In this document: in pieces, positions 1 through 64,000 of the stretch | Layout of the letters: the number at the start of each line of letters is the position of its first letter | Position numbering within the stretch: position 1 is the first letter of the stretch | Virus record (IMG/VR): IMGVR_UViG_3300035515_000158 | From: a virus | Lineage: Duplodnaviria > Heunggongvirae > Uroviricota > Caudoviricetes | DNA: 64,000 nucleotides | Direction: 5' to 3' (one strand) | Notes under the pieces: model-generated | Told to the model about the DNA's origin: nothing | The model's input: only the letters and a program-made list of their open reading frames with translations | Database searches by the model: none | Translations under genes and position numbers: made by a program

Positions 1-293
1 GTAGCACCAACTGATGATTGTGATGACTTAGCCAACTTAGTTATTGCATTGGCCTCTGCATGGAGTACATATGGTTTTGTTACTCCATTTTCATCTTCAC
101 AACAATTTTCAAACCCGGAAGGTGTACCATTATAACCATCACTGATAATCATTTTATCTTTGACAATCAGGGCACCTACCTTACGACGTTTGGCATATGA
201 ATTTTCTGACCAAACATAAGCCATAGTCATGTATTTTTGGTCAAGGAGTTCTTCTTTTTTAGTTTTTTGTCTTATGGTGAATTCTTGTTTCAT
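1..293 (-). CDS. dCMP deaminase (runs off the window edge, 3' end missing)
   Basis: Not in ORF track; manual translation MKQEFTIRQ...KVGALIVKDKMIISDGYNGTPSG...YVLHAEANAI has the GYNG and HAE motifs of dCMP deaminase (ComEB/DCTD family). Confidence 0.92.
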   Translation of the reverse strand, partial: MKQEFTIRQKTKKEELLDQKYMTMAYVWSENSYAKRRKVGALIVKDKMIISDGYNGTPSGFENCCEDENGVTKPYVLHAEANAITKLAKSSQSSVGA

Positions 294-308
294 TTATTTA
301 TTTTTTAA

Positions 309-348
309 TTACAATACAAAGTTACAAGATTTTTTTGAAACTACCAAA
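309..348 (-). promoter_or_regulatory. Bacteroidota sigma70-type promoter (class I), copy 1
   Basis: Minus strand TTTG-N20-TAACTTTG; near-identical 40-bp copies at 6309-6348 and 23995-24034. Confidence 0.8.
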
Positions 349-432
349 TTTTTTTGTTCATTTTTTAAGTATGTTCAAAAATAATGAACATTAAAGGATC
401 ATTGAACATAAATCCAATGATCCTTTTCACTA

Positions 433-717
433 TTATTCTTCGATTTTTAGTAGTCCTCGTTTCACTAAGCTTCTTTCAAAACTCTCCCATAGGTCATCAA
501 ATTTATCAACAGGAATTTCGATACCTTGGTCAAGTAATGTCACATAAAGAACACCTTTTGGAGTTAAGTCATATATTGTTTCCTCATACTCAGGACAATC
601 ATGTTCCGCAGTTTCAAGTTCACTACCATATAGGTTAATGTTATATAACTTACCTGATGTTAGACCACACTTTGCACCATCATAGTGGTTACAAGTGAAA
701 CAAACTGATTTATTCAT
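433..717 (-). CDS. small Cys-rich hypothetical protein
   Basis: Probable start MNKSVCFTCNHY at 717, overlapping the ligase stop; CxxC motif. Confidence 0.6.
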   Translation of the reverse strand: MNKSVCFTCNHYDGAKCGLTSGKLYNINLYGSELETAEHDCPEYEETIYDLTPKGVLYVTLLDQGIEIPVDKFDDLWESFERSLVKRGLLKIEE

Positions 718-2098
718 TGTTTTGTTCTCCTTCATAGTTGGTTTCAGTAATTTCAATGTCAACTTCACCAGCGTCAATTTGTTTAGCTTCCGCAAATTTG
801 AACGCATCACATTTCAGTTTCCAAGCTTCCTTTATGGGATCCTTGTATTTTCTGATTACGAAACCTTCTCGTGGAACTTTATTATTACATAGTTCCTCAT
901 TTTCCTCCATGTGGAATCTCTTTTCGGTTTTTAGAGCTTCCAGAACATTTTCATGCCAATGTTCATCAATAGGAATTTCAGGATAGAGGTCATACAAAGT
1001 TCCATGATACATCAACGGGAAATCAATAAGTTCATCACCAAGAGTTTGTTTCAGTAATCGACCAAAGGCAATTACATCTTCAATTTCAAGTTCAGCATCA
1101 CAGAAGGTCACACGATAAATCATAAGTTTAGACTGACCTTGAACACAACCATAATCATAACCTTTTTGAATAGATGAACCTTTGGGTGTAAAACCTACGA
1201 TTTCACCATAGATACAGTAGTTATCAGGAATAAGGGTTTCAAGTTTCTTAGCCCAGTAACCCCAAATATCATCAGAATAGTAACCAAGACCTTGATTCTT
1301 ATTGATGTACTGGTTTTTAATTACCGTACGAGACGAATAAACCAGATTGTACTTTTGGTCATATTCAGATTCAGCATGGGTAATATAACGACGCCACAAA
1401 CGTTTGAAGATATTTGTTGGTACATTGGTCAAAATTCTACCCGCACAGATACTTGTTCCATGAATCTTAGTTGAAATATCCACAACATCATCAGGATTAA
1501 ATTCTCCAATGTGTTTGTTCAACTGACCTGTATCATAGTGGAAACGGAAACTACCCTCAATCAACATTTTGAATCTTTTGAGTTTGTCATTTCGTTTTTC
1601 GTTTCGTGACCGACCATCATTTCTAACAGCCTTTGTGGGTGGGATATACACTTTCACAAATCTCTCACCATTAATTTCATCAAAGTCCTCACCAATATGT
1701 TTGTTAAGGAACTCTTTGATTTCTTCAACAGGTTCATTCAAGAAAGTGGCAAAGTTCTGAGGTGAAAGAATGATACCATAAGAAGGTACACCACCAAGTC
1801 TGATACAACGGATACGACCATAGTGATTGATGTAACCTCTGTGAAGTTTGTCAGCATTTAGTTCTCGTTCATCATACATTGAATTTAGATGAAGGAAAAG
1901 TTCATGAAGGACAGTTTCATTAGCACAGTAAACGGCCACATCACCAGTCTTAAATTCATCTTTACCAATTACAATAGAAAGACCATTAACCAAAGTTTGA
2001 ACAATACGGTCTTTTCCGGGAATAGGGGAAGTTTCTCCAATCTGTACAATGGTAGCACAGTATTCTTCCTTAAAATTTTTCGACTTTGAAATATTCAT
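710..2098 (-). CDS. RNA ligase (Rnl2/DRB0094-like, N-terminal OB-type domain)
   Basis: Nucleotidyltransferase motif I STKIHGTS, YGEIVG (III), REGFVIR (IV), AWKLK (V); N-terminal IVQIGETSPIPGKDRI. Confidence 0.85.
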   Translation of the reverse strand: MNISKSKNFKEEYCATIVQIGETSPIPGKDRIVQTLVNGLSIVIGKDEFKTGDVAVYCANETVLHELFLHLNSMYDERELNADKLHRGYINHYGRIRCIRLGGVPSYGIILSPQNFATFLNEPVEEIKEFLNKHIGEDFDEINGERFVKVYIPPTKAVRNDGRSRNEKRNDKLKRFKMLIEGSFRFHYDTGQLNKHIGEFNPDDVVDISTKIHGTSICAGRILTNVPTNIFKRLWRRYITHAESEYDQKYNLVYSSRTVIKNQYINKNQGLGYYSDDIWGYWAKKLETLIPDNYCIYGEIVGFTPKGSSIQKGYDYGCVQGQSKLMIYRVTFCDAELEIEDVIAFGRLLKQTLGDELIDFPLMYHGTLYDLYPEIPIDEHWHENVLEALKTEKRFHMEENEELCNNKVPREGFVIRKYKDPIKEAWKLKCDAFKFAEAKQIDAGEVDIEITETNYEGEQNNE

Positions 2099-2151
2099 CT
2101 CTATATATCTTTAATTAATTTCTAACTATTTACTACCTTAAAGATAACAAA

Positions 2152-2409
2152 TTATTTCTTCGATTTCCTCAAAAAATTGTAAATAATATCAAATAGTAAG
2201 CCAACAAAAGCTAATGGAATAAAATAATACAATGGGAGGAAAATCAACCACCATGACCAAGTAATGATTTCGAGTAGATATAAACTTACAAAAATCATTA
2301 CTAAGAGAATAGATATATTACTAAACAACATACCCAGTCCAAAAATTCCACAAAAGAAAGGGAATTTTTTACTTAACTGATATTCTTTCAGATTCTTCAT
2401 CATTTTCAA
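2152..2409 (-). CDS. small membrane protein, paralog of 10519-10758
   Basis: Hydrophobic; shares ITWSWW..LPL motif. Confidence 0.6.
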   Translation of the reverse strand: MKMMKNLKEYQLSKKFPFFCGIFGLGMLFSNISILLVMIFVSLYLLEIITWSWWLIFLPLYYFIPLAFVGLLFDIIYNFLRKSKK

Positions 2410-2527
2410 TATCTACATTTATATAATTAACTGACCTGACTATTTGACAATAAACATCAACCTTATTACCATTTACAGTAATCATAAAATTCTCAGGTCT
2501 TATTGTATTTTTATCAGAATCATTCAT
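2369..2527 (-). CDS. small hypothetical protein (52 aa)
   Basis: Manual translation MNDSDKNTIRPENF...; start overlaps upstream stop; below ORF-track cutoff. Confidence 0.45.
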   Translation of the reverse strand: MNDSDKNTIRPENFMITVNGNKVDVYCQIVRSVNYINVDIENDEESERISVK

Positions 2528-2637
2528 TTTTTCTTTACATAAAATGGACAGTCACCAAAGTTGTCAGTGTCATCATAACATTTCCAAGTATGTTTACAAC
2601 CAGATGCTAACTTACAGGTGAAACAATTATTTTTCAT
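2524..2637 (-). CDS. 37-aa Cys-rich peptide
   Basis: MKNNCFTCKLASGCKHTWKCYDDTDNFGDCPFYVKKK fills an operon gap. Confidence 0.5.
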   Translation of the reverse strand: MKNNCFTCKLASGCKHTWKCYDDTDNFGDCPFYVKKK

Positions 2638-2641
2638 CTTC

Positions 2642-3256
2642 TTATCTAACCGACTTAGTTATATTACTTAGTTCTTTCTTTTGCTTGAGTAGTGCTCTAA
2701 GTTTTGTTTCAGAAAGGTGTATGTCATTATCATTCAAGAACTTTCTGCTTTTTCTGATTGTCATGTCAGGATTTAATATTTTAAGGAGTTCTTCATCTGA
2801 CAACTTATTTTGTTTTGTTGATAGTCCTCTGTCCTTATAATAGTTGTATAGAGTGGATTTACTTACAGGGAATTTATACTCAATCTTTATCATTTCAATA
2901 TTCTCTTTGACTGAAAGATTAGGATTTACCATATTGTCGAGTTTAAGGTATGTTGTTTCCTTTGAATATGCTTGCTTATTTTTATAGATGACGCCTTTCT
3001 TTGGTTCTGCTTCTTTATCTAAACCTTCTATTTTATCCACACCCATATCAACCATTAAATTATAGGTTGAACGGGAATCATTAGCGATGGTTTTACATAA
3101 TTTTCTGAACTCTCTCATCATCCTGTACCGTAAGTCACGAGGGAATGAAGAGTCATATGGTGCAAGTAACATCCATCTGACATCATCCACAACATCATAA
3201 AGACTATTTACGACTTCCAAATATTGTTGTCTACGAATATCTTCTTTTGTTTCCAT
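2642..3256 (-). CDS. hypothetical protein, possible tandem HTH DNA-binding domains
   Basis: C-terminal repeats NPNLSVKENIE...SKSTLY and NPDMTIRKSRK...SETKLR. Confidence 0.55.
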   Translation of the reverse strand: METKEDIRRQQYLEVVNSLYDVVDDVRWMLLAPYDSSFPRDLRYRMMREFRKLCKTIANDSRSTYNLMVDMGVDKIEGLDKEAEPKKGVIYKNKQAYSKETTYLKLDNMVNPNLSVKENIEMIKIEYKFPVSKSTLYNYYKDRGLSTKQNKLSDEELLKILNPDMTIRKSRKFLNDNDIHLSETKLRALLKQKKELSNITKSVR

Positions 3257-3282
3257 ATTGAGGTATTTTTGATTTTTCTCAA

Positions 3283-3588
3283 TTATTTTTCATCTTTTTC
3301 AAAAAAATCCACTATTTTCTTGAATGTGTGGTAGTTGTCCTCATCAATAATAATTTCATCAAAATCACCATATCGACATTTCCAACCAAAGATATATTTC
3401 AAACCAATTTTTAGTCTTTCAAAAAAACCCCCAGTTTGAAGATGTGGTTCGATATATACATTTTTACCCCAGTTCTCATCACCTTCATCATATCTTACAA
3501 TATATAAGTGATCTGCTGAGTTACATGAACATAGGATCAAATCCGGTTTAATTTCATCTTTCATTTTCATCTCCTTTTTGTTTTTCAC
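3283..3588 (-). CDS. hypothetical protein
   Basis: ORF in co-oriented operon. Confidence 0.6.
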   Translation of the reverse strand: MKNKKEMKMKDEIKPDLILCSCNSADHLYIVRYDEGDENWGKNVYIEPHLQTGGFFERLKIGLKYIFGWKCRYGDFDEIIIDEDNYHTFKKIVDFFEKDEK

Positions 3589-4183
3589 TAAATATGTTCA
3601 TAAGTTCACGATAAGAAATAGGTTTATATCCATTTTGGTCAACACCTACATCATATTGTGTACTTCTAATTTTTTGGTTTAGTTCACAATCAAGACCATG
3701 ACAAAGACCATCAGATAATGTGTGAATATGACCGAACACTTGATAATTGGAGGGGTAGGATAACATAGGATAATGACACGCCATAATTGAGTTATCTTCA
3801 ACATCAATCTCCATTATATCCATTACAGACATTAGTTTTGGTGTCTGTATTATATCACCTAACTTAGCAAAATAACCCACAGGATTTGATGTTAGTTCAA
3901 TTCTATCATGGTTTCCACGTAGTAGATATATTTTACCATTAAGTTTAGACATATACTTCATGTATTCAGTTGTTCCATAATGACTCGGTAACATGAAATC
4001 ACCACAGTGAATAACAACACCATCAGAAGGAACCACACTATTCCAGTTCTCAATCAAACTTTTATCCATGTTTGACCGAGAAGTAAAAGGTCTATTACAA
4101 TACTTACTAATATTGAAATGACCAAAATGTGTATCTGACGTAAAAAATAGTTTGTCAGGTTCTGTGATTTCTAACTTAAACAT
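3554..4183 (-). CDS. calcineurin-like metallophosphoesterase
   Basis: SDTHFGH, GDF, GNHD, GHIH motifs. Confidence 0.9.
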   Translation of the reverse strand: MFKLEITEPDKLFFTSDTHFGHFNISKYCNRPFTSRSNMDKSLIENWNSVVPSDGVVIHCGDFMLPSHYGTTEYMKYMSKLNGKIYLLRGNHDRIELTSNPVGYFAKLGDIIQTPKLMSVMDIMEIDVEDNSIMACHYPMLSYPSNYQVFGHIHTLSDGLCHGLDCELNQKIRSTQYDVGVDQNGYKPISYRELMNIFSEKQKGDENER

Positions 4184-4186
4184 ATT

Positions 4187-4654
4187 TTACATATATAAAA
4201 CAGTGTGAACATTTTCGTTCTCAAATTTATGTTTTAGACTTTCTTTATATAGTCCATATTGAATTTGAATGACATCATAAGGAACATCAGAACGATTAAC
4301 ATTATTCTTTATGTCATTACGAATTCTTTCGTATGAAACTTTTACATCAGCAGGTAAAACAACATATGTAATTTCAACATCTTTATTTCCTTTGAATTTA
4401 TCTACAAATGACTTTCTATATTTTGTGTTTACATTTGTAGCATCATAAAAGAAATCAACATTGTTTTTTACACAATCTTCTACACGTTGATTTACAATTT
4501 CAAATACTTCTTTGTTTTTACTTTGATTAGATATGTCATTTGTTAATTCATACCTAATTAGGTCAGGTGAGATTATAGTCATGTTACTATACTCATCTTT
4601 GTACAGTTTTGATTTACCTGAACCTGAAATTCCTATGGGGACAATTATTTTCAT
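4187..4654 (-). CDS. polynucleotide kinase-like P-loop protein (AAA_33)
   Basis: Start probably MKIIVPIGISGSGKS (Walker A); SPDLIR, YDATN, RNR-like lid typical of Pnk kinase domains. Confidence 0.85.
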   Translation of the reverse strand: MKIIVPIGISGSGKSKLYKDEYSNMTIISPDLIRYELTNDISNQSKNKEVFEIVNQRVEDCVKNNVDFFYDATNVNTKYRKSFVDKFKGNKDVEITYVVLPADVKVSYERIRNDIKNNVNRSDVPYDVIQIQYGLYKESLKHKFENENVHTVLYM

Positions 4655-4753
4655 TTTAATTTCACATATATAATTATAGAGATAATCCTCTTTTATAAAT
4701 GTAACAAAAAAATTCCATAAATATACTATAATCAATAAAAACTTAGATTAAAG

Positions 4754-6016
4754 ATGATTAAAAAATTCTCAGAGTTTATTAATGAAGCTCAATCACCAAT
4801 CGTTTCCACTGAATCCGGTCTATATGGAGACATTTTGTTTGAATCAATTTCAAAAGATGTAGTTGATTCATTGACAGAAAGTATCAATGAAGGTCGTATT
4901 ACTCTGGAAGATAATTTACTTAATGAAGGTTTTTTGACTAACTTATTCAAAATTGGTGCAGGTAAGGCTAAGGAAGCAGAAGATGTGGCCAAAGAAAATA
5001 AAGAACAATTCAAGAATCTATCAAGTGTAGCTCAATCTGCTGGTGACTTGATTAAACTTGGTCTTTCAATTAAGAAGGAAGAAGTTGAAGAAGATGTTTG
5101 GAAACTCATCAGTGACCTTTGTGATTCCGCCGCTAAGATGTGTGAAAAAATCAATGAAAAAGAAGATGAATTGAACCAAGCTATTACTAAGAAATTCAAT
5201 GATTCTAAACAAGCTATTGCAGAGTTCGCTGGAAAGGCAAAAGATACCTTTGTAAAAATCGCTGAAAAATCTAAAAACGCGGTTAAAGATACTCTCAATG
5301 CTATGGCCATTCTTCTTAGTAAAATCGCCTCTATTTCAGTAGAAGCCTTAAAGAAAGCTGGTAAGTTCTCTATTATCACAATTTCACTTCCTATCGTTTT
5401 GACAATGGCTGTTTACCGTTCAGCTAAGAAAGTTGTTACCAAACTATGTGAAAAAGTTAAAGACATTTGGGAAGATGTTCAAACCACTCTTGAATTGACC
5501 GCTAAGTATCTACAAGAATGGATTAAGACACAAATCAATGCAATCAAAGACAAACTTAAAGAATGGAATGACAAAGCCAAGGAAGAAGGTGAAAAAGCTG
5601 TTAAGGCTGTTGCAAAGGCTTATCTCTATGTTGTTAATGTTTGTGGTCTCGCCATTGATAAAGTAAAAGGAGATGTAAAGGATGCCTATGTTGCATTTGT
5701 TGACAGTGCCAAGGAATATGGTACACAAGTAAAGGATTACATTTCAGACAGAGCTAACAAAATCACAACATGGACAAAAGAAAAGTCTGGTGAATTTGCA
5801 GATGCTGTTAAAGATGTATGGAATACTTTCAAGGATAAAGTAACCGCCGCAGTTCAGGCAACAGAAGATATAGCTGTTAGAATGAAAGACTACGCTGGTG
5901 AAAAAGTTGATGATGTAGAAAAATGGGGAGACTCAAAGAAAAAGAGTTTCGCTAAAACCATCGTCGCTTGGGCTGTTAAGAACTGGGGTGAAGATGAAAT
6001 TAAGAGTTGGGTGTAA
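4754..6016 (+). CDS. late alpha-helical Lys/Ala-rich protein, candidate internal head protein
   Basis: CATAAATA at 4716; N-terminus MIKKFSEFINE; apolipoprotein-like helical composition. Confidence 0.7.
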   Translation: MIKKFSEFINEAQSPIVSTESGLYGDILFESISKDVVDSLTESINEGRITLEDNLLNEGFLTNLFKIGAGKAKEAEDVAKENKEQFKNLSSVAQSAGDLIKLGLSIKKEEVEEDVWKLISDLCDSAAKMCEKINEKEDELNQAITKKFNDSKQAIAEFAGKAKDTFVKIAEKSKNAVKDTLNAMAILLSKIASISVEALKKAGKFSIITISLPIVLTMAVYRSAKKVVTKLCEKVKDIWEDVQTTLELTAKYLQEWIKTQINAIKDKLKEWNDKAKEEGEKAVKAVAKAYLYVVNVCGLAIDKVKGDVKDAYVAFVDSAKEYGTQVKDYISDRANKITTWTKEKSGEFADAVKDVWNTFKDKVTAAVQATEDIAVRMKDYAGEKVDDVEKWGDSKKKSFAKTIVAWAVKNWGEDEIKSWV

Positions 6017-6041
6017 AAACCAACCATTTATTCATATCTTC

Positions 6042-6069
6042 AAAGGGAGGGTCATAAACCCTCCCTTTC
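6042..6069. terminator. bidirectional intrinsic terminator
   Basis: AAAGGGAGG-loop-CCTCCCTTT between convergent genes. Confidence 0.75.
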
Positions 6070-6070
6070 T

Positions 6071-6280
6071 TTATTTGTTTTTACTTTCTTGAATTTTTTT
6101 CAGGTTCTCTTTGTATGAATCTTTCCACATCTTCCAACCAACAACCGGAAGTGAGAAGAAAAGACCGATTTTTTTGAAAAGAACACATACATCTACATAT
6201 GTATTATAGATGATGTTTGTAACTGTTGAACCGAAGATTTGATTCAGATAGTTGAAAATTTGAATTTCTTTCTGTGTCAT
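6071..6280 (-). CDS. small hypothetical protein
   Basis: ORF directly downstream of a class I promoter. Confidence 0.65.
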   Translation of the reverse strand: MTQKEIQIFNYLNQIFGSTVTNIIYNTYVDVCVLFKKIGLFFSLPVVGWKMWKDSYKENLKKIQESKNK

Positions 6281-6308
6281 AATTTTTTGTATTTAGTTTG
6301 TTTTTTAT

Positions 6309-6348
6309 TTACACTACAAAGATACAGGATTTTTTTGAAACTACCAAA
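6309..6348 (-). promoter_or_regulatory. Bacteroidota sigma70-type promoter, copy 2
   Basis: TTTG-N20-TATCTTTG. Confidence 0.8.
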
Positions 6349-6384
6349 TTTTTCCATAAATATTTCTATAATAAAGTATTAAAA

Positions 6385-7173
6385 ATGGCAAAAAAGATTT
6401 GGACATGGATAATTAACCATAGAGATGTCGTTTATATCGGACTTATTGTCATCGGTTTTTTGTTTTTCCTCAATCAATGTAATAGTAGTAGTAACTTGAA
6501 CAGTGAGGTAAATCGACTACAAAACAACATCTCTGCACTTACTGACACATTAACACAGTATAAGGATGAGAATGGTAAAATTATCGCTGAGAAACATGCC
6601 TATCAATTAACCCAACAGGAATTGAGGGATAGTGTTGACCTTTTGAAAACTAAAAATAGAGAATACTTGACTTATATAAATGCAACAGTAGGTATTAGAG
6701 ACACACTTGAAATACCAACATACATTGAAAGAATTGTAGATAACACAACAACATATACAGACGCTGGAACAATCAAATTAAACCAGTCTGATACTTTTGG
6801 TAAATCAAGTAGAAATCTTTCATTAGAGATACCATACACATTCGACACACAACTTAATACAGGTAATGCGAATGTTAATTTATCTCAGAATATATTTGTT
6901 GAGAGTATGATAGAAAGAGATACTAAAACAGGTGAAACATATGTAAGATTGACTTCTGACTATCCCAACATGACATTTAATTCAGGTATGGGAGTTGTGG
7001 TTACTAATGCCAATGCTTATGATAAATCACTTAGAAAGACAAAAGGTATTGGTATTGGTATTGGTCCGAGTGTTGGTGTGTCATATGATATTATAAATCA
7101 AAAAATAGTTCCTACGGTGGGTGTTAGTGTTACACTTGGTTTCACATACACACCAAAATGGACACAATGGTAA
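6385..7173 (+). CDS. late envelope protein, putative spanin-like lysis component
   Basis: Start MAKKIW at 6385 after CATAAATA (6355); N-terminal TM followed by Cys, coiled coil, Gly/Val-rich C-terminal beta segment. Confidence 0.45.
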   Translation: MAKKIWTWIINHRDVVYIGLIVIGFLFFLNQCNSSSNLNSEVNRLQNNISALTDTLTQYKDENGKIIAEKHAYQLTQQELRDSVDLLKTKNREYLTYINATVGIRDTLEIPTYIERIVDNTTTYTDAGTIKLNQSDTFGKSSRNLSLEIPYTFDTQLNTGNANVNLSQNIFVESMIERDTKTGETYVRLTSDYPNMTFNSGMGVVVTNANAYDKSLRKTKGIGIGIGPSVGVSYDIINQKIVPTVGVSVTLGFTYTPKWTQW

Positions 7174-7178
7174 AAGAT

Positions 7179-7209
7179 AAAGGTTGAGGAAAAATCCCCA
7201 ACCTTTTTT
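7179..7209. terminator. intrinsic terminator
   Basis: AAAGGTTG-loop-CAACCTTT plus T tract; same stem family at 14887, 29964 and 63950. Confidence 0.75.
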
Positions 7210-7372
7210 AATTTATTTTCTTATTGTCAAACAGTCCAAAAACAATAGGCAACAACCAGAACACACCAAAGAAAAACACTCCCACAAGGTGCCAATATGA
7301 AATCTGATGTCTTTGAATTAACTTCACACCAACAATAAGTAAAACAATACTCGATAAAATTTCTAAAATCAT
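7208..7372 (-). CDS. 54-aa membrane protein
   Basis: Manual translation MILEILSSIVLLIVGVKL...; start overlaps the clpP stop. Confidence 0.55.
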   Translation of the reverse strand: MILEILSSIVLLIVGVKLIQRHQISYWHLVGVFFFGVFWLLPIVFGLFDNKKIN

Positions 7373-8031
7373 TTCTTCGTTTTAATCACTTCATCAATCA
7401 AACCATATTCTTTGGCCTCTTTTGCAATCATCCAGTTATCACGTTCACAATCTTGGAGGACTTTTTCAAGAGGTTGTCCGGAATTATCAGCTAAGATACC
7501 ACACAATTCCTCTTTCAAAATCATAATTTGTTTATACTCGATTTCAATATCAGTAGCCTGACCACTTGCACCTCCAAGGGGTTGATGTATCATTACTCGT
7601 GAGTGTGGTAGAGCAAATCGTTTTCCCTTTTCTCCACATGAAAGAATAACAGCTCCCATAGACGCGGCCATACCCACACAAGTAGTTGTAATTTCAGATG
7701 AGATATAATTCATAGTGTCAATGATGGCCAATCCATCATAACAAACACCTCCGGGTGAATTTACAAGGATAGTAATATCATCATTAGATACACTATCAAG
7801 ATAAAGTAACTGGGCATTTATAATATTAGCAACATCTGAATCAATACCTGTACCAAGGAAAATCTGTCGTTCCATCATCAATCGACTAAATACATCCATT
7901 GAAGTCACATCTAAATCTCGTTCTTCCAACACATAAGGATTTAGATAACCACGAGCATACCTTTGATAACCATTAAGTTTTGAACTTGAAATGTTCATTT
8001 TGCACTGAGCAAACTTTTCAAAATCTGTCAT
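7369..8031 (-). CDS. clpP: ATP-dependent Clp protease proteolytic subunit
   Basis: DVFSRLMMERQIFL, NSPGG, AASMG (catalytic Ser), MIHQP (His), ERDNWM (Asp). Confidence 0.97.
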   Translation of the reverse strand: MTDFEKFAQCKMNISSSKLNGYQRYARGYLNPYVLEERDLDVTSMDVFSRLMMERQIFLGTGIDSDVANIINAQLLYLDSVSNDDITILVNSPGGVCYDGLAIIDTMNYISSEITTTCVGMAASMGAVILSCGEKGKRFALPHSRVMIHQPLGGASGQATDIEIEYKQIMILKEELCGILADNSGQPLEKVLQDCERDNWMIAKEAKEYGLIDEVIKTKK

Positions 8032-8107
8032 AGTGTTATATATATTAAAAAATTACATTATAAAGATAACAAAAAGGAGAACGATACTTTTTCGTTCTCC
8101 AATTATT

Positions 8108-8827
8108 TTAGATATTTAACGTCAGGTAATTACTTTCTCCACCTGTGTCAATCAACCACAGTTTCTTTCCATTTGGTAATCTCAATGACTTAATTTCACC
8201 ATCACTTGTTCTTGTATGGGCGACAATTTGATTGTAACCATCTATTGCATTGTTATATAATGAACTTGGTCTAATCCATGTACATCCCTGTAGAGGATGT
8301 TCACCACAATGTGAAAAGTCAAAGTCATCAAAACTAACAACATTAGTTAATTCGGTTTCAGTCCAACCAGTGTAGTTATTTAGGATACGTTCATCAAAAC
8401 GTGGTTCACCATCATTAACATACATTCTGTGTATTTTTTCCATCCATTGGGTACTAACACCAGCATGACTGAATAGATAATTATCAATCTTATAACATAG
8501 GTAAGAATCTTTAAGGTTAGGAAGTATCGCTTCTCTAATTTTTTCACCATCTCTTAGTGAAGTTCGATTTGTTTCATCGGTTCTAATAATATAGTATGCT
8601 AAGTCATGGTTTCCTAAAAGAGAAACAATTCTATTATCTTCCTTTGATATTTGAATAAACTTATTGTATCTATCAAGGAGGTCTTCAATTTTTATATTAT
8701 CATAAGGATCAAAGTGGTCTCCAAATACAATAATTTTTTCACAATCATTATTATTTTTTAGAATGTCTTCATAACATTCAAGGAACTTATTTGTTCCATG
8801 TACATCACCAATACAACAAACTTTCAT
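8108..8827 (-). CDS. calcineurin-like metallophosphoesterase
   Basis: GDVHG, GDHFD, GNHD, FSHAG motifs. Confidence 0.88.
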   Translation of the reverse strand: MKVCCIGDVHGTNKFLECYEDILKNNNDCEKIIVFGDHFDPYDNIKIEDLLDRYNKFIQISKEDNRIVSLLGNHDLAYYIIRTDETNRTSLRDGEKIREAILPNLKDSYLCYKIDNYLFSHAGVSTQWMEKIHRMYVNDGEPRFDERILNNYTGWTETELTNVVSFDDFDFSHCGEHPLQGCTWIRPSSLYNNAIDGYNQIVAHTRTSDGEIKSLRLPNGKKLWLIDTGGESNYLTLNI

Positions 8828-9651
8828 TAATGACGGTGTTTTAATTCAGATACAAGACACAATTTTACAATACCATTTTTGACAACAGTTTTATTAGGAC
8901 ATACAAATACATAACGGTTATATGTCAGTGTTTGAAGTGTGTCAAGTAAGTCATCATATTTAATTTCAACATCATGGAAACTGTCAATGATAATTTCATG
9001 TCCATTTCTCCACAAGAGGTTTTTATCATAAGCTAAGATACGACCATTATATCCAACAACCACACGAGGAGTATTAACACAAATTACATCAGGATATTCA
9101 TAGAAGTCTTTAAGAACAGATTCAACATACTTATCAGGAAGGGGTAAATCTCTCCTAATAGATGTTGAAGATGATTCTACATTATCTTCTTTAACTTCTT
9201 CATGAGTTTCTTCTACAACAGGTTCAACGACTTCTTCTGTTTTTTCTGAAACTTCTTCTGTAATAGGTTCTTCGGTTTCAACTGTTTCTTCAACTACTTC
9301 AGGAGTTTCTTCTACAACAGGTTCAGTTTCTTCTACAACTTCTTCAACAGGATTAGCTTCCTCAGTTGTCGTATTTTGGTTGAACTTTACAATGAATGAA
9401 GAATTATCATCACTTACACAAATTTCAGTAAGTTCATAAACCAATTTTTCATCCACTCCATTTGTTGTAAATTGAACACCATCATAAGACTTCCACACAG
9501 ATTTGTCAGTCAAGTCTTCAACAGTGAAATTTTTATTAGTAGTGAACTTACCCATATAAAAAGAAGATACCTCAAATGATACTTCAGAAGCACCATTCAA
9601 AACACTGGTAAATACATCTTTTTTAATAGTTAACTTTAATACGTTTTCCAT
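8827..9651 (-). CDS. hypothetical protein with ASCH-like N-terminus and acidic EPVVEET linker
   Basis: LKLTIKK..F..VLNG..E start resembles ASCH; Glu/Val/Pro-rich repeats. Confidence 0.55.
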   Translation of the reverse strand: MENVLKLTIKKDVFTSVLNGASEVSFEVSSFYMGKFTTNKNFTVEDLTDKSVWKSYDGVQFTTNGVDEKLVYELTEICVSDDNSSFIVKFNQNTTTEEANPVEEVVEETEPVVEETPEVVEETVETEEPITEEVSEKTEEVVEPVVEETHEEVKEDNVESSSTSIRRDLPLPDKYVESVLKDFYEYPDVICVNTPRVVVGYNGRILAYDKNLLWRNGHEIIIDSFHDVEIKYDDLLDTLQTLTYNRYVFVCPNKTVVKNGIVKLCLVSELKHRH

Positions 9652-9653
9652 TA

Positions 9654-9941
9654 TTAATCTTCGTTAGTTTTTTTCTTTGTATTTTTCTTTTTTGTAGATT
9701 TCTTCTCAGTTTCTTCTACAACAGGTTCTTCTGAAACAATCTCTTCCTCTAAATCGGTTGTTTCACCATTTAATTTTGAAAGAAGTTCATTCTTAGCAGA
9801 GATGACCTTTTTCAATTCTTGTATTTCGCACGAAAGTGATTCAATTTGAGAAAGGTATCCATTTTCTTTTTCTTTTTGAGTTAGATACATTTTTCTTAGA
9901 TTTTCATATCTTTCGAGCACAATATCAATGTTACTGCTCAT
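9654..9941 (-). CDS. coiled-coil hypothetical protein
   Basis: Heptad pattern, acidic then basic tail. Confidence 0.65.
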   Translation of the reverse strand: MSSNIDIVLERYENLRKMYLTQKEKENGYLSQIESLSCEIQELKKVISAKNELLSKLNGETTDLEEEIVSEEPVVEETEKKSTKKKNTKKKTNED

Positions 9942-9953
9942 ATATGATTAAGT

Positions 9954-10547
9954 TTATTTATCTCCATTTTTCCAAGTTATCTTATCATCAAACCATTCAC
10001 TAAAATCATCAGCATCAGGAGCAAACTCAGGTTCATTTTCCTTCAACCACTCACATTGTTCTATGAATGATTTTTTGATTTCAGATAAGTCAACATCAGG
10101 GGAGTATTTGTGTATATGTTTCAATACATCTAAAATATCATGTCCCCAAACTGAAATATCGGTGTTGTTATAATCAGGCCATTTAGATACGGTTTCTATA
10201 CCATCAATATTAAACACCGGATAATACTTTTCGATTTTATCACCATATGAAATACGTAGTTGACTGTCTTTCATAAAGTGATTTTCTTTTACCCATGTGT
10301 AGAGTAAATCAGTCACACCTTTAGTATTCACGAGGTTTCTATGACAGTAATATCTCTGCACATCACAATATGTTTCAGGAAGGTCATCTTTTGTCATTTT
10401 CGTGTTATACCATCGACCATTCCTGAGTGCTTTCAAATTTGTATATTCATAATCAAGTTTCAATTTATCTTCATATCCGATAACTTTAACTTCATATTCA
10501 TATACATTTGACAATTTTTTAGACAATGAGTTCATAAAGCCAAACAA
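9954..10547 (-). CDS. hypothetical protein
   Basis: Long ORF in operon. Confidence 0.7.
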   Translation of the reverse strand: MFGFMNSLSKKLSNVYEYEVKVIGYEDKLKLDYEYTNLKALRNGRWYNTKMTKDDLPETYCDVQRYYCHRNLVNTKGVTDLLYTWVKENHFMKDSQLRISYGDKIEKYYPVFNIDGIETVSKWPDYNNTDISVWGHDILDVLKHIHKYSPDVDLSEIKKSFIEQCEWLKENEPEFAPDADDFSEWFDDKITWKNGDK

Positions 10548-10758
10548 AAAAATACCAAATTAATATACAAATTGTTCCTACTAAACCGACCACTACCAAG
10601 AAAGCAAATAGAGCTAACAATAGAGGTATCCAAATCCAAAGGGGTAGAGTTACAATCCACCAAGACCAAGTGATAACACCTGCCAATTTTAATATCAACA
10701 TTATTAAGAAAATGGTGAATGAAGTGCCACCACCAAGGTTCAATGTAATTTTTCCCAT
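10519..10758 (-). CDS. small membrane protein, paralog of 2152-2409
   Basis: ITWSWWIVTLPLW motif. Confidence 0.65.
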   Translation of the reverse strand: MGKITLNLGGGTSFTIFLIMLILKLAGVITWSWWIVTLPLWIWIPLLLALFAFLVVVGLVGTICILIWYFFVWLYELIV

Positions 10759-10841
10759 CTTATTTTCTTTTTAATTATTTTCATCTCCGAGTGACCAAAT
10801 AATAACTAAGAAGATAATCAATAAAACTAATAACTTCAACA

Positions 10842-11354
10842 TCAGCTCCACCAATTTTCGTGCTCAGTTCTAATGGTTTCAAAAAACTCTTTTATATCTT
10901 TTTCCTTTTCCAATTCTGCATCTTGACAGGCTTTGATGAACATATCTTTTAATTCATCATTAGGAAAACCAAACTCAAAGATACCTCTTGTTTCCATAAA
11001 TTTTTCAAGTTTTTCTGGATAGTGGGTGTAATCATCTTTAAGTATTCGTTCACCAATTTCAATTACTTTATCAAGACCAGCAAGACAATCACGTTCTTCA
11101 TAATCTTCATCACCGGGTTTTGTTCCTCCCTTTACTGGTTGGTGTCGAAGGTCTACAAAGTCAGCATCAACAACATCTAATTGATACCTCATGTCCTTTA
11201 ACTTCATCACCATCATTTCAAACAGGAAATAATAATCCCAGTCATAGTTATTCCACATTCGGATAAACCATTTTGAACTATTACGTAAACGGTCAATGGT
11301 GTGTCTTACCCAACGAACAGGTGCAAGTTTTTTAATTTTCTTCAATAGTTTCAT
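10842..11354 (-). CDS. hypothetical protein
   Basis: Long ORF in operon. Confidence 0.7.
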   Translation of the reverse strand: MKLLKKIKKLAPVRWVRHTIDRLRNSSKWFIRMWNNYDWDYYFLFEMMVMKLKDMRYQLDVVDADFVDLRHQPVKGGTKPGDEDYEERDCLAGLDKVIEIGERILKDDYTHYPEKLEKFMETRGIFEFGFPNDELKDMFIKACQDAELEKEKDIKEFFETIRTEHENWWS

Positions 11355-11844
11355 TTATTTCTTTCTTAAACAAATAATCTGAATTATCTTCGTCAAATCC
11401 CATGTGTGACCAAAATGAAGTTGCACTGGAATCGAAGGGATCCAATTTAATATCTTTGTAGAATGACTTTGCTGACTTTTCAATATTTCTCAATAAGATT
11501 TTACCCCATTCCATACCTCTACAATCACAAGCAATTTCAAAGACTGAGATAATAAGAGTATACTGTTGAGAATATAAACTCATCGTACATATAATATTAT
11601 CACCTGATTTAATCATATACCAATGATTTTTTGAATACCTTTTATCATTTAAGAATTTACTTGTATCCAAATCAGATGTCCATTCACTATCCTGAGTTTC
11701 TTCAAAACAAATCATAGGAAAGTTGTACGAATAGTCATCTAAGAAAATGTTTTTAACTTCTTCCTGAGTGAGTATTTCAACTTCACAATATTCAGAGTTT
11801 TCAATACCTTCAATCAGGGTTTCTTCAAAGTCATCAAATTTCAT
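11332..11844 (-). CDS. GNAT-family acetyltransferase
   Basis: FEIACDCRGMEWGKILL (motif A-like RGxGxG) and SFWSHMGF (motif B). Confidence 0.7.
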   Translation of the reverse strand: MKFDDFEETLIEGIENSEYCEVEILTQEEVKNIFLDDYSYNFPMICFEETQDSEWTSDLDTSKFLNDKRYSKNHWYMIKSGDNIICTMSLYSQQYTLIISVFEIACDCRGMEWGKILLRNIEKSAKSFYKDIKLDPFDSSATSFWSHMGFDEDNSDYLFKKEINETIEEN

Positions 11845-12215
11845 TACAGTTTGTCTTTAATCTGGTTCCACAAAAGGTCAGTAATCAATTCCAAGTTAGG
11901 TTCGAGTTGTTGATACACGTCGATTTTCCTTTCACGAGGGTCATCACCACTTGGCCAATCACTAACTATGAACTCCCACTCACATTTATATCGGTAAAGA
12001 TAAATGAAATGTGAACGAATAAACTCCATCAAATCTTTTTTAGTCTTAATGGGTTTAGGTTTTAATGTGGATTTGTCATAGATATGGAAATTCTTCTTAG
12101 AGATGGAACCATTTGAATTGAAAATAGAACCATACAAAGAAGGCATAACATCATAACTATCAACTTCTCCATTTGCCCAGTTCTTATACAGGACATTAAA
12201 TTTGAACTTCTTCAT
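11844..12215 (-). CDS. hypothetical protein
   Basis: ORF downstream of a class II motif (12247). Confidence 0.7.
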   Translation of the reverse strand: MKKFKFNVLYKNWANGEVDSYDVMPSLYGSIFNSNGSISKKNFHIYDKSTLKPKPIKTKKDLMEFIRSHFIYLYRYKCEWEFIVSDWPSGDDPRERKIDVYQQLEPNLELITDLLWNQIKDKL

Positions 12216-12309
12216 ATCTATGAAATTTTATATTTTATCTTTACCATAAATATAACAAATAAAATTGCTGATATGTGATAGTTGCCATTTTTTAACATCC
12301 GTCAGCAGA

Positions 12310-12338
12310 ATGAGGTGAGGTTTATATCTCACCTCATT
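12310..12338 (-). terminator. intrinsic terminator
   Basis: ATGAGGTGAG-loop-CTCACCTCAT 10-bp stem. Confidence 0.7.
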
Positions 12339-12344
12339 TAATTT

Positions 12345-12794
12345 TTAGATAAAGTCAAATGTGGTTGCGATAACCTTATTACCCCGGATTAAAAGAAATC
12401 TAAAATCATCATACTTATCAAATATCTCCTGAATTGGTCTCTCATGTCGTTCTAAATCACCACCTTCAGTATATCCTAACTCCTGTAAATATTTCAAAGT
12501 ATCTTTTGTAAATAGTTTGACCTCATCAGTTTTATTATTCAAAGATATTAAACAAATAGGGTCATTCACATCATAAGTTTCTTTTTTACCATTACAGCCG
12601 AATTCACATTTTTTAGGATTAAAGTAAAAAAGACAATCTTCATTTACTGGTTCTGCACTACAACTTATAATGATTTCACTTTCTGTGTCATAAAAATACC
12701 AGTCAAAAATAAGAGTATATCCTAATAGATGATTTGCTTTAAATTCGATGTCTTCTCTCATCTCTTTAATGAAATAAAAAAAATCTTTAACCAT
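12345..12794 (-). CDS. hypothetical protein
   Basis: ORF track. Confidence 0.65.
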   Translation of the reverse strand: MVKDFFYFIKEMREDIEFKANHLLGYTLIFDWYFYDTESEIIISCSAEPVNEDCLFYFNPKKCEFGCNGKKETYDVNDPICLISLNNKTDEVKLFTKDTLKYLQELGYTEGGDLERHERPIQEIFDKYDDFRFLLIRGNKVIATTFDFI

Positions 12795-12801
12795 AATAAA
12801 C

Positions 12802-13140
12802 TTATTTCATAATATCAACAAATTCACTCTCATTAATCTTACCTGAAAGCAATAGTTCGAGATTTAACTTACCCTCATCAACACGTTCAATGTCATGTAG
12901 TAAATCTCTTAATACATCAACTGTACTTTCTTCAAAATTATAAACCGCATCAAAGTTATTACATGAATAATCAGGTGTGGTCAATTTTTTATTACTGAAT
13001 TTGTAAGTACCCATTCTTCTTTCATTAACACAACCAAAGATACAAGCACCATCCAAATAAGATTTACAATTTTTACAAGCTGGTTTATCTGTATTTGATT
13101 TTTCGATGATAAGTTTTAGTTTATCTTTCAAATCTTCCAT
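12802..13140 (-). CDS. hypothetical Cys-motif protein
   Basis: CKNC...C...C pattern. Confidence 0.65.
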   Translation of the reverse strand: MEDLKDKLKLIIEKSNTDKPACKNCKSYLDGACIFGCVNERRMGTYKFSNKKLTTPDYSCNNFDAVYNFEESTVDVLRDLLHDIERVDEGKLNLELLLSGKINESEFVDIMK

Positions 13141-13218
13141 GTCTTTAATATAATTGATATAAGATATTTATGGTTTTGAAATACACATAAATACTTAAAA
13201 TGATAATATTTTCTGAAA

Positions 13219-13755
13219 ATGATACAAATACCTACATTTCAAAGTTTCATCAATGAAGGAATTCTAACGAATTATAGAACTGAAAAAGAAGGTAAAAAAT
13301 TAACATATACTCAGCTCTCAGGCACATTTGATGAACTTATAAAAAAATTACTTGAAGAAAAAATTCCATTCTATTTTGACTGTACATATAAAGAGTTCAC
13401 AAAGATTGGTTATCTAATGAATGAAACTATCAATAATGTTCATTTCAATGGGTATATCTTAGATAACGAAAAAACTTCAGATGCAATCTATAAAGAATTT
13501 AGTGAAAAAATACTTAAAGATGTCATTATAGAAAAACCCGGTAAACTTCATATTGGTAGAAGTAATTTCACTGACTTAACCAAAGCTAATGATCTTGAAA
13601 CTATCACTGTAGTAGTAAAAGCCTTTAAGACATATGCTAAGGATAAAGGACTTTCTTCTAGAGAAATAACAGGTAATAAGTATGAAGTAAATATAAATAT
13701 TGATTTTCTAAGTGAAAAAACTAGGATCAATGATTTAATTGATTATGTATTTTAA
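13219..13755 (+). CDS. late protein, candidate internal head protein
   Basis: CATAAATA at 13186; N-terminus MIQIPTFQSFINEG. Confidence 0.65.
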   Translation: MIQIPTFQSFINEGILTNYRTEKEGKKLTYTQLSGTFDELIKKLLEEKIPFYFDCTYKEFTKIGYLMNETINNVHFNGYILDNEKTSDAIYKEFSEKILKDVIIEKPGKLHIGRSNFTDLTKANDLETITVVVKAFKTYAKDKGLSSREITGNKYEVNINIDFLSEKTRINDLIDYVF

Positions 13756-13810
13756 ATATTATTTATATGATATAACAAACGGTCTACTTTTATAAAAAAA
13801 TCTGGTGAGG

Positions 13811-14614
13811 TTATTCGCCAGATTTTAATTTTTTAAGTATGTCTAACTGGTCATTAGTCAAAGACTTAGGCATCTTAATGATATAATTCATCTTGATTGA
13901 ACCATACCCCTCACTTTTGAATTTGGGGAATCCTTGACCACTGACTATACTATATCCTCCATTTTGTGTGAACTTAGGAACTTTGAATTTTACTTCCTTG
14001 TCAAATATCTCAATAGTTTTCTCAGCACCTAAAATTGCATCTAACCAATCAATGGCATACATTATTTCCAATGTTCCATTATCATCTACCATCATTCTTT
14101 GGTTAGGTATAATTTCAACAGTAACTAATAAATCACCAAAAGATTCACGACCATGAGCATCAATACCTTTCATACCCATTCCTTCAACTCTTAGGGTTTG
14201 GTGATTTCTTACACCTTTAGGAATGTCAATATTTAGGGTTTTTGTTCCAGTCCTAACTTGTCTTTTAGTTCCAAAATAAGCTTCCTCTAATGAAAGAGTT
14301 AGTTGGACATTTATATTAGAAGGTGTCCTCATACCAAAACCACCACCAAAGGGATTGAAACCACCACCAAAGGGATTGAAACCAAAACCACCGGAGTTAA
14401 ATCCCATCTGTGGATTGTCATATTCTTGTCGTTTCTTCTCATCACCAAGAGTAGAATAAGCTTCATTTACCTCTTTGAACTTTTCCTCAGCGGATTTGTC
14501 ACCTTTATTTTTATCCGGGTGATATTTTTTACTTAGGTTGCGGTAAGCCTTCTTAATTTCATCTTGGGTGGCATTTTTTGAAACACCCAATATATCATAA
14601 AAATTCTTAGCCAT
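13811..14614 (-). CDS. dnaJ: DnaJ-class co-chaperone (J domain, G/F region, C-terminal domain, no zinc finger)
   Basis: YDILGV, HPD motif, GGFNPFG repeats, GDLLV. Confidence 0.93.
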
Positions 14615-14693
14615 TTTTATATTCTTACATTTTTACAACCTAAACATAACAAAAATCTGACATAAATATCTTATCAAACAATATTTTAATCTA

Positions 14694-14888
14694 ATGGAGG
14701 ATAATAAAGAAGATTTCATTCTTAAAAAAATTAGACACTTTCAGGGAACAATAGAGGATTATAAAACATATTGGGAAAGAAAAATTGCTGAAGGTGTATC
14801 TGAAGAGTCATCTGAAACTAAATCATTAAAACAGAGAAATGATGACTTAAACCATGCATTTGACATATATCCAGTAGAAAAAGATTAA
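14694..14888 (+). CDS. small late protein
   Basis: CATAAATA at 14661; terminator follows. Confidence 0.6.
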   Translation: MEDNKEDFILKKIRHFQGTIEDYKTYWERKIAEGVSEESSETKSLKQRNDDLNHAFDIYPVEKD

Positions 14889-14923
14889 AGGTTGAGGTTA
14901 AATTCCCCAACCTTTTTATTTTG

Positions 14924-16483
14924 TTAATAATCATAATCTAATAAACTAACCGGAACTTGTGAAATTGAACAAGCGATTTTTCGTGATTCAATAAATGAAG
15001 TTATATTTTGTGTAGTTGTTTCGATTTTTAGACCTGTTGAACCAGAACCACTACCAGAACCACCACTTGAATTTGTGATATTAATAACCTCATTCGTTCC
15101 ATCAATATCAACATCGGTTCTACGATTATAAACTTTTACTATATCAGGTGTTTCTGACATATATATTCTATTCATTCGTTTACCATATCGTGAAGGGTTG
15201 TCATAAGTTAATGTTGCTGTTTTTACTATGGTTGTATTATCATCAGTATTAAGTATTTTTAACGTATCTCTAATTGTAAACTTGAAACATTTACTACCAT
15301 ATATACAAACAGGTCTATAATACATTAGATTATCCAACCCATCTTCATTAATCACTTCTTCATTATCACCACTTTCACTATCAACAGAAATCGCATTGAC
15401 AATATACTGTTCTCGATGTGTGACCTTTGATGTAACCTCATTATTGTATCCCAAATAATGTTCAGTTAGTGTCAATTCATGTAATACTATATATGTACTA
15501 AGGTCTTCATCAAGGTTTCTCATATAGTCTGAAAATGAACCACCACTATTACATTTAACACCTAATGTAAAATACTCACCATCATCAGCCTCCTTTATGT
15601 CAACATATATATCATCATATATATCTTGATTTGGAACTGAAATTGTGTTAATACGTTCAGTCACGTAGTATTCATCATTATTTCGTGTTAGGTCATATCT
15701 AATACCATATACCGAAAAGAATACAGGAGTATTATCTAACAATACATTTTTTTTATTATTATCAAGTAAGTGATATACTAAATCTTTACGGTCATAATCT
15801 TCTTGTAGAGTTTCATCAGTAAAATAATTTAATAAGTCAGATGTACTTAATATTTTAACATCAACATAACGTGTATATACTTTTTGGTTTATTAAGAGTG
15901 GTCTGCTACTTATTTTGACATCTGTGTTTGATTTAGGTAATATAAAAGACATCAGACCTACTTTTTCTTTAGACTTTTTGTAAATATATGATTGGAAAAT
16001 AAGACCATTATAACCATCCATATAATCCTTACCAGTGAAATATATCCTAATTTTATCGAATTTTAGAGTATATTCACTTTCACCATTTACATTTGCATTT
16101 TCACCATGATATGTGGTTTCTGTTTTGTCAGAGTCAGAAAGTTTGGTATCAGTATGTTCTCCCTTAAATGTATCAATACTTATTTTTTGGTTAGACGCTC
16201 CCTTAAATTCATTTTTTTCATTAAATGGTTTAACAAAATAACTCTGTGAACTATTGGTGGGTATTACAAAATTAGCACTGTATAGATTAATATCACTAAC
16301 ATTATTTTGAATAAGAAAATATTTCATAATGGGAGTAACACCAGATATAACTCTCGCGTTTATATCACCATCATATTTGATATTTTCATCTTTATATGTA
16401 TTTGTTTCAATGTTGTAATTATACTCAATTAAAATCTCCGGTGTTAGTTGATAATATCTTGTTGAATATGTAATTTCAGCCAT
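14924..16483 (-). CDS. late (probably structural) protein
   Basis: Late motif at 16509-16516; divergent from baseplate genes. Confidence 0.6.
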   Translation of the reverse strand: MAEITYSTRYYQLTPEILIEYNYNIETNTYKDENIKYDGDINARVISGVTPIMKYFLIQNNVSDINLYSANFVIPTNSSQSYFVKPFNEKNEFKGASNQKISIDTFKGEHTDTKLSDSDKTETTYHGENANVNGESEYTLKFDKIRIYFTGKDYMDGYNGLIFQSYIYKKSKEKVGLMSFILPKSNTDVKISSRPLLINQKVYTRYVDVKILSTSDLLNYFTDETLQEDYDRKDLVYHLLDNNKKNVLLDNTPVFFSVYGIRYDLTRNNDEYYVTERINTISVPNQDIYDDIYVDIKEADDGEYFTLGVKCNSGGSFSDYMRNLDEDLSTYIVLHELTLTEHYLGYNNEVTSKVTHREQYIVNAISVDSESGDNEEVINEDGLDNLMYYRPVCIYGSKCFKFTIRDTLKILNTDDNTTIVKTATLTYDNPSRYGKRMNRIYMSETPDIVKVYNRRTDVDIDGTNEVINITNSSGGSGSGSGSTGLKIETTTQNITSFIESRKIACSISQVPVSLLDYDY

Positions 16484-16508
16484 CTTTTGTAAAATATCTT
16501 CTTTTAGA

Positions 16509-16532
16509 TATTTATGTTTTCTCTCATAAATA
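16509..16532. promoter_or_regulatory. back-to-back late promoters
   Basis: TATTTATG-N8-CATAAATA; T4 late consensus is TATAAATA. Confidence 0.75.
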
Positions 16533-16554
16533 ACTATATAAATTATTTGTGTTC

Positions 16555-18339
16555 ATGGCTACTAATTCTTTTTATAATGAAGCTTGTGAACTTGATTCAA
16601 AGAATACACCTTGGCCATTTAAGGTGACAACGGTTAATTTAGATGGTAAAGATGATGTTAAAAATCAAGTAGGTCTAAATTGGCACGACGCTTCAAATGG
16701 TCAAAAGATGTATGGTCCCCAGTCTATCATGAATGAAAATGTGGCTATCAATTATAGAACCATTTCAAATTCATATGCTGTTCAGAATGGGGATAAGAGT
16801 TTCACTGACTATAATGATTATCTAAAATGTACAACAAGTGAAAGTGTATATAAAGCCTTTCAACATGATAAAAGAAATCCAACGTATCAAAATATCTTAA
16901 AGTATTACAATAATGAGAATTTTGATAAAGAAGGTCTTGCTCGATATAAGATACAAGATTTCCTATATCTAAAATATTTCAATCAGATACCTAACAACTA
17001 TATGATTACTCTAAGAAGATATACTCGACCTTGTGAGGATCATATGTTTGGTTTGGATATGTCGGCGGCTCAAGTTGCTGATATGCATGGATATAGTTCA
17101 TCTTATTTCGCCATAGCCACCGCAGTTACATATTTTGGAGAAAGAACGGGTAATAAATTATCTGACATTCTCAAATTTACATATGGTGCTAATTGGGAGA
17201 ATAAGACAGCTGAGGTTCAATCATTACAAGCTTCTGATGGTGGACTCGCGGCTCAGATGAGAGAACGTGCTGGTGTAAATTCTAATATATTGAATGGAAC
17301 GGCAAGTACATCAGAATTATTTTCATCATCAGGAGTTAAAAGTATGTTCGCTCTTTCTGCTATGTCACAAGGAAAAGGAGTTGATGTGAGTCAAGCCATT
17401 TCAAGTCAACATAGATATGAAGGTAATGAGTTTAGTGCTCGATATGGTGATGAATTTTATGGTGATATTAATGTTGTTCAAGATGTTCAGATGAGAAGTA
17501 GAGGTTTAACTTTCACTAACAACTTTACATTAAATTTTGAATATTCACTTAAATCACTAAAATGTGTGAACCCAAGAGTTGCGATGATAGACATACTTTG
17601 TAATTTTTTAATTCTTACAGGTAACTATGGTACATTCTGGGGTGGTGCGACAATATTTTATGGTAATAGAAACATAGCTCCTCAATTTGGAGATCCTTCA
17701 CTTTTGAGAGCTGGTAAATATGGTGAATATGCCAAGTCACTTTGGAATGATGTAAAAGATGGATTAAATAAGCTGAACGCCGCCGCTGGTAATGATGAAT
17801 CTGCTGGTGTATTGGAAAAGTTATTAGGTATAGGTAAACAGGTTTTGAAAGGTGGATTAACTGCTTTAATAGGTAATATATTTGGTGGAACTGCTGGTGT
17901 TGTTGGTGAATCACAAGTTCCAAAGGCTCTATTGTCAGGTGCTCCTTCAGGTTATTGGCATTTAACAGTAGGTAATCCTCTTGATCCTATTGCGATGATG
18001 GGAAATATGGCTGTAAAAAGTACCACAGTTACATTTAGTGATGTATTAGGATATGATGACTTCCCAACTGAAATCAAATTCTCAGTTGAAATGGAACACT
18101 GTAAACCAAGAGATAATGCAGGTATTGAAACTATGTTTAATGGTGGTAAGGGTAGATTTTATGCCTTTACAAATAAATCTCTTGAAAACTCATACCATTC
18201 TGTTGATATCACTCAAAACTTTAAGAGTGGTGGTAATGCTTCTCAAGAGGCTAATGGTAACGGTGTAACGACAACTACAAATCACTCAGTAACAAGTAAT
18301 GAAAGAATGAAGATTATAGGAGGTAACTTGAATTTCTAA
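16555..18339 (+). CDS. putative baseplate/tail-tube initiator protein
   Basis: Late promoter; C-terminal WHLTVGNP...DDFPTEIKFSVEM resembles contractile-tail tube-initiator proteins; precedes a LysM-like gene. Confidence 0.5.
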   Translation: MATNSFYNEACELDSKNTPWPFKVTTVNLDGKDDVKNQVGLNWHDASNGQKMYGPQSIMNENVAINYRTISNSYAVQNGDKSFTDYNDYLKCTTSESVYKAFQHDKRNPTYQNILKYYNNENFDKEGLARYKIQDFLYLKYFNQIPNNYMITLRRYTRPCEDHMFGLDMSAAQVADMHGYSSSYFAIATAVTYFGERTGNKLSDILKFTYGANWENKTAEVQSLQASDGGLAAQMRERAGVNSNILNGTASTSELFSSSGVKSMFALSAMSQGKGVDVSQAISSQHRYEGNEFSARYGDEFYGDINVVQDVQMRSRGLTFTNNFTLNFEYSLKSLKCVNPRVAMIDILCNFLILTGNYGTFWGGATIFYGNRNIAPQFGDPSLLRAGKYGEYAKSLWNDVKDGLNKLNAAAGNDESAGVLEKLLGIGKQVLKGGLTALIGNIFGGTAGVVGESQVPKALLSGAPSGYWHLTVGNPLDPIAMMGNMAVKSTTVTFSDVLGYDDFPTEIKFSVEMEHCKPRDNAGIETMFNGGKGRFYAFTNKSLENSYHSVDITQNFKSGGNASQEANGNGVTTTTNHSVTSNERMKIIGGNLNF

Positions 18340-18749
18340 TGAAAGACTTATTTTTGAATAAACGAACATACATTAATGGTGATGGGGAAGAAATGATTAA
18401 TATGTGTATTCCCTCACTTAACATGGATAGATTAACTGCAAATACGGTGGCTAAGTTAAATCAGTCACATAATGGTAGAATAGATAATTTTGTGTATCAA
18501 TCAGTATCTAGGGATATTGATGAAGGAATTGATGCTACCTTATATTGTAATCATATATTTAATCCATTTGCAGTTCAGGAGGATGATTTTGTTTATACTC
18601 CTGTTCAAGTAAAAAATCTATATCAAAAACGTAGTGAACCGGAACTACCTGATGGAACATTACATTCAAGTAGTAATAAAGAAACAGAGAAAATGTCATA
18701 CGCCAAAACAGTCGAATACTTAGCTCGATTAGGTTTAGGTGTAGTCTAA
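18339..18749 (+). CDS. baseplate protein, gp53/LysM-like
   Basis: RID...Y...NHIFNPFAV.E..FVYTP pattern; position in baseplate cluster. Confidence 0.55.
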   Translation: MKDLFLNKRTYINGDGEEMINMCIPSLNMDRLTANTVAKLNQSHNGRIDNFVYQSVSRDIDEGIDATLYCNHIFNPFAVQEDDFVYTPVQVKNLYQKRSEPELPDGTLHSSSNKETEKMSYAKTVEYLARLGLGVV

Positions 18750-18756
18750 AAAATTT

Positions 18757-18815
18757 TATACCTTATCTGGTATAAATGTAACGAAAATCATAAAAACTAT
18801 ACCTTAATGGGTATA
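18757..18815. repeat. two TATACC-N6-GGTATA palindromes 41 bp apart
   Basis: 18757-18774 TATACCTTATCTGGTATA and 18798-18815 TATACCTTAATGGGTATA. Confidence 0.85.
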
Positions 18816-18847
18816 AAAAAAGGAGAGGAATTTTAACCTCTCCTTTC
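18815..18847. terminator. bidirectional terminator
   Basis: AAAGGAGAGG-loop-CCTCTCCTTT. Confidence 0.75.
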
Positions 18848-19549
18848 TTATTCATAATATACTAAGTTTGAAAAATCTCCCATTTGTATTTTTTCGATAG
18901 GTGGATCTGTTGTTATTCCACCATTTGTAGTAGCCATGTGGTGATGGTTGTTGAAAATCTCCATCAATCGACTACCTAATATTAATTTTTCAGAAGCATC
19001 ATTTCCAAGTTTAATTTCTCTGCTATCTTTAATATTAATAACTCCTGTTGTTGAAATGTTTATATCATTGTTATTCTTCAATTCAATAACACTTCCTTCT
19101 TTTGATTCAATTTTTAACCCATCATACTTAGTCAATGTGATTTTATGTCCATTACAAGTTATATTTAGACCTTCTTCTGGCAAATAATAGATTTTCATGT
19201 AATCAGATTCACCATCATTGTAATCCTCACTAAATGCGATTACTTTCATTTCTTCACATTGTTCAGCATTGTCTAACATTAACTGTTTAACGGAAGCCTT
19301 AGTTTCTACTTGACCATAATAATTCCACTTATATCCACTACCATCTACATATACTCTGGCACCTACTTGTGGAACTGAATATGTTCCTGTGTTACCACCA
19401 GTAGAAGGAGCAGGTGAAAACCAAGGTAAATCATCATCCAAAATTAGATATTGTCCATTAACCTTTTCGGTATGAACTCCAAAAACTCTTGCTTGTATCC
19501 TATTCTTGAACATAGGATCAAAATTTGAAACACAAATCGCTGTTCTCAT
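18848..19549 (-). CDS. baseplate hub/spike protein with gp5-like OB fold
   Basis: DP..KNRIQARVFG, LPWFSP, VPQVGARVYV; C-terminal NNHHH spike-tip motif. Confidence 0.78.
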   Translation of the reverse strand: MRTAICVSNFDPMFKNRIQARVFGVHTEKVNGQYLILDDDLPWFSPAPSTGGNTGTYSVPQVGARVYVDGSGYKWNYYGQVETKASVKQLMLDNAEQCEEMKVIAFSEDYNDGESDYMKIYYLPEEGLNITCNGHKITLTKYDGLKIESKEGSVIELKNNNDINISTTGVINIKDSREIKLGNDASEKLILGSRLMEIFNNHHHMATTNGGITTDPPIEKIQMGDFSNLVYYE

Positions 19550-19559
19550 ATCTTCTATT

Positions 19560-20417
19560 TTACGTGGTCAAGATATACCAACTTGCTGACATATCTTTTA
19601 ATTCTTGTATTATATTTTCTTTCTCTGTTGAACCCTCATTTGCGATGGCTTCTACATTAATCGAAATTCCACCGGGTAGAGAATAGTTAAATGTCCCTAA
19701 TACTCTACCTAAATTGGCCTTACAATCAGCCATTACATATCTACGAAATAAATCGTCATTATATAAATCACAATCAGGTACTCTAACTAAAATATCTAAC
19801 ACGACATCACTCTTAGGTAATTCTCCTAAAAATCTTAAATTATTGGTCAAACGATTATAGTTAAATGAAATCATGTTCTGGAATAACTGTCTTGACATAT
19901 CCAAAAATGATTCAGTACATATATAATACATAGTGTTATCTGCGGATACTGCGACATTACGGTCATATACGGATTGATATAACATTCTGTGTAATGATAT
20001 ATCACCACTCGTCTTTCCTAATAATCCTGAATTCCAACCAGCTTCTCCTGAAAATCCTCCAATCTCATATACACCTACAACAGATATAACACCTTCCGGT
20101 AATTTATATGTACCTCTACGGTCTTTCAAAACTACCTTATCACCTTCTTCTGTCATCTTATCTATTCCCTTAGTGAACTTATTACTTAAAATTTCTTCTT
20201 TGGGTAATACTATGAACATTTCTTCGGTGGCATCTTCATAGGACTTATAAAACATTGTTCGAGCATTCTTAGTTAACTGAGCGATAGTTTCAACAGGAAT
20301 GGTAAAGGGGATTGAACCGTTTACACTCATTTCTTGTTGAATACTCTCTGTGAAATCATTAAGACATTCAACGGCTTCCGCATCTGTACAATCAACTAAA
20401 CTACTAACTTTAGACAT
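19560..20417 (-). CDS. neck protein, T4 gp13-like
   Basis: C-terminal NLGRVLGTFNYSLPGGISIN...E matches gp13; lies downstream of terminase. Confidence 0.72.
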   Translation of the reverse strand: MSKVSSLVDCTDAEAVECLNDFTESIQQEMSVNGSIPFTIPVETIAQLTKNARTMFYKSYEDATEEMFIVLPKEEILSNKFTKGIDKMTEEGDKVVLKDRRGTYKLPEGVISVVGVYEIGGFSGEAGWNSGLLGKTSGDISLHRMLYQSVYDRNVAVSADNTMYYICTESFLDMSRQLFQNMISFNYNRLTNNLRFLGELPKSDVVLDILVRVPDCDLYNDDLFRRYVMADCKANLGRVLGTFNYSLPGGISINVEAIANEGSTEKENIIQELKDMSASWYILTT

Positions 20418-20420
20418 AGT

Positions 20421-21563
20421 TTACATCTCATTTATATAGTTATTTATGATTTCAATACATATATTTAAGTCATCAGAGAAGATTTCAAGATAGTTTAATT
20501 TATTTTTGTGAGCTATATTTCTTTTGGTCACATCTCTCATTGTCCAAGTCTTAATAGCCTCTTGATAAAATTTACTATCTTTCAATTTCCATGACTCAAC
20601 TATTATATTGTCATTTTCATCATCTTCATTATAAGGGTGTCCTCCATGTGTCCAATGTCCCTGAATTTCAATATATAAATCATAATCAGTTAAATAAAAG
20701 TCACAACAGAATGGATAAACATCAGATTTATATTGTATTCTGAAATTAATCTTATTATCTATTAGCCAATTACTTAAATCAACTTCTATTTTTGAACTGT
20801 TAAATGTATGGTTTTTCTTCTTTGTATTGTAAACTTTCATTTTACATTCATCAGTTTGAACATAATATCCACCATATTTCATTAACTGAGTATTTTCGAT
20901 ACGTGACTTAAATTCATCAGTTTTAGAATAATGTTCAACTCCATATTTTGAGATGTTACTTTGAATGTACTTTTCATGATTGCGGTATAAAATGTCACCA
21001 TATTTCTCCAACATGGTTTCAAGGTATTTGTCCATCACTATCTTAGACTCAAAACCAATTCCACCATATTTATTTATCATGGTTTCTTGTTGTTTTAACT
21101 TATTGTTGTAGTTTTTATCACCATGTATAAGTAAATTGGTTTGTTTCTGTTTCTTAATCTTATCGAGTTTTACGTCATCACTTTTGTTATTAAATGTCTG
21201 GGCTGATTTTATTGACCTTATTGAACAGTAATTTTCACCATATCTGTCAATATTGGTTTGTTTGTTTTTCTCTTTTACAACATCATCTTTACCAGCACAT
21301 TTACAACTACAATAAGTTAAATAACCAATATTAAGATTTCTATATTTACATTGACCTCCACATATTTTACATTTTCCCAGTGACCATTTTTCAATATCAT
21401 CATTAAGGTAGTGATATAATTTCTGACTGAATGTTATTATAGTATCACGATAAGTTATTTCAGAAATTAATAGATATGTTTGTGGAAATTTCTTCTTAAA
21501 TATATTTTCACAGATATATCTTTTATGGTTTAACAAGAAATCTTTTATCTCTGATTTTGTCAT
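20421..21563 (-). CDS. free-standing homing-type endonuclease (Zn-binding N-terminus, repeats, Vsr/PD-(D/E)xK-like C-terminus)
   Basis: CKICGG..C, CSCKC; KxKQTN..RYG repeats; CDFYL...IEIQGHWTHG; sits between terminase and neck genes. Confidence 0.75.
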   Translation of the reverse strand: MTKSEIKDFLLNHKRYICENIFKKKFPQTYLLISEITYRDTIITFSQKLYHYLNDDIEKWSLGKCKICGGQCKYRNLNIGYLTYCSCKCAGKDDVVKEKNKQTNIDRYGENYCSIRSIKSAQTFNNKSDDVKLDKIKKQKQTNLLIHGDKNYNNKLKQQETMINKYGGIGFESKIVMDKYLETMLEKYGDILYRNHEKYIQSNISKYGVEHYSKTDEFKSRIENTQLMKYGGYYVQTDECKMKVYNTKKKNHTFNSSKIEVDLSNWLIDNKINFRIQYKSDVYPFCCDFYLTDYDLYIEIQGHWTHGGHPYNEDDENDNIIVESWKLKDSKFYQEAIKTWTMRDVTKRNIAHKNKLNYLEIFSDDLNICIEIINNYINEM

Positions 21564-23425
21564 GAATAAAGTCCAGTCTTTCCGAAGAAACCCTCATAAG
21601 ACCTTTCGTTTCGGTAGTCTATTTCTTGGTCACTTAGAGTTGTATAGTTGTCATAGAGATTTCCATATTGTTCATCCATCTCAGCTTCATATTTTTGTTG
21701 TAGTTTCTCACTCATGATTTCTTCCATCATCACTTCAAAATAAGAATGGTCAAAAACCGCAGTTAAATCTACCACAGACATCGCTAAGTCATCATGGTTA
21801 CGACTGGCCTTCCAACTATTTCCAACCTTACTAAACACCTCAAATTCACTTACTGTATCATCATCTGTCACTACTATACTATCATCAGCAATTAGACCTT
21901 TAAGATTGATACACATTACAGGTTTATTGTCAGACCTTACTTTCAGACCATATTTAGGTTTCTGAGCATCCATTGAGTGTTTGAATTTAAGGATTGTCGC
22001 CATGTCATATACGTTCTTATCATCAAACACACATTGTAATAATCTCATAAATTCACCACCAAAGGCATTATATTCACATACTATTCTAATATTGTCCGGT
22101 CCGATTACGTCAGTTACAAGTATATAAACTAACTTGGCTAATAATTCAAGACAAATGGTATTACTTCTAAATCTACCTACTTGACATAATTGAAAATAGT
22201 CAGTTTTTTTCTTTTCTCTTTCACTATTTAGCATCTCATCAATTATCTCATCAGGTTTCTCTTGTAGTCTAAATATGTTTAATACAGAATAGTCACCACC
22301 TCCACCTTCTGCCAAGTCAACAGACATAATCCACCGTTTAGTTTCATCCTTAAATTCATCTATATCAAAATCAGGGTGGAATAACAAGTTCATAAATTCA
22401 TCATCCCAATTTTTTTCAAGTGCAATTATCTCTTTGTGTTTATATCTAATTCTATGTTTTTGTAACTTAGCTAATGAATCAGGTGACAACAATGTATTAC
22501 CAGTTGACAAGAATGAATTACCAAACTGTCTCATGAACTCATCTTCACCCCCACAGTCACCAATCATTTTCTCTCTCCATTTCTCATCTCTACCCGGAAC
22601 TTGCCACCAATCCACTCTAATGGGATGATATGAATTTGTTCCATCAACTGCACCCTGATATATGTCAAAGAATTTATTATAACCATTTGGAGTTGAGGTT
22701 ATTATAATTTTTGAATCTTCCATTGAGGATACAGTTGGCATAATGTTCTCATAAAATTCATTGAGTACATTAGGTTCAACATGGGCAAACTCATCAAGAT
22801 AAAGGGTTGATAAAGAATAACCAATGAATGATTTCTTTGTTGTTGCTTGAGCTATAATTCTACAACCATTGTTAAACACCATCATGGATTGATTATTTAC
22901 CTTTACTCCGGGTTTCATGAAGAAAGGTAGGTAACTCATCATTTCCTTTATCTTATCCATGATTTCAACAGCCGTAGTGAACTTATTGGCCGCGATACCT
23001 ATATTCTTATCATAGTTAAAGATGGCATTGTGTAGTAAGAAAACACCGGCGATTACAGTCTTACCAATTTGACGACTTGATAGAGTAATATTAAATCTGT
23101 TGTTTTGATAAGCTTCCAACATTTCCTCTTGATAATCTCTAAGAGTAAGTGGTTGGTATCCTCTACTACCATGTAAACAGTAACAATAATTATTAGCGAA
23201 GTAAACTATATCTTTGGCACATCTTGTTAATTCTGTTATTTCTTCATTGGTATAATCAAAGACAATACTGGGGTTTCTCACACCAATAATACCATCCAAC
23301 CAAGGAGAGTCTTTATGTGAAACACCCTCTGAATAATCTTTCATCCAATCATCAACACGTTTAGAAGTCCATACGATATTTTTCGTAGTTCTTTTACTTG
23401 TGTCTGTTGTTTTTTTAACTGCCAT
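21560..23425 (-). CDS. terL: terminase large subunit, T4 gp17-like
   Basis: LRDYQ, SRQIGKT (Walker A), YLDEFAH (Walker B), TSTPNG, VDLAEG and HDDLAMS nuclease motifs; late motif at 23447. Confidence 0.95.
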   Translation of the reverse strand: MAVKKTTDTSKRTTKNIVWTSKRVDDWMKDYSEGVSHKDSPWLDGIIGVRNPSIVFDYTNEEITELTRCAKDIVYFANNYCYCLHGSRGYQPLTLRDYQEEMLEAYQNNRFNITLSSRQIGKTVIAGVFLLHNAIFNYDKNIGIAANKFTTAVEIMDKIKEMMSYLPFFMKPGVKVNNQSMMVFNNGCRIIAQATTKKSFIGYSLSTLYLDEFAHVEPNVLNEFYENIMPTVSSMEDSKIIITSTPNGYNKFFDIYQGAVDGTNSYHPIRVDWWQVPGRDEKWREKMIGDCGGEDEFMRQFGNSFLSTGNTLLSPDSLAKLQKHRIRYKHKEIIALEKNWDDEFMNLLFHPDFDIDEFKDETKRWIMSVDLAEGGGGDYSVLNIFRLQEKPDEIIDEMLNSEREKKKTDYFQLCQVGRFRSNTICLELLAKLVYILVTDVIGPDNIRIVCEYNAFGGEFMRLLQCVFDDKNVYDMATILKFKHSMDAQKPKYGLKVRSDNKPVMCINLKGLIADDSIVVTDDDTVSEFEVFSKVGNSWKASRNHDDLAMSVVDLTAVFDHSYFEVMMEEIMSEKLQQKYEAEMDEQYGNLYDNYTTLSDQEIDYRNERSYEGFFGKTGLYS

Positions 23426-23542
23426 GTAATAAACATCTTATATAGATATTTATGACATATGACAAAAAAAGACCGATCATCACTGACCAGTCTTAAACGA
23501 TATACTTTATTAATAATTTATTTTTTATATGAAAAAAGAAAT

Positions 23543-23983
23543 TTAATCTTCTTTAGAATCTGAAATAGAAGCATTCCCCCACATGATAATAATGAATGTG
23601 GATTCTGTGGGGATACTGAAGTCTTTGTTGTCTCCAGTGATTTTATTTGTGATGACAGTATCTTTGTCAAGCACAACAAGGGTGTAACCGAGTTTGTTTT
23701 GGAAACGTTCGATAATTTCAGGGATAAATTCTTTGATGTCCTTATCCACCTCAATCATGCAACAGTAAGAACCATCCATTGACTTAGCTGAGATTAAGTT
23801 ATTGACATCTGTGAAGAACTTTTTTAACAGTTCGATTTGGGTGGTATCTTGACCATATTTAGACCGCATATAAGCAGACTTAGCAGTGATACCTTTTGAA
23901 CTGTTAATCATCATTTGTGGATTCTGGTCTTTTTGTTTAATACCCAGAATTTCTTTGAATTTTTCGACCATTGTTTTGAACAT
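23543..23983 (-). CDS. early hypothetical protein
   Basis: Directly downstream of class I promoter copy 3. Confidence 0.7.
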   Translation of the reverse strand: MFKTMVEKFKEILGIKQKDQNPQMMINSSKGITAKSAYMRSKYGQDTTQIELLKKFFTDVNNLISAKSMDGSYCCMIEVDKDIKEFIPEIIERFQNKLGYTLVVLDKDTVITNKITGDNKDFSIPTESTFIIIMWGNASISDSKED

Positions 23984-23994
23984 TTAGTTTTTAA

Positions 23995-24034
23995 TTACAA
24001 TACAAAGTTACAAGAAAAATTTGAAACTACCAAA
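23995..24034 (-). promoter_or_regulatory. Bacteroidota sigma70-type promoter, copy 3
   Basis: TTTG-N20-TAACTTTG. Confidence 0.8.
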
Positions 24035-24047
24035 TGTTTAACAGAAT

Positions 24048-25697
24048 TTAACCATTAGAAATATCCAACCTCGAAAATCCATCAGGTTTAGAGGTTTTAT
24101 ATATCTTATCAAATACTATACCTTCCAACTGAGCATGGTGAATCAAGAATATATTGAGGTTCATTTCTTCACATAGACCTTTCAATAGTTCAATCATATC
24201 CGATACACCTGAAATGTCGATGTTAGAAAATAGTTCATCAATAAAAAGAAGATTTAATTCACCCAACTGCATCTTCAAAAACTTAATAATAGAGATGATA
24301 CAAGCGAAGTCAATTCTTTTCTTTTCACCTGTACTTAGTGTGGAATAATTAACTCGATAACCTCCGGTGGTAATTGTACTATTGAAATTGTCATCAAACT
24401 CGATAGAATAGTTTAGTTCCATATAGTTAATGACATCTGATATGATTTTATTAATGATGGGTGTATATTGAGAAGTGATATATTTTTTAATACCATCTTC
24501 ACCAAATAAAACCAACATTGTATCAAGTACCTTTTTTTCTTTTATAAGGTTATCATGTTCATCATTAAGTTTAGTCAAGTTCTCATCCATCTCAGATTTC
24601 AACTTTTTAAGAGGTTCTACATTGCTATCTTTGATTGATGATTTGTATTTAAGATTTGATTTAAGTTCAACCAAATTAGATGTTGACATTTCATTTTTCG
24701 TCTTTCGTTCACGTTTGTCAAGAGCATCTAACTTTTTCTTCACATCTAACAAAATCTTCTTAATTCCTTCTTGTCCACTCACACATTCTTCACGTTCAGT
24801 AAGTAGATTTACCCTTTCTTGTTTGAAGTCATCAGTTTCAAGAGAAGAACCACAAGTAGGACATTTACCAGAATCAATCAGTGCAATTTTTTTGTCAATG
24901 TCTTTTATTCGGTGAGCATATTCTTGATATTCACTTGATTTTTCATAAGTTGATGTTTGTAAATCATTTTTAAGTGATTGAATTTTCTGGATGATTTCAT
25001 TGTTTTTTTCATTCACAGTTTCAATCTCTTTAATCTTCTGTTTTAATTCATCTAACTCATTTTGGGATACTTCATTTTCACTTATCTCATTAATTTGTCT
25101 GACATAATTCGCAATGTAATTAGTAGATGTTTGTATAGAACCTTCATTACTACTAATATCTGTTGTCAAATCCTTTAAGTCCTCTTTGATACATTTGGTC
25201 AATTTATTATACAAAGTGAAACCAAATATCTTGTCAATAATGTTACGTTTATCAACAGCGGACAAATCAACCAAAGATCTAAAATCATCAATAGATAAGA
25301 CCAATGAATTAATGAACACACTATAAGGAATTTTGAAATAAATGTCTTCCAACATGGCTTGAACATTATTCTTACCAGCAGTGTCAACAGATTCACCATC
25401 TATTTTGACAGCAAAGATAGCAGGAGCAAGACCACGTTCAATTATTACTTCATGTCCATCACAGTCAACAGTAATTTTGGAGTAGAAATTCTTGTTTATT
25501 CGATTTGGAATTTCTGAGTTTTTAAAGTTTTCTATTTTACCATATAAGGAATAAGTGATGACCTCTGAAATTGAAGTCTTACCTGTTCCATTATTTCCCA
25601 ACACTAAATTGAGAGAAGAATTATCATCAAAGTTTATTTCTGTAGGTATATTTGAAAACGACTTAAAATTTCTCCAAACAATATTTTTTAACTTCAT
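24048..25697 (-). CDS. SMC-like recombination ATPase, T4 gp46/SbcC/Rad50 family
   Basis: GNNGTGKT, CPTCG zinc hook, LSTGEKKR signature, LLFIDE, IHH. Confidence 0.93.
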   Translation of the reverse strand: MKLKNIVWRNFKSFSNIPTEINFDDNSSLNLVLGNNGTGKTSISEVITYSLYGKIENFKNSEIPNRINKNFYSKITVDCDGHEVIIERGLAPAIFAVKIDGESVDTAGKNNVQAMLEDIYFKIPYSVFINSLVLSIDDFRSLVDLSAVDKRNIIDKIFGFTLYNKLTKCIKEDLKDLTTDISSNEGSIQTSTNYIANYVRQINEISENEVSQNELDELKQKIKEIETVNEKNNEIIQKIQSLKNDLQTSTYEKSSEYQEYAHRIKDIDKKIALIDSGKCPTCGSSLETDDFKQERVNLLTEREECVSGQEGIKKILLDVKKKLDALDKRERKTKNEMSTSNLVELKSNLKYKSSIKDSNVEPLKKLKSEMDENLTKLNDEHDNLIKEKKVLDTMLVLFGEDGIKKYITSQYTPIINKIISDVINYMELNYSIEFDDNFNSTITTGGYRVNYSTLSTGEKKRIDFACIISIIKFLKMQLGELNLLFIDELFSNIDISGVSDMIELLKGLCEEMNLNIFLIHHAQLEGIVFDKIYKTSKPDGFSRLDISNG

Positions 25698-25699
25698 AA

Positions 25700-26107
25700 T
25701 TAAAATCTAATAATCACATCGTCTACATTATCAAAAATTTCAATCTTTTGTGGATATAATTCTTGATATGATTTGACTTGTTTAGTAATGTAATCAGGCA
25801 TTTTATCAGAGAGAAAAACTACAAAATCAAGGTTCTGTAAAGCCGACAGTATGATTTGTTCCTGTAATTCTGTATATCCGGTTGTGTCGAATAACATTAA
25901 ACCATCAAATACACTTCCATTAAACAAAACATTGTCTTCCTTAAACCAACGGAAGGTTTCAGATGCATAGTCAACAACTAAAAAACCTTCGTTTCTTAGG
26001 TCAGTCTTTACTTCTTTTACTGGAATATTGTTTTCACTACAATAATCTTCAGTCCTTTGAACAAGAGTTTTTACATCTTCTGGATTGCCACATAAAGCTA
26101 TTCTCAT
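25700..26107 (-). CDS. hypothetical protein, degenerate P-loop/NMP-kinase-like fold
   Basis: MRIALCG start without a canonical GKT. Confidence 0.55.
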   Translation of the reverse strand: MRIALCGNPEDVKTLVQRTEDYCSENNIPVKEVKTDLRNEGFLVVDYASETFRWFKEDNVLFNGSVFDGLMLFDTTGYTELQEQIILSALQNLDFVVFLSDKMPDYITKQVKSYQELYPQKIEIFDNVDDVIIRF

Positions 26108-26199
26108 AACAATATAAATTTTCTATTATATATTAAAAATAACAAATGTCCAGTGGGAATCACCAGACATTTGTCAAAAAAGTTGTAAAAAATATGATA

Positions 26200-26311
26200 T
26201 TAATCTTGTTTCGTTTCTTTTAACTTTTTCTTTATTGAATTGAGTTGTTTCTTAAAGTCTTCAAATGGGATAGCTTTCCACTTTTTGAGAACCTTCTTGG
26301 AACCATCGTAT
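26200..26311 (-). pseudogene. 3' fragment of the gene interrupted by the TnpB element
   Basis: Reads YDGSKKVLKKWKAIPFEDFKKQLNSIKKKLKETKQD-TAA; in frame with the 27629-27870 fragment when the element is removed. Confidence 0.65.
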
Positions 26312-26460
26312 ATTAAAATCTGAACAAAATTAAACTTGTTCACTTTTAACTTCTTGTTTCAACCTACCACTACTTTTTAGGGGAATCACTTCCTTGTCAT
26401 CCATAGTTGGGTAGTCCACAAGCGTGAATTCGGTTGTACAGCAACCTATTATTCTTTGAC
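26292..26460 (-). ncRNA. predicted omegaRNA (scaffold overlapping tnpB 3' end plus flank-derived guide)
   Basis: Inferred from known TnpB architecture; boundaries approximate; guide would start near ATACGATGGTTCCAAGAAGG. Confidence 0.5.
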
Positions 26461-27571
26461 CTTCTTCTAAGATATTCAATGATGCATTATAGTCACGTTC
26501 TATAATAGAACCACAGTCTGGACAAATCCATTGTCTATCACTTAGTTTAAGTGACTTGTTTATATAACCACAATGATTACATCTTTTAGATGAAGGATAA
26601 AATCTATCAACGAAAACTAATCGTCTGTTATACCATATACTTTTATACTCTAATATTCTTCTAAACTCACTAAAGTTTAGTTCAGATATTGAATCAGAAA
26701 GTTTATGATTTTTAATCATTCCTTTTACATTTAAGTCCTCCATACAAATGACTTGGTTTTCATCAATCAATGAATTACTTACTTTATGTAAATAGTTTGA
26801 TTTACGATCAGTTATGGTTTTATATACTTTTGCAAGTTTCTTTCTTGCTTTGTTTCTGTTGTTAGAACCTTTAACTTTCTTAGAAAGTTGTCTTTGAAGT
26901 TTCTTTATCTTCTTATACTCAGATTTCTTAAAGTGTAGGTTTTCAAAAACCTCACCCTCTGAGGTGATAACGAAGTCTTTGACTCCAAGGTCAATACCAA
27001 CCATATTGTTTGTATCTTTAACTTTATGAATTAAACAACCATCAACTAAGATTGATAGGTAATATTCACCACATGGTAGTTTACTTAAAGTCGCAGACTT
27101 TATATTAGGTTTGTTATCCTGAAGGTATTTTGAGTATAACTTACTACATTTAAATTTGATATTCTTAATATTAGCAAGTGACAACTTATAAGATATGTAG
27201 TTATTTCTTCTTGAAATAGCTTCTACCGGAAATCTACAAGACAACTTATTATCATGTTTTGATTTAAATTTTGGATAGTCAGTATGTTGAGTAAAGAACC
27301 GTTTATAAGAATCTAACATATCCATTATAGATTGTTTAAGAACCTTAGTATTTTGTTCTTTCAACCAAATAAAGTCTGGATTATTAATCAAATCATGATG
27401 AAACCACTTACTAAGTGAAGTCCTATTTTCAGATTTCTTTTCTGTTTTATAAGATTCAATTTTACGAGCAAGACATTGATTATAAACAACACGACAACAT
27501 CCAAGAAGTTTATTGATTTGAACCTCTTGAGTCTTATTTGGGTATAATCTTATTTTAACTGCTCTGTACAT
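26330..27571 (-). CDS. tnpB: TnpB RNA-guided endonuclease
   Basis: KIRLYPN HTH start, GIDLG (RuvC-I D), MEDLN (RuvC-II E), CNHCG..CPDCG zinc finger, RDYNASLNI (RuvC-III D). Confidence 0.95.
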   Translation of the reverse strand: MYRAVKIRLYPNKTQEVQINKLLGCCRVVYNQCLARKIESYKTEKKSENRTSLSKWFHHDLINNPDFIWLKEQNTKVLKQSIMDMLDSYKRFFTQHTDYPKFKSKHDNKLSCRFPVEAISRRNNYISYKLSLANIKNIKFKCSKLYSKYLQDNKPNIKSATLSKLPCGEYYLSILVDGCLIHKVKDTNNMVGIDLGVKDFVITSEGEVFENLHFKKSEYKKIKKLQRQLSKKVKGSNNRNKARKKLAKVYKTITDRKSNYLHKVSNSLIDENQVICMEDLNVKGMIKNHKLSDSISELNFSEFRRILEYKSIWYNRRLVFVDRFYPSSKRCNHCGYINKSLKLSDRQWICPDCGSIIERDYNASLNILEEGQRIIGCCTTEFTLVDYPTMDDKEVIPLKSSGRLKQEVKSEQV

Positions 27572-27590
27572 CTATAAACTAAATATATAA

Positions 27591-27598
27591 TATTTATG
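27591..27598 (-). promoter_or_regulatory. phage late promoter motif inside the element left end
   Basis: CATAAATA 19 nt upstream of the tnpB ATG, similar spacing to structural genes. Confidence 0.65.
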
Positions 27599-27628
27599 AT
27601 AACATTTATAATAATGTTCAAAATTTTA

Positions 27629-27870
27629 ATCAACTATTGATAACCAGAACGATTACCTTTTTCATCTTCCATAACAAATCCATCATAGTCTACGGTATGA
27701 GTATGTGTTTCACTCTACCAACTTTGATCCATTGCTTCACATAAAGATGAGAAAAAGTATTTATAATCATAAGAATCTGGATTCAGTTTAGTAAGTACCT
27801 TTTCTACCTTTTCAAAATTACTATAATTAAATTCAAAGTAGAATTTAATTTTTTCGTCTGTTGTTTTCAT
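27629..27870 (-). pseudogene. 5' fragment of interrupted gene, with two in-frame TAG codons
   Basis: MKTTDEKIKF...DQSW*SETHTHTVDYDGFVMEDEKGNRSGYQ*LI; TAG at 27715-27717 and 27634-27636. Confidence 0.65.
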
Positions 27871-27911
27871 ATTACAATTTGATTAATGTTAGAAGTTGTT
27901 TAATGACAAGA

Positions 27912-29882
27912 TTACTTTAGAATAATCTTGTCATTTTTGATATATGCTTTGAGTGTCTTTTTATTAGATTTGAGTATTTTATTATCCTCAATAATCATAG
28001 TAGACAACTCTTCTTCTATGTTTTGTTGAAGGTGACGAATAATAGGTCTTGCACCATTTTCTTCTGTTTCAACCTTATCCAAAATCCATGTTTCAACTTC
28101 CTCAGTGAGTTCAACAGATTTACCACAAATGGTCTTGATATTCTCATTCATGTCTTTAATCTCTTTGTGGAGAATTGATTTAAGTGTATCCCTGTCAAGA
28201 TTATTAAAGTAACAAATATTATCCAGACGATTGAGGAATTCAGGTGAGAAACGCTTATTCAGAGCCTTTCTAATGATGTCCTCACGATGTTTGTTCTTCA
28301 CACTATCCATATCATTTGAATATCCAATAGGTGATGAGAATTGTTTTGCTGAGCGAACACCTACATTTGAAGTGAAGATGATAAGACTTTTGGTTGCATC
28401 CACTTTGTTACCATCACTACCTGTAATAAATCCTTCATCGAGTAGTTGGAGTAATACATCATAAATCTTGGGGTGTGCTTTCTCAATTTCATCAAACAAA
28501 ACAACACTTTCAGGATACTTGGCCAATCGTTTAACCAATAGACCTGATTCTTTATAACCAACATAACCCGGAGCTGAACCAAGAAGTTTACTTACATCAA
28601 TCTCACTTTGGTATTCAGACATATCAAAACGGAGTAGATTATCCTCACTACCATATAGATAACGTGCGATTTGTTTAGCCAAGTGAGTTTTACCTACACC
28701 TGTTGAACCTATAAAAATAAAGTTACCCATAGAGTGAGCTGATTTTCTAAGACCAAGTTTATTACGTGTGATATTCTTACAAATCTTATCAATCACTTCA
28801 TCTTGACCAATGACACTTTTCTTAATTTCAACTGGCATATTTTGGAGGAATGACACTTTGTTTTTATCCAGTCGTGACATTTTAACTCCTACAATATCAC
28901 CAATAGCTTCAAGAATGTCGATTTCAATCACCTCAGTTGGTTGTTGTTTCTCCTTCAATTTTAGAAGTCGTTTGGTGAGGTTTTCAATTTTGTCATTCAA
29001 TTCTTTACATTCCTCATAAGTACCTTTACTGGTCAATTTCTCACCAATTTCATTTCGTAGGTCAAGTAGTTCCTTACTTATTTTAATCAATTTAGGATCC
29101 ACTCCACGTTTCAATGACAATTTTGAACAAACTTCATCCAACAACCACTCAGCTTTTTCAGGGAAAGGTCTGTCTTTTACATATTTCTCTGCATTGTCAC
29201 AAATCAAATTAGAGATGTTGTCAGGAAGTCTAAGATTGAAATTTTCCTCATAGTTATCATAAATGGTATCAATGATGTCAACCGTTTGTTCCTTGGTCAA
29301 CTCAGTAACTTTGATAACAGTGAAGTAATCAAGAATATAAGGAAACTCATCACGAATATCATTATACTCATCAGTAGTCGCAGTGGCAATTACTCTCATG
29401 TCAAGGTCTCTAATTGCATTTACGACACGATTGACGAAAGTAAATCCACCTGTTCCATACACATTTCTATCAAGAATGTGTCCCAATCCACTTAAATGAA
29501 TGATGATGTTGTTATCCTCAGCACAAGCGACAGAAACAATAGTGTCAATCATTGTAGAAAACTCACCCGGTGAATTTACAATGTCACAAATTCTGTCATA
29601 ATCAATGGTAGCGACTGTATCTTGTTTGTATTCTTTAACCATTTTAGAAATATACCCCTCAATGATAGAAGTCTTACCACATCCTTTATCACCCACCAAA
29701 AGAACTGAACGATTTGAGGATTTATTTAAGATACTGTCAAGACGAGCAATCTCATCATCTCTATGTAAAATATTATCTCTCTCAGCATAGGTAGTTGTAA
29801 CACTAAAAAATGTATTGAACGCTTCTTTTGTGATGTCCACTTCTTCATTTTCAGTGTTTACATCTTCATAAATTTTACCCAT
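27912..29882 (-). CDS. ClpC-like Hsp100 ATPase lacking the N-domain
   Basis: NBD1 GDKGCGKT with degenerate Walker B; UVR-like middle domain; NBD2 GSTGVGKT, FDEIEKAH, SPIGY loop, PEFLNR, GARP. Confidence 0.88.
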   Translation of the reverse strand: MGKIYEDVNTENEEVDITKEAFNTFFSVTTTYAERDNILHRDDEIARLDSILNKSSNRSVLLVGDKGCGKTSIIEGYISKMVKEYKQDTVATIDYDRICDIVNSPGEFSTMIDTIVSVACAEDNNIIIHLSGLGHILDRNVYGTGGFTFVNRVVNAIRDLDMRVIATATTDEYNDIRDEFPYILDYFTVIKVTELTKEQTVDIIDTIYDNYEENFNLRLPDNISNLICDNAEKYVKDRPFPEKAEWLLDEVCSKLSLKRGVDPKLIKISKELLDLRNEIGEKLTSKGTYEECKELNDKIENLTKRLLKLKEKQQPTEVIEIDILEAIGDIVGVKMSRLDKNKVSFLQNMPVEIKKSVIGQDEVIDKICKNITRNKLGLRKSAHSMGNFIFIGSTGVGKTHLAKQIARYLYGSEDNLLRFDMSEYQSEIDVSKLLGSAPGYVGYKESGLLVKRLAKYPESVVLFDEIEKAHPKIYDVLLQLLDEGFITGSDGNKVDATKSLIIFTSNVGVRSAKQFSSPIGYSNDMDSVKNKHREDIIRKALNKRFSPEFLNRLDNICYFNNLDRDTLKSILHKEIKDMNENIKTICGKSVELTEEVETWILDKVETEENGARPIIRHLQQNIEEELSTMIIEDNKILKSNKKTLKAYIKNDKIILK

Positions 29883-29994
29883 TTAATTCGGTTTTTATAT
29901 TATTAAAAATTAAATTTACATATTAAACATAACAAATATGATACAGTAGTTATGTTAATCTATTAAAAAAGGTTGGATTTTAACCAACCTTAAT

Positions 29995-30969
29995 TTACTC
30001 ATTATCTTTTTGTAATAGTCCTTGTAGTTCATAAATGTGTGCTAACAAAACAACTACAGGATCAATACAGTTTTTCAAATTACTCTGATACTTGGCATTT
30101 GTGATAGCGATTGTAGGTAACATTTTAACCATTGGTGACTTAGATTTTAACAGATAAGTCATAAATGGATTACCAAGTGATTGTATGACTTCAGGAACAG
30201 AATTTGAGTAGTTCTTCATCACAAACTCATAATTCTTAACCGGGTCATTATCATTAAGTATCATTTCATAAAGTTCCTCATATTCACACTCGATACTCTT
30301 AATGTCATTCTCTGTGAGGTTTGTCTTTCCTTCGAGTTTGAACCTTTGTAGATGATTCACCATTGAACGACAGTCAGGAAAATAAGTCTGAACCATTTTA
30401 ACACCAGCATGTGAATCAATGGTCATTCCTTCCTTCTTACATATCTCAACAATACGTTTATACTGTCCCATTCTAATCTCACCCACTTCCTCACTTGTGA
30501 AATTGAAATCAATCATCTGGAAACGTGATTGAATAGGTTCAGGTATCTTCTGAATGAAATTACAAGTTCCTATAAATCTGGTATTGGTGGCACACTTTTC
30601 CATTGTCGCACGAAGAGCTGCAAAGGCTTGTGATGATAATCCGTCTAACTCATCCATAATGACTACCTTAATTGGATTGTCATAGTGGAGAATTGATTGG
30701 TTCATCGCAAAGTCCATAATGGTATCTCGAATCGTATCAACACCATTAGTGTCAGAACAGTTCAAATACAATACATTATGACCAAATTCCTTACAGAGTG
30801 CCTTGGCGGCGGATGTTTTACCAATACCTGCGGTGCCATAAAACAACATTGACTGGACTACACCATTTTCAAAGATAGTCCTAATTCGTTTTGGAATGAT
30901 TAGTTCCTTGAGGTTCTGAGGTCTATATTTCTCAGTCCACAAAATATTATCCAGATTATTTATTGACAT
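29995..30969 (-). CDS. clamp loader subunit, T4 gp44/RFC-like
   Basis: WTEKYRP, GTAGIGKT, MDELD, IQSR. Confidence 0.93.
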   Translation of the reverse strand: MSINNLDNILWTEKYRPQNLKELIIPKRIRTIFENGVVQSMLFYGTAGIGKTSAAKALCKEFGHNVLYLNCSDTNGVDTIRDTIMDFAMNQSILHYDNPIKVVIMDELDGLSSQAFAALRATMEKCATNTRFIGTCNFIQKIPEPIQSRFQMIDFNFTSEEVGEIRMGQYKRIVEICKKEGMTIDSHAGVKMVQTYFPDCRSMVNHLQRFKLEGKTNLTENDIKSIECEYEELYEMILNDNDPVKNYEFVMKNYSNSVPEVIQSLGNPFMTYLLKSKSPMVKMLPTIAITNAKYQSNLKNCIDPVVVLLAHIYELQGLLQKDNE

Positions 30970-31035
30970 ATGTTTATGTAATTAAATTTCAAAATATTTT
31001 CACTATAAAGATAACAAAAGCTCCGTAAATATACT

Positions 31036-31938
31036 ATGAAATCATTATTAGAATACGGTTTTCCAACATCATTTTCACCCAAAAGTAAATCTGATGTTTT
31101 GAAATTTTATCAATGTTACAATAAGTTAGATAGAACTGGTCATCTAAAAAGAGAAAACGGTTTCAAAAAATTATTTCCTGAATTATATCAAGATTTTCAA
31201 AATTTTAACTTTTTCGGTGATGTATCCGGACTAAAATTCTATGAAAAACTATATCATTTTTTAATGGATGACTCTTCACTTAAATTAGGTCATTGTAACA
31301 TTTGTGGTTGTAAATGTAAGTTTCATCTACATGGTGAATTTGGATATAGAAATTGTTGTAGTAACTGTAATAATAAATCACAGGAGAAGATAAATCAACA
31401 ACTTAAAACTTGGTCACTAAAAACATCTGATGAAATGACAGACATGGTGGAAAAAATGAAATCAACCAAATTAGAAAGATATGGTTTTTCAGGTTACAAC
31501 AACATAAAACAGATACAAAAAACCAAACATAAGAATGATACTTATGGTAAATCACTAATCGAGAAGAAATTGATACAATGGTTTAATGATAATAACTATA
31601 AATTTAAATATCAATATAACAGACCAGAGTATCCTTTTAATTGTGATTTTTACCTTCCAGATTTTGACCTAAGAATTGAGATACAAGGATATTTTACTCA
31701 TGGTTTCCATCCATTCAATAAAGATAATCAAGAAGATATTAATTTAGTAGAGAAGTGGAAAAAATTATCATTAACCAAACCTCAATATGGAGTGGCCGTT
31801 AAAACATGGATAGTCATTGATCCATTAAAAAGAGAAATAGTCAAAGAAAATAATCTTAACTTTTTAGAAATATTCAGTTCAGATTTAGATGTTTGTATTG
31901 AAAAAATCTTAGAAAAAATAAAAAGTGGCCAACATTAA
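31036..31938 (+). CDS. free-standing homing-type endonuclease, paralog of 20421-21563
   Basis: CNICGCKC, CCSNC, CDFYL...IEIQGYFTHG; CGTAAATA late-like motif at 31024. Confidence 0.75.
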   Translation: MKSLLEYGFPTSFSPKSKSDVLKFYQCYNKLDRTGHLKRENGFKKLFPELYQDFQNFNFFGDVSGLKFYEKLYHFLMDDSSLKLGHCNICGCKCKFHLHGEFGYRNCCSNCNNKSQEKINQQLKTWSLKTSDEMTDMVEKMKSTKLERYGFSGYNNIKQIQKTKHKNDTYGKSLIEKKLIQWFNDNNYKFKYQYNRPEYPFNCDFYLPDFDLRIEIQGYFTHGFHPFNKDNQEDINLVEKWKKLSLTKPQYGVAVKTWIVIDPLKREIVKENNLNFLEIFSSDLDVCIEKILEKIKSGQH

Positions 31939-31953
31939 GACCACTTTATTTTT

Positions 31954-32394
31954 TTATCGAACTCCAGTGTGACCAAAACCACCATCACCTCGTTCAGTTT
32001 CATCAAGTTTTTCAACAGGTATCCACTCAACGGTTTCATGTTTGGACACTACCATCTGAGCAATTCTATCACCATCATTAATAGTAACAGTTTCGTTGGA
32101 TAAGTTGATTAGACACACCATAATTTCACCAGTATAATCACTATCAATCGTTCCGGGTGAATTAACCACTGTGATACCCTGTTTACAAGCAAGTCCACTA
32201 CGAGGTCTAATCTGAGCTTCATATCCTTCAGGTAGTTGAATGAATAGTCCAGTTTTAATCAGACAACGTTCAAGGGGTTTTATTTCTTTTGGTTCACTCT
32301 CATTAGAACGAATATCCATACCAGCAGAGTAAGGAGTTTTATATTCAGGAAGTGACCATTTTGATTTATTAATTATTTTTACTTCTGTTATCAT
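31954..32394 (-). CDS. dut: trimeric dUTPase
   Basis: [34 protein letters not shown]. Confidence 0.97.
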
Positions 32395-33161
32395 TTATTA
32401 TCTATGAGTTTAGTTTTAATTTCATCTGCGATAGCTTTACCCATTTTGTCCATAGTCTTGTTGAATCGTGAACTATAAGGTATAATTCGAGGATTTTTAA
32501 TTACTACACTACCATCATCATTATATGTTTTTTCATCCCATTTAACGATACAAATATTAGCACTAAATGTATCAAAGAAAAGGTAATTGTATTTATAACC
32601 CTTCTCATCATACTTCTTAAAGATAGAATTTGCATTTTTTGCGGGAACTTCTATCTGGTTTGTAGTAAAATTCCAATATTTTGTGTGTAGTGATTTCATT
32701 TCCAAAGGCATATCCCCATTGACATAAAAGTCACATTCGAGAGTGGCCTTGTGGAAACCTACTTTATCATCATCTGAATTTTTACTAATACGAAAAGTTG
32801 TCGCATACTTCATGATACTTTGTTCAAGAATTTCAGTAAAGACAGCATCACCCAAAATATCCTGAGCACAGTCAAATGGGGTTCGACCTCTCAATCTACC
32901 AGCGGTCATTTCCTTATGTAATATTGTCCAAGATTCAGGATATTGTTCTTGTAATTCTTGGTCACTTTTTACAGTTAGAATGTCATACACATATGGTTCA
33001 AATCGATCAGGATTATCTTTAATAAACTGAAAAACATCTTGTGTCTTCATTCCATGCCAATTTAGAGTTTTCAATCTTGATGGCCAAATTCTAAGAGGTG
33101 TTTTCTCGTTATCCCAAACTGTAAATTTACTTTGTCCGATTGTATCACTAACGGTTTCCAT
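32391..33161 (-). CDS. putative PD-(D/E)xK nuclease
   Basis: [15 protein letters not shown] fits a D...ExK core. Confidence 0.45.
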
Positions 33162-33178
33162 TTTGATTATTATATAAA

Positions 33179-34372
33179 TTAAACTTTTATCATTTCTTTA
33201 TAAAATGCTGACATTACATCTACTACGATAGAATTACCAGCAAGTTTACATAATTTTGTGTTATCCAATCCCATGTCAACTAATTTTTGTACATCATCAA
33301 ATTCAACACCAATCAGACGCATTTCCTCAACACCAGTAGTTTCTCTTACTTTATATTGACCATTTTCTTTGACCAAAATTAAGGGAGCATATACTAATGT
33401 AAATGTAGGTGCCACTCCTTTTGGTGAATAGATACGTGTTGACTGTGGATTTGGGAATGTTGCTCTGTCTGTTCGGATATTACCTATTTGAAGTATCTTA
33501 TTATACATATCAACTTCAACTTCATCAGGTTTTTCACCAAATATGTTTTCTTCAAATTCCTCATCAAAGTCCTTAACTGTTTGACATACGAAATCTGTTT
33601 GTTTTCCTTTTTTTACAACCTCAGCATATTTACCTGAATCAGTAACTTCCCTTTCTACAAATTCCTCATCATTTGTTTCACCAGCGAATTTTAAGATATT
33701 TGGATTACTTTTTACATATTCATCAGTACATACCTGACTAACATAACATTTAGGAGGTATCTCACTTGGTTTCTGTAAAAAGTCATTCATACACTTGGTT
33801 TGTTTAATAGGTCTTGGCCATTCAAATTCACCATCAGGATTAAGTACAGACACAACGAACACCCTTTCTCGTGCTTGTGGAATACCAAAGTCGGCTCCAT
33901 TTAACACTTTCCAATAAGAAGTGTATCCAAGTGAATCAAGAAATTCCAACCACTTCTTAAATGTGGGGAAGAATTTATTACCAACCAAATTCTTAACATT
34001 TTCCAACATCAAATATTTAGGTCGTTTGATTTCGATGGCTTTCTTACATTCCCACAAAAGAGATGATTTTGTACCAGAACCTTCCTCACCACCCAGTTTT
34101 TTACCAGCGATTGAAAAACTCTGACATGGTGAACTATAAGTAAAGAAATCAAAATCAGGTACATTTTCCCAATCTATTTTACAAATGTCACCATAATTTT
34201 TATCTTTGTATTCAGGAAACAATACATTATGTGCATCAATAGCTCGTTTCTCAATTTCACTCCACCCAATTAATTCAAAGGGAATGTGTGCCTTTTTGAG
34301 AGCAAGACATTGACTATCATATCCTGAGAAAGTTGTAAAAACTTTTAGAGGTTTCTCTTTATTATACTTCAT
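33179..34372 (-). CDS. C5-cytosine DNA methyltransferase (full length)
   Basis: FSGYDSQ (variant motif I), SPC, ENV, PQARER, motif X GNSIVV. Confidence 0.93.
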   Translation of the reverse strand: MKYNKEKPLKVFTTFSGYDSQCLALKKAHIPFELIGWSEIEKRAIDAHNVLFPEYKDKNYGDICKIDWENVPDFDFFTYSSPCQSFSIAGKKLGGEEGSGTKSSLLWECKKAIEIKRPKYLMLENVKNLVGNKFFPTFKKWLEFLDSLGYTSYWKVLNGADFGIPQARERVFVVSVLNPDGEFEWPRPIKQTKCMNDFLQKPSEIPPKCYVSQVCTDEYVKSNPNILKFAGETNDEEFVEREVTDSGKYAEVVKKGKQTDFVCQTVKDFDEEFEENIFGEKPDEVEVDMYNKILQIGNIRTDRATFPNPQSTRIYSPKGVAPTFTLVYAPLILVKENGQYKVRETTGVEEMRLIGVEFDDVQKLVDMGLDNTKLCKLAGNSIVVDVMSAFYKEMIKV

Positions 34373-34413
34373 CTAAATTTCTGTTTAACTTAAAAATAAC
34401 AAAAGGTGGTCAG

Positions 34414-34674
34414 TTACTCCACCTTTTCACCAAATTTAATAATATAAACTAATTTGTCGTAATTTTTAAGATGTTGTTTATTTATCCATTCAAATTTATA
34501 TCGAACAGGTTTCACATCCTTCTTAAACCTATGGTAAAATTCTACAATATCATATACTTTATCCTCCAATCTACTTGTCCAATAGGGTTTTACTTCCCTA
34601 TAATCACAATTTATTTGACCGGATACAATTAGATTATACCATCCTTCATTAACTGGTAATCTTAATGTCTTCAT
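34414..34674 (-). CDS. ASCH-domain protein
   Basis: LRLPVNEGWYNLIVSGQ..DYREVKPYW..RL. Confidence 0.75.
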   Translation of the reverse strand: MKTLRLPVNEGWYNLIVSGQINCDYREVKPYWTSRLEDKVYDIVEFYHRFKKDVKPVRYKFEWINKQHLKNYDKLVYIIKFGEKVE

Positions 34675-35393
34675 AGAGAAAATTCATTTAAGAATAATTC
34701 ATGAACCTGATTATGTTTGTCAAAATATGAACTAAATGATGACTTCTTTAACACTTCAGTAGAATGGTTGTACAAATCCCAAGCATGTAAACCTTCCGGA
34801 TGTAAAGTGAGATTGTCAAATAATTTACTATTGGTTATCTCATTCTTGAAACGATTAATCTCATTTCCATTCATGATACCACCTACACAAATCTTACCAA
34901 CAATTTTATATATGTCATTAGTGTCACAATAAATCTCTTTTAAGTTCTCCTTGATTTTGAGATTTTCATCATGTTGTATTTGGTATCTCTCCAAACCAAT
35001 CTTGATGATTTCTTCAACATCTTTGTCAGCATTACCCCTATGGATACGCTTCTCAGCAATATCACCATGAACCATTCCATTAGAACATAACCAAACAACA
35101 GAACCAACACCCATACCAAATGACATAGAACCATCATATGAGTTTCTAAATCCTATACGGTATCCTAACTCACTATCCTGACTTTCAATATCATACAAAC
35201 CAATGAAACGTTTTCCATTAGTGGACATTGTTAAATCTGACTGTTTTACTGAAAGACCATATTCATTCATTTTATCATGAAGAATATCAAAAATTAACTC
35301 ATTCGGGACAGGTGTATAACTTATTGTCCGTTTGGGTAGAGGAACTGACCGAAGTATTTCCTCAGAAGTTGAAGTTTTTAATCTTGTAGACAT
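34671..35393 (-). CDS. DUF932-family protein
   Basis: FRNSYDGS..F..G...LCSNGM. Confidence 0.78.
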   Translation of the reverse strand: MSTRLKTSTSEEILRSVPLPKRTISYTPVPNELIFDILHDKMNEYGLSVKQSDLTMSTNGKRFIGLYDIESQDSELGYRIGFRNSYDGSMSFGMGVGSVVWLCSNGMVHGDIAEKRIHRGNADKDVEEIIKIGLERYQIQHDENLKIKENLKEIYCDTNDIYKIVGKICVGGIMNGNEINRFKNEITNSKLFDNLTLHPEGLHAWDLYNHSTEVLKKSSFSSYFDKHNQVHELFLNEFSL

Positions 35394-35472
35394 ATCTATA
35401 TGTTTTTTATTATAAACATAACAAAGGACTCACCATAAATATAATATAATAGATTAAATTTTGTTAATTTCA

Positions 35473-37536
35473 ATGGACAGAACTGAATATACAAGTTTTA
35501 TAAACATAGATAGTCAGGATACAATATCTAATTTAATAAGTAAATTAAATAGTAACTTTGCGAAAATTAAACTGTATCTTAGTGACATAAGTGACAAAGC
35601 AAATAAATCTAATGATGATGTGATTTTAATTAAACCACATCAATCTATACATACTTTTGAATATATTGATAAAGGTAATAGTATATCAGTTAGTGATTAT
35701 AATAAATCCATAAAAGAGGATTTAATAAACTCTGATTTTTTAATTGGTGACATTGTAGTTACTCATTATACATATGGTGGTAATAAAAAACTTTCGACAA
35801 TCTGTTCAGTTGATGGATATTCAGAAGGTAATATTAAATTATCAGATCAAATAACATTGACTGGTGAACAAGGTGAACGCGGAGCTACAGGTATGGCAGG
35901 TAAAGCTGGTGGACAATATTCATCAGATACAATTATGAAATGGATAAAAACCTATGTAAATGATAATATATTTACAGATTTTACCACCTCAAAATTAAAT
36001 ATAGGTCACAAACATACTGATAGCGACACATCACATCAATTTGGTTTTATTGAAGGATATGAACCCGGAAACATAAAAATAGGTGCATTAAATTCTTCTG
36101 GTAGTGAAACATCCAAAATCGACATTAGTAAAAACAAGATAACACTTGATACATCAATAACTACATTTACTGGTGATGTTATGATTGAGGGTAATTTATC
36201 ATTAAGTGGTACGAACATTATGTGTAATAAAATAGACACTCAGCAATTATCAGTATCAACTAAACTTACTACACCTAAAATATATATGAACCAATTATAT
36301 ACAGATTATATTTCAAGTTATAATGGAAGTAAAAGTGATGTAATTATAGTTAATAATTCAGTAAAGGTTTTAAAAAACGTCAACGCAGTTAAAGGACTAT
36401 CATCTATTGGAGATGTTTATTTTTATGGTTATACTTGTATCGGAAACGTAACTTTTGATTGTTATGGTGGTGAAGAAAATCAAGAAATTATGTTTAATGA
36501 ATATACAGATACGACATTTAATGGTGATGTAACACTTAATGGTAATGTTACGTTTGGTGATAAACCTCGTTTAGATATTAAGTTACCGACAATTAGATCT
36601 ATAGACCTCAAAGGAACAGTATCAACAGAAAGTGAAGTTTCTTTTACTGGGAAATATATATTTAATGGTGATGTGACGTTTAATGGTTCATATAATATAA
36701 AGAATACTACATATCACATTACAGATGATACTTTTTATGTTAGTAAAAATAAAGGAAGTGAATATGATTATTATACTGAAAAAATAAGTAATGAGTATGG
36801 ACAAGTTGTATATTATGGTCGTAGCGTTGATGCAAATACAATAAATTATACATATCAATTAGAGGATGTTTTAACTAATTTGGCTGTGAAACAACAAACA
36901 ACATTAACATCACCTATAGTACCATGTACTGGAAATTATTATATTATAAAACTTACACTTGGTACTGATACCTCAAGTTATAATCCATTTTATATGTTAT
37001 GTTATTGTGAACAGACTTCACTTACAACAACCGTTGATATAAATGGTAGATTTGTGTATACTTCTTCTGGTAGTTTTAAATATAGTGACCTCAATAGTTC
37101 TGATGATGAAACATCATCATCAAAATCTTCAGCTCCTGCGAAAATTGTTGGTGGTTATACAAACACAACTGTGAATAATTGGAGTCTTTCAGATGATACC
37201 ACACAAAATGGAGTCTTACTTAATTTTGTTGGTGCGGGACCAGAATTAGAAACATTATGGAAATCAGATTTAACACAACAAATTTTACTAGACGGATATA
37301 GTCCCGTAGTAAATTCTGTGAAATACCTTACCTATAAACGAAATGTTTATATCGGTCCATTTGTTGTTAATGGTGTAGATGTGTATATTGATTTATGTAA
37401 TAGTACAGTATATCCATATCGTAATAACATAAAATACCATCTAATAGACGATGAATATTATTATATAGCCCAACCAAGACAAATACCAAGAGTATATGGT
37501 ATAACAGGTGCAACACCATACATGGTATTATATTAA
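35473..37536 (+). CDS. late structural protein, tail-fibre-like
   Basis: ATG at 35473 after CATAAATA (35434); short Gly-X-Y stretch GEQGERGATGMAG; FNGDVTLNG beta repeats. Confidence 0.6.
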   Translation: MDRTEYTSFINIDSQDTISNLISKLNSNFAKIKLYLSDISDKANKSNDDVILIKPHQSIHTFEYIDKGNSISVSDYNKSIKEDLINSDFLIGDIVVTHYTYGGNKKLSTICSVDGYSEGNIKLSDQITLTGEQGERGATGMAGKAGGQYSSDTIMKWIKTYVNDNIFTDFTTSKLNIGHKHTDSDTSHQFGFIEGYEPGNIKIGALNSSGSETSKIDISKNKITLDTSITTFTGDVMIEGNLSLSGTNIMCNKIDTQQLSVSTKLTTPKIYMNQLYTDYISSYNGSKSDVIIVNNSVKVLKNVNAVKGLSSIGDVYFYGYTCIGNVTFDCYGGEENQEIMFNEYTDTTFNGDVTLNGNVTFGDKPRLDIKLPTIRSIDLKGTVSTESEVSFTGKYIFNGDVTFNGSYNIKNTTYHITDDTFYVSKNKGSEYDYYTEKISNEYGQVVYYGRSVDANTINYTYQLEDVLTNLAVKQQTTLTSPIVPCTGNYYIIKLTLGTDTSSYNPFYMLCYCEQTSLTTTVDINGRFVYTSSGSFKYSDLNSSDDETSSSKSSAPAKIVGGYTNTTVNNWSLSDDTTQNGVLLNFVGAGPELETLWKSDLTQQILLDGYSPVVNSVKYLTYKRNVYIGPFVVNGVDVYIDLCNSTVYPYRNNIKYHLIDDEYYYIAQPRQIPRVYGITGATPYMVLY

Positions 37537-37542
37537 ATATAT

Positions 37543-37574
37543 AAAGGAGAGGAAATTAATCCTCTCCTTTTTTT
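37543..37574. terminator. bidirectional terminator
   Basis: AAAGGAGAGG-loop-CCTCTCCTTT, same stem as 18815. Confidence 0.75.
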
Positions 37575-40500
37575 AGATTTTTTTCAATGTATATGTAAAT
37601 GCAAAGTCTTCACGATAACCATATTTCAGATAATATGTAATCTTTCTATTGAAATAATCACCATCCAATGTTTCAACTTTATATGTATTTACTTTTTCAA
37701 ATCCTTTTTTAATTAGATTTGCCTCTGTGTACCCAATATATGAAGTATAATTATTATTAATACTTTCATTATTGACATCTACTAATTTTGATCTAACCCA
37801 TAATGTAACAGTATCAACCATATAAAGATTAATAATATTTTTTTCGATATATTGTTTCTTAAAGTCCTCAAATAATTGAATTTTTTTACTTCCACTATAT
37901 TCACTTAGATAAACATCTTTTATATAGTTTAATGATTTATTTAATACTGGGTGTGTATTGAAATAACGGAATGTACGATTCTTCAGATATAAATAGAACT
38001 CTACTACTACATTATTCGTTTCTTTATAAACCATATCAACTGAACTATCTATACTATAATCTGTAGTATAAGACTTCCAAGATATGGCTTTGTTTAGTTT
38101 TTGAATATTAATTGTTAAAGGAGTTCCCATATATTTAGAACCAAACATACTCTTATCATCTTTTATACATTGAAGATTTCCGGATGTATCATAGCCACCA
38201 ATATTAGAGAATATATTATAATCTTCCATTCTAAGTGCAAAGTCACCGGACAATGGATTTCGACTTTTTGAACTTAGTAATTTTGAACTATTATACATAT
38301 GATAATATAGATTTTTAATAACACCAAACTCACCATAATCATCAGAATAATTCATATCAAAAGATGAATTTGTATATCTCATACTGTTATCAGTTGTTTG
38401 TATGTCATTATAAAAAATTATATCTTTCACAATAGGTTCATAATATCCATTATATCTATATACCGTTTGTATATATTGTTGACATTTATTAACAAGACTA
38501 ACTGTTTCATCATTCTCATCAACTTCACTTTCAAACAAATCTAATGTGTTAATTTTAGAAGGTTCTTGGACATAAATGTTAAAATCTATGTTTGTCTTAT
38601 CAGTTATGTTTGAAGATGATAAATATTCAATATTTGTACCTGTGTTTATATATTCTTTCAAATGATGACTTGAATATGTTTTATAGATATTAGATATTTC
38701 TTCATCATCAAAATTGTAATTATTTAAAGTATTACATATTTGTTTATATGATTTACACAATGTTTCAATATTATCATCACCATTAGTCTCATCATATTTA
38801 TACAATGCATCTAAATAATTTGGATCAATATAAACAACAAGTGACATATATATCTTTTGACCATCAACTAATTCAAAACTATCATCATTAACATATAAAC
38901 ACTCATTTGAATATGTCAAATCTTTTCTTGAATATGTCTTATCATTAAGGTGTAGTTCAATATTGTATAAGTTAAATGTATCTGACAATAGTTGTTCAAA
39001 TAAATCTCTCATGGATATTGAATTTATATACAAACCTTCTGTTGTTAGGTTAGTTATATATTTTTCACTATAAGAATCATATTCAGGATTTATAATACTC
39101 ACATATTGATTTAACAACATTGGATTCATGTAAAAATATAGATATCCATACCCATAAGTTTCTCCGATATTTTCATTTTTTTCAACAACATACTCATATC
39201 CCATCTTTTGTTCTGGTGTTATTTTTTCATCATCATCAGAAGTTACAACATTTACAGAACATAACACATTATTCATGATTTCATAAGTATTCACATTCAT
39301 CTTTTTATCTTTAGTGTAATATCCCTTATGATTCCATTTTATTTTCTTAAATGTTGAAATTTGTTTATCGGTTTTTCTAAAGTTACCATTAATCATGTTA
39401 TAGACATATGTCAAATTAAAAAGAATATCAGTTGGATTTATGATATTGGTGTTTCTGAACATCTTAGAATTATAAACATTCACAAATTGTAACCCACAAA
39501 TAAACTTACAGTTATCATTCTTCACAAAATAAACTTTGGTTGGAAATACATCATTTTTTGTATATAAAGGTATGAAAATATAAGAGAATTTATACCCATT
39601 ATATTTACCTGTGTAATTGTTCACATATACAGTCTTACCATTATTGTATTTCTTAACAGTTTCCTTTATGTCAAATCTCACACCTCTAAACATTGTATAT
39701 GCATTTGACATCGAATTACCACCACTAATAATTGAATATTTTTTATTAGTTCGTTTATTATCTTCAGACTCTACAAACATCTCATAAAAATCATCATCTG
39801 TAAAGTTTAGTAATTTATTCTTCCATTGTTCAATGTATTCATAAATGTCATCTGTTATGAAATCATTACCGACATGACCATAATCAATATACTGATAGAA
39901 CTCAGAATCAAAAGGATATACTATTTTTTCATACTTACCTTGTCTGTTTGTCATATATTTAGGAATAACATAATAAGGTAAACAATGTGTATATGAATTA
40001 ATGTCAGTGTCCAATGAGAAAGTATCAGATGAGAAATTTAATCTACCAAATACCTTGCTCATATTTAATCTGTATATATTTTCACAACTATCTCTACCTT
40101 CTCCAATATATCCCCATTTACTTATATATGGAACAGTTTTACTTACTGTACTTATTGTAGGAAGTGCATATTCAGTGAAGTAACTATATTCATTTGTCAA
40201 AGTAAGTCCGGATGAATTGATGAACTTATATAATGTTAAATTGTTCAGTGAAGTAACATTTGTGGTTTTGATGACTTCTGATATTTTTTTCCACGTTTTA
40301 TTAGTTGTGGTTGTATCTTCTGAATAAGTGGTTATATCATCAGATTGTATCTCAACATCAGAATCACCTGTATCCAATACCCAGTTAGTTACAGTATGCG
40401 GTAATTGTAAACGTTTCAAACTCAAATCTATTTCATCATTCAAAGATGTAGATTCACCATAAAAAGAATACAAAACATCAAAATCGAAATCTTTAACTGG

Positions 40501-43500
40501 GAAGAAATTCAACACGCCAATTTTAGGATAGTATCTTTCTCTTAGTTCGATTTTTTTTAAGTCATTAATGTAGATATACTTACCATTTGAATCTGTTGAC
40601 ATCACACTATAATCAGGAGATACAACACCATCTTTGACATAAGGAACAATCGACAAAATACGAGCATATTCATTATCTTTATATGTTCTAATGAAACGTT
40701 CCTCACCATTACCATGTGTTATAATATCAATGTCTGAATTAGGTACTAAGAACATAGTATCCATATTATCATTACCACCAGTAAAGGTATATGTGTAATT
40801 ATCGGCATCAGATTTTGAATATCTGTTACCAATTACAGTGATTATATTTTGGTAGATATAAGTTCCATCAAATATAACTTCAATTTTTTTACCATATCCA
40901 ACATTACCATTATATCTGGAACCATGATACTTATATCTAAATACAACCATTCCCTTAGAATTGTAATATGCATCTATATAGTAATCATCACCAACATAAG
41001 AATTAACAGCTTCACAAATCGCATGGGCTATTTGGGACACATCACCATTACTACTGAAAAAGACATAGTTATCAGTTTCATGTATAGTTCCAGCGGTCAT
41101 AATGGTTTTATCAGGGAAATATTTATCCACACTTCCTTGATAAGTTCCGGTATAATTATTACTGTCTATAATTTCTTCACGAGCAACCAGTTTAAGTTCA
41201 AATTCAGTATTGGGTGTATCTCCTGACATATCACTTATTCTGATACGAATCATTGTTGCATTGTGAGGATTCTTATTTACTATGAAACCAAAAGAAGCAT
41301 ACCCATATTCATTAAGATATTGACAACCTGCGGAAACATATTCAGTCTTATATCCAAACATTTTTTCATTACCCACTGAATTAAATACATCAGTTGGATC
41401 CACATAGTTAAAATATGTTTTCTGAATACTACTATCTGAAATGTGTCTATAACTTACCTTTGGAAAATTATATGTATCATTTAAGTAACTATTAATCAAA
41501 ACTTGTGCCTTATCAAATGTATTCTTATTGAAAGATATCACATTTGAATATAAAGTTTCTCTTGTGTGAGGTAACTTATATAATGTGTTATACTTATCCT
41601 TAGCATAGAACACAGACTGACCATCAGAATAGAAGATATTATTTTTGTTGTTTATATCTTGTATTTTAACAATTTGTGAAGTTTTTTTCTTTCCTTCATC
41701 CACCATATCTTTACTCTCATATAGAAGTCCAAAATTAGATGTAACTTTTGGTTTATATGAAAATGTCTTTATATCTTCTTGTTTATCATATATGTTTTCA
41801 TACAAGTCGACAGTATTACAGAACATTCCATAATATCTACAGAACTTGTAATTATCATCCGCATCATCAAATAAGAACTCAAGATTTAATATGTATGGAT
41901 AAACAAGTCCATTTTTTTCATACCCGGTTGTGATATAGTCATCCATACGGGTAATTGTATTGTCCGCATTTATTAGGTTATCCTCAAAATCAACTACTTT
42001 CTGAGTTAACACACCAGTTGATAAGTCAATTCCATAATAATATATTTGTTTATTATCAAAATTGACATACATTGGTTGGTCAAAATTAAACCCAGATTGA
42101 CTAATATAATTTCTAATATATTGACCTAATACACTATTTTCACTTATATCAAAATTCTTTACAATACTTGACTTCTGTAAAATATCATACTCATAGTCTT
42201 CAAGAAGTGAAATATTATTATCACCATTAATATAAACATAGTAATCATCGGGTTCATATGCATCATTAGAAATTCTTGTATAATATGTAATAAGGTCTTC
42301 AGATTGTTTTATCAACCCCAAAATACCATCTTTTTTACCATACTTATTTATCGTATAATTAGATAACCTCTTTGAAAATAAGTTATAATAATTTACCCTT
42401 TCTTCTATTGAGTATTGATTTTTGAAACAAGTATATGCCCATTGAACAGAAGGATTTTCGAGGTCTAAATCCTTGTTATACATCTTTTGTGATAAAATGT
42501 AAATATCAGTAGCTAAAATAACACTATTTTCGACTAATTTTTCGACTAATTTTTCTAAATTAGCTTTTTTTGAGACCTTCCCTCCATTCTTAATATTACA
42601 ATATCTACTTTTGAGTTTATAAATATGTTTCTTCTTTTGTGATATTCTTTTTTGTAGAGCGATATCATTTTTGAAGGTATTAACAGGACTTACATACTTA
42701 TTTCTCTTATATATTTTTTCATATTCATCAAATTTTATAATGTTTTTATATAAATCTTTTATTTTGGTGTTATCATGACTTGATAAATAATAGTCTATTG
42801 TAATATATGTTGAAATAATAGATTTTAATACATCTTCATATTGTGTCTTTAATGTTTGATATTGGGTTTTTGTTATATACGAGTTTTTATAATTACTTTG
42901 TTCATTTAATCTATATTCATAAAATGATATACCTGTTCTTGTTGGTGTTTCAAAATCATCATACCCACTTGTGTAATTTTTTATTAATTTACTATTATCA
43001 CAAACTTGAAGTGTATACCAGTCATAATCATTATCATATTGAACAAGACTTATTACATCATTGTAATAATAATTATAAACATCATATATTTTAGTATCAA
43101 ATAAACCAACAGTATTATTAACTTTATCAATTTCATAACATTTATTACCATAACTATTATATAATCCATTATCTGTGTCTAATGATGTATCTTTTAAATA
43201 TAATAATTGTTCATTAATATATACACTATCAAACTCATCTTCAATCTTATTTATTTTATCGATGTCTTCGATATCTATATACATATCTATATCTTTAGTA
43301 TTAACTTTGACAAAAGTTGATCTTATAATATAGTATCCTGAAGGTTTCACTGTTTGTCCGTTATTAATACTTTCTAAATCATAATACTTATTATCATAGT
43401 AATAACCAGAAACTTCAAATTTATTTGAAGTTGAATTATATGTTATAACCATTTGTATATCATTAACTACTTTATCAAGTATGATATAAAAATTATTATT

Positions 43501-46500
43501 ATATTCAAATCCGGATCGAGTTTCACACATATATACTTGTTGTGTGGTTGAATATTTATACAAAGCATTATAACTCTTTAATCTTGTTTGATATAATGGA
43601 TTATGAGTATTTGTACTACTATATATACAATATCCTTTTACGAGAGTATTGTATGTTGTATAAAAATAACCTAATATATCTGAATTACCCGTAGATGTAT
43701 TTTTTTTGAATGAATATACAGGTATGTATACATTATTTGTTGAAAGGTTTTCCTTATTAAAATAATAATGATATGTTGATGAATATATATCGTTATATTT
43801 AAAATTTATAAGATATTGATCATCATTTTTAATAACATCTACATAACTTGTTTTATCTTCATCAACTCGTATTTTACTTGGATAAAAAGGTAATAGATAC
43901 CCCTCATCACATACATATGTCCTTTTAACATCTTCTACTTTTGTCACATCTATATAATTATATATACCATCATCAATGACTGTATATATACAATTAGTAT
44001 TAAGTTTATATATTTGAATACCATTATATACAATATATCCATCTTCATCTGATGTATATGTTATTTTATTATCTGTATTAAAATTAATATTAAAAGTAGA
44101 TATTTTATAAGTTGAGTCACGACCGTATACTAAATTGATAATTTCATTGTTATATAAAAACGCACAAGTTAGGTTAGGGAGTACATGACTATTAGATGGT
44201 CGTTTAGGCCTATAAGTATAAGTTTTACCATAAATAACATCACCATTTTGTAAAATCATTATTGCATTTTTATAATAGTTATCATAAAGAGAATCTTCAT
44301 ACTCTACGATATATACATTTCTATCACTATTTGTTAAAATCTTTGAAACATCAGATAAAAATATATAACAGATATTATCATCAATTTTACATATCTTGTG
44401 TTTTGTATAAAAATACGCAATACTTGGTTCCCATTGTGAACCAACAGATTTGTTTGTTTCGTATTCAGATGCCATACAAGGTTCCTCATCTATATAGTAT
44501 ATTTTATTATTATCTATATAAAATTCATCTGGTGTTACTGTGTTAAATTCATCATATACACTTTTACCTGTAGATATGGTGTTTACTGTGTTATCACTAT
44601 TATATGTGATGGTATATTCAATTTCATTATATATGAATTTATCACTATAATTAGATTGTATAATATCAAGACACAAAGTAGTCTTATAAAAATGATAGTA
44701 GCCTTCATCAAAATATGTTCTTAATAGACATAATTCATTTTTAATATTTCTTACTTCACTGTTATTAATATTATACACATATTGTATGTTATATATTGTA
44801 GGTTTTGTCTCACTATCATCTGTATCACCATCAATAAACCACCATACGATATCACTTATTTTTAGATAACTAAAACCACTTTCTTCACCCTTTATTTTTT
44901 TGTATTCAATTCCATCAATCTTTACATTAAATTGTCTAGTTACATCATCAAAATACTCATATGTTTTTTTAATATCACCATTATATATATTTTCAAAAAT
45001 ATATGTATCAGTATCACCTTTTGTACTTTCAATATATTCTGATGAATCTAGTAATACATAAGTATCTTCAGGTGTATTTTTAACATTTGATGTTATTAGT
45101 GATAAATTAGTATCATATAAGTAATTATCCCATACAAAATATTCAGTATCATTTCCATATCCATCATGAAACACATATTTTCCTAATTTAGATATATAAT
45201 CATAATATTTAGAATATAATATCATTTCATTATTATATATCATATAATCACTATTTAAATAATATATATATTGATTATTATAATCATATACACCATATGT
45301 TTTAATTTTTTCTGAATCATCTATGGTAATATAGTTTTCACTTGTATTTCTCTTACCAATTAATTCATAAACAAAATATATTGTACCATTGTTATAGTAA
45401 AATGATGTTTCTTCCAATGTGTTTTTTAATGGATATACATCACCATCATCTACTATCAAGTTATAGTTATCATTATCTAATTTATTTATATAATATGTTT
45501 TATCATTAAACTCAAAAGAATTTGATGATAGTTCACCACATGATGTCACACGATAATAATATTTGGTAGAGTTATCATTAGATGAAGTCATAAGTATATT
45601 AATAACACCATCAACATTTTCACCTTGTCCATCTGTATTAATGATAGAAAAAATATTATAAATATTATCTTTATCATCTATATAATATACAACATTGTCA
45701 TCATTATCTTTAATTATATTTCCTTCAATAGTGTATACAGTTGAACCATCAAAACTTTTTACCAATCGGTTTGAGTTAAAATCATCAATATATTTACTTA
45801 ATCCTGCGGATAAGTGTGTTATTGTCTGAACAGAATCTGTTGTTTCGGTTATTTCCGATATTTTAACCAAATCATAATACACATTAGACTTGATATCACT
45901 GTTATAATATTCTTCATCATCATTTGTATGATATGTATTAATTCTATATCCATCACTGTCAAATATATCACTATTAACTATATAGTCATTACTTTCAGAA
46001 TACTTATAATGTTCATAAGGTCTAATATCCAAATTATAACCATATTGTTTTACTAATGTTGAATTTTTATCAGTAAGGTCATATGATGTATAATCACTCT
46101 GACTTAATTTGGATTCAAGTTCTTTCTGACATTCTTCATAAAAATCTTTTGAATAATCAGTGTTAGCAATACCAAAATATTTTTCTATCTCACTTTCCTC
46201 ATAGACACTATCAGAAAATGTTGTATTATTAGTAGAGTTATCCCCATTATTGGATTGTTCATCATCAACACCAAGAAGCATAATACTATCTTTCTTAAAT
46301 AGTCCGGTTGTTTCATCAATTAATTTATATTTCAAGAATTCTGAATTTAATGTTGATTTCAAATCGGTAAAAGCTGTCAAACTACCTAATTTAATATTAG
46401 TGTCATTCAATAAAGTAAAGTTCTTTTTGAAGAAACTGTTCTCATCATGGATACCGGATAGTAAACTTCCTGCTGTGTTATCACTGTCTACGATTTTAAA

Positions 46501-46926
46501 AATTACGAAATTTGTAGGTAACTTTTCTTTTAGATACAATGGTGCAATACAACCATATTCTTGGTCATATAATTCAGAAATAATGGGTTCTACACCACAC
46601 CAATAAGTATTTTCATATATATTATCTACATTATTACAAGTAGTTGTATCTAATGACTTATGATATGTTTTATATATAGAACTTACCGTACCAGACCAGA
46701 AATCTTTAATGTCTTGGTTAAACAATCCATTACTTGACACTTTCTTGTGTTTATAATCTAATGTACTCAGATTAGTATCAGCATTATAAGATTCTAAATA
46801 AATATTATCACCATCATACATTAGTTTCACATTTGTTGTTAATACAGGATTAGTTCTGATTAATGAGAAACTAACATTATCATCTAATTTGGTATAAGTG
46901 TTGTTACCACCTAAAACTTTTTTCAT
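37573..46926 (-). CDS. giant 3117-aa late protein, probable virion component
   Basis: Uninterrupted ORF, late motif at 46957; Tyr/Asn/Asp-rich; no recognisable enzyme motif. Confidence 0.8.
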   Translation of the reverse strand: MKKVLGGNNTYTKLDDNVSFSLIRTNPVLTTNVKLMYDGDNIYLESYNADTNLSTLDYKHKKVSSNGLFNQDIKDFWSGTVSSIYKTYHKSLDTTTCNNVDNIYENTYWCGVEPIISELYDQEYGCIAPLYLKEKLPTNFVIFKIVDSDNTAGSLLSGIHDENSFFKKNFTLLNDTNIKLGSLTAFTDLKSTLNSEFLKYKLIDETTGLFKKDSIMLLGVDDEQSNNGDNSTNNTTFSDSVYEESEIEKYFGIANTDYSKDFYEECQKELESKLSQSDYTSYDLTDKNSTLVKQYGYNLDIRPYEHYKYSESNDYIVNSDIFDSDGYRINTYHTNDDEEYYNSDIKSNVYYDLVKISEITETTDSVQTITHLSAGLSKYIDDFNSNRLVKSFDGSTVYTIEGNIIKDNDDNVVYYIDDKDNIYNIFSIINTDGQGENVDGVINILMTSSNDNSTKYYYRVTSCGELSSNSFEFNDKTYYINKLDNDNYNLIVDDGDVYPLKNTLEETSFYYNNGTIYFVYELIGKRNTSENYITIDDSEKIKTYGVYDYNNQYIYYLNSDYMIYNNEMILYSKYYDYISKLGKYVFHDGYGNDTEYFVWDNYLYDTNLSLITSNVKNTPEDTYVLLDSSEYIESTKGDTDTYIFENIYNGDIKKTYEYFDDVTRQFNVKIDGIEYKKIKGEESGFSYLKISDIVWWFIDGDTDDSETKPTIYNIQYVYNINNSEVRNIKNELCLLRTYFDEGYYHFYKTTLCLDIIQSNYSDKFIYNEIEYTITYNSDNTVNTISTGKSVYDEFNTVTPDEFYIDNNKIYYIDEEPCMASEYETNKSVGSQWEPSIAYFYTKHKICKIDDNICYIFLSDVSKILTNSDRNVYIVEYEDSLYDNYYKNAIMILQNGDVIYGKTYTYRPKRPSNSHVLPNLTCAFLYNNEIINLVYGRDSTYKISTFNINFNTDNKITYTSDEDGYIVYNGIQIYKLNTNCIYTVIDDGIYNYIDVTKVEDVKRTYVCDEGYLLPFYPSKIRVDEDKTSYVDVIKNDDQYLINFKYNDIYSSTYHYYFNKENLSTNNVYIPVYSFKKNTSTGNSDILGYFYTTYNTLVKGYCIYSSTNTHNPLYQTRLKSYNALYKYSTTQQVYMCETRSGFEYNNNFYIILDKVVNDIQMVITYNSTSNKFEVSGYYYDNKYYDLESINNGQTVKPSGYYIIRSTFVKVNTKDIDMYIDIEDIDKINKIEDEFDSVYINEQLLYLKDTSLDTDNGLYNSYGNKCYEIDKVNNTVGLFDTKIYDVYNYYYNDVISLVQYDNDYDWYTLQVCDNSKLIKNYTSGYDDFETPTRTGISFYEYRLNEQSNYKNSYITKTQYQTLKTQYEDVLKSIISTYITIDYYLSSHDNTKIKDLYKNIIKFDEYEKIYKRNKYVSPVNTFKNDIALQKRISQKKKHIYKLKSRYCNIKNGGKVSKKANLEKLVEKLVENSVILATDIYILSQKMYNKDLDLENPSVQWAYTCFKNQYSIEERVNYYNLFSKRLSNYTINKYGKKDGILGLIKQSEDLITYYTRISNDAYEPDDYYVYINGDNNISLLEDYEYDILQKSSIVKNFDISENSVLGQYIRNYISQSGFNFDQPMYVNFDNKQIYYYGIDLSTGVLTQKVVDFEDNLINADNTITRMDDYITTGYEKNGLVYPYILNLEFLFDDADDNYKFCRYYGMFCNTVDLYENIYDKQEDIKTFSYKPKVTSNFGLLYESKDMVDEGKKKTSQIVKIQDINNKNNIFYSDGQSVFYAKDKYNTLYKLPHTRETLYSNVISFNKNTFDKAQVLINSYLNDTYNFPKVSYRHISDSSIQKTYFNYVDPTDVFNSVGNEKMFGYKTEYVSAGCQYLNEYGYASFGFIVNKNPHNATMIRIRISDMSGDTPNTEFELKLVAREEIIDSNNYTGTYQGSVDKYFPDKTIMTAGTIHETDNYVFFSSNGDVSQIAHAICEAVNSYVGDDYYIDAYYNSKGMVVFRYKYHGSRYNGNVGYGKKIEVIFDGTYIYQNIITVIGNRYSKSDADNYTYTFTGGNDNMDTMFLVPNSDIDIITHGNGEERFIRTYKDNEYARILSIVPYVKDGVVSPDYSVMSTDSNGKYIYINDLKKIELRERYYPKIGVLNFFPVKDFDFDVLYSFYGESTSLNDEIDLSLKRLQLPHTVTNWVLDTGDSDVEIQSDDITTYSEDTTTTNKTWKKISEVIKTTNVTSLNNLTLYKFINSSGLTLTNEYSYFTEYALPTISTVSKTVPYISKWGYIGEGRDSCENIYRLNMSKVFGRLNFSSDTFSLDTDINSYTHCLPYYVIPKYMTNRQGKYEKIVYPFDSEFYQYIDYGHVGNDFITDDIYEYIEQWKNKLLNFTDDDFYEMFVESEDNKRTNKKYSIISGGNSMSNAYTMFRGVRFDIKETVKKYNNGKTVYVNNYTGKYNGYKFSYIFIPLYTKNDVFPTKVYFVKNDNCKFICGLQFVNVYNSKMFRNTNIINPTDILFNLTYVYNMINGNFRKTDKQISTFKKIKWNHKGYYTKDKKMNVNTYEIMNNVLCSVNVVTSDDDEKITPEQKMGYEYVVEKNENIGETYGYGYLYFYMNPMLLNQYVSIINPEYDSYSEKYITNLTTEGLYINSISMRDLFEQLLSDTFNLYNIELHLNDKTYSRKDLTYSNECLYVNDDSFELVDGQKIYMSLVVYIDPNYLDALYKYDETNGDDNIETLCKSYKQICNTLNNYNFDDEEISNIYKTYSSHHLKEYINTGTNIEYLSSSNITDKTNIDFNIYVQEPSKINTLDLFESEVDENDETVSLVNKCQQYIQTVYRYNGYYEPIVKDIIFYNDIQTTDNSMRYTNSSFDMNYSDDYGEFGVIKNLYYHMYNSSKLLSSKSRNPLSGDFALRMEDYNIFSNIGGYDTSGNLQCIKDDKSMFGSKYMGTPLTINIQKLNKAISWKSYTTDYSIDSSVDMVYKETNNVVVEFYLYLKNRTFRYFNTHPVLNKSLNYIKDVYLSEYSGSKKIQLFEDFKKQYIEKNIINLYMVDTVTLWVRSKLVDVNNESINNNYTSYIGYTEANLIKKGFEKVNTYKVETLDGDYFNRKITYYLKYGYREDFAFTYTLKKI

Positions 46927-46986
46927 GTAATTTCTTTCTTTTTACATCGTATATTTTATTTATGGACAAATAAAAAAGGTCGGACC

Positions 46987-47367
46987 TCACGGTTCAACCT
47001 TTCCTTTACTTAAATTGTCTTCTAATTCTTTATATAAATCTTCTTCCATTTTTGTGTACATTTTCGTGCGAGAGTTTAATATACGTCTGTCGACTACATT
47101 GTTTTTATTATTATATGTCTCACGACATTTTTCACAAACAAAGTTCTCAATATCTGAGCGTCTAAGACTGGTGTATATTTTCTCACCACAAATTGCACAG
47201 TGCCAAACTATCAAATCATAGGTTTTTTCATACTCGTGTCTTTCACAGATTCTATCGAGTAGAGGATCGTATATTAAATTAAGATACTGACAATTTTCAA
47301 TATTATTTATTACACTACTTGCAAATTTATTTAGGTCTAACTCATTCACTAAATTAAGGTCTATCAT
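46987..47367 (-). CDS. zinc-ribbon protein
   Basis: Start probably MIDLNL at 47367; CAIC...CEKC. Confidence 0.65.
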   Translation of the reverse strand: MIDLNLVNELDLNKFASSVINNIENCQYLNLIYDPLLDRICERHEYEKTYDLIVWHCAICGEKIYTSLRRSDIENFVCEKCRETYNNKNNVVDRRILNSRTKMYTKMEEDLYKELEDNLSKGKVEP

Positions 47368-47789
47368 AAACAACAAAGTAAACTTATTATTATGAAAACC
47401 AAAAAAATAGTTGTGAGTCCTAAGAAGAAAGAAGACTTCAAGGTTACATATTGTTTGGCTATATCCCACGCAGGGGTTAAAGTAACTAAATATCCATTCT
47501 CAAAACTATTTTCATCACCATCTTCTTGTGGGATAAGTTCATAAGCGAGGATATCCATTACATTCGTTTTTATCAAGACATCTTTGATTTCATCTAATTC
47601 TTTCATTAAAAGTTCTTCATCCTCATCAGAACCAAGTGGAATTGAGGCATCTCTATTGATAACCTTATACAATCTTCCGAACCAGTCACATTTCAAACCA
47701 ACACGTTCAAATTCTGTTCGATTTTCCTTATAGACTTTCTTGACTACTCTCCAAACTTTTAATTCTCTGAAATAATTGACTAACCACAT
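47364..47789 (-). CDS. C-terminally anchored membrane protein
   Basis: Hydrophobic C-terminal segment. Confidence 0.65.
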   Translation of the reverse strand: MWLVNYFRELKVWRVVKKVYKENRTEFERVGLKCDWFGRLYKVINRDASIPLGSDEDEELLMKELDEIKDVLIKTNVMDILAYELIPQEDGDENSFENGYLVTLTPAWDIAKQYVTLKSSFFLGLTTIFLVFIIISLLCCL

Positions 47790-47829
47790 TTGTATTTATT
47801 AATTATCTATGGTAAAGATAACAAAAAAA

Positions 47830-48807
47830 TTAAAATCTCTTTAATATATCATCTTTTAATTCATTAGCTATCTTTTGAATATGGGGGTGTGCATGTTTGT
47901 CAGTTCGTCTAAATAAGAAGAATTTCCAATCTTCCGGATAAGCACACATCATAAATTCAGTTTTGATGTCCAATGGTAATACACCTCTGGCATCCTCTGG
48001 TTTCCATCCTTCAACGCCAGTCAGATACATATAATCATCACTCGCTCCTTGCATAGAATCCTCATAACATACCCAACCTCTATCATGTGTTCTTAAAAAT
48101 ATGAGTTGGTCTTCAAGGGATAGGTCTTTTATATAAGAATAATCCTCATTAGTCAGAGAATCAACACACTTAGACCATTCTTCAATAAGACTATAAAACT
48201 TTTGAGGAAGTGAAACCAAAATATCATGGTCAAACTTATCTCTGTTATAGTTGATATATCTGGTTGATTCCTGAGCATATGAAATACCGTACACACCACG
48301 ATGACGAACTACACTCTGACTACCTACTCTATCCATAATAAAACGATAACAGTATCTCTTATGGTGATATTGTGTAGGTTCAGACCAATACTTCAAATCA
48401 TCTTTCCAGTTCTTGTCAAATCCATTTTTGATAGCTTCCTCTGGGTCGGTATAATCACCCTGCATAATTGTTCGATATGTGGTAGTGACATAAACACCCC
48501 TCAAATCCATATGGTCATCAAAAGAAACTCGACTAAATCTGTCCTTTTGGTATTTTCTCCACCATTCTTTTCCATCAGATATACAACTAACATCCATTAT
48601 TCCATATAGATAAACTGTACCAAATTCAAGGACTGATGTATGTCCATGAGGAATTATGACATTATCTATGATTTTATGTGCAGTTCCCTCTTTGATAAGG
48701 TTTTCAGTCTTATAACAAGTTCGGGCGGCGAGTTCCATTATTCCATACATACCTTCAATTCCGGGTTGTTGTGGAATGAACTCAAAACTATCTGTTACAA
48801 ATTTCAT
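47830..48807 (-). CDS. thyX: FAD-dependent thymidylate synthase
   Basis: GHTSVLE-like HTSVLEF, VVRHR...SYAQESTRY ThyX motif, EDARGVLP. Confidence 0.92.
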   Translation of the reverse strand: MKFVTDSFEFIPQQPGIEGMYGIMELAARTCYKTENLIKEGTAHKIIDNVIIPHGHTSVLEFGTVYLYGIMDVSCISDGKEWWRKYQKDRFSRVSFDDHMDLRGVYVTTTYRTIMQGDYTDPEEAIKNGFDKNWKDDLKYWSEPTQYHHKRYCYRFIMDRVGSQSVVRHRGVYGISYAQESTRYINYNRDKFDHDILVSLPQKFYSLIEEWSKCVDSLTNEDYSYIKDLSLEDQLIFLRTHDRGWVCYEDSMQGASDDYMYLTGVEGWKPEDARGVLPLDIKTEFMMCAYPEDWKFFLFRRTDKHAHPHIQKIANELKDDILKRF

Positions 48808-48877
48808 ATTATTTCACTTTAATTACAACTTAAAGATAACAAAATCTCCATAAATACATATAAAGAAATGTAAAAAA

Positions 48878-50326
48878 ATGTTTATAATTCCATGTTTTGA
48901 GGATTATGTGTTTGAAAAGTCATCTTTAGATATTGAAATTAATACTAAAGATGATACAGATGAAAATACCTTTAAAATTGACATTACTGATGAAAATGGT
49001 GAACCTAAAACTTATAGTGTTACAAATGATAAAATAATGTTAATTAAAGATGATAAATCCGAAGAAGAAGTCACCGATAAAACATTAAAGAAAGCAATTA
49101 TCAGAGCTGTAAGAAATATTAAAAATGTAAAAAAGAAAATTAAATATAGTTATGTAGATCGAGTAATTAATGATTGTAGTGATGAATTAGAAGATGAAAT
49201 GTATGATGACATCGAAACAGGTAAATTGAATATCAATATATCAAATTCATTAAAAAATATATTAGGAAAAAAGGTAGAAAAAAAATTTAGTTGTATGCAT
49301 CTTAACATATTACCCAGACCTACTCCAAAAGAAGATATCGAAATACCCGAAGGTTTACAACAAACACTTAAAAAATGGTTTAAAAAATCTATACACTCTA
49401 TTGGTAAGGGGGAATTTTTATTACCTATAATTTTTAGTGATGTTAAAAAAATACATAAAGGTGATAAAGGTGATGATGTACTCATACGAAAATCATCTAA
49501 TATTAATATTGAAGTAAAGACTGCTGGTGCGGGTTTTAAAGTTAAGAGAGAATATTATGGGAGTGTTAAAGATGAAGAAGATAGACTAAGATTAACGTTT
49601 TTAAAAAGTTTGTTAACATATGCTAAGGGTAGAAATCTTGGTAATTTATTTTTATTTATTTTTGATAATAAAATTAAAAACACATCAGAAACTGATAAAG
49701 TTGATATAGACACAACTGAAACAACTACACAAGAAGATGAAAACAAGAATGGTTCTGATAAATTTAGTAGTTGTCTTGTTATAAATTGTGGAGACACATT
49801 CGGACCAACACAAAAGTATTTCAAAAATAAAGACATTGATAATGACACGGCTACATTATATAATAAATTAAAAAACAAAAAAATTAGTATTGAACTAAAA
49901 GAATGTAACCTTACAGAACATAGTACCACCGACTTTTTTATAGCATATGATACATCATCAGGAAATAAATTAGTTTTCTATACGGGAAAAGATAAATTTG
50001 ATAGGATAGAAGTACGAGAAAAAATAAAAAATATCATTAATGGTTTTAGTAAAGATATTTTAAACAAACTTATAATTGATAAAAATGATGAAATAGAAAT
50101 TATATATAAAAAACTAATTGCTTGGTTAGATTTAGATGAAGTTAGAGATAAATTAAAGGATTATATGTCTCAAAGAGAAGATATTCTGTATTGTATTTCG
50201 GAAAAGTTTAAAGAAGATATATCAGAAGATAAACTTAATAGGTTACATTACCATATTTCTTATATGAAAAAAAACATGAATGAAAATCATCAAGTAAAAA
50301 AATATAGAGATTTTATAAATGATTAA
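48878..50326 (+). CDS. late protein with a possible PD-(D/E)xK core
   Basis: CATAAATA at 48849; GKGEFLL...GDDVLI...IEVKT; N-terminus CFEDYVFE. Confidence 0.55.
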   Translation: MFIIPCFEDYVFEKSSLDIEINTKDDTDENTFKIDITDENGEPKTYSVTNDKIMLIKDDKSEEEVTDKTLKKAIIRAVRNIKNVKKKIKYSYVDRVINDCSDELEDEMYDDIETGKLNINISNSLKNILGKKVEKKFSCMHLNILPRPTPKEDIEIPEGLQQTLKKWFKKSIHSIGKGEFLLPIIFSDVKKIHKGDKGDDVLIRKSSNINIEVKTAGAGFKVKREYYGSVKDEEDRLRLTFLKSLLTYAKGRNLGNLFLFIFDNKIKNTSETDKVDIDTTETTTQEDENKNGSDKFSSCLVINCGDTFGPTQKYFKNKDIDNDTATLYNKLKNKKISIELKECNLTEHSTTDFFIAYDTSSGNKLVFYTGKDKFDRIEVREKIKNIINGFSKDILNKLIIDKNDEIEIIYKKLIAWLDLDEVRDKLKDYMSQREDILYCISEKFKEDISEDKLNRLHYHISYMKKNMNENHQVKKYRDFIND

Positions 50327-50352
50327 AGGAGATGGAAACCCACCTCCTTTTT

Positions 50353-51693
50353 TTATTTTAGTTTTTTCTTCAACTCATTCAAATCATCAAGATACATTTG
50401 TTTTGGATCCTCCTTTGAAATGTCATCTATCTGTTCTTTCTTATCACCAATCTTTTTCAACAATTCTTCATATCGTTCTTTTGTCAAACTATAAATTGGC
50501 ATGGTCAACAAATAATTATAACTGTCATCTATCCGGTCAAAATCATGTTCATCTAACCATGAAACAATTACATCTTTCTTTACACCATTTACATTCAATT
50601 TCTTGTCTATGATATTCTTGATAAACTTGGCTTTGTTGGTTAGTTCATTTAATTCCTTTTTGTGTTTATCTATCATGTAGTCTTTTCGTTTCTGATAATA
50701 ACCTAAACGGAAATTAACAAAATACTCTACAATATCTTCAACACAATCAAAGATTTTTAATTTTCCATACTCATCAAGTGTGGTCAAATTTTCAGTTGAA
50801 CTTTCATTAATTTTCAAGATGTCATCAAGTTTACCTTTTTCTATCAACTCATGTAAATCATCTCTTTTGAATTTTAATGTATAATCAACACCAGCCGACG
50901 AATTGTTATCGTAATCTTTAATGATTTTCTTATCTACTAAAGTGTCAAGATAACTTTCATATTTTTCAAAAGTCCAACTTGGTGGTAGTTCCGTAATATG
51001 TACATCATTCTTATTGACTTCATATTTACCTGTTATAACCCACTTATTTTTATTGTCTTTATCTCTTGTGTATGTACCAGAAAATTCCAAGAACCAAGGT
51101 TTTAATTCCTTCATCTTTTTACCATTCAGGACATCTACACAAGCATTTAGAACATCTTTAGGGTTTCTATTCAATATGTTAGACGCAAATCCAACCGCAA
51201 TACCTGATGTACCATTTAATATGATAGTTGGTAAAATAGGTAGGAAGTAAATTGGTTCAACCTCTTGTCCTTCATCATATCGACTTTCAAGTAATTCAAA
51301 ATCCTTATACAAGTTTCTAAAATTAGGTGAAAGTCTTGTTGATATGTAACGAGGAGCACCGGCACAGGTTGAACGAAGTGAACCATACTGACCAATTCCT
51401 TCCAATAGAGGTAATGAGTTCTTAAATGTCTGTCCCATTACTGTGATAACCGCATTGGCCGACTGATCACCATGATGATAATATGCATCCGCCGCCATTT
51501 GTCCGGATAATTGGAACACCTTCATGGGTTTCTCATTACCTGTTTTCCATATTTTATTAGCGACATATATTACCTTTCTACTGGTTGGTTTTAGACCATC
51601 AATCACAGAAGGAATGGCTCTGTTCTCAATTACATCTATCGCATACTCTTTCAACTCATTGTTCAAAAAGTCTGTTACATTTCTTGTTCTCAT
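50353..51693 (-). CDS. type IIA topoisomerase, breakage-reunion subunit (T4 gp52/GyrA-like)
   Basis: IDGLKP, YHHGD, APRY catalytic Tyr, NGTSGIAVG. Confidence 0.95.
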   Translation of the reverse strand: MRTRNVTDFLNNELKEYAIDVIENRAIPSVIDGLKPTSRKVIYVANKIWKTGNEKPMKVFQLSGQMAADAYYHHGDQSANAVITVMGQTFKNSLPLLEGIGQYGSLRSTCAGAPRYISTRLSPNFRNLYKDFELLESRYDEGQEVEPIYFLPILPTIILNGTSGIAVGFASNILNRNPKDVLNACVDVLNGKKMKELKPWFLEFSGTYTRDKDNKNKWVITGKYEVNKNDVHITELPPSWTFEKYESYLDTLVDKKIIKDYDNNSSAGVDYTLKFKRDDLHELIEKGKLDDILKINESSTENLTTLDEYGKLKIFDCVEDIVEYFVNFRLGYYQKRKDYMIDKHKKELNELTNKAKFIKNIIDKKLNVNGVKKDVIVSWLDEHDFDRIDDSYNYLLTMPIYSLTKERYEELLKKIGDKKEQIDDISKEDPKQMYLDDLNELKKKLK

Positions 51694-53561
51694 TGTCTTA
51701 ATTTTTCCTTTCTTTTTCCTGAATCACCACCAAACCAAATATCTAACTCATCTTGGGCAATGTCATCCAACTCATAATAATAGATGTTTGGATTTTGAAT
51801 AATGTCCTTATAATCTTTATCTTCAAGAGCGGAAAGACCTTTATAATATTCTACATTCCATTTCGTTACATCATTTTTTTCACACCATTCATCATAATCA
51901 GACTTATAGTAGAATTTAATCTCTTTCTTCCCTTGTTTAACTATCAGAATAGGTGTGTCAATCTTAGCAATACGATGTTCCTTGAATAATTCTGGCCAAT
52001 AACAAGCGAAGATATTGACCAACAAAGCTGAAATATTAGAACCATCTGTATCAGCATCAGTCAAGATATTAACCGTATGTATTCTGAGATTATCCTCAAA
52101 CAATTTTCCGTTTCTATATACAAATGGAGATTGACCGAATTTAAGTCCCATTGCAGACATTATACCCTGAATTTCCTTATTTTCCCTAATTTTTTCTTTG
52201 GAAGCATCTCTTGTATTGAGGATTTTACCTTTAATAGAAATAAGTGCTTGTGTTTCAGGGTTACGGAATCTACGGAAACCTGCACTGGCTGAGTCACCTT
52301 CCGTAATTGAAAGTGAGGTGAGGTGTTTTTTAGAAGTTCCCGCAAATTTACAATCAACCAATTTATCTACTTTAATTTTAGACAGGGATTTATTTACTTC
52401 ACGTTCGGCTTTCTTTTCATCAGCCAATTTTTTCTGGTCTAACCAATCAGTAATCGAGTTAGTTATTTCACTCTTATATATCTGATTAAGGAATTTGTCA
52501 GTCAGTTTTATCTCTGTTCCAAAATTCTTTATATCAGTAATCAGTTTTTCCTTTGTCTGACTACTAAATTGTGGATTAAAAACCGTTGAATTAATAAATA
52601 AGAAAATGTGGTTTTTAATCTGACCGGGTAGAATATCTGTTTTATATTTCTTACCGATTTTCTCTCTAAGGAAAGGAATAATTCGATTTAGTATATATTC
52701 CAAGTGTGTACCCCCATCATAGGTATATACACAATTCACATAACTAACTTGTTGAAATGAACCTGTGGGACTAACCGATACCCCAACTTGCCAATCTTTA
52801 TTTTCCTCATACAGTAATAATCCATCATCTTCAATATACATTTTACAGTAATCTTGAAATGAATTGATTTGGATTTTTTTACCATTATAGAAGATATTTA
52901 GATTTGGATTACACCCCGCGATTTCATATACTCGTTTTTCAATCAATTTCAAAACATCATCACCAATTTTATCCATCCCAAATCTACTCAGTTCGGGTGT
53001 GTATGTAATACGAGTGTAGTGTTGAATTGTGTTTTTAATCTGAGCCATGGAATGTTTCTTCATGTTGTCATTCCAATACATACTGAATTTCTTTTCTCCA
53101 TCAGCTGTTTCTACCTCAAATAATGTAGAGAAGATATTTGAAACGACTGAACCAATACCATTAGTTCCCACCCAAGTTCGTTTTTCAGTGTCATCAAAAT
53201 TAGAACCTGCTCTGAGTCTTGAAAAACAAACCGCTGGGATATATTCTTTGGTACCTTCCATCAGTTTAACAGGGATACCACCATTATCAAAAACAGATAT
53301 AGTTCCTTCATACTTATCTATATCTACTTTGATGGTGTTTAATTTAGTTCCTGTTCGCTTACTTTCATCAACTGAATTTGAGATAATTTCATCAAACAAT
53401 TTAAGGAAACCGGGATTATACTCAACTTCTTTCTGAACGAACTTACCATTCTCCAAAACATACTGGGTACTTTTCTCAGTCACAACAGAACCAATATACA
53501 TACCCGGTCTTTGAAGGATGTGGTCAATTTCACTAAGTATTTTATATTTTCTATTTTCCAT
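51690..53561 (-). CDS. type IIA topoisomerase, ATPase+TOPRIM subunit (T4 gp39+gp60 fused, GyrB-like)
   Basis: RPGMYIG, EIISNSVD, DNGGIP, GTNGIG, EGDSA, DADTDG, YYKGL. Confidence 0.95.
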   Translation of the reverse strand: MENRKYKILSEIDHILQRPGMYIGSVVTEKSTQYVLENGKFVQKEVEYNPGFLKLFDEIISNSVDESKRTGTKLNTIKVDIDKYEGTISVFDNGGIPVKLMEGTKEYIPAVCFSRLRAGSNFDDTEKRTWVGTNGIGSVVSNIFSTLFEVETADGEKKFSMYWNDNMKKHSMAQIKNTIQHYTRITYTPELSRFGMDKIGDDVLKLIEKRVYEIAGCNPNLNIFYNGKKIQINSFQDYCKMYIEDDGLLLYEENKDWQVGVSVSPTGSFQQVSYVNCVYTYDGGTHLEYILNRIIPFLREKIGKKYKTDILPGQIKNHIFLFINSTVFNPQFSSQTKEKLITDIKNFGTEIKLTDKFLNQIYKSEITNSITDWLDQKKLADEKKAEREVNKSLSKIKVDKLVDCKFAGTSKKHLTSLSITEGDSASAGFRRFRNPETQALISIKGKILNTRDASKEKIRENKEIQGIMSAMGLKFGQSPFVYRNGKLFEDNLRIHTVNILTDADTDGSNISALLVNIFACYWPELFKEHRIAKIDTPILIVKQGKKEIKFYYKSDYDEWCEKNDVTKWNVEYYKGLSALEDKDYKDIIQNPNIYYYELDDIAQDELDIWFGGDSGKRKEKLRQ

Positions 53562-53607
53562 AACTTAAACATAACAAAAGATGTGGCTTGAATGACCACA
53601 TCTTTAC

Positions 53608-53958
53608 CTATTTATTATTATTTATGTCATCTGGATCAAAGTAACGAAAACCTTGAAAACCTTTGTATGGGATTTTTTCTTCTAAATAATGAAATTTCCC
53701 ACTACGTTCAATAAAGTTTCCCTTAAATTTTCTACCTGTTGTTGTACAAGTAAATTCCTTTGTTGAAAAACCACATATAGTCATCCAACCCTTAATGAAA
53801 CCTTTGTGAACAATATAACATCTATCACCTTCTTTGACCTTAGTGGGGAAATTACTTACCTTGAAGTTTAATATCTCTCCCCTCTCCGCAGCCTTTAGTT
53901 CTTCCTTATAATCCTCCCAATCATAATTAGATGGATATGATATAATGATTGCATTCAT
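53608..53958 (-). CDS. hypothetical protein, PUA/ASCH-like
   Basis: GDRCYIVH..G....KGFQGFRY. Confidence 0.6.
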   Translation of the reverse strand: MNAIIISYPSNYDWEDYKEELKAAERGEILNFKVSNFPTKVKEGDRCYIVHKGFIKGWMTICGFSTKEFTCTTTGRKFKGNFIERSGKFHYLEEKIPYKGFQGFRYFDPDDINNNK

Positions 53959-54415
53959 TGATAAAATCTATTGTTTCTTTGTCACTATTTTCAAATGTTC
54001 GACCATAAATTTCGTAAGTCGTATCAAGTAATTTCTTTTTAATAGAAGAAACTGATACAAAATCTTTCTCTTTTATGATTTTCTTAGCATCCTTTACGAT
54101 TTGTTTAAGAGTTTTGATGTCATTTTTAGATATAACTGACAGAAATCCATCATCCTTAAAAGATTTGTTGAATTTAGAAACTAATTTTTTGAGGTCTTCA
54201 TAATCTTGGATTTCAGTTTCATCCGGTTCTTCAATTACATATTCTTCAACAACCACCTTATTAAAATCAACAAAAGTCGTTAAAGTAGAGACAACCTTAT
54301 CATCAGACTGTTTAATCAAATGTGAACCAGCACGAGTATCATTTTTACCATATCCTCGGTATTCACATATCATTCTTTTTACCAGTTTCTTTTTTGAATA
54401 TTTGTCTTTTACCAT
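53927..54415 (-). CDS. hypothetical protein
   Basis: ORF in operon. Confidence 0.65.
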   Translation of the reverse strand: MVKDKYSKKKLVKRMICEYRGYGKNDTRAGSHLIKQSDDKVVSTLTTFVDFNKVVVEEYVIEEPDETEIQDYEDLKKLVSKFNKSFKDDGFLSVISKNDIKTLKQIVKDAKKIIKEKDFVSVSSIKKKLLDTTYEIYGRTFENSDKETIDFINECNHYIISI

Positions 54416-56058
54416 AATTCTTCGTTTTTTTCTAAGTTCAACCCTTCATCGGCTGGGTAATCTTCTTGTAAATGGTCAACATAAATCTGAGCTCGTTCTT
54501 GTGGCATGTAATAACTCTCATCAGGTTCATTCTCAAGATAGTCATTGTATTCCGTTTTTAATTTAATCTTCTCCGGAAATTCATAGTAGGGATTTGGTTC
54601 ATCATCTGTTTTGAGAATAGAAATCATAAAAATTCGTTCTCGATTTTGAGGAATACCATAATCCTTAGCATTTAATACCTGATAGAAATTCACATATCCA
54701 TAAGACTCCAATTCTTTACACCATTTTTGAAACAAGTGAATGAATTTGTCAGAAACAAGAGCTTTCACATTTTCAAACAAAAGATATTTAGGTCTTTTCT
54801 TAATGATTGTTTTTCGACATTCCCACAAGAGAGATGAACGTGTACCAGAACCTTCAGTACCACCAAGTTGTAATCCAGCTTGTGAAAAATCAGTACAATT
54901 ATGGACAATACAACCATTAGCGGTATATGAATTATCTTTATCAACCTCCATGTTATATACCTCTACTTGACAATCATCATCAGTAGATATTTGTTTTACA
55001 GGACTCCAAAAATAACCATCCTCATAGAAACCATATTTTTCAAGATCTATCCAACATAATTTCCACTCACCACCATCTTCATTAATGATATATGGTTTTT
55101 GATATGACTTCGCAACACACTGAGCTAACTCATATATGAATTTTCTGTTAGTTGAATATATATTACCTTTAATACTATGATCCATTAAAGAAAATTCCTC
55201 ACTTTCAATAATACCATGTAATACTTCTTTCTGAAATTTAATAGGTAGGTTGAGAATATCACTGGTTAGATGTTTCTCTGACTCCGATGAACCAAATGTC
55301 TTAAAATAATCTACAACTTTTTCGACATCATATTTCTTAGCAGTGTCAGTCTCTATAAAACTGTAATAATACTCACCAAATTCCTTAGCCAATTCAGAGT
55401 TATCATTTCCCCAATTTCGACCAAGTAACATACCCAAAACAAACCAGAATGTATCTATCTTAAAATGTGTGTTTAATCCTGTTACTCTTGGTAATTTGGA
55501 TTCATTATTGATGGACACACCTACATAATCAGTAACTTGTAAATCTTGAGCATATTTCCACTTAGTTTTTTTCTTACCCTGATTTTCTCTTACATAAAAT
55601 GGGTGTGTTGGAGTACATTTAATTTCATCAGCATTGGTTGTTGTGACTTTAATTATAACACCACCATGAGTTTTAGACATAGGTGCTAAGACCTTACGAT
55701 ATTTGTTCTTATGTGTCAATACCTCATCATCACAAGTAATATCTTCAATACATTTCATACCATTCTTAGTCATAACAAATGTACCCGCAACAAAACAAGG
55801 TGAACTATATGTGAACAAATCAAAATCAGGAACATTATCCCAATCTATCTTACTGATATCACCATAGTTTCTGTCTTTCCATTGAGGGAACAGTGCATCA
55901 TGAGCTTGGATGGCATACTTATCTATCTCACTCCAACCAACAAGGTCATAATCAAAGTCATATTTTTCTTTTAGAGTATTGAGAGCCATACATTGACTAT
56001 CATAACCTGAGAAAGCTGTGAATACTCTTAATGGATGTTTCTTGTTAAATTCTACCAT
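54409..56058 (-). CDS. C5-cytosine methyltransferase N-terminal half (motifs I-VIII) with intein
   Basis: FSGYDSQ, SP|intein|CTDF, ENV, PQNRER; lacks motifs IX-X. Confidence 0.9.
   Translation of the reverse strand: MVEFNKKHPLRVFTAFSGYDSQCMALNTLKEKYDFDYDLVGWSEIDKYAIQAHDALFPQWKDRNYGDISKIDWDNVPDFDLFTYSSPCFVAGTFVMTKNGMKCIEDITCDDEVLTHKNKYRKVLAPMSKTHGGVIIKVTTTNADEIKCTPTHPFYVRENQGKKKTKWKYAQDLQVTDYVGVSINNESKLPRVTGLNTHFKIDTFWFVLGMLLGRNWGNDNSELAKEFGEYYYSFIETDTAKKYDVEKVVDYFKTFGSSESEKHLTSDILNLPIKFQKEVLHGIIESEEFSLMDHSIKGNIYSTNRKFIYELAQCVAKSYQKPYIINEDGGEWKLCWIDLEKYGFYEDGYFWSPVKQISTDDDCQVEVYNMEVDKDNSYTANGCIVHNCTDFSQAGLQLGGTEGSGTRSSLLWECRKTIIKKRPKYLLFENVKALVSDKFIHLFQKWCKELESYGYVNFYQVLNAKDYGIPQNRERIFMISILKTDDEPNPYYEFPEKIKLKTEYNDYLENEPDESYYMPQERAQIYVDHLQEDYPADEGLNLEKNEELW
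54898..55797 (-). mobile_element. 300-aa intein at the catalytic Pro-Cys
   Basis: Starts CFVAGTFV, LTH block B, ends VYNMEV..NSY.ANG.IVHN|C; degenerate LAGLIDADG-like blocks. Confidence 0.9.
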
Positions 56059-56276
56059 AAAACGTCATCTTGTTGTTTAGGTTTATGAATAAATAATTTT
56101 TCAAACATATTGGACATACAATTAACAACTATAGAATTACCATACATATTACAAAGTTGAGTATGTGAAATTCCACAGTTGGTCATTATATCAATATCTT
56201 CCTCCTTAACACCCATTAATCTTCCTATTTCTTTGGGTGTTAATTTTCTAATTCGATAATATTTTTTCTTAATCAT
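56052..56276 (-). CDS. C5 MTase C-terminal fragment (motifs IX-X only)
   Basis: RKLTPKEIGRLMG...YGNSIVVN. Confidence 0.85.
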   Translation of the reverse strand: MIKKKYYRIRKLTPKEIGRLMGVKEEDIDIMTNCGISHTQLCNMYGNSIVVNCMSNMFEKLFIHKPKQQDDVLW

Positions 56277-56294
56277 AATGTAAAGATAACAAAA

Positions 56295-56828
56295 TTAAAA
56301 GAGTGATGTTTCCGGATTGTTAGATTTTTGACAGAATAATTTTTTGAATATCTCTGACATCACATTTACACATATTGAATTACCAGCTAACTTTTTACAT
56401 TGGGTTTTTGGAACTGTATTTAACAAGGTTTCGACGTCATCATCACATACACCCATTAGTTTGAATGTTTCTCGATTAGTCAATTCCCTAACTTTGTAAT
56501 TCCTATCCCACACATAATTATCAGTAGAAAATGTGGTTAATGTATTGGAAAACCCTTGGTCTGTGACATCTAAATATTTACCTCTACCAAACTTAATCCC
56601 ACTATCACCATATAACCGTCTTAACCTTTTTTCTTCATCAGTTCGTTTTATTTTTAATATCTGAGGTGGTTTTATTTTGTCATTAAAGATATAAACATCA
56701 TCACCTTCAACTGTGCAACATATGTTCAATGAATTTTTAAGATATTTCCTTTTCTCAAATTCATCCTTTTTCAAATATAGACTGTCATCAACATTATATT
56801 CAATTATGTCATCTAAACTTTGTCGCAT
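56295..56828 (-). CDS. C5 MTase C-terminal half (TRD plus motifs IX-X)
   Basis: SLDDIIE..VDDSLYL, SNTLTT, RELTNRETFKLMG, AGNSICVN. Confidence 0.85.
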   Translation of the reverse strand: MRQSLDDIIEYNVDDSLYLKKDEFEKRKYLKNSLNICCTVEGDDVYIFNDKIKPPQILKIKRTDEEKRLRRLYGDSGIKFGRGKYLDVTDQGFSNTLTTFSTDNYVWDRNYKVRELTNRETFKLMGVCDDDVETLLNTVPKTQCKKLAGNSICVNVMSEIFKKLFCQKSNNPETSLF

Positions 56829-56941
56829 GGTCTCACCTCTTTAACTTCCCAACTTCGGTCAAAAATGTTATGGTAAAATATCACTTTATATGGTTCTTGA
56901 CCAACATATATAATCTTACTAAAATAAGGGGACTTCTCCAT
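56813..56941 (-). CDS. possible 42-aa protein
   Basis: MEKSPYFSKIIYVGQEPYKVIF... bridges the operon gap with overlaps at both ends. Confidence 0.35.
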   Translation of the reverse strand: MEKSPYFSKIIYVGQEPYKVIFYHNIFDRSWEVKEVRPCDKV

Positions 56942-57779
56942 CTTCTTTTTTCGTTTTTTCTTTCTTGTTTACATTATATGATACCTTACCATCATACTTT
57001 TCAACTATATTCAACCGTTCCATAATAATCTTATAGTATTCTTCACTGATTTCACTACCAATATATTTTCGATTATTTAGAATACACATCTTGGCCGTTG
57101 TTCCTGAACCCATAAAAGGATCGTAAACAATATCACCAGCATTACTCCAAGATAATATATGGTCTTGTGCTAACTGTTCGGGAAAGACCGCTGGATGACC
57201 TGTTCTATCTTTTTCACATGATGTAGTATAAGTCCAGATGTTATTCCTCAATGAAAACTCAGGAACGGGTTTTATCTTATTATCCCTCTCATCCTTTCCA
57301 TCTTTACTATAATATGTTAGTTTTCCCCAGTTCGTATGACCAGCCCATTTGTTTGGTTTATCACACAACAAATGTATGTCATTCCTAATCTTACCCTTAG
57401 TGAAAACAAACATATATTCAAAAATCTGAGTATATCTTTTTGAATCTGGTTTGGCCGGAAATGCTGATGAATTTTTTTGATATATCATAGTATCATGTAA
57501 CAGAAATCCACAATCCATAAAATAAAGAGCTTGTCTAAATGAAGTTCCTGTTTCTGTTCCACCTATAGTCGCATCACCAACTACCCATACTAAAACTCCA
57601 CCGGGTTTAAGAATACGGTATAATTCATGAGCAAGAGTATCAAATTCAAATGTATATCCATTATAATTCCTCAAAGAATCATATGGGGGAGAAGTGACAA
57701 CCAAATCAACAAAGTTATCACTGATACGTTTACACGTATCGACATTACTCTCATTATATATAGTATTTACTTCAATCAT
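56919..57779 (-). CDS. amino-methyltransferase (N4-C or N6-A, beta class)
   Basis: TSPPY (motif IV) before DPFMGSGTT (motif I); HPAVFP. Confidence 0.93.
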   Translation of the reverse strand: MIEVNTIYNESNVDTCKRISDNFVDLVVTSPPYDSLRNYNGYTFEFDTLAHELYRILKPGGVLVWVVGDATIGGTETGTSFRQALYFMDCGFLLHDTMIYQKNSSAFPAKPDSKRYTQIFEYMFVFTKGKIRNDIHLLCDKPNKWAGHTNWGKLTYYSKDGKDERDNKIKPVPEFSLRNNIWTYTTSCEKDRTGHPAVFPEQLAQDHILSWSNAGDIVYDPFMGSGTTAKMCILNNRKYIGSEISEEYYKIIMERLNIVEKYDGKVSYNVNKKEKTKKEDGEVPLF

Positions 57780-57867
57780 AACCTAAACATAACAAAAAAA
57801 GTAGACCATTTGTTATATCATATAATATACTTAGAATTTGTTATCTTTAAAGTAAATTAATTATAAA

Positions 57868-58599
57868 ATGAAGAAGATAGTAACTTTTATATCAGACACA
57901 CATGGTTTTACTACTAAACTAAATGAATTGATCAATAAGTCTTTACAAACAGAAAATGTTGATCATGGAGATATTATTATATGTAGTGGTGACTGTATGA
58001 CATCAGGTTATCACACTATGGAATTGACTACTTTTTTGTCATGGTTCTCTAAGTTACCATATACATATAAAGTATTTACACCCGGTAATCATGATAGATA
58101 TTTAGAATCTATTGGAGTTGATATGTCTAAGTCTATTTTTGAAACTCCTGAATATTTTGATATGGGTGTGAGATATGTTCAAAATGAATTAATTGAACTT
58201 GATTTTGATGGTGAGATTCTAAAAATATATGGAACGGGTGATCAACCTAAGTTTTGTAACTGGGCATTTAATAGGGATTCCGAAGAATTAATTTTTAGTT
58301 ATTCTAATATTCCAGATGGTATAGATATTTTGATTACTCATTGTCCTCCGTTTGGTATTTTGGACTGTTCTCATGTTCCTAATCCATATCGAAATACTAC
58401 TGGTGAAGAACATTTGGGGAGTGAGGAACTATTGGATCGATTAAATACTATAATAAATCCACCTAAATATCACGTGTTTGGACATATTCATGGTGATGGT
58501 GGTAAAATTATTGAACAAAGTGGTATTACTTTTATCAATGCATCTGTTTGTGATGAAAGTTATAGACCTAAAAATGAAATAAAAACAGTGAGAATTTGA
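57868..58599 (+). CDS. calcineurin-like metallophosphoesterase
   Basis: SDTHG, GDC, GNHD, THCPP, GHIH. Confidence 0.9.
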   Translation: MKKIVTFISDTHGFTTKLNELINKSLQTENVDHGDIIICSGDCMTSGYHTMELTTFLSWFSKLPYTYKVFTPGNHDRYLESIGVDMSKSIFETPEYFDMGVRYVQNELIELDFDGEILKIYGTGDQPKFCNWAFNRDSEELIFSYSNIPDGIDILITHCPPFGILDCSHVPNPYRNTTGEEHLGSEELLDRLNTIINPPKYHVFGHIHGDGGKIIEQSGITFINASVCDESYRPKNEIKTVRI

Positions 58600-58623
58600 T
58601 TTTTCTCACTGTTTTTTATTATA

Positions 58624-60780
58624 TTAAACAAATGCATAAGTAAATTCTGTAGAACTATCTTTTATATATTGTTCAGTTGGAGTAAATTTCTCACCTTCTT
58701 TCATACCCCACAAAGACTGTACATAAAGTCTTTGATACGAAGTAGATGAAATAGCACTATACTTGTTTGCATAAATTTCATATACATTTCTATAAGTGTA
58801 ATTATCACTTGATGGTGGTATTAATTGAATACATCCTGTTTTAAATGATTGACGCATGTATGTAGAATATATATATCTATATCCCCCAAATAAACCAGAA
58901 TGTACTGTAATATTAGTTATAGCATACATCGGTTTTGATGAATTAACAGAATTTTGATAATTACCCAATCCAGTATAGTATATATTATCTTCAAATTTAC
59001 AAAAAGTGATATTACTTCCTTCTAAAAGACTACTTTTTAAAGATGTCCATGTAGTATATTTAGTTATTGTTCCATCATCATCTATATCATTATCAATAAA
59101 TCCTAACCAATTATATCCACAGTTCTTTCCAAACGTGTTAGAGTAGCAATATTGCCCAAACGTGTTATAGTCGCAATCTTGCCCAAACGTGTTAAAGTAG
59201 CAATATTGCCCAAACGTGTTAGAGTAGCATTTTTGTCCAAACGTGTTAGAGTAGCAATATTGCCCAAACGTGTTAGAGTTGCAATATTGCCCAAACGTGT
59301 TAGAGTAGCAATATTGCCCAAACGTGTTAAAGTAGCATTTTTGTCCAAACGTGTTAGAGTTGCATTTTTGTCCAAACGTGTTAGAGTAGCAATATTGCCC
59401 AAACGTGTTATAGTCGCAATCTTGCCCAAACGTGTTAGAGTTGCAATATTGCCCAAACGTGTTAGAGTAGCAATATTGCCCAAACGTGTTAGAGTAGCAT
59501 TTTTGTCCAAACGTGTTAGAGTAGCAATATTGCCCAAACGTGTTAGAGTTGCAATATTGCCCAAACGTGTTAGAGTAGCAATAATTACCTAATGTCATTC
59601 CATAACAATCTTCTTCTATCACATTATCATGTACACTATATAAAAATCCTAAAAACGTTTCGGGTGAAGTATCTTCATTAGTGTCATCTTGTGCATATGC
59701 GATACCCGTAGCCTCACTATATCTATTGTCATATTTAGTAAATACAATATTATTTAATTTTAAAACATTGTATACAACATCATCATCATAACATACAAGA
59801 ACATGATATGGTTTTATAATATTATTATATGGGCAAGACGTTTCATACTCACCATATGCACCATATGAGGTACCATATATTTTATCCTCATATATATGGT
59901 TCATATTTTGTGATATTTGTCTTTCATATAAAGATGCATCCGAAAACATAAAATCTGAATCAGTAAAACAATTATTAAATGTGTAACAATAAGTCCACAT
60001 TGATGTATCATATTTAAATATATAATTGTTTTTATGTGCAAAAAAAGGATATCTACCGGGTGAACAATTTGTAATAAACTTGGGCCACTCATCATCTATT
60101 TCATAACTTAATGTGTTACTACCATATATGTCATCACAAAACATATCAGTAGGTAATAATATTTTTTCAGTAGGTTTAGTATAATTACAACCAGTTACTT
60201 TATATCGTTTAAATAATATATTTTTAAAATCATATGGTGCCTCATTACCAAATTCATCTTTCATGTAATAAATAACACCTTTACCAGCACTATCTGCCCA
60301 GTAAAATCTGTTGGTGTCATTATCTAAGCAATATTTTAATTCCCAAGCTTCTAATTTTGAATTATTAAAATAATCTACACCAACATTATACACTGTATAT
60401 ATTTTAGGTTCATAATTATAATATCTTGTATTAAATTTATTTGTGGGTGTCGAGTTATAAATCACCCCGGACATATAATGTGATTGTATTGCTTTTGCGT
60501 CTTCTGAAATCGTGTTTCTTGATAATGCCGTTACAATTATATCAAATTTATGACCTGCTGAAGCCGTTTCTTCCTGAGAAGTTGTTGTTACATAATCAAT
60601 TATACGATATTGTTTACCGGGTGTTAGTTTACTACTATCTCTTAAATCAACCAGATCATTATATAAAATTTCTCGAATACGCTCTTCTTTATATTTACAA
60701 TTATCTAAATCAAAATATTGTTGGGCAACACTTACTAATGTATTACTTCCATCAATTATTGTTAATGTTGGATTAGCCAT
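58624..60780 (-). CDS. late protein with 9-aa beta-helix-type repeats, probable fibre/receptor-binding protein
   Basis: 17 x (Y/K/D)C(Y/N/D)(S/F/Y)NTFGQ; LTPGKQYRIIDY N-terminal motif; late-like motif CATAAATT at 60789. Confidence 0.65.
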   Translation of the reverse strand: MANPTLTIIDGSNTLVSVAQQYFDLDNCKYKEERIREILYNDLVDLRDSSKLTPGKQYRIIDYVTTTSQEETASAGHKFDIIVTALSRNTISEDAKAIQSHYMSGVIYNSTPTNKFNTRYYNYEPKIYTVYNVGVDYFNNSKLEAWELKYCLDNDTNRFYWADSAGKGVIYYMKDEFGNEAPYDFKNILFKRYKVTGCNYTKPTEKILLPTDMFCDDIYGSNTLSYEIDDEWPKFITNCSPGRYPFFAHKNNYIFKYDTSMWTYCYTFNNCFTDSDFMFSDASLYERQISQNMNHIYEDKIYGTSYGAYGEYETSCPYNNIIKPYHVLVCYDDDVVYNVLKLNNIVFTKYDNRYSEATGIAYAQDDTNEDTSPETFLGFLYSVHDNVIEEDCYGMTLGNYCYSNTFGQYCNSNTFGQYCYSNTFGQKCYSNTFGQYCYSNTFGQYCNSNTFGQDCDYNTFGQYCYSNTFGQKCNSNTFGQKCYFNTFGQYCYSNTFGQYCNSNTFGQYCYSNTFGQKCYSNTFGQYCYFNTFGQDCDYNTFGQYCYSNTFGKNCGYNWLGFIDNDIDDDGTITKYTTWTSLKSSLLEGSNITFCKFEDNIYYTGLGNYQNSVNSSKPMYAITNITVHSGLFGGYRYIYSTYMRQSFKTGCIQLIPPSSDNYTYRNVYEIYANKYSAISSTSYQRLYVQSLWGMKEGEKFTPTEQYIKDSSTEFTYAFV
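59129..59587. repeat. 27-bp coding tandem repeat, 17 units
   Basis: Consensus CCAAACGTGTTAGAGTAGCAATATTGC; no spacers. Confidence 0.95.
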
Positions 60781-60805
60781 AGGGAAATAATTTATGTTAT
60801 TATAT

Positions 60806-62383
60806 TTAATTATCAGTTTTTATAATAATTGGTGATAATTTATTGACTGTACCTAATTGGGTTTTATCAATTCCATATTGGTTTCCATTAACACCAATTA
60901 CACCACTAACATTCAAAACACCTGTATAAAAATTAGATGTATCTTCTGGTGGTACACAAAGTTCAATTAAACCTTTATTCACAAGAATTACTTCTAAAAT
61001 ACAAATACTTTTAATATTAATAGTTGAATCTGTGGATAATATAAATGTTTCACTTTCACAATTTTCAAAATCTAAGATGTATTGGTAAGTTCCATCTTCG
61101 ATATCTACTGATTGTATATTATCTTCATTAGTTAGGGTTATTACACCTTCTGATATTTCATTTTCATATAGATTAACTATTATTCTTAAATTAGTATCGA
61201 CTGAACCCAATTTAAGAGAAATATCACCATTTGTTATATTAATCCACCCATCATTTTGAAAATAAACTTGATTAACATTTGTGAAATCAGTTATATAATC
61301 ATTAAGTTCTATTTCAGTTTCTTCTTTTTCTTTTACTAATATATTATCTTCAGGATATTGTATAATGAAGTCATCTATTGTTGGTTCCAGTTCATTAGAT
61401 ATATTAACTGAATCCTCAACTAATATTTTATCATTGGTACAATTTGTGAGAAGTAACATTTCTCCATTAGTAAAAAGACTATCCTCTACGAAATATTCTC
61501 GTTTTGGATAGATATGTCCATCACTCCAACTAATGAAATTGTATGTATATTCAATACTTTCATCCTTTACATCACTTACAACATTTGGACAACATTCAAC
61601 AACAAAATGATAACCTTCTTTAACGGTTGCATAGTCATTGACCTTATCGGATAACATTGTAGTTTTTTCATCAAACGTAACTAAGAAATAAGAGTGACGG
61701 TTTTTGAAATTAATTTTTATATTATATTCATTTCTTACTCTATAAATGGCATATAAAGTAATATCACTGTCAATAGTTAATGTGATTTCTCTATCCTTTG
61801 ATGTATATAAATCATCTAAGTCATAATTATCACAATCATCAGAAATACTATCAAGAGACAACCAACCAACAAATATATGTGTTGGTGTATCATAAGCTCT
61901 CAAAGTTGTCACATCACCACCATAGAAATATCCTACTTTACCTGTTATAGATGGTTCGATTTCATTAAATTCAGTATCTCTGTATAGAACATCGAGTTTA
62001 TAAGTTTCACGATTATTGAATGAAATACAACCTTTATCTTTTATTTTCTCTGTTTGTAAAGAAGTTATATCATCTGGCCAAGTATAGGTTTTATAAGGAC
62101 AACCGAAGACACCGGATAGTTCTAAACTCAATCCTTCCAGTTTAGATAAATCCAGAGCATCTTGATTTTCGATATCAGACACATACATTTGAAAACATAC
62201 ATTCTGACCTCTTGTTATATTTTTCAGACATGGGACATATAATGAATAACCTTCTTGACAATATGAGGATGAAGAATCACATCCACTACCACCAAGGTTT
62301 AATATATTTTGAGTAATTGATACACCATTTACTGATGTTGTAGATGATGAATAATTACCATTTGTATATGTATATGTTGACAT
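60806..62383 (-). CDS. late structural protein with a possible InlB B-repeat-like domain
   Basis: HIFVGW...ITLTIDSDITLYAIY; late motif at 62410. Confidence 0.55.
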   Translation of the reverse strand: MSTYTYTNGNYSSSTTSVNGVSITQNILNLGGSGCDSSSSYCQEGYSLYVPCLKNITRGQNVCFQMYVSDIENQDALDLSKLEGLSLELSGVFGCPYKTYTWPDDITSLQTEKIKDKGCISFNNRETYKLDVLYRDTEFNEIEPSITGKVGYFYGGDVTTLRAYDTPTHIFVGWLSLDSISDDCDNYDLDDLYTSKDREITLTIDSDITLYAIYRVRNEYNIKINFKNRHSYFLVTFDEKTTMLSDKVNDYATVKEGYHFVVECCPNVVSDVKDESIEYTYNFISWSDGHIYPKREYFVEDSLFTNGEMLLLTNCTNDKILVEDSVNISNELEPTIDDFIIQYPEDNILVKEKEETEIELNDYITDFTNVNQVYFQNDGWINITNGDISLKLGSVDTNLRIIVNLYENEISEGVITLTNEDNIQSVDIEDGTYQYILDFENCESETFILSTDSTINIKSICILEVILVNKGLIELCVPPEDTSNFYTGVLNVSGVIGVNGNQYGIDKTQLGTVNKLSPIIIKTDN

Positions 62384-62409
62384 CTAAATAGTTATCTCTA
62401 AGTTTACTA

Positions 62410-62435
62410 TATTTATGAAAAAATTACCATAAATA
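62410..62435. promoter_or_regulatory. back-to-back late promoters
   Basis: TATTTATG-N10-CATAAATA. Confidence 0.75.
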
Positions 62436-62458
62436 AAATAGACAATAATAAAATTGAA

Positions 62459-63949
62459 ATGTCACATAACATATTAAATCGAGATAGTTTTATTAGTGAG
62501 GTATATACTCATAAAACTGATAATGAAATGAATGAAGGTCTTTTAGATTTTTTCAGAGCTATCACCAAAAATGAGTGGAGTAAAATTAAATCTAAGAACA
62601 CCAGTCTGAGAGATAGTCTTAAATCTATAGATGATGGTCTAAAAGGATTCTCATTAATGAAAATCAAAAATGCTTCTCAATGTGCCGAAGTTAGACAAAC
62701 GATTACAGACTTCGCGAACACTTTATTAGATTCCAAAATTAAGGAAATGGAAGAAGGTGCAAAACTTCAAAAATTGGTGATGGGATTAAAGGATAAAGAT
62801 AAGGTGTCAGATGAAGATAAGAAGGCTATCAAAAATGCGGGAGAGGTATCAAGTTATATGAAACAATATGACCTTAAAGATAAAGCTCTTGTTGATAAGT
62901 TAAAGACATATGAAAAACGTATTAATGAACTGAGTAGAGAAAATCCTAACCTATTAAAGTGGGCTAACATTATGAAAGATGAAGTTCGTAATCTTATCAA
63001 TGACTTTATTATATCTGAGTATGAAAAAAATGCTAAGGATAATGAGAAGGAAAAGAAAAGAATAGAAAGATTAAAGAAAGCTAACGACGAACAAAAGAAA
63101 CAAGAAGAAAAGGAAGCTCAGGAAAAGAATAAAAAAGAACAAGAATACCAAAAGAAGAAAATTAAACAAATCGAACAAGAACGAAGTAATTTATTAAAGT
63201 CTGTTGGTGTAAAACCTCTAACAAATCAAACTGGAGATAAGGCAATAACAACATTAAATACATCATTCGATAATTTAATTAAAGAATCATTATTATTAGA
63301 GAGAAAAAAATCTCATAAGTCTAAAAGTAAATCGACGACATCTGATGAAACTAAAGATGAATCAGTAATTAAACTTACAGATGCAATAAAAAAGAATTTA
63401 GAAGGTGATATATATTTTGGATTTAAAAATATGATGAAATCAATGGATACTAATGAAATCACAAAAGAACAAATTCAATATATTTTATCTGAATTAAATG
63501 TCGTATTTGATGTTGTAAAAGAATATACATCTAAATTTGAAGATACACCTTGTGATAGTGTTCATGCAATGTTTGTGGGATTAACGAAAGCTATCCAATA
63601 TGGTATCTGTGGAGATAAATATAAATTAGATAAAAATGATATAAATCTTTTAGCTAAGTGTGCTATTGATTCAGATAAGACAATAGGTTATGGTATCCCT
63701 CTATTGGATGACAAGAAACCTGATGGTGGAAATATCTTTACGGTTATAATGCAGGCACTAAAAGATGCACAAGATAAAAAGGGTGTATTTAAAAATAATA
63801 AAGACTTACGAAATCAATTTACAGATAACATGAGTACATTATTTGATCAGATATTTACAACTGCAAAGAAGTTAAAAGAACAACAAAAGAAACAAGATGA
63901 GGCCGACTCAAAGAAAGAGACGGATGAAGAAAATAAAAAGAATAAATAA
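62459..63949 (+). CDS. late Lys/Glu-rich coiled-coil protein, candidate internal head protein
   Basis: N-terminus LNRDSFISE...MNEGLLDFF; late promoter. Confidence 0.65.
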   Translation: MSHNILNRDSFISEVYTHKTDNEMNEGLLDFFRAITKNEWSKIKSKNTSLRDSLKSIDDGLKGFSLMKIKNASQCAEVRQTITDFANTLLDSKIKEMEEGAKLQKLVMGLKDKDKVSDEDKKAIKNAGEVSSYMKQYDLKDKALVDKLKTYEKRINELSRENPNLLKWANIMKDEVRNLINDFIISEYEKNAKDNEKEKKRIERLKKANDEQKKQEEKEAQEKNKKEQEYQKKKIKQIEQERSNLLKSVGVKPLTNQTGDKAITTLNTSFDNLIKESLLLERKKSHKSKSKSTTSDETKDESVIKLTDAIKKNLEGDIYFGFKNMMKSMDTNEITKEQIQYILSELNVVFDVVKEYTSKFEDTPCDSVHAMFVGLTKAIQYGICGDKYKLDKNDINLLAKCAIDSDKTIGYGIPLLDDKKPDGGNIFTVIMQALKDAQDKKGVFKNNKDLRNQFTDNMSTLFDQIFTTAKKLKEQQKKQDEADSKKETDEENKKNK

Positions 63950-63980
63950 AAAAAAGGTTGGATTAAATGTCCAACCTTTT
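63950..63980. terminator. intrinsic terminator
   Basis: AAAAGGTTGGA-loop-TCCAACCTTTT. Confidence 0.75.
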
Positions 63981-64000
63981 AATTTTTCATGGAATTGTTT

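What the first reader, a model, noticed from the sequence alone, without database searches (positions are those of the whole stretch)
26200..27870. TnpB-only element wired to the phage late promoter, inserted in a reconstructable gene
Seen: intact-looking TnpB (three RuvC acidic residues, zinc finger), no TnpA, only about 57 bp of left end, and that left end contains CATAAATA 19 nt before the ATG, the motif found before terminase and structural genes. The left flank ends in TTGAT. Joining 27629 to 26311 restores one 117-codon frame ending ...KKLKETKQD-TAA, which fixes the junctions to about 2 nt. Known: TTGAT is the ISDra2 TnpB TAM, and omegaRNA guides derive from the right flank. Inference: it cuts the empty allele (TTGAT|ATACGATGGTTCC) of co-infecting relatives late in infection, i.e. 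an RNA-guided homing endonuclease adapted to the phage transcription programme.
Basis: partly seen in the sequence, partly recalled or inferred. Interest (0 to 1): 0.78.

Follow-up and report, generated by a model that had tools for sequence, protein, structure and literature searches.

The report
Transposase-less IS607 TnpB element in phage
A large gut phage carries an intact RNA-guided nuclease (TnpB) element that has lost its transposase, sits behind the phage's own structural-gene promoter motif and appears to have arrived by recombination.

Summary

**Ends and family**
- Thirteen insertions at other sites put its ends at 27643 and 26308 (1,336 bp, minus strand).
- The closest autonomous relative has 92% TnpB identity and lies on a 352-kb contig. 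It carries an IS607-type serine transposase between the same left end and tnpB.
- All ten left junctions that I could read follow GG. The window copy is therefore a TnpA-less IS607 derivative.
- TTGAT lies inside the left end, not in the flank.

**Host gene**
- The nearest relative phage (G001) has this gene intact at 135 aa.
- The window lacks 73 nt of it, including a conserved block of about 24 residues, so excision does not restore the gene.

**What holds**
- CATAAATA plus TATA is a promoter-like motif of the structural-gene class: 14 of 58 genes, including terminase.
- It is part of this subfamily's left end.
- TnpB is under purifying selection (dN/dS 0.11-0.16).
- The omegaRNA scaffold shows covariation.
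- G001's vacant allele reads TCTGG followed by a perfect match to the guide region.
- A 74-nt tract beside the left end has 12 substitutions, against about 0.5% elsewhere. This is a recombination footprint.

RNA-guided homing between co-infecting phages is plausible but not shown. This scan has noted TnpA-less TnpB elements in large phages before.

The parts
26308..27643 (-). Whole element, 1,336 bp: left end, tnpB, omegaRNA scaffold, right end. A TnpA-less derivative of an IS607-type transposon.
   Evidence: Eleven further insertions stop aligning with the window at 26304-26309 on the right, and four reach 27638-27645 on the left. Printed junctions show unrelated flanks beyond GG|TTATC on the left and beyond ...ATATAC on the right.
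27572..27643 (-). Left end (72 nt). It starts TTATCAATAGTTGATT directly after a flank GG, and contains the internal TTGAT at 27633-27629.
   Evidence: The same left end sits after unrelated flanks in L018/L201 and L197/L198. It lies upstream of orf53-tnpA in the autonomous copy L196.
27583..27598 (-). Promoter-like motif CATAAATA-N3-TATAT of the structural-gene class, 19 nt before the tnpB ATG.
   Evidence: The motif is also present in the left ends of L196 and L197/L198.
26330..27571 (-). tnpB, 413 aa, with intact RuvC triad and zinc ribbon.
   Evidence: dN/dS is 0.11-0.16 against six other copies.
26308..26446 (-). omegaRNA (reRNA) scaffold. It overlaps the 3' end of tnpB and ends at the right end.
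   Evidence: The consensus fold has 39 pairs, 9 with compensatory changes, across 10 copies. The mini-element L082 keeps just this part plus 34 nt of left end.
26288..26307 (-). Presumed guide region, the first ~20 nt of right flank (GATGGTTCCAAGAAGG...). The exact first guide base is uncertain by 1-2 nt.
   Evidence: The position follows from the TnpB/omegaRNA architecture (PMC10711439, read). G001 is identical here, and the match is preceded by TCTGG.
27644..27870 (-). 5' fragment of the interrupted 135-aa-type gene, with an in-frame TAG at 27717-27715.
   Evidence: Aligns with residues 1-77 of the G001, P0001 and P0002 proteins.
27646..27717 (-). Divergent tract beside the left end: 12 differences from G001 within 74 nt. 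Read as a recombination (co-conversion) footprint.
   Evidence: The next difference to the left is 530 nt away. The right flank has none for 445 nt.
26200..26307 (-). 3' fragment of the interrupted gene (DGSKKVLKKW...KQD, then TAA).
   Evidence: 100% identical to G001.

Best explanation
Bases 27643-26308 (minus strand) are a non-autonomous derivative of an IS607-family transposon living in a large phage with a T4-type terminase. It keeps the left end, tnpB, the omegaRNA scaffold and the right end, but has lost the serine transposase.

**Shown**
- The ends of the element.
- The family link through an autonomous relative.
- The rule that insertions follow GG.
- Purifying selection on TnpB.
- A covarying omegaRNA fold.
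- A promoter-like motif of the phage's structural-gene class inside the left end.
- A vacant allele in the closest relative, whose sequence after TCTGG is identical to the window's right flank.
- A highly divergent 74-nt tract beside the left end.

**Inferred**
- tnpB and its omegaRNA are transcribed from the CATAAATA promoter together with the structural genes.
- The ribonucleoprotein cuts vacant alleles of the 135-aa gene in co-infecting relatives, next to a GG-ending motif.
- Recombinational repair then copies in the element together with neighbouring DNA.
- The missing 73 nt are best explained by slippage. In a filled G001-type allele, TCAGGTTAT in the gene and TCTGG+TTAT at the junction form an 8-of-9 direct repeat 73 nt apart.
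For: - **Domains and catalytic residues:**
- **Ends:**
- **Autonomous relative L196:** its TnpB is 92% identical. A 205-aa gene overlapping the tnpB start scores 190.7 bits on NCBIfam transpos_IS607 (cut-off 110) and matches Pfam MerR plus Resolvase. It lies between a homologous left end and tnpB.
- **GG rule:** GG directly precedes the left end at 10 of 10 readable junctions. This matches the published IS607 rule (PMC13565253 section 5.2; PMC10711439).
- **omegaRNA:** 39 pairs, 9 compensatory.
- **Selection:** dN/dS 0.11-0.16.
- **Promoter class:**
- **Vacant allele and missing 73 nt:**
- **Divergent tract:**
[quoted passage not shown] Homing into co-infecting phages is proposed on theoretical grounds (PMC13565253).
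Against: - No cleavage, TAM or transcript-end data exist for this element.
- The TAM is inferred only from left flanks (GG-ending).
- The first guide base is uncertain. Right flanks read NNT in 13 of 13 insertions and NGT in 9 of 13, which a simple insert-after-GG model does not explain.
- 'Most IS607 members end in GG' is met at only 2 right junctions.
- The TnpB protein scores higher on the IS200-type NCBIfam model than on the IS607-type one.
- Only one vacant allele of this gene is close enough to compare base by base.
- In both vacant/filled pairs found, the element replaces target DNA (73 nt here, 1,027 nt in L197 against L205). Clean homing does not predict this.
- The divergent tract shows recombination, not that TnpB triggered it.
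Confidence: 0.6

Rival explanations
1. Passive passenger. The element is an IS607 remnant that moves between phages only through ordinary phage recombination, or through a transposase supplied in trans by autonomous copies. TnpB does not cut the vacant allele of this gene, for example because the 73-nt deletion or a junction change put the guide out of register with the TAM.
For: - In 2 of 2 vacant/filled pairs the element sits beside a deletion of target DNA.
- The right junction lacks the GG expected of a GG-crossover product.
- Autonomous copies exist in related phages.
- No read or contig shows a joint across the element.
Against: - TnpB is under purifying selection across copies.
- The omegaRNA fold is maintained by compensatory changes.
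- The vacant allele keeps a GG-ending motif directly before a perfect guide match.
Confidence: 0.27
2. Weapon rather than homing device. The phage benefits because the late-expressed nuclease destroys genomes of co-infecting relatives that carry the intact gene. This would be interference competition, as described for a phage intron endonuclease, with copying of the element only a by-product.
For: - The nuclease is intact and sits behind a phage-class promoter.
- The closest relative carries a perfect target.
- A precedent for endonuclease-mediated competition between phages is cited in PMC13565253.
Against: - The 74-nt imported tract shows the element itself spreads by recombination.
- There is no evidence of benefit to the phage.
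- The element has inactivated a phage gene.
Confidence: 0.08
3. One reading: an ISDra2-like IS200/IS605 element with TAM TTGAT, whose left end starts at 27628 and whose empty allele is TTGAT|ATACGATGGTTCC.
For: - The TnpB protein is most similar to ISDra2 TnpB among solved structures.
- It scores best on the IS200-type NCBIfam model, though below the cut-off.
- A TTGAT-like word is kept at the same place in several copies.
Against: - TTGAT and the 10 nt before it are part of the element at unrelated sites.
- ATAC belongs to the right end in all copies.
- The vacant allele reads ...ATCTGG|GATGG....
- The transposase found within these ends is a serine recombinase. No Y1 transposase was seen next to any of the 12 close copies.
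Confidence: 0.05

Closest known systems
IS607-family transposons with TnpB and right-end RNA, e.g. ISXfa1 of Xylella fastidiosa (PMC10711439)
   Same: - A serine transposase (HTH plus resolvase domain) overlaps tnpB in the autonomous relative.
- Insertion is directly after GG.
- There are no inverted ends and no target duplication.
- A ~140-nt RNA scaffold covers the tnpB 3' end and runs into the flank.
- G001's vacant site also reads GGG directly before ATGGTTCC. This would fit ISXfa1's GGG TAM if the first flank base belongs to the scaffold.
   Different: - The window copy has no transposase.
- The right junction is not GG.
- The TnpB protein is closer to the ISDra2 type than to the NCBIfam IS607_TnpB model.
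- It lives in a phage and carries a phage promoter motif in its left end.
ISDra2 / IS608-type IS200/IS605 elements (Y1 TnpA, TnpB, omegaRNA; TAM TTGAT for ISDra2)
   Same: - TnpB sequence and domain layout.
- omegaRNA overlapping the 3' end.
- The general logic of a guide taken from the right flank.
   Different: - No Y1 transposase in any close copy.
- TTGAT is internal.
- The target is GG, not a 4-5-nt motif before the left end.
Free-standing homing endonuclease genes of T4-like phages (seg and mob genes) and their co-conversion tracts
   Same: - It sits in a phage with a T4-type terminase and a TATAAATA-like motif before structural genes.
- It is present or absent between close relatives.
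- A short, highly divergent tract abuts the insert.
   Different: - Recognition would be by guide RNA, not by protein.
- The insert interrupts a gene instead of lying between genes.
TnpA-less TnpB elements noted earlier in this scan in large gut phages (e1-1842022, e1-1694896)
   Same: Transposase-less TnpB plus guide-RNA scaffold, at different places in related phages, some of IS607 type.
   Different: Here a vacant allele, an imported flank tract and a phage-class promoter inside the left end are documented.

Membership tests
TnpB (OMEGA RNA-guided nuclease) | HTH, RuvC (OrfB_IS605) and zinc-ribbon TNB domains | tested here: met
   Pfam E-values are 1e-17, 4e-24 and 2e-22. NCBIfam guided_TnpB scores 301 bits against a cut-off of 100.
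TnpB (OMEGA RNA-guided nuclease) | RuvC D-E-D triad and CxxC...CxxC retained | tested here: met
   In the alignment to ISDra2 TnpB 8EXA, GIDLG, MEDLN and ERDYNA line up with GVDVG, TEHL and DRDENA, and CNHC...CPDC is present. The residue roles come from my knowledge of ISDra2.
TnpB (OMEGA RNA-guided nuclease) | Conserved structured RNA over the gene's 3' end, ending at the right end | tested here: met
   39 pairs, 9 with compensatory changes, in 10 copies. There is no Rfam family match.
TnpB (OMEGA RNA-guided nuclease) | Guide-matched, TAM-flanked target in the vacant allele, and its cleavage | tested here: inconclusive
   G001 has a perfect match preceded by TCTGG. TAM identity and cleavage cannot be tested with these tools.
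IS607 family | Serine-recombinase TnpA (N-terminal HTH, resolvase catalytic domain) within the same ends | tested here: inconclusive
   It is absent from the window copy. It is present in the autonomous relative L196 between a homologous left end and tnpB: transpos_IS607 scores 190.7 bits against a cut-off of 110.
IS607 family | Integration into or directly after a GG dinucleotide | tested here: met
   GG precedes the left end at 10 of 10 readable junctions. The rule is as stated in PMC13565253.
IS607 family | No terminal inverted repeats and no target-site duplication | tested here: met
   The window junctions TCTGG|TTATC and ATATAC|GATGG share no repeat. The ends are not inverted copies of each other.
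IS607 family | Element ends in GG, or GG at the right junction | tested here: not met
   After ...ATATAC the 13 insertions read TG (7), GG (2), TT (2), TA (1), and GA in the window.
IS200/IS605 family (ISDra2-like) | Y1 (HUH) TnpA in autonomous members | tested here: not met
   None lies next to any of the 12 close copies. The only transposase found is a serine recombinase.
IS200/IS605 family (ISDra2-like) | Short target or TAM (TTGAT) immediately 5' of the left end | tested here: not met
   TTGAT lies 10 nt inside the shared left end.
T4-type late promoter | TATAAATA-like element shortly upstream of late (structural) genes, absent from replication genes | tested here: met
   CATAAATA precedes 14 of 58 genes, including terminase and an adaptor-like gene. 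Replication genes carry TTTGTTATCTTTA instead. The T4 consensus is from my own knowledge.
T4-type late promoter | Transcription starts there late in infection | not testable with these tools
   The RNA runs are held only as contigs, which cannot show transcript starts or timing.
Homing element | Presence/absence between close relatives, with a co-converted flank | tested here: met
   G001 lacks the element. There are 12 differences in the 74 nt beside the left end against about 0.5% elsewhere.

The most novel reading that the evidence does not exclude
A lineage of IS607-type TnpB elements has become a phage-specific, RNA-guided homing element. It has dispensed with its transposase and carries the resident phage's late-class promoter in its left end. 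It spreads between co-infecting huge phages through guide-directed cuts at vacant alleles, dragging neighbouring DNA with it, and the 74-nt imported tract is such a footprint. This would be the first natural case of 'non-restorative' TnpB homing between viruses, which the literature so far treats as theoretical.
Probability: 0.35. Interest if true: 0.65.

Novelty: new member of a known kind. Interest (0 to 1): 0.5.

Why it matters
TnpB nucleases are the ancestors of Cas12, and in bacteria they have been shown to keep their transposon in place by cutting vacated sites. A 2026 review lists the same trick between co-infecting phages only as a theoretical possibility (PMC13565253).

This locus provides the pieces needed for a direct test:
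- an intact nuclease and guide scaffold;
- a natural vacant target in a 98-99% identical phage;
- a promoter of the phage's own structural-gene class;
- a recombination footprint beside the element.

It also shows that a protein of the ISDra2 type can sit in an IS607-type element. A TAM therefore should not be guessed from protein similarity alone.

Tried and rejected
- **Rfam and tRNA scans:** Rfam at gathering thresholds gave no family for the RNA. No tRNA or suppressor tRNA lies in the window.
- **Metagenome scans:** Both scans for more alleles of the interrupted gene found nothing.
- **Wasted viral scan:** A 14-nt right-junction pattern was too short and returned only chance matches.
- **Other vacant sites:**
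  - None was found for the L196 insertion.
  - G001 does not hold the flanks of L019 or L020.
  - For the Lak-A1 copy, the two flanks lie about 12 kb apart and inverted in Lak-B genomes, so there is no clean vacant site.
- **Sequencing runs:** All holders had small shares. Laying four of them gave no joint across the element and no contig spanning it. This says nothing about absence.
- **Replacement C-terminus:** Here the read-through into the left end is 28 unrelated residues, and only if TAG is read as sense, so I rejected it.
- **TAG recoding:** Not supported for this window. Under the standard code, 45 genes end in TAA, 10 in TGA and 2 in TAG, one of them TAG directly followed by TAA.
- **Site of the insertion:** I first read it as an insertion at GGTTAT|GAT with a 69-nt deletion to the right. 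I dropped this once L018 and L197 showed that TTAT belongs to the element and L196 showed the IS607 link.
- **Does the left-end promoter track each host phage?** I found no enriched upstream motif in the second phage group, which gave too little sequence.
Full report
**What is in the window**

On the minus strand, a 656-aa ClpB-like ATPase gene (29882-27912) comes first. A small ORF follows, starting at 27870, and then a 413-aa ORF (27571-26330). After that come a short open frame ending at 26200, a 135-aa ORF and an SbcC-like gene.

The 413-aa protein is a TnpB:
- It matches Pfam HTH_OrfB_IS605, OrfB_IS605 and the Cas12f1-like TNB zinc ribbon.
- It passes NCBIfam guided_TnpB.
- It aligns over its whole length with ISDra2 TnpB, with the RuvC acidic positions and both CxxC pairs in place.
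- Against six other copies its dN/dS is 0.11-0.16, so the protein is under selection.

**Where the element begins and ends**

I collected thirteen insertions of the same subfamily at other sites. They come from Lak-A1, IMG/VR contigs and JGI contigs.
- Eleven of them stop aligning with the window at 26304-26309. All thirteen end in ...TTTTAA(T/C)ATAC with unrelated sequence beyond. The right end is therefore 26308.
- On the left, L018/L201 and L197/L198 share TTATCAATAG(T/G)TGATTAAAATTTTGA with the window and then diverge directly upstream of a GG.
- The element is therefore 27643-26308, 1,336 bp.

**Which family**

The closest full copy, L196, lies on a 352-kb JGI contig, and its TnpB is 92% identical to the window's. 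Its layout is a homologous left end, a 53-aa ORF, a 205-aa gene that overlaps the tnpB start, tnpB, and the same right end.
- The 205-aa protein has MerR-type HTH and Resolvase domains.
- It scores 190.7 bits on the NCBIfam equivalog transpos_IS607, whose cut-off is 110.
- At all ten left junctions that can be read, the flank ends in GG. This is the published IS607 rule (PMC13565253; PMC10711439).
- L203 is a separate deletion derivative that still keeps about the last 20 nt of tnpA before tnpB.

The window copy is therefore a TnpA-less IS607 derivative. Two features do not fit the textbook picture:
- The right junction is GG in only two insertions: TG 7, GG 2, TT 2, TA 1, and GA in the window. 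The third flank base is T in 13 of 13.
- The TnpB protein scores higher on the IS200-type NCBIfam model (364.7 bits, below its 425 cut-off) than on the IS607-type model (161 bits).

**The guide RNA**

The last ~140 nt of the element are the most conserved part at the DNA level. RNAalifold gives 39 pairs, 9 of them kept through changes on both sides. One example is GGTTG/CAACC, which becomes GGGTG/CACCC in Lak-A1 and GGTAG/CTACC in L016.

A 200-nt mini-element, L082, keeps only 34 nt of left end plus this region. This is the expected omegaRNA (reRNA) scaffold. The guide would be the flank from 26307 downward.

**The interrupted gene and the vacant allele**

The nearest record held, G001 (IMG/VR UViG 3300043081_000051), matches the window at 98-99% on both sides but has no TnpB. 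There the gene is intact at 135 aa. Two further homologues of 129 and 126 aa exist.

All three share a block (G001: DYYRTKYNYIVIELTKNYTDFIW) that the window lacks. At the DNA level:
- G001 reads ...CGT TCA GGT TAT GAT ... TTT ATC TGG GAT GGT TCC...
- The window reads ...CGT TCT GG|element|GAT GGT TCC....

The right flank therefore abuts ATCTGG in the vacant allele, and 73 nt are missing on the left.

The simplest history has two steps:
1. Insertion after the GG of ATCTGG.
2. Slippage between TCAGGTTAT in the gene and TCTGG+TTAT at the junction. These form an 8-of-9 direct repeat, 73 nt apart, that the insertion itself created.

The alternative is insertion at the upstream GG followed by a deletion to the right. 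It gives the same sequence but has no repeat to explain it.

It reads through two TAG codons, and five of its codons come from the element.

**Is the vacant allele a target?**

G001 is identical to the window for 445 nt from the right junction. The five bases before the match are TCTGG, the same as the window's own left flank.

ISXfa1, the one IS607 TnpB I found characterised, uses a GGG TAM and counts the first flank base as scaffold (PMC10711439). Read that way, G001 reads GGG followed by ATGGTTCC, which also fits. This is suggestive only, because the TAM of this subfamily has not been measured.

**A recombination footprint**

Window and G001 differ at 12 positions within the 74 nt next to the left end. 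There is then no difference for another 450 nt. On the right there is none for 445 nt.

The dead gene's other parts are unchanged, so this is not decay. It is a tract imported from a more distant allele together with the element, as in co-conversion around homing endonuclease genes. The in-frame TAG at 27717-27715 lies at the far end of this tract. Homologues have Q, H or Y at that position.

The window itself shows no sign of TAG recoding: 45 TAA, 10 TGA and 2 TAG stops. The TAG is therefore either a nonsense change in a dead gene, or it came from a donor that reads TAG as a residue. Lak phages, which I recall read TAG as glutamine, carry TnpB paralogues with 8 and 17 in-frame TAGs.

**A second pair**

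L197 (filled) and L205 (vacant) match at 99.6% and 98.1% in the flanks. However, the element replaces 1,027 nt of a 498-aa gene in a tandem array of paralogues. In both pairs the element sits beside lost target DNA. That is unexplained. It may reflect recombinase-mediated adjacent deletion, or slippage at G-rich junction repeats.

**The promoter claim**

- CATAAATA occurs 18 times against 10.5 expected.
- The motif is upstream of 14 of 58 genes, where under 1 is expected, 19-31 nt before the start codon on the gene's own strand and usually followed by TATA(A/T) three bases later.
- These genes include terminase large subunit, an adaptor-like protein, a tape-measure-like protein and a 3,117-aa protein.
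- Replication genes (clamp loader, ClpB-like ATPase, topoisomerase II) instead carry TTTGTTATCTTTA.
- The terminase is of the T4 type, and the motif differs by one base from the T4 late promoter TATAAATA (my own knowledge).
- The motif is part of the left end in the window, in L197/L198, and in the autonomous L196, where it precedes orf53-tnpA. G001 uses it before its terminase.

The element therefore does carry the resident phage's structural-gene-class promoter motif. Timing and the transcription start are not shown. Copies in another phage group lack the motif, but I could not define that group's own promoter.

**RNA data**

Only contigs were available. Two gut metatranscriptome runs hold pieces of the phage and of other copies of the element, with no joint across it.

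**Comparison with the literature and verdict**

- TnpB-guided cutting of vacated sites is established for IS605-type elements (abstracts of PMC10055086 and PMC10690162).
- TnpB is reported to process its own mRNA into omegaRNA (title and abstract of PMC10278001).
- Homing into co-infecting phages is listed as a theoretical case (PMC13565253).
- TnpB genes are said to be common in phages (PMC12607003).
- This scan has already noted TnpA-less copies in large phages.

This locus is therefore a new, unusually informative member of a known kind.

Noticed in passing
window, upstream of e.g. 29882, 30969, 53561, 26107, 31036: A second promoter-like motif, TTTGTTAT(C/G)TTTA, precedes about 16 genes. 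Most are replication-type genes (clamp loader, ClpB-like ATPase, topoisomerase II). It is distinct from the CATAAATA class and points to two transcription classes.
   Followed up: partly
window 20421-21563 (-): A 380-aa ORF with a weak PHROG match to a homing endonuclease sits between terminase and the adaptor-like gene. A CATAAATA motif lies inside its 3' end, in front of the next gene.
   Followed up: no
window 27715-27717 and 27634-27636: There are two in-frame TAGs. The first lies at the far end of the 74-nt divergent tract, where homologues have Q, H or Y. The second is element sequence (AATAGTTGAT is conserved in other copies), so it is not a codon of the host gene. Under the standard code the window has 45 TAA, 10 TGA and 2 TAG stops.
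   Followed up: partly
L007 and L008 (Prevotella phage Lak-A1, MK250015.1 around 474 kb and 170 kb): Two further TnpB paralogues (49% identity) have 8 and 17 in-frame TAG codons. This suggests long residence in a phage that, as I recall, reads TAG as glutamine. The 75%-identical Lak-A1 copy has one.
   Followed up: no
L082:1439-1641 (IMGVR_UViG_3300035498_000654): A mini-element of about 200 nt has 34 nt of left end joined to the last 148 nt (the omegaRNA scaffold) and no tnpB. It is preceded by AATATAC, which resembles a right-end terminus. The same 82.7-kb contig holds four full copies.
   Followed up: partly
L197:1429-2762 against L205:7250-8276: In a related phage the same element subfamily replaces 1,027 nt of a 498-aa gene. 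That gene belongs to a tandem array of four ~500-aa paralogues. This is the second case of target DNA missing beside the element.
   Followed up: partly
L006 / Lak-A1 292-294 kb: The Lak-A1 copy is flanked by an 11-nt direct repeat (TGTTATTTAAT). In Lak-B genomes its two flanks lie about 12 kb apart in opposite orientation, so the element sits at a rearrangement breakpoint.
   Followed up: partly
window 26306-26613, run X9 (gut metatranscriptome): One RNA-library contig from a 95%-identical copy covers the omegaRNA region at depth 30, against about 4 nearby. It runs straight into Illumina adapter two bases past the right end. This could mark a defined RNA end, but contigs cannot prove it.
   Followed up: no
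L203:1100-1200: An independent TnpA-less derivative: left end, then about the last 20 nt of tnpA, then tnpB. It shows that transposase loss happened more than once in this lineage.
   Followed up: partly
window 37573-46926 (-): A single 3,117-aa ORF sits behind a CATAAATA motif. It was not examined.
   Followed up: no

Follow-up and report, generated by a model that had tools for sequence, protein, structure and literature searches.

Can a single cytosine-C5 DNA methyltransferase (MTase) core be completed by more than one separately encoded partner? C5 DNA MTases are treated as monomers, and the natural exceptions are very few. The question is raised by a locus in the window, a 64 kb stretch of a giant gut phage genome of roughly 330 kb, where the initial annotation had recognised a catalytic gene and two alternative C-terminal partners. 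The three open reading frames (ORFs) concerned are present on the minus strand, and their coordinates on the PF00145 profile bear out the division of motifs: N549 carries motifs I-VIII, C74 carries motifs IX-X, and C177 carries a region resembling a target-recognition domain (TRD) together with motifs IX-X. The ten C5 MTase motifs are therefore not found on one polypeptide, being spread over ORFs with their own starts and stops. Two features go beyond the earlier reading, namely a 300-aa intein in N549 and a fourth coupled gene, p162, which is probably part of the system.

The catalytic half and its intein

N549 (54409..56058, minus strand) is a catalytic-half precursor of 549 aa that matches PF00145 with an E-value of 1.5e-41. 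The alignment ends at profile position 203 of 324, which corresponds to motifs I-VIII, and the 249-aa extein continues past these motifs into the variable region, of which it has the first element. The motifs read FSGYDS, SSP/C (rejoined by the predicted splicing), ENV and QNRER, and the protein ends in an acidic tail, ...NEELW. Intein-less orthologs of the extein measure 245-251 aa, with identities of 62-78%, and a stand-alone catalytic half of 245-248 aa recurs in more than 100 clusters in metagenomes. Among 120 homolog clusters, 119-120 preserve the signatures SSPC, ENV and QxRxR, while the C-terminal LW is present in 118 of 120 stand-alone N-part clusters.

The intein spans residues 88-387 of N549 (54898..55797, minus strand) and is matched by PF14890 (E 7.8e-15) and by Hint families. 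It separates the Pro of motif IV from the catalytic Cys (...YSSP / CFVAGT...IVHN / CTDFSQAG), and the features of a class 1 intein are present: Cys1 (CFVAGT...), a block B TxxH (TPTHPF), the C-terminal His-Asn and the +1 Cys (...IVHN/C). The same insertion site is occupied by a 154-aa mini-intein in 401-aa homologs and by inteins in two further MTase lineages of relatives. No endonuclease family was detected in N549 at E-values up to 0.1; two LAGLIDADG-like stretches, read by eye, are without the usual acidic residues, and LAGLIDADG motifs are recognisable in the related inteins of L011 and G003. With an intein at this residue, the enzyme would also need a post-translational step to become active.

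Two closing pieces of unequal content

C177 (56295..56828, minus strand; 177 aa) represents a full small domain, with TRD and motifs IX-X, aligning to PF00145 positions 189-323 and ending in ...ETSLF. Its AF2 model has a mean pLDDT of 82.6, and in a fold search residues 1-152 of the model superpose on M.HhaI 188-306 with Z-scores of 5.0-5.6. The best match was EhMeth (Z 6.6), and all matches with Z of at least 5 are structures of the C5 cytosine MTase family, including DNA MTases and Dnmt2-type enzymes. The family comprises about 45 clusters in metagenomes, every one of 175-179 aa, with GN[SA] in 50 of 51 homologs and dN/dS values of 0.05-0.11. The similarity of its head to the tail of N549, pointed out in the initial annotation, was recovered, since both align to PF00145 positions 189-203. 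This element, equivalent to about M.HhaI 188-203, is carried on both chains, and thus the two are not products of one clean cut.

C74 (56052..56276, minus strand; 74 aa) holds motifs IX-X only, at PF00145 positions 271-322, with the motifs RKLTPKE... and GNSIVV and the C-terminus ...DDVLW. Orthologs of 72-73 aa are found in the relatives L012, L013 and L015; in L011, where the listed ORF begins further upstream and measures 100 aa, the same 73 residues follow the conserved ATG. The dN/dS values of this family are 0.08-0.23. As C74 has no TRD, N549 and C74 alone would be without DNA-reading loops, and the proposal that these two chains form an enzyme by themselves needs amendment: p162 most likely supplies the loops, which would make the set built on C74 a three-chain enzyme.

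An E..L[FW] C-terminal tail is common to C177, the N-part, C72 and C113, the last being an additional closing piece of the relatives. It is absent from the two-piece pair of the relatives (N and C155) and from full-length enzymes. The tail consists of an acidic stretch with L-F or L-W at the carboxyl end (QLELF in the database protein P0018), and it resembles C-terminal clamp-binding or SSB-type docking peptides.

A candidate free target-recognition unit

The gene that follows N549, p162 (53927..54415, minus strand; family A1/A4), encodes TRD-like residues at about 8-62 (GYG..GSH..STLTTF..NKVVVE), followed by a helical extension of about 100 aa, and its N-terminus is probably a free TRD. When the p162 family is compared with bona fide TRD cores, the alignment is collinear and ends where motif IX begins. 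P0018, in which tandem TRD-like units precede motifs IX-X, is matched by the p162-family profile; this match rests on unit 1, which the p162 of the window does not have. An HMM of unit 2, beyond its own family, finds next almost exclusively the TRD core of the C177 family (E 0.026-1), and hhalign of the p162 family against the C177 family gave an E-value of 0.042. By BLASTP no significant match was obtained between p162 and C155, and fold searches with the p162 model returned generic helical-bundle matches only, all to residues 64-162. No matches were found by tblastn of p162 in 50,697 phage records or by a word-index search of longer proteins with the p162-family profile, and neither this profile nor P0018 had a meaningful match among PDB sequences. 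In a protein atlas search the sole named lead was a cluster in which 26% of members have PF00145 (score 0.92), with no usable match for the p162 of the window; the contig of P0018 was not found in viral and metagenome scans.

These results bear on an alternative account, in which N549 with C177 is the sole sequence-specific enzyme and p162 is unrelated to methylation; the form closed by the TRD-less C74 would then be relaxed or inactive, or C74 would titrate the core. Everything that N549 misses is indeed present in C177, and the hhalign, fold-search and BLASTP results lend little to p162 as a TRD. However, the p162 family ends exactly at the start of motif IX in the collinear alignments, and its unit 1 stands in tandem before motifs IX-X in P0018. 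Moreover, the order C72-74, N-part, p162-like gene and its coupling are kept in relatives, with all three genes under strong purifying selection. We consider this account improbable.

Organisation and expression signals of the locus

In coding order the locus reads N6/N4 MTase, C177, C74, N549, p162 and p116, all on the minus strand. The first gene of the operon encodes an N6/N4 amino-methyltransferase of 286 aa (56919..57779, minus strand; PF01555, E 1.7e-46) with the C-terminus ...GEVPLF, whose matches to NCBIfam adenine-specific MTase models lie below the model cut-offs. The last gene of the transcription unit, p116 (53608..53958, minus strand), matches no family of Pfam, PHROGs or NCBIfam and no PDB sequence, and is not present at the loci of relatives. 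A terminator-like hairpin 3' of p116 (53577..53605, minus strand) marks the operon end and is the sole such site in 53400-58000, a scan in which no terminator was found between the C177 unit and the C74 unit.

A promoter-like motif precedes each of these units. One copy, TTTGTTATGTTTA (57784..57796, minus strand), lies 4 nt 5' of the N6/N4 MTase start; the other, TTTGTTATCTTTA (56281..56293, minus strand), lies 4 nt 5' of the C74 ATG and is the class II motif that the initial annotation had placed there. The motif occurs 18 times in the window, where 4.7 occurrences would be expected, and almost always immediately 5' of ATG starts on the coding strand; the copy at 56281 is kept 5' of the C72-74 orthologs in four relatives. 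The separate regulation suggested earlier for the short gene is not upheld, because the same promoter-like motif stands before both units and no terminator lies between them. Each piece does have its own ATG and stop, in line with the clean starts noted earlier, with 7-nt overlaps at the C74 stop and N549 start (ATGGTAG) and at the N549 stop and p162 start (ATGGTAA), through which C74-N549 and N549-p162 are translationally coupled. C177 is placed in the upstream unit together with the N6/N4 MTase. Between 53500 and 57900 there are no G/C runs of at least 6, no A/T runs of at least 9 and no convincing inverted-repeat (invertible) cassette; thus, nothing suggests that the proposed switching of specificity is switching in the genetic sense.

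Conservation in related giant phages

The same permuted order, C177, C72-74, N-part and p162-like gene, was found in five related giant-phage contigs of 155-411 kb, and these contigs add a third piece with motifs IX-X, C113-125; a sixth related contig stops before the N-part. The dN/dS values of all five piece families fall within 0.05-0.29, synonymous sites being close to saturation, and every piece is under purifying selection. The initial annotation had named decay of formerly complete MTase genes as the explanation that relatives might reveal. The duplicated C177/N549 element and the two copies of motifs IX-X do suggest past duplications, but the ORFs are intact and constant in length, the dN/dS values speak against decay, and catalytic motifs are intact in more than 100 clusters, so that we give almost no credence to decaying fragments.

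In some relatives the pieces are separated by unrelated ORFs: the distance from C72 to the N-part is 0.9-1.4 kb in L011 and L015, with other ORFs in the gap, and a 133-aa ORF lies between the N-part and the p162-like gene in L011 and L012. Such insertions imply that the pieces act as separate polypeptides. They also weigh against recoding, in which -1 frameshifting at the TTATGGTAR junctions would join the pieces into one circularly permuted chain of the order IX-X-I-VIII-(TRD). Although the 9-nt sequence is identical at both junctions, the frame relation is -1 and single-chain permutants occur naturally (PMC5944983), the slippery heptamer is absent at both junctions and the same junction sequence also stands before unrelated inserted ORFs. 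Recoding is thus very improbable, and the earlier view of a true split C5 MTase rather than a frameshifted gene stands.

The window also encodes a single-chain C5 MTase paralog of 397 aa (33179..34372, minus strand), which has no intein and carries the same promoter-like motif. Its orthologs are split in three relatives into an N piece (239-242 aa; 614 aa where an intein is present) and C155, with a 4-nt ATGA overlap at the junction in two of the three. To judge from these orthologs, split and fused C5 MTase forms are equivalent in the clade. In the relatives G003 and G005 (94% complete), each with two N-only pieces and four pieces with motifs IX-X, one of the two N-only pieces is coupled to its own C155; closing pieces outnumber catalytic halves in these near-complete genomes. 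The 'methylase I/II/III' cluster of Bacillus phage JBP901 was considered and set aside, as two full-length genes there surround a 221-aa partial gene and the layout differs.

In another reading the single holoenzyme is the coupled trio of C74, N549 and p162, and C177 has a different role; it might be the partner of a catalytic piece elsewhere, a DNA-binding specificity factor or a competitor of the trio. The trio stands under one promoter motif with its 7-nt overlaps, while C177 lies upstream with the N6/N4 MTase and repeats an element already present in the tail of N549. In relatives, C177 is found directly 3' of a full-length 418-aa C5 MTase gene, which it overlaps in L009 and L015. As the window covers only 64 kb of the genome, a further N-only piece is possible elsewhere in it. 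On the other hand, the sole other N-only piece in G003 and G005 is the one coupled to C155, C177 shares its tail with the N-part, C72 and C113 and not with the two-piece pair or the full-length enzymes, and overlapping fragments of M.SssI complement each other (PMC3404938). We regard the trio as sole holoenzyme as unlikely, though it deserves some weight.

A proposed shared catalytic core

The account that we favour, with somewhat better than even confidence, is that a single core takes its missing parts in trans from one of two sources, C177 or C74 together with p162; assembly, activity, the sharing of the core and p162 as TRD are inferred. The intein would splice out of the N549 precursor, joining Pro87 to the catalytic Cys and yielding the 249-aa catalytic half. 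This half is without the motif X helix, which closes the AdoMet-binding domain, without motif IX and without DNA-reading loops. By a first route, C177 would give in trans the whole small domain, including a TRD of its own, and motifs IX-X; by a second, C74 would provide motifs IX-X alone and the N-terminal residues of p162, about 55 of them, would serve as the free TRD. The two assemblies would then methylate two different target sequences, so that one enzyme core can probably be directed to several DNA sequences. With the single-chain paralog and the N6/N4 MTase acting as well, the DNA of the phage would be protected from several host restriction enzymes.

A more elaborate form of this combinatorial MTase, which we hold to be speculative and rather doubtful, has its assembly scaffolded by the common C-terminal tail docking on a ring or hub at the replication fork. 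Such a hub would unite the catalytic half with whichever specificity chain is docked, and new phage DNA would in this way be methylated at several motifs by one core. No match to a phage-encoded sliding clamp (PF02768, PF02916) was found in G001, G003 or G005.

If the shared core is real, it would represent a new phage route to multi-specific protection against restriction and an extant intermediate of the kind expected from the duplication model of circular permutation. Tools for targeted methylation, for which MTases have until now been bisected artificially, would gain a split scaffold that is already available in nature (PMC3404938, PMC5944983). Gut and rumen metagenomes contain the split-MTase family in abundance, and its members therefore probably influence the methylomes of many giant phages that are uncultured.

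Comparison with known systems

Full-text searches of the literature returned no account of a split C5 MTase with several partners. Natural two-chain C5 MTases are M.AquI of Agmenellum quadruplicatum (Karreman and de Waard 1990; Pinarbasi 2002; both after PMC3404938) and M.EcoHK31I (PMC3404938). The large chain of M.AquI has motifs I-VIII with part of the variable region, and its small chain the rest with motifs IX-X. The 249-aa extein of N549 and C177 divide the enzyme in the same way, as do the N-part and C113 of relatives, and the N242 and C155 pair of relatives is a direct analogue of M.AquI. The present system differs in that the catalytic gene is preceded by the completing genes, whereas the large-chain gene of M.AquI comes first, and in the number of completing genes, M.AquI having one, the window two and the relatives three. 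It differs further in that C74 has no TRD, a separate TRD-like gene (p162) follows the catalytic gene, and the catalytic chain contains an intein. As in M.EcoHK31I, the larger C5 MTase chain depends for a late motif on a small, separate polypeptide; however, only motif IX is separate in that enzyme, with motif X and the TRD on the large chain, whereas motifs IX and X are both on small chains here.

The natural circularly permuted C5 MTases of type H, which include M.BssHII, M.Alw26I, M2.Eco31I, M.Esp3I and M2.BsaI, have the order TRD-IX-X-I-VIII (PMC5944983). The gene order of the window, C177 (TRD-IX-X), C74 (IX-X) and N549 (I-VIII), is the same. Unlike the single polypeptide of type H, the parts are separate genes, and relatives carry unrelated ORFs between them.

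Multispecific C5 MTases are known from the Bacillus phages SPR, phi3T, rho11s and H2. Such enzymes, which are mentioned in PMC8936443, resemble the arrangement proposed here in that one phage catalytic core serves several TRDs, by which the phage is protected against several restriction systems. In the SPR type several TRDs follow one another on a single chain, in the interval from motif VIII to motif IX; a completing chain with tandem TRDs was seen only in P0018. In contrast, the candidate TRDs of the window are on their own chains, C177 and p162, and would be exchangeable subunits.

Domain content of the methyltransferase locus

The window is AT-rich giant-phage DNA; related contigs measure 155-411 kb, and an IMG/VR fragment of 95 kb (G001) is 99% identical to it across the methyltransferase (MTase) locus. 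The genes of this locus lie on the minus strand, beginning with an N6/N4 amino-methyltransferase (57779-56919; PF01555, E 1.7e-46). It is followed by C177 (56828-56295) and C74 (56276-56052), the chains carrying motifs IX-X; by N549 (56058-54409), the intein-bearing precursor of the catalytic half; by p162 (54415-53927), a candidate free target-recognition unit (TRD) whose start overlaps the N549 stop; and by p116 (53958-53608), the last gene. On the Pfam profile PF00145, N549 ends at position 203 of 324, C74 spans 271-322 and C177 spans 189-323, in agreement with the motif content assigned to the three reading frames in the initial annotation. The tail of N549 and the head of C177 both align to positions 189-203, so the similarity it described between them is also correct. 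Searches with p116 returned zero family matches in Pfam, PHROGs, NCBIfam or PDB sequences, and the gene is absent from the relatives' loci.

An AlphaFold2 model of C177, built with 45 homologs as input, reached a mean pLDDT of 82.6. Its structural matches with Z of at least 5 were exclusively of the C5 cytosine methyltransferase family (DNA methyltransferases or Dnmt2-type enzymes), with EhMeth on top (Z 6.6) and M.HhaI 188-306 aligning with model residues 1-152 (Z 5.0-5.6). Because of these matches, C177 is read as an entire small domain together with the hinge and the motif X helix.

Overlaps of 7 nt join the C74 stop to the N549 start (ATGGTAG) and the N549 stop to the p162 start (ATGGTAA). 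The junction TTATGGTAR (Leu-Trp-stop overlapping Met-Val) connects MTase pieces at 56052-56058 and 54409-54415, and it also occurs 5' of unrelated inserted ORFs in relatives (L011 8822, L012 9742, L015 9022), much as a cassette boundary open to reuse might. Around the operon, a 718-aa ORF (58624-60780, minus) holds about 20 tandem repeats of a 9-residue YSNTFGQYC-like unit, and a pair of ORFs directly downstream (50353-53561, minus; 446 and 623 aa) reads, in translation, like the two subunits of a T4-type topoisomerase II.

An intein at the catalytic cysteine

The N549 intein comprises 300 aa (residues 88-387; 54898-55797, minus) and splits motif IV between its Pro and its catalytic Cys, with the borders ...YSSP / CFVAGT ... 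IVHN / CTDFSQAG. Every splicing residue is kept (Cys1, TxxH, His-Asn and the +1 Cys). Because the +1 nucleophile is the MTase catalytic cysteine itself, the 249-aa extein would be inactive before splicing. Homologs of 401 aa carry a 154-aa mini-intein at the same site, L011 has a LAGLIDADG intein there in an unrelated full-length methyltransferase (3388-5757), and G003 has one of 375 aa in a third MTase lineage (L028 28-1872). In these phages, three different lineages of C5 MTase have an intein at the motif IV Pro/Cys position (L011 3388-5757; L028 28-1872; P0126), which makes it a recurrent insertion site; the inteins range from 154 to about 375 aa.

Transcription signals

The promoter-like motif TTTGTTATNTTTA has 18 matches in the window vs 4.7 expected, nearly all on the coding strand and a few bases 5' of start codons, so that leaders would be very short. 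Sites precede the N6/N4 MTase (57784-57796), C74 (56281-56293), the putative topoisomerase gene (53566-53578) and a 397-aa single-chain paralog (34391-34403); 35413-35425 is also among the 18. The motif is conserved on the upstream side of C74 orthologs. It had been proposed that this motif would allow separate regulation of C74; since it also precedes the N6/N4 MTase and other genes, no distinct regulation class is indicated. The sole terminator-like hairpin within 53400-58000 lies just past p116 (53605-53577), and for this reason the six genes from the N6/N4 MTase to p116 are taken to form a single operon that also has a promoter inside it. Neither homopolymer tracts nor invertible cassettes were found at the MTase locus.

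Conservation in relatives

Orthologs of C177 occur in six IMG/VR contigs (58-64% identity). Five keep the whole layout, with an extra piece of 113-125 aa, while L009 stops short of the N-part, the stand-alone catalytic half. The order is full-length C5 MTase, C177, C113-125 (a short TRD core plus IX-X), C72-73, an N-part of 245-251 aa without intein, and a p162-like gene of 112-127 aa. In L011 and L015, 0.9-1.4 kb with unrelated ORFs separates C72 from the N-part, and in L011 and L012 the p162-like gene is set off from the N-part by a 133-aa ORF; because of these intervening ORFs, the pieces are taken to function as separate polypeptides.

The alternative that they are decaying fragments of single genes is excluded. 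All five piece families have a pairwise dN/dS of 0.05-0.29, and their synonymous differences are saturated or nearly so. A large protein collection contains over 100 clusters (245-248 aa) of the stand-alone N-part, in which SSPC, ENV and QxRxR are preserved in 119-120 of 120, and about 45 clusters of C177, every one of 175-179 aa; TLTTF is present in 49 of 51 C177 matches.

Five relatives have a gene of 156-173 aa between C177 and C113 (L013 6852-7361; orthologs in L009, L011, L012 and L015) that is missing from the window's operon. The gene matches a nucleosidase model weakly (NF004168, E 0.0016, below cut-off), and its product might be an S-adenosylhomocysteine nucleosidase that works for the methylation operon.

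A proposed single core with several partners

Piece counts are the main support for one core serving several partners. The window's 397-aa C5 MTase (34372-33179, minus), a single chain without intein, is 58-64% identical to the N-part across motifs I-VIII. Its orthologs are split into two ORFs in G005, G003 and G002 (L027 988-2180, L028 28-2336, L029 761-2302): an N piece of 239-242 aa (614 aa with the intein in G003; 64-77% identity to residues 2-231) and a C piece of 155 aa (51-53% identity to residues 255-396), overlapping by 4 nt in two of the three genomes. Enzyme and orthologs are a natural fused/split pair inside one phage clade, the split form being the M.AquI arrangement. G003 and G005, genomes 94% complete and used for the counts, each hold four IX-X pieces against two N-only ones. 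Since C155 is coupled to one of these two, C177, C125 and C72 would share a single N-part. N549 is the sole N-only piece seen in the window and G001.

The pieces also share a C-terminus, L-W or L-F, in most cases preceded by acidic residues (N-part 118 of 120, C177 44 of 46). It is found as well on C72-74, C113-125, the database protein P0018 (QLELF) and the window's N6/N4 MTase, the tail-bearing window genes including those at 56919, 56295, 56052 and 54409; the N242/C155 pair and the full-length enzymes are without it. At overlapping junctions, the embedded ATG partly dictates the TTA TGG codons; the L-F tails lie outside overlaps. The tail marks a chain as part of the multi-piece set and might serve for docking, with a likeness to C-terminal motifs of clamp or SSB type; Pfam models PF02768 and PF02916 found no phage clamp gene in G001, G003 or G005.

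The fourth gene as a candidate TRD

N549 and C74 alone would be without DNA-reading loops, because C74 begins six residues ahead of motif IX and the N549 tail is without a TL-type recognition core. The relatives' p162 family consists of two units, with the signatures DGTxRTIVAWYAKGG (unit 1) and GYG..GSH..TTLTTF..NKAVVEVY (unit 2); p162 itself has only unit 2 and a helical extension of about 100 aa. A family profile matched 22 of 1.84 billion representatives, mostly stand-alone (58-113 aa). In P0018 (415 aa), four or five tandem unit-1-like repeats are followed by motifs IX and X, without motifs I-VIII, and from this domain order unit 1 falls at the TRD position.

Support for unit 2 is weaker. 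It matches the C177 TRD core (residues 72-108) with hhalign at E 0.042, and its HMM, run on 1,681 local sequences, found past its own family almost exclusively the TRD core of C177 homologs (E 0.026-1). In a multiple alignment, unit 2 is collinear with the TRD cores of C177, C113, C155 and the 397-aa enzyme, stopping exactly where these run on into motif IX. The AlphaFold2 model of p162 (mean pLDDT 81.8) shows the TLTTF-bearing loop surrounded by three strands, as in the C177 model. Overall, we lean towards reading p162 as a TRD.

Proposed assembly and known systems

In the proposed assembly, the N549 intein would splice out. The 249-aa core would then bind a completing chain through that chain's motif X helix, a helix that in M.HhaI is part of the large domain. 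The small domain would be either that of C177 or a composite of the p162 unit, the N549 tail and C74 motif IX, both partner sets being proposed to use the same core. Natural two-chain C5 MTases are known, namely M.AquI and M.EcoHK31I (PMC3404938), and natural circular permutants are all ordered TRD-IX-X-I-VIII (PMC5944983), so the assembly is plausible.

A full-text literature search found no description of a system of this kind. It would work as M.AquI does, with these differences: the gene order is reversed, there is more than one completing chain, one such chain has no TRD, and a TRD is probably encoded as a free unit. The gene order, TRD-IX-X-I-VIII, is that of M.BssHII-type permutants, which are single chains whereas the window encodes separate ones. 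The system would serve the same purpose as the multispecific Bacillus-phage enzymes, but with its TRDs on separate subunits.
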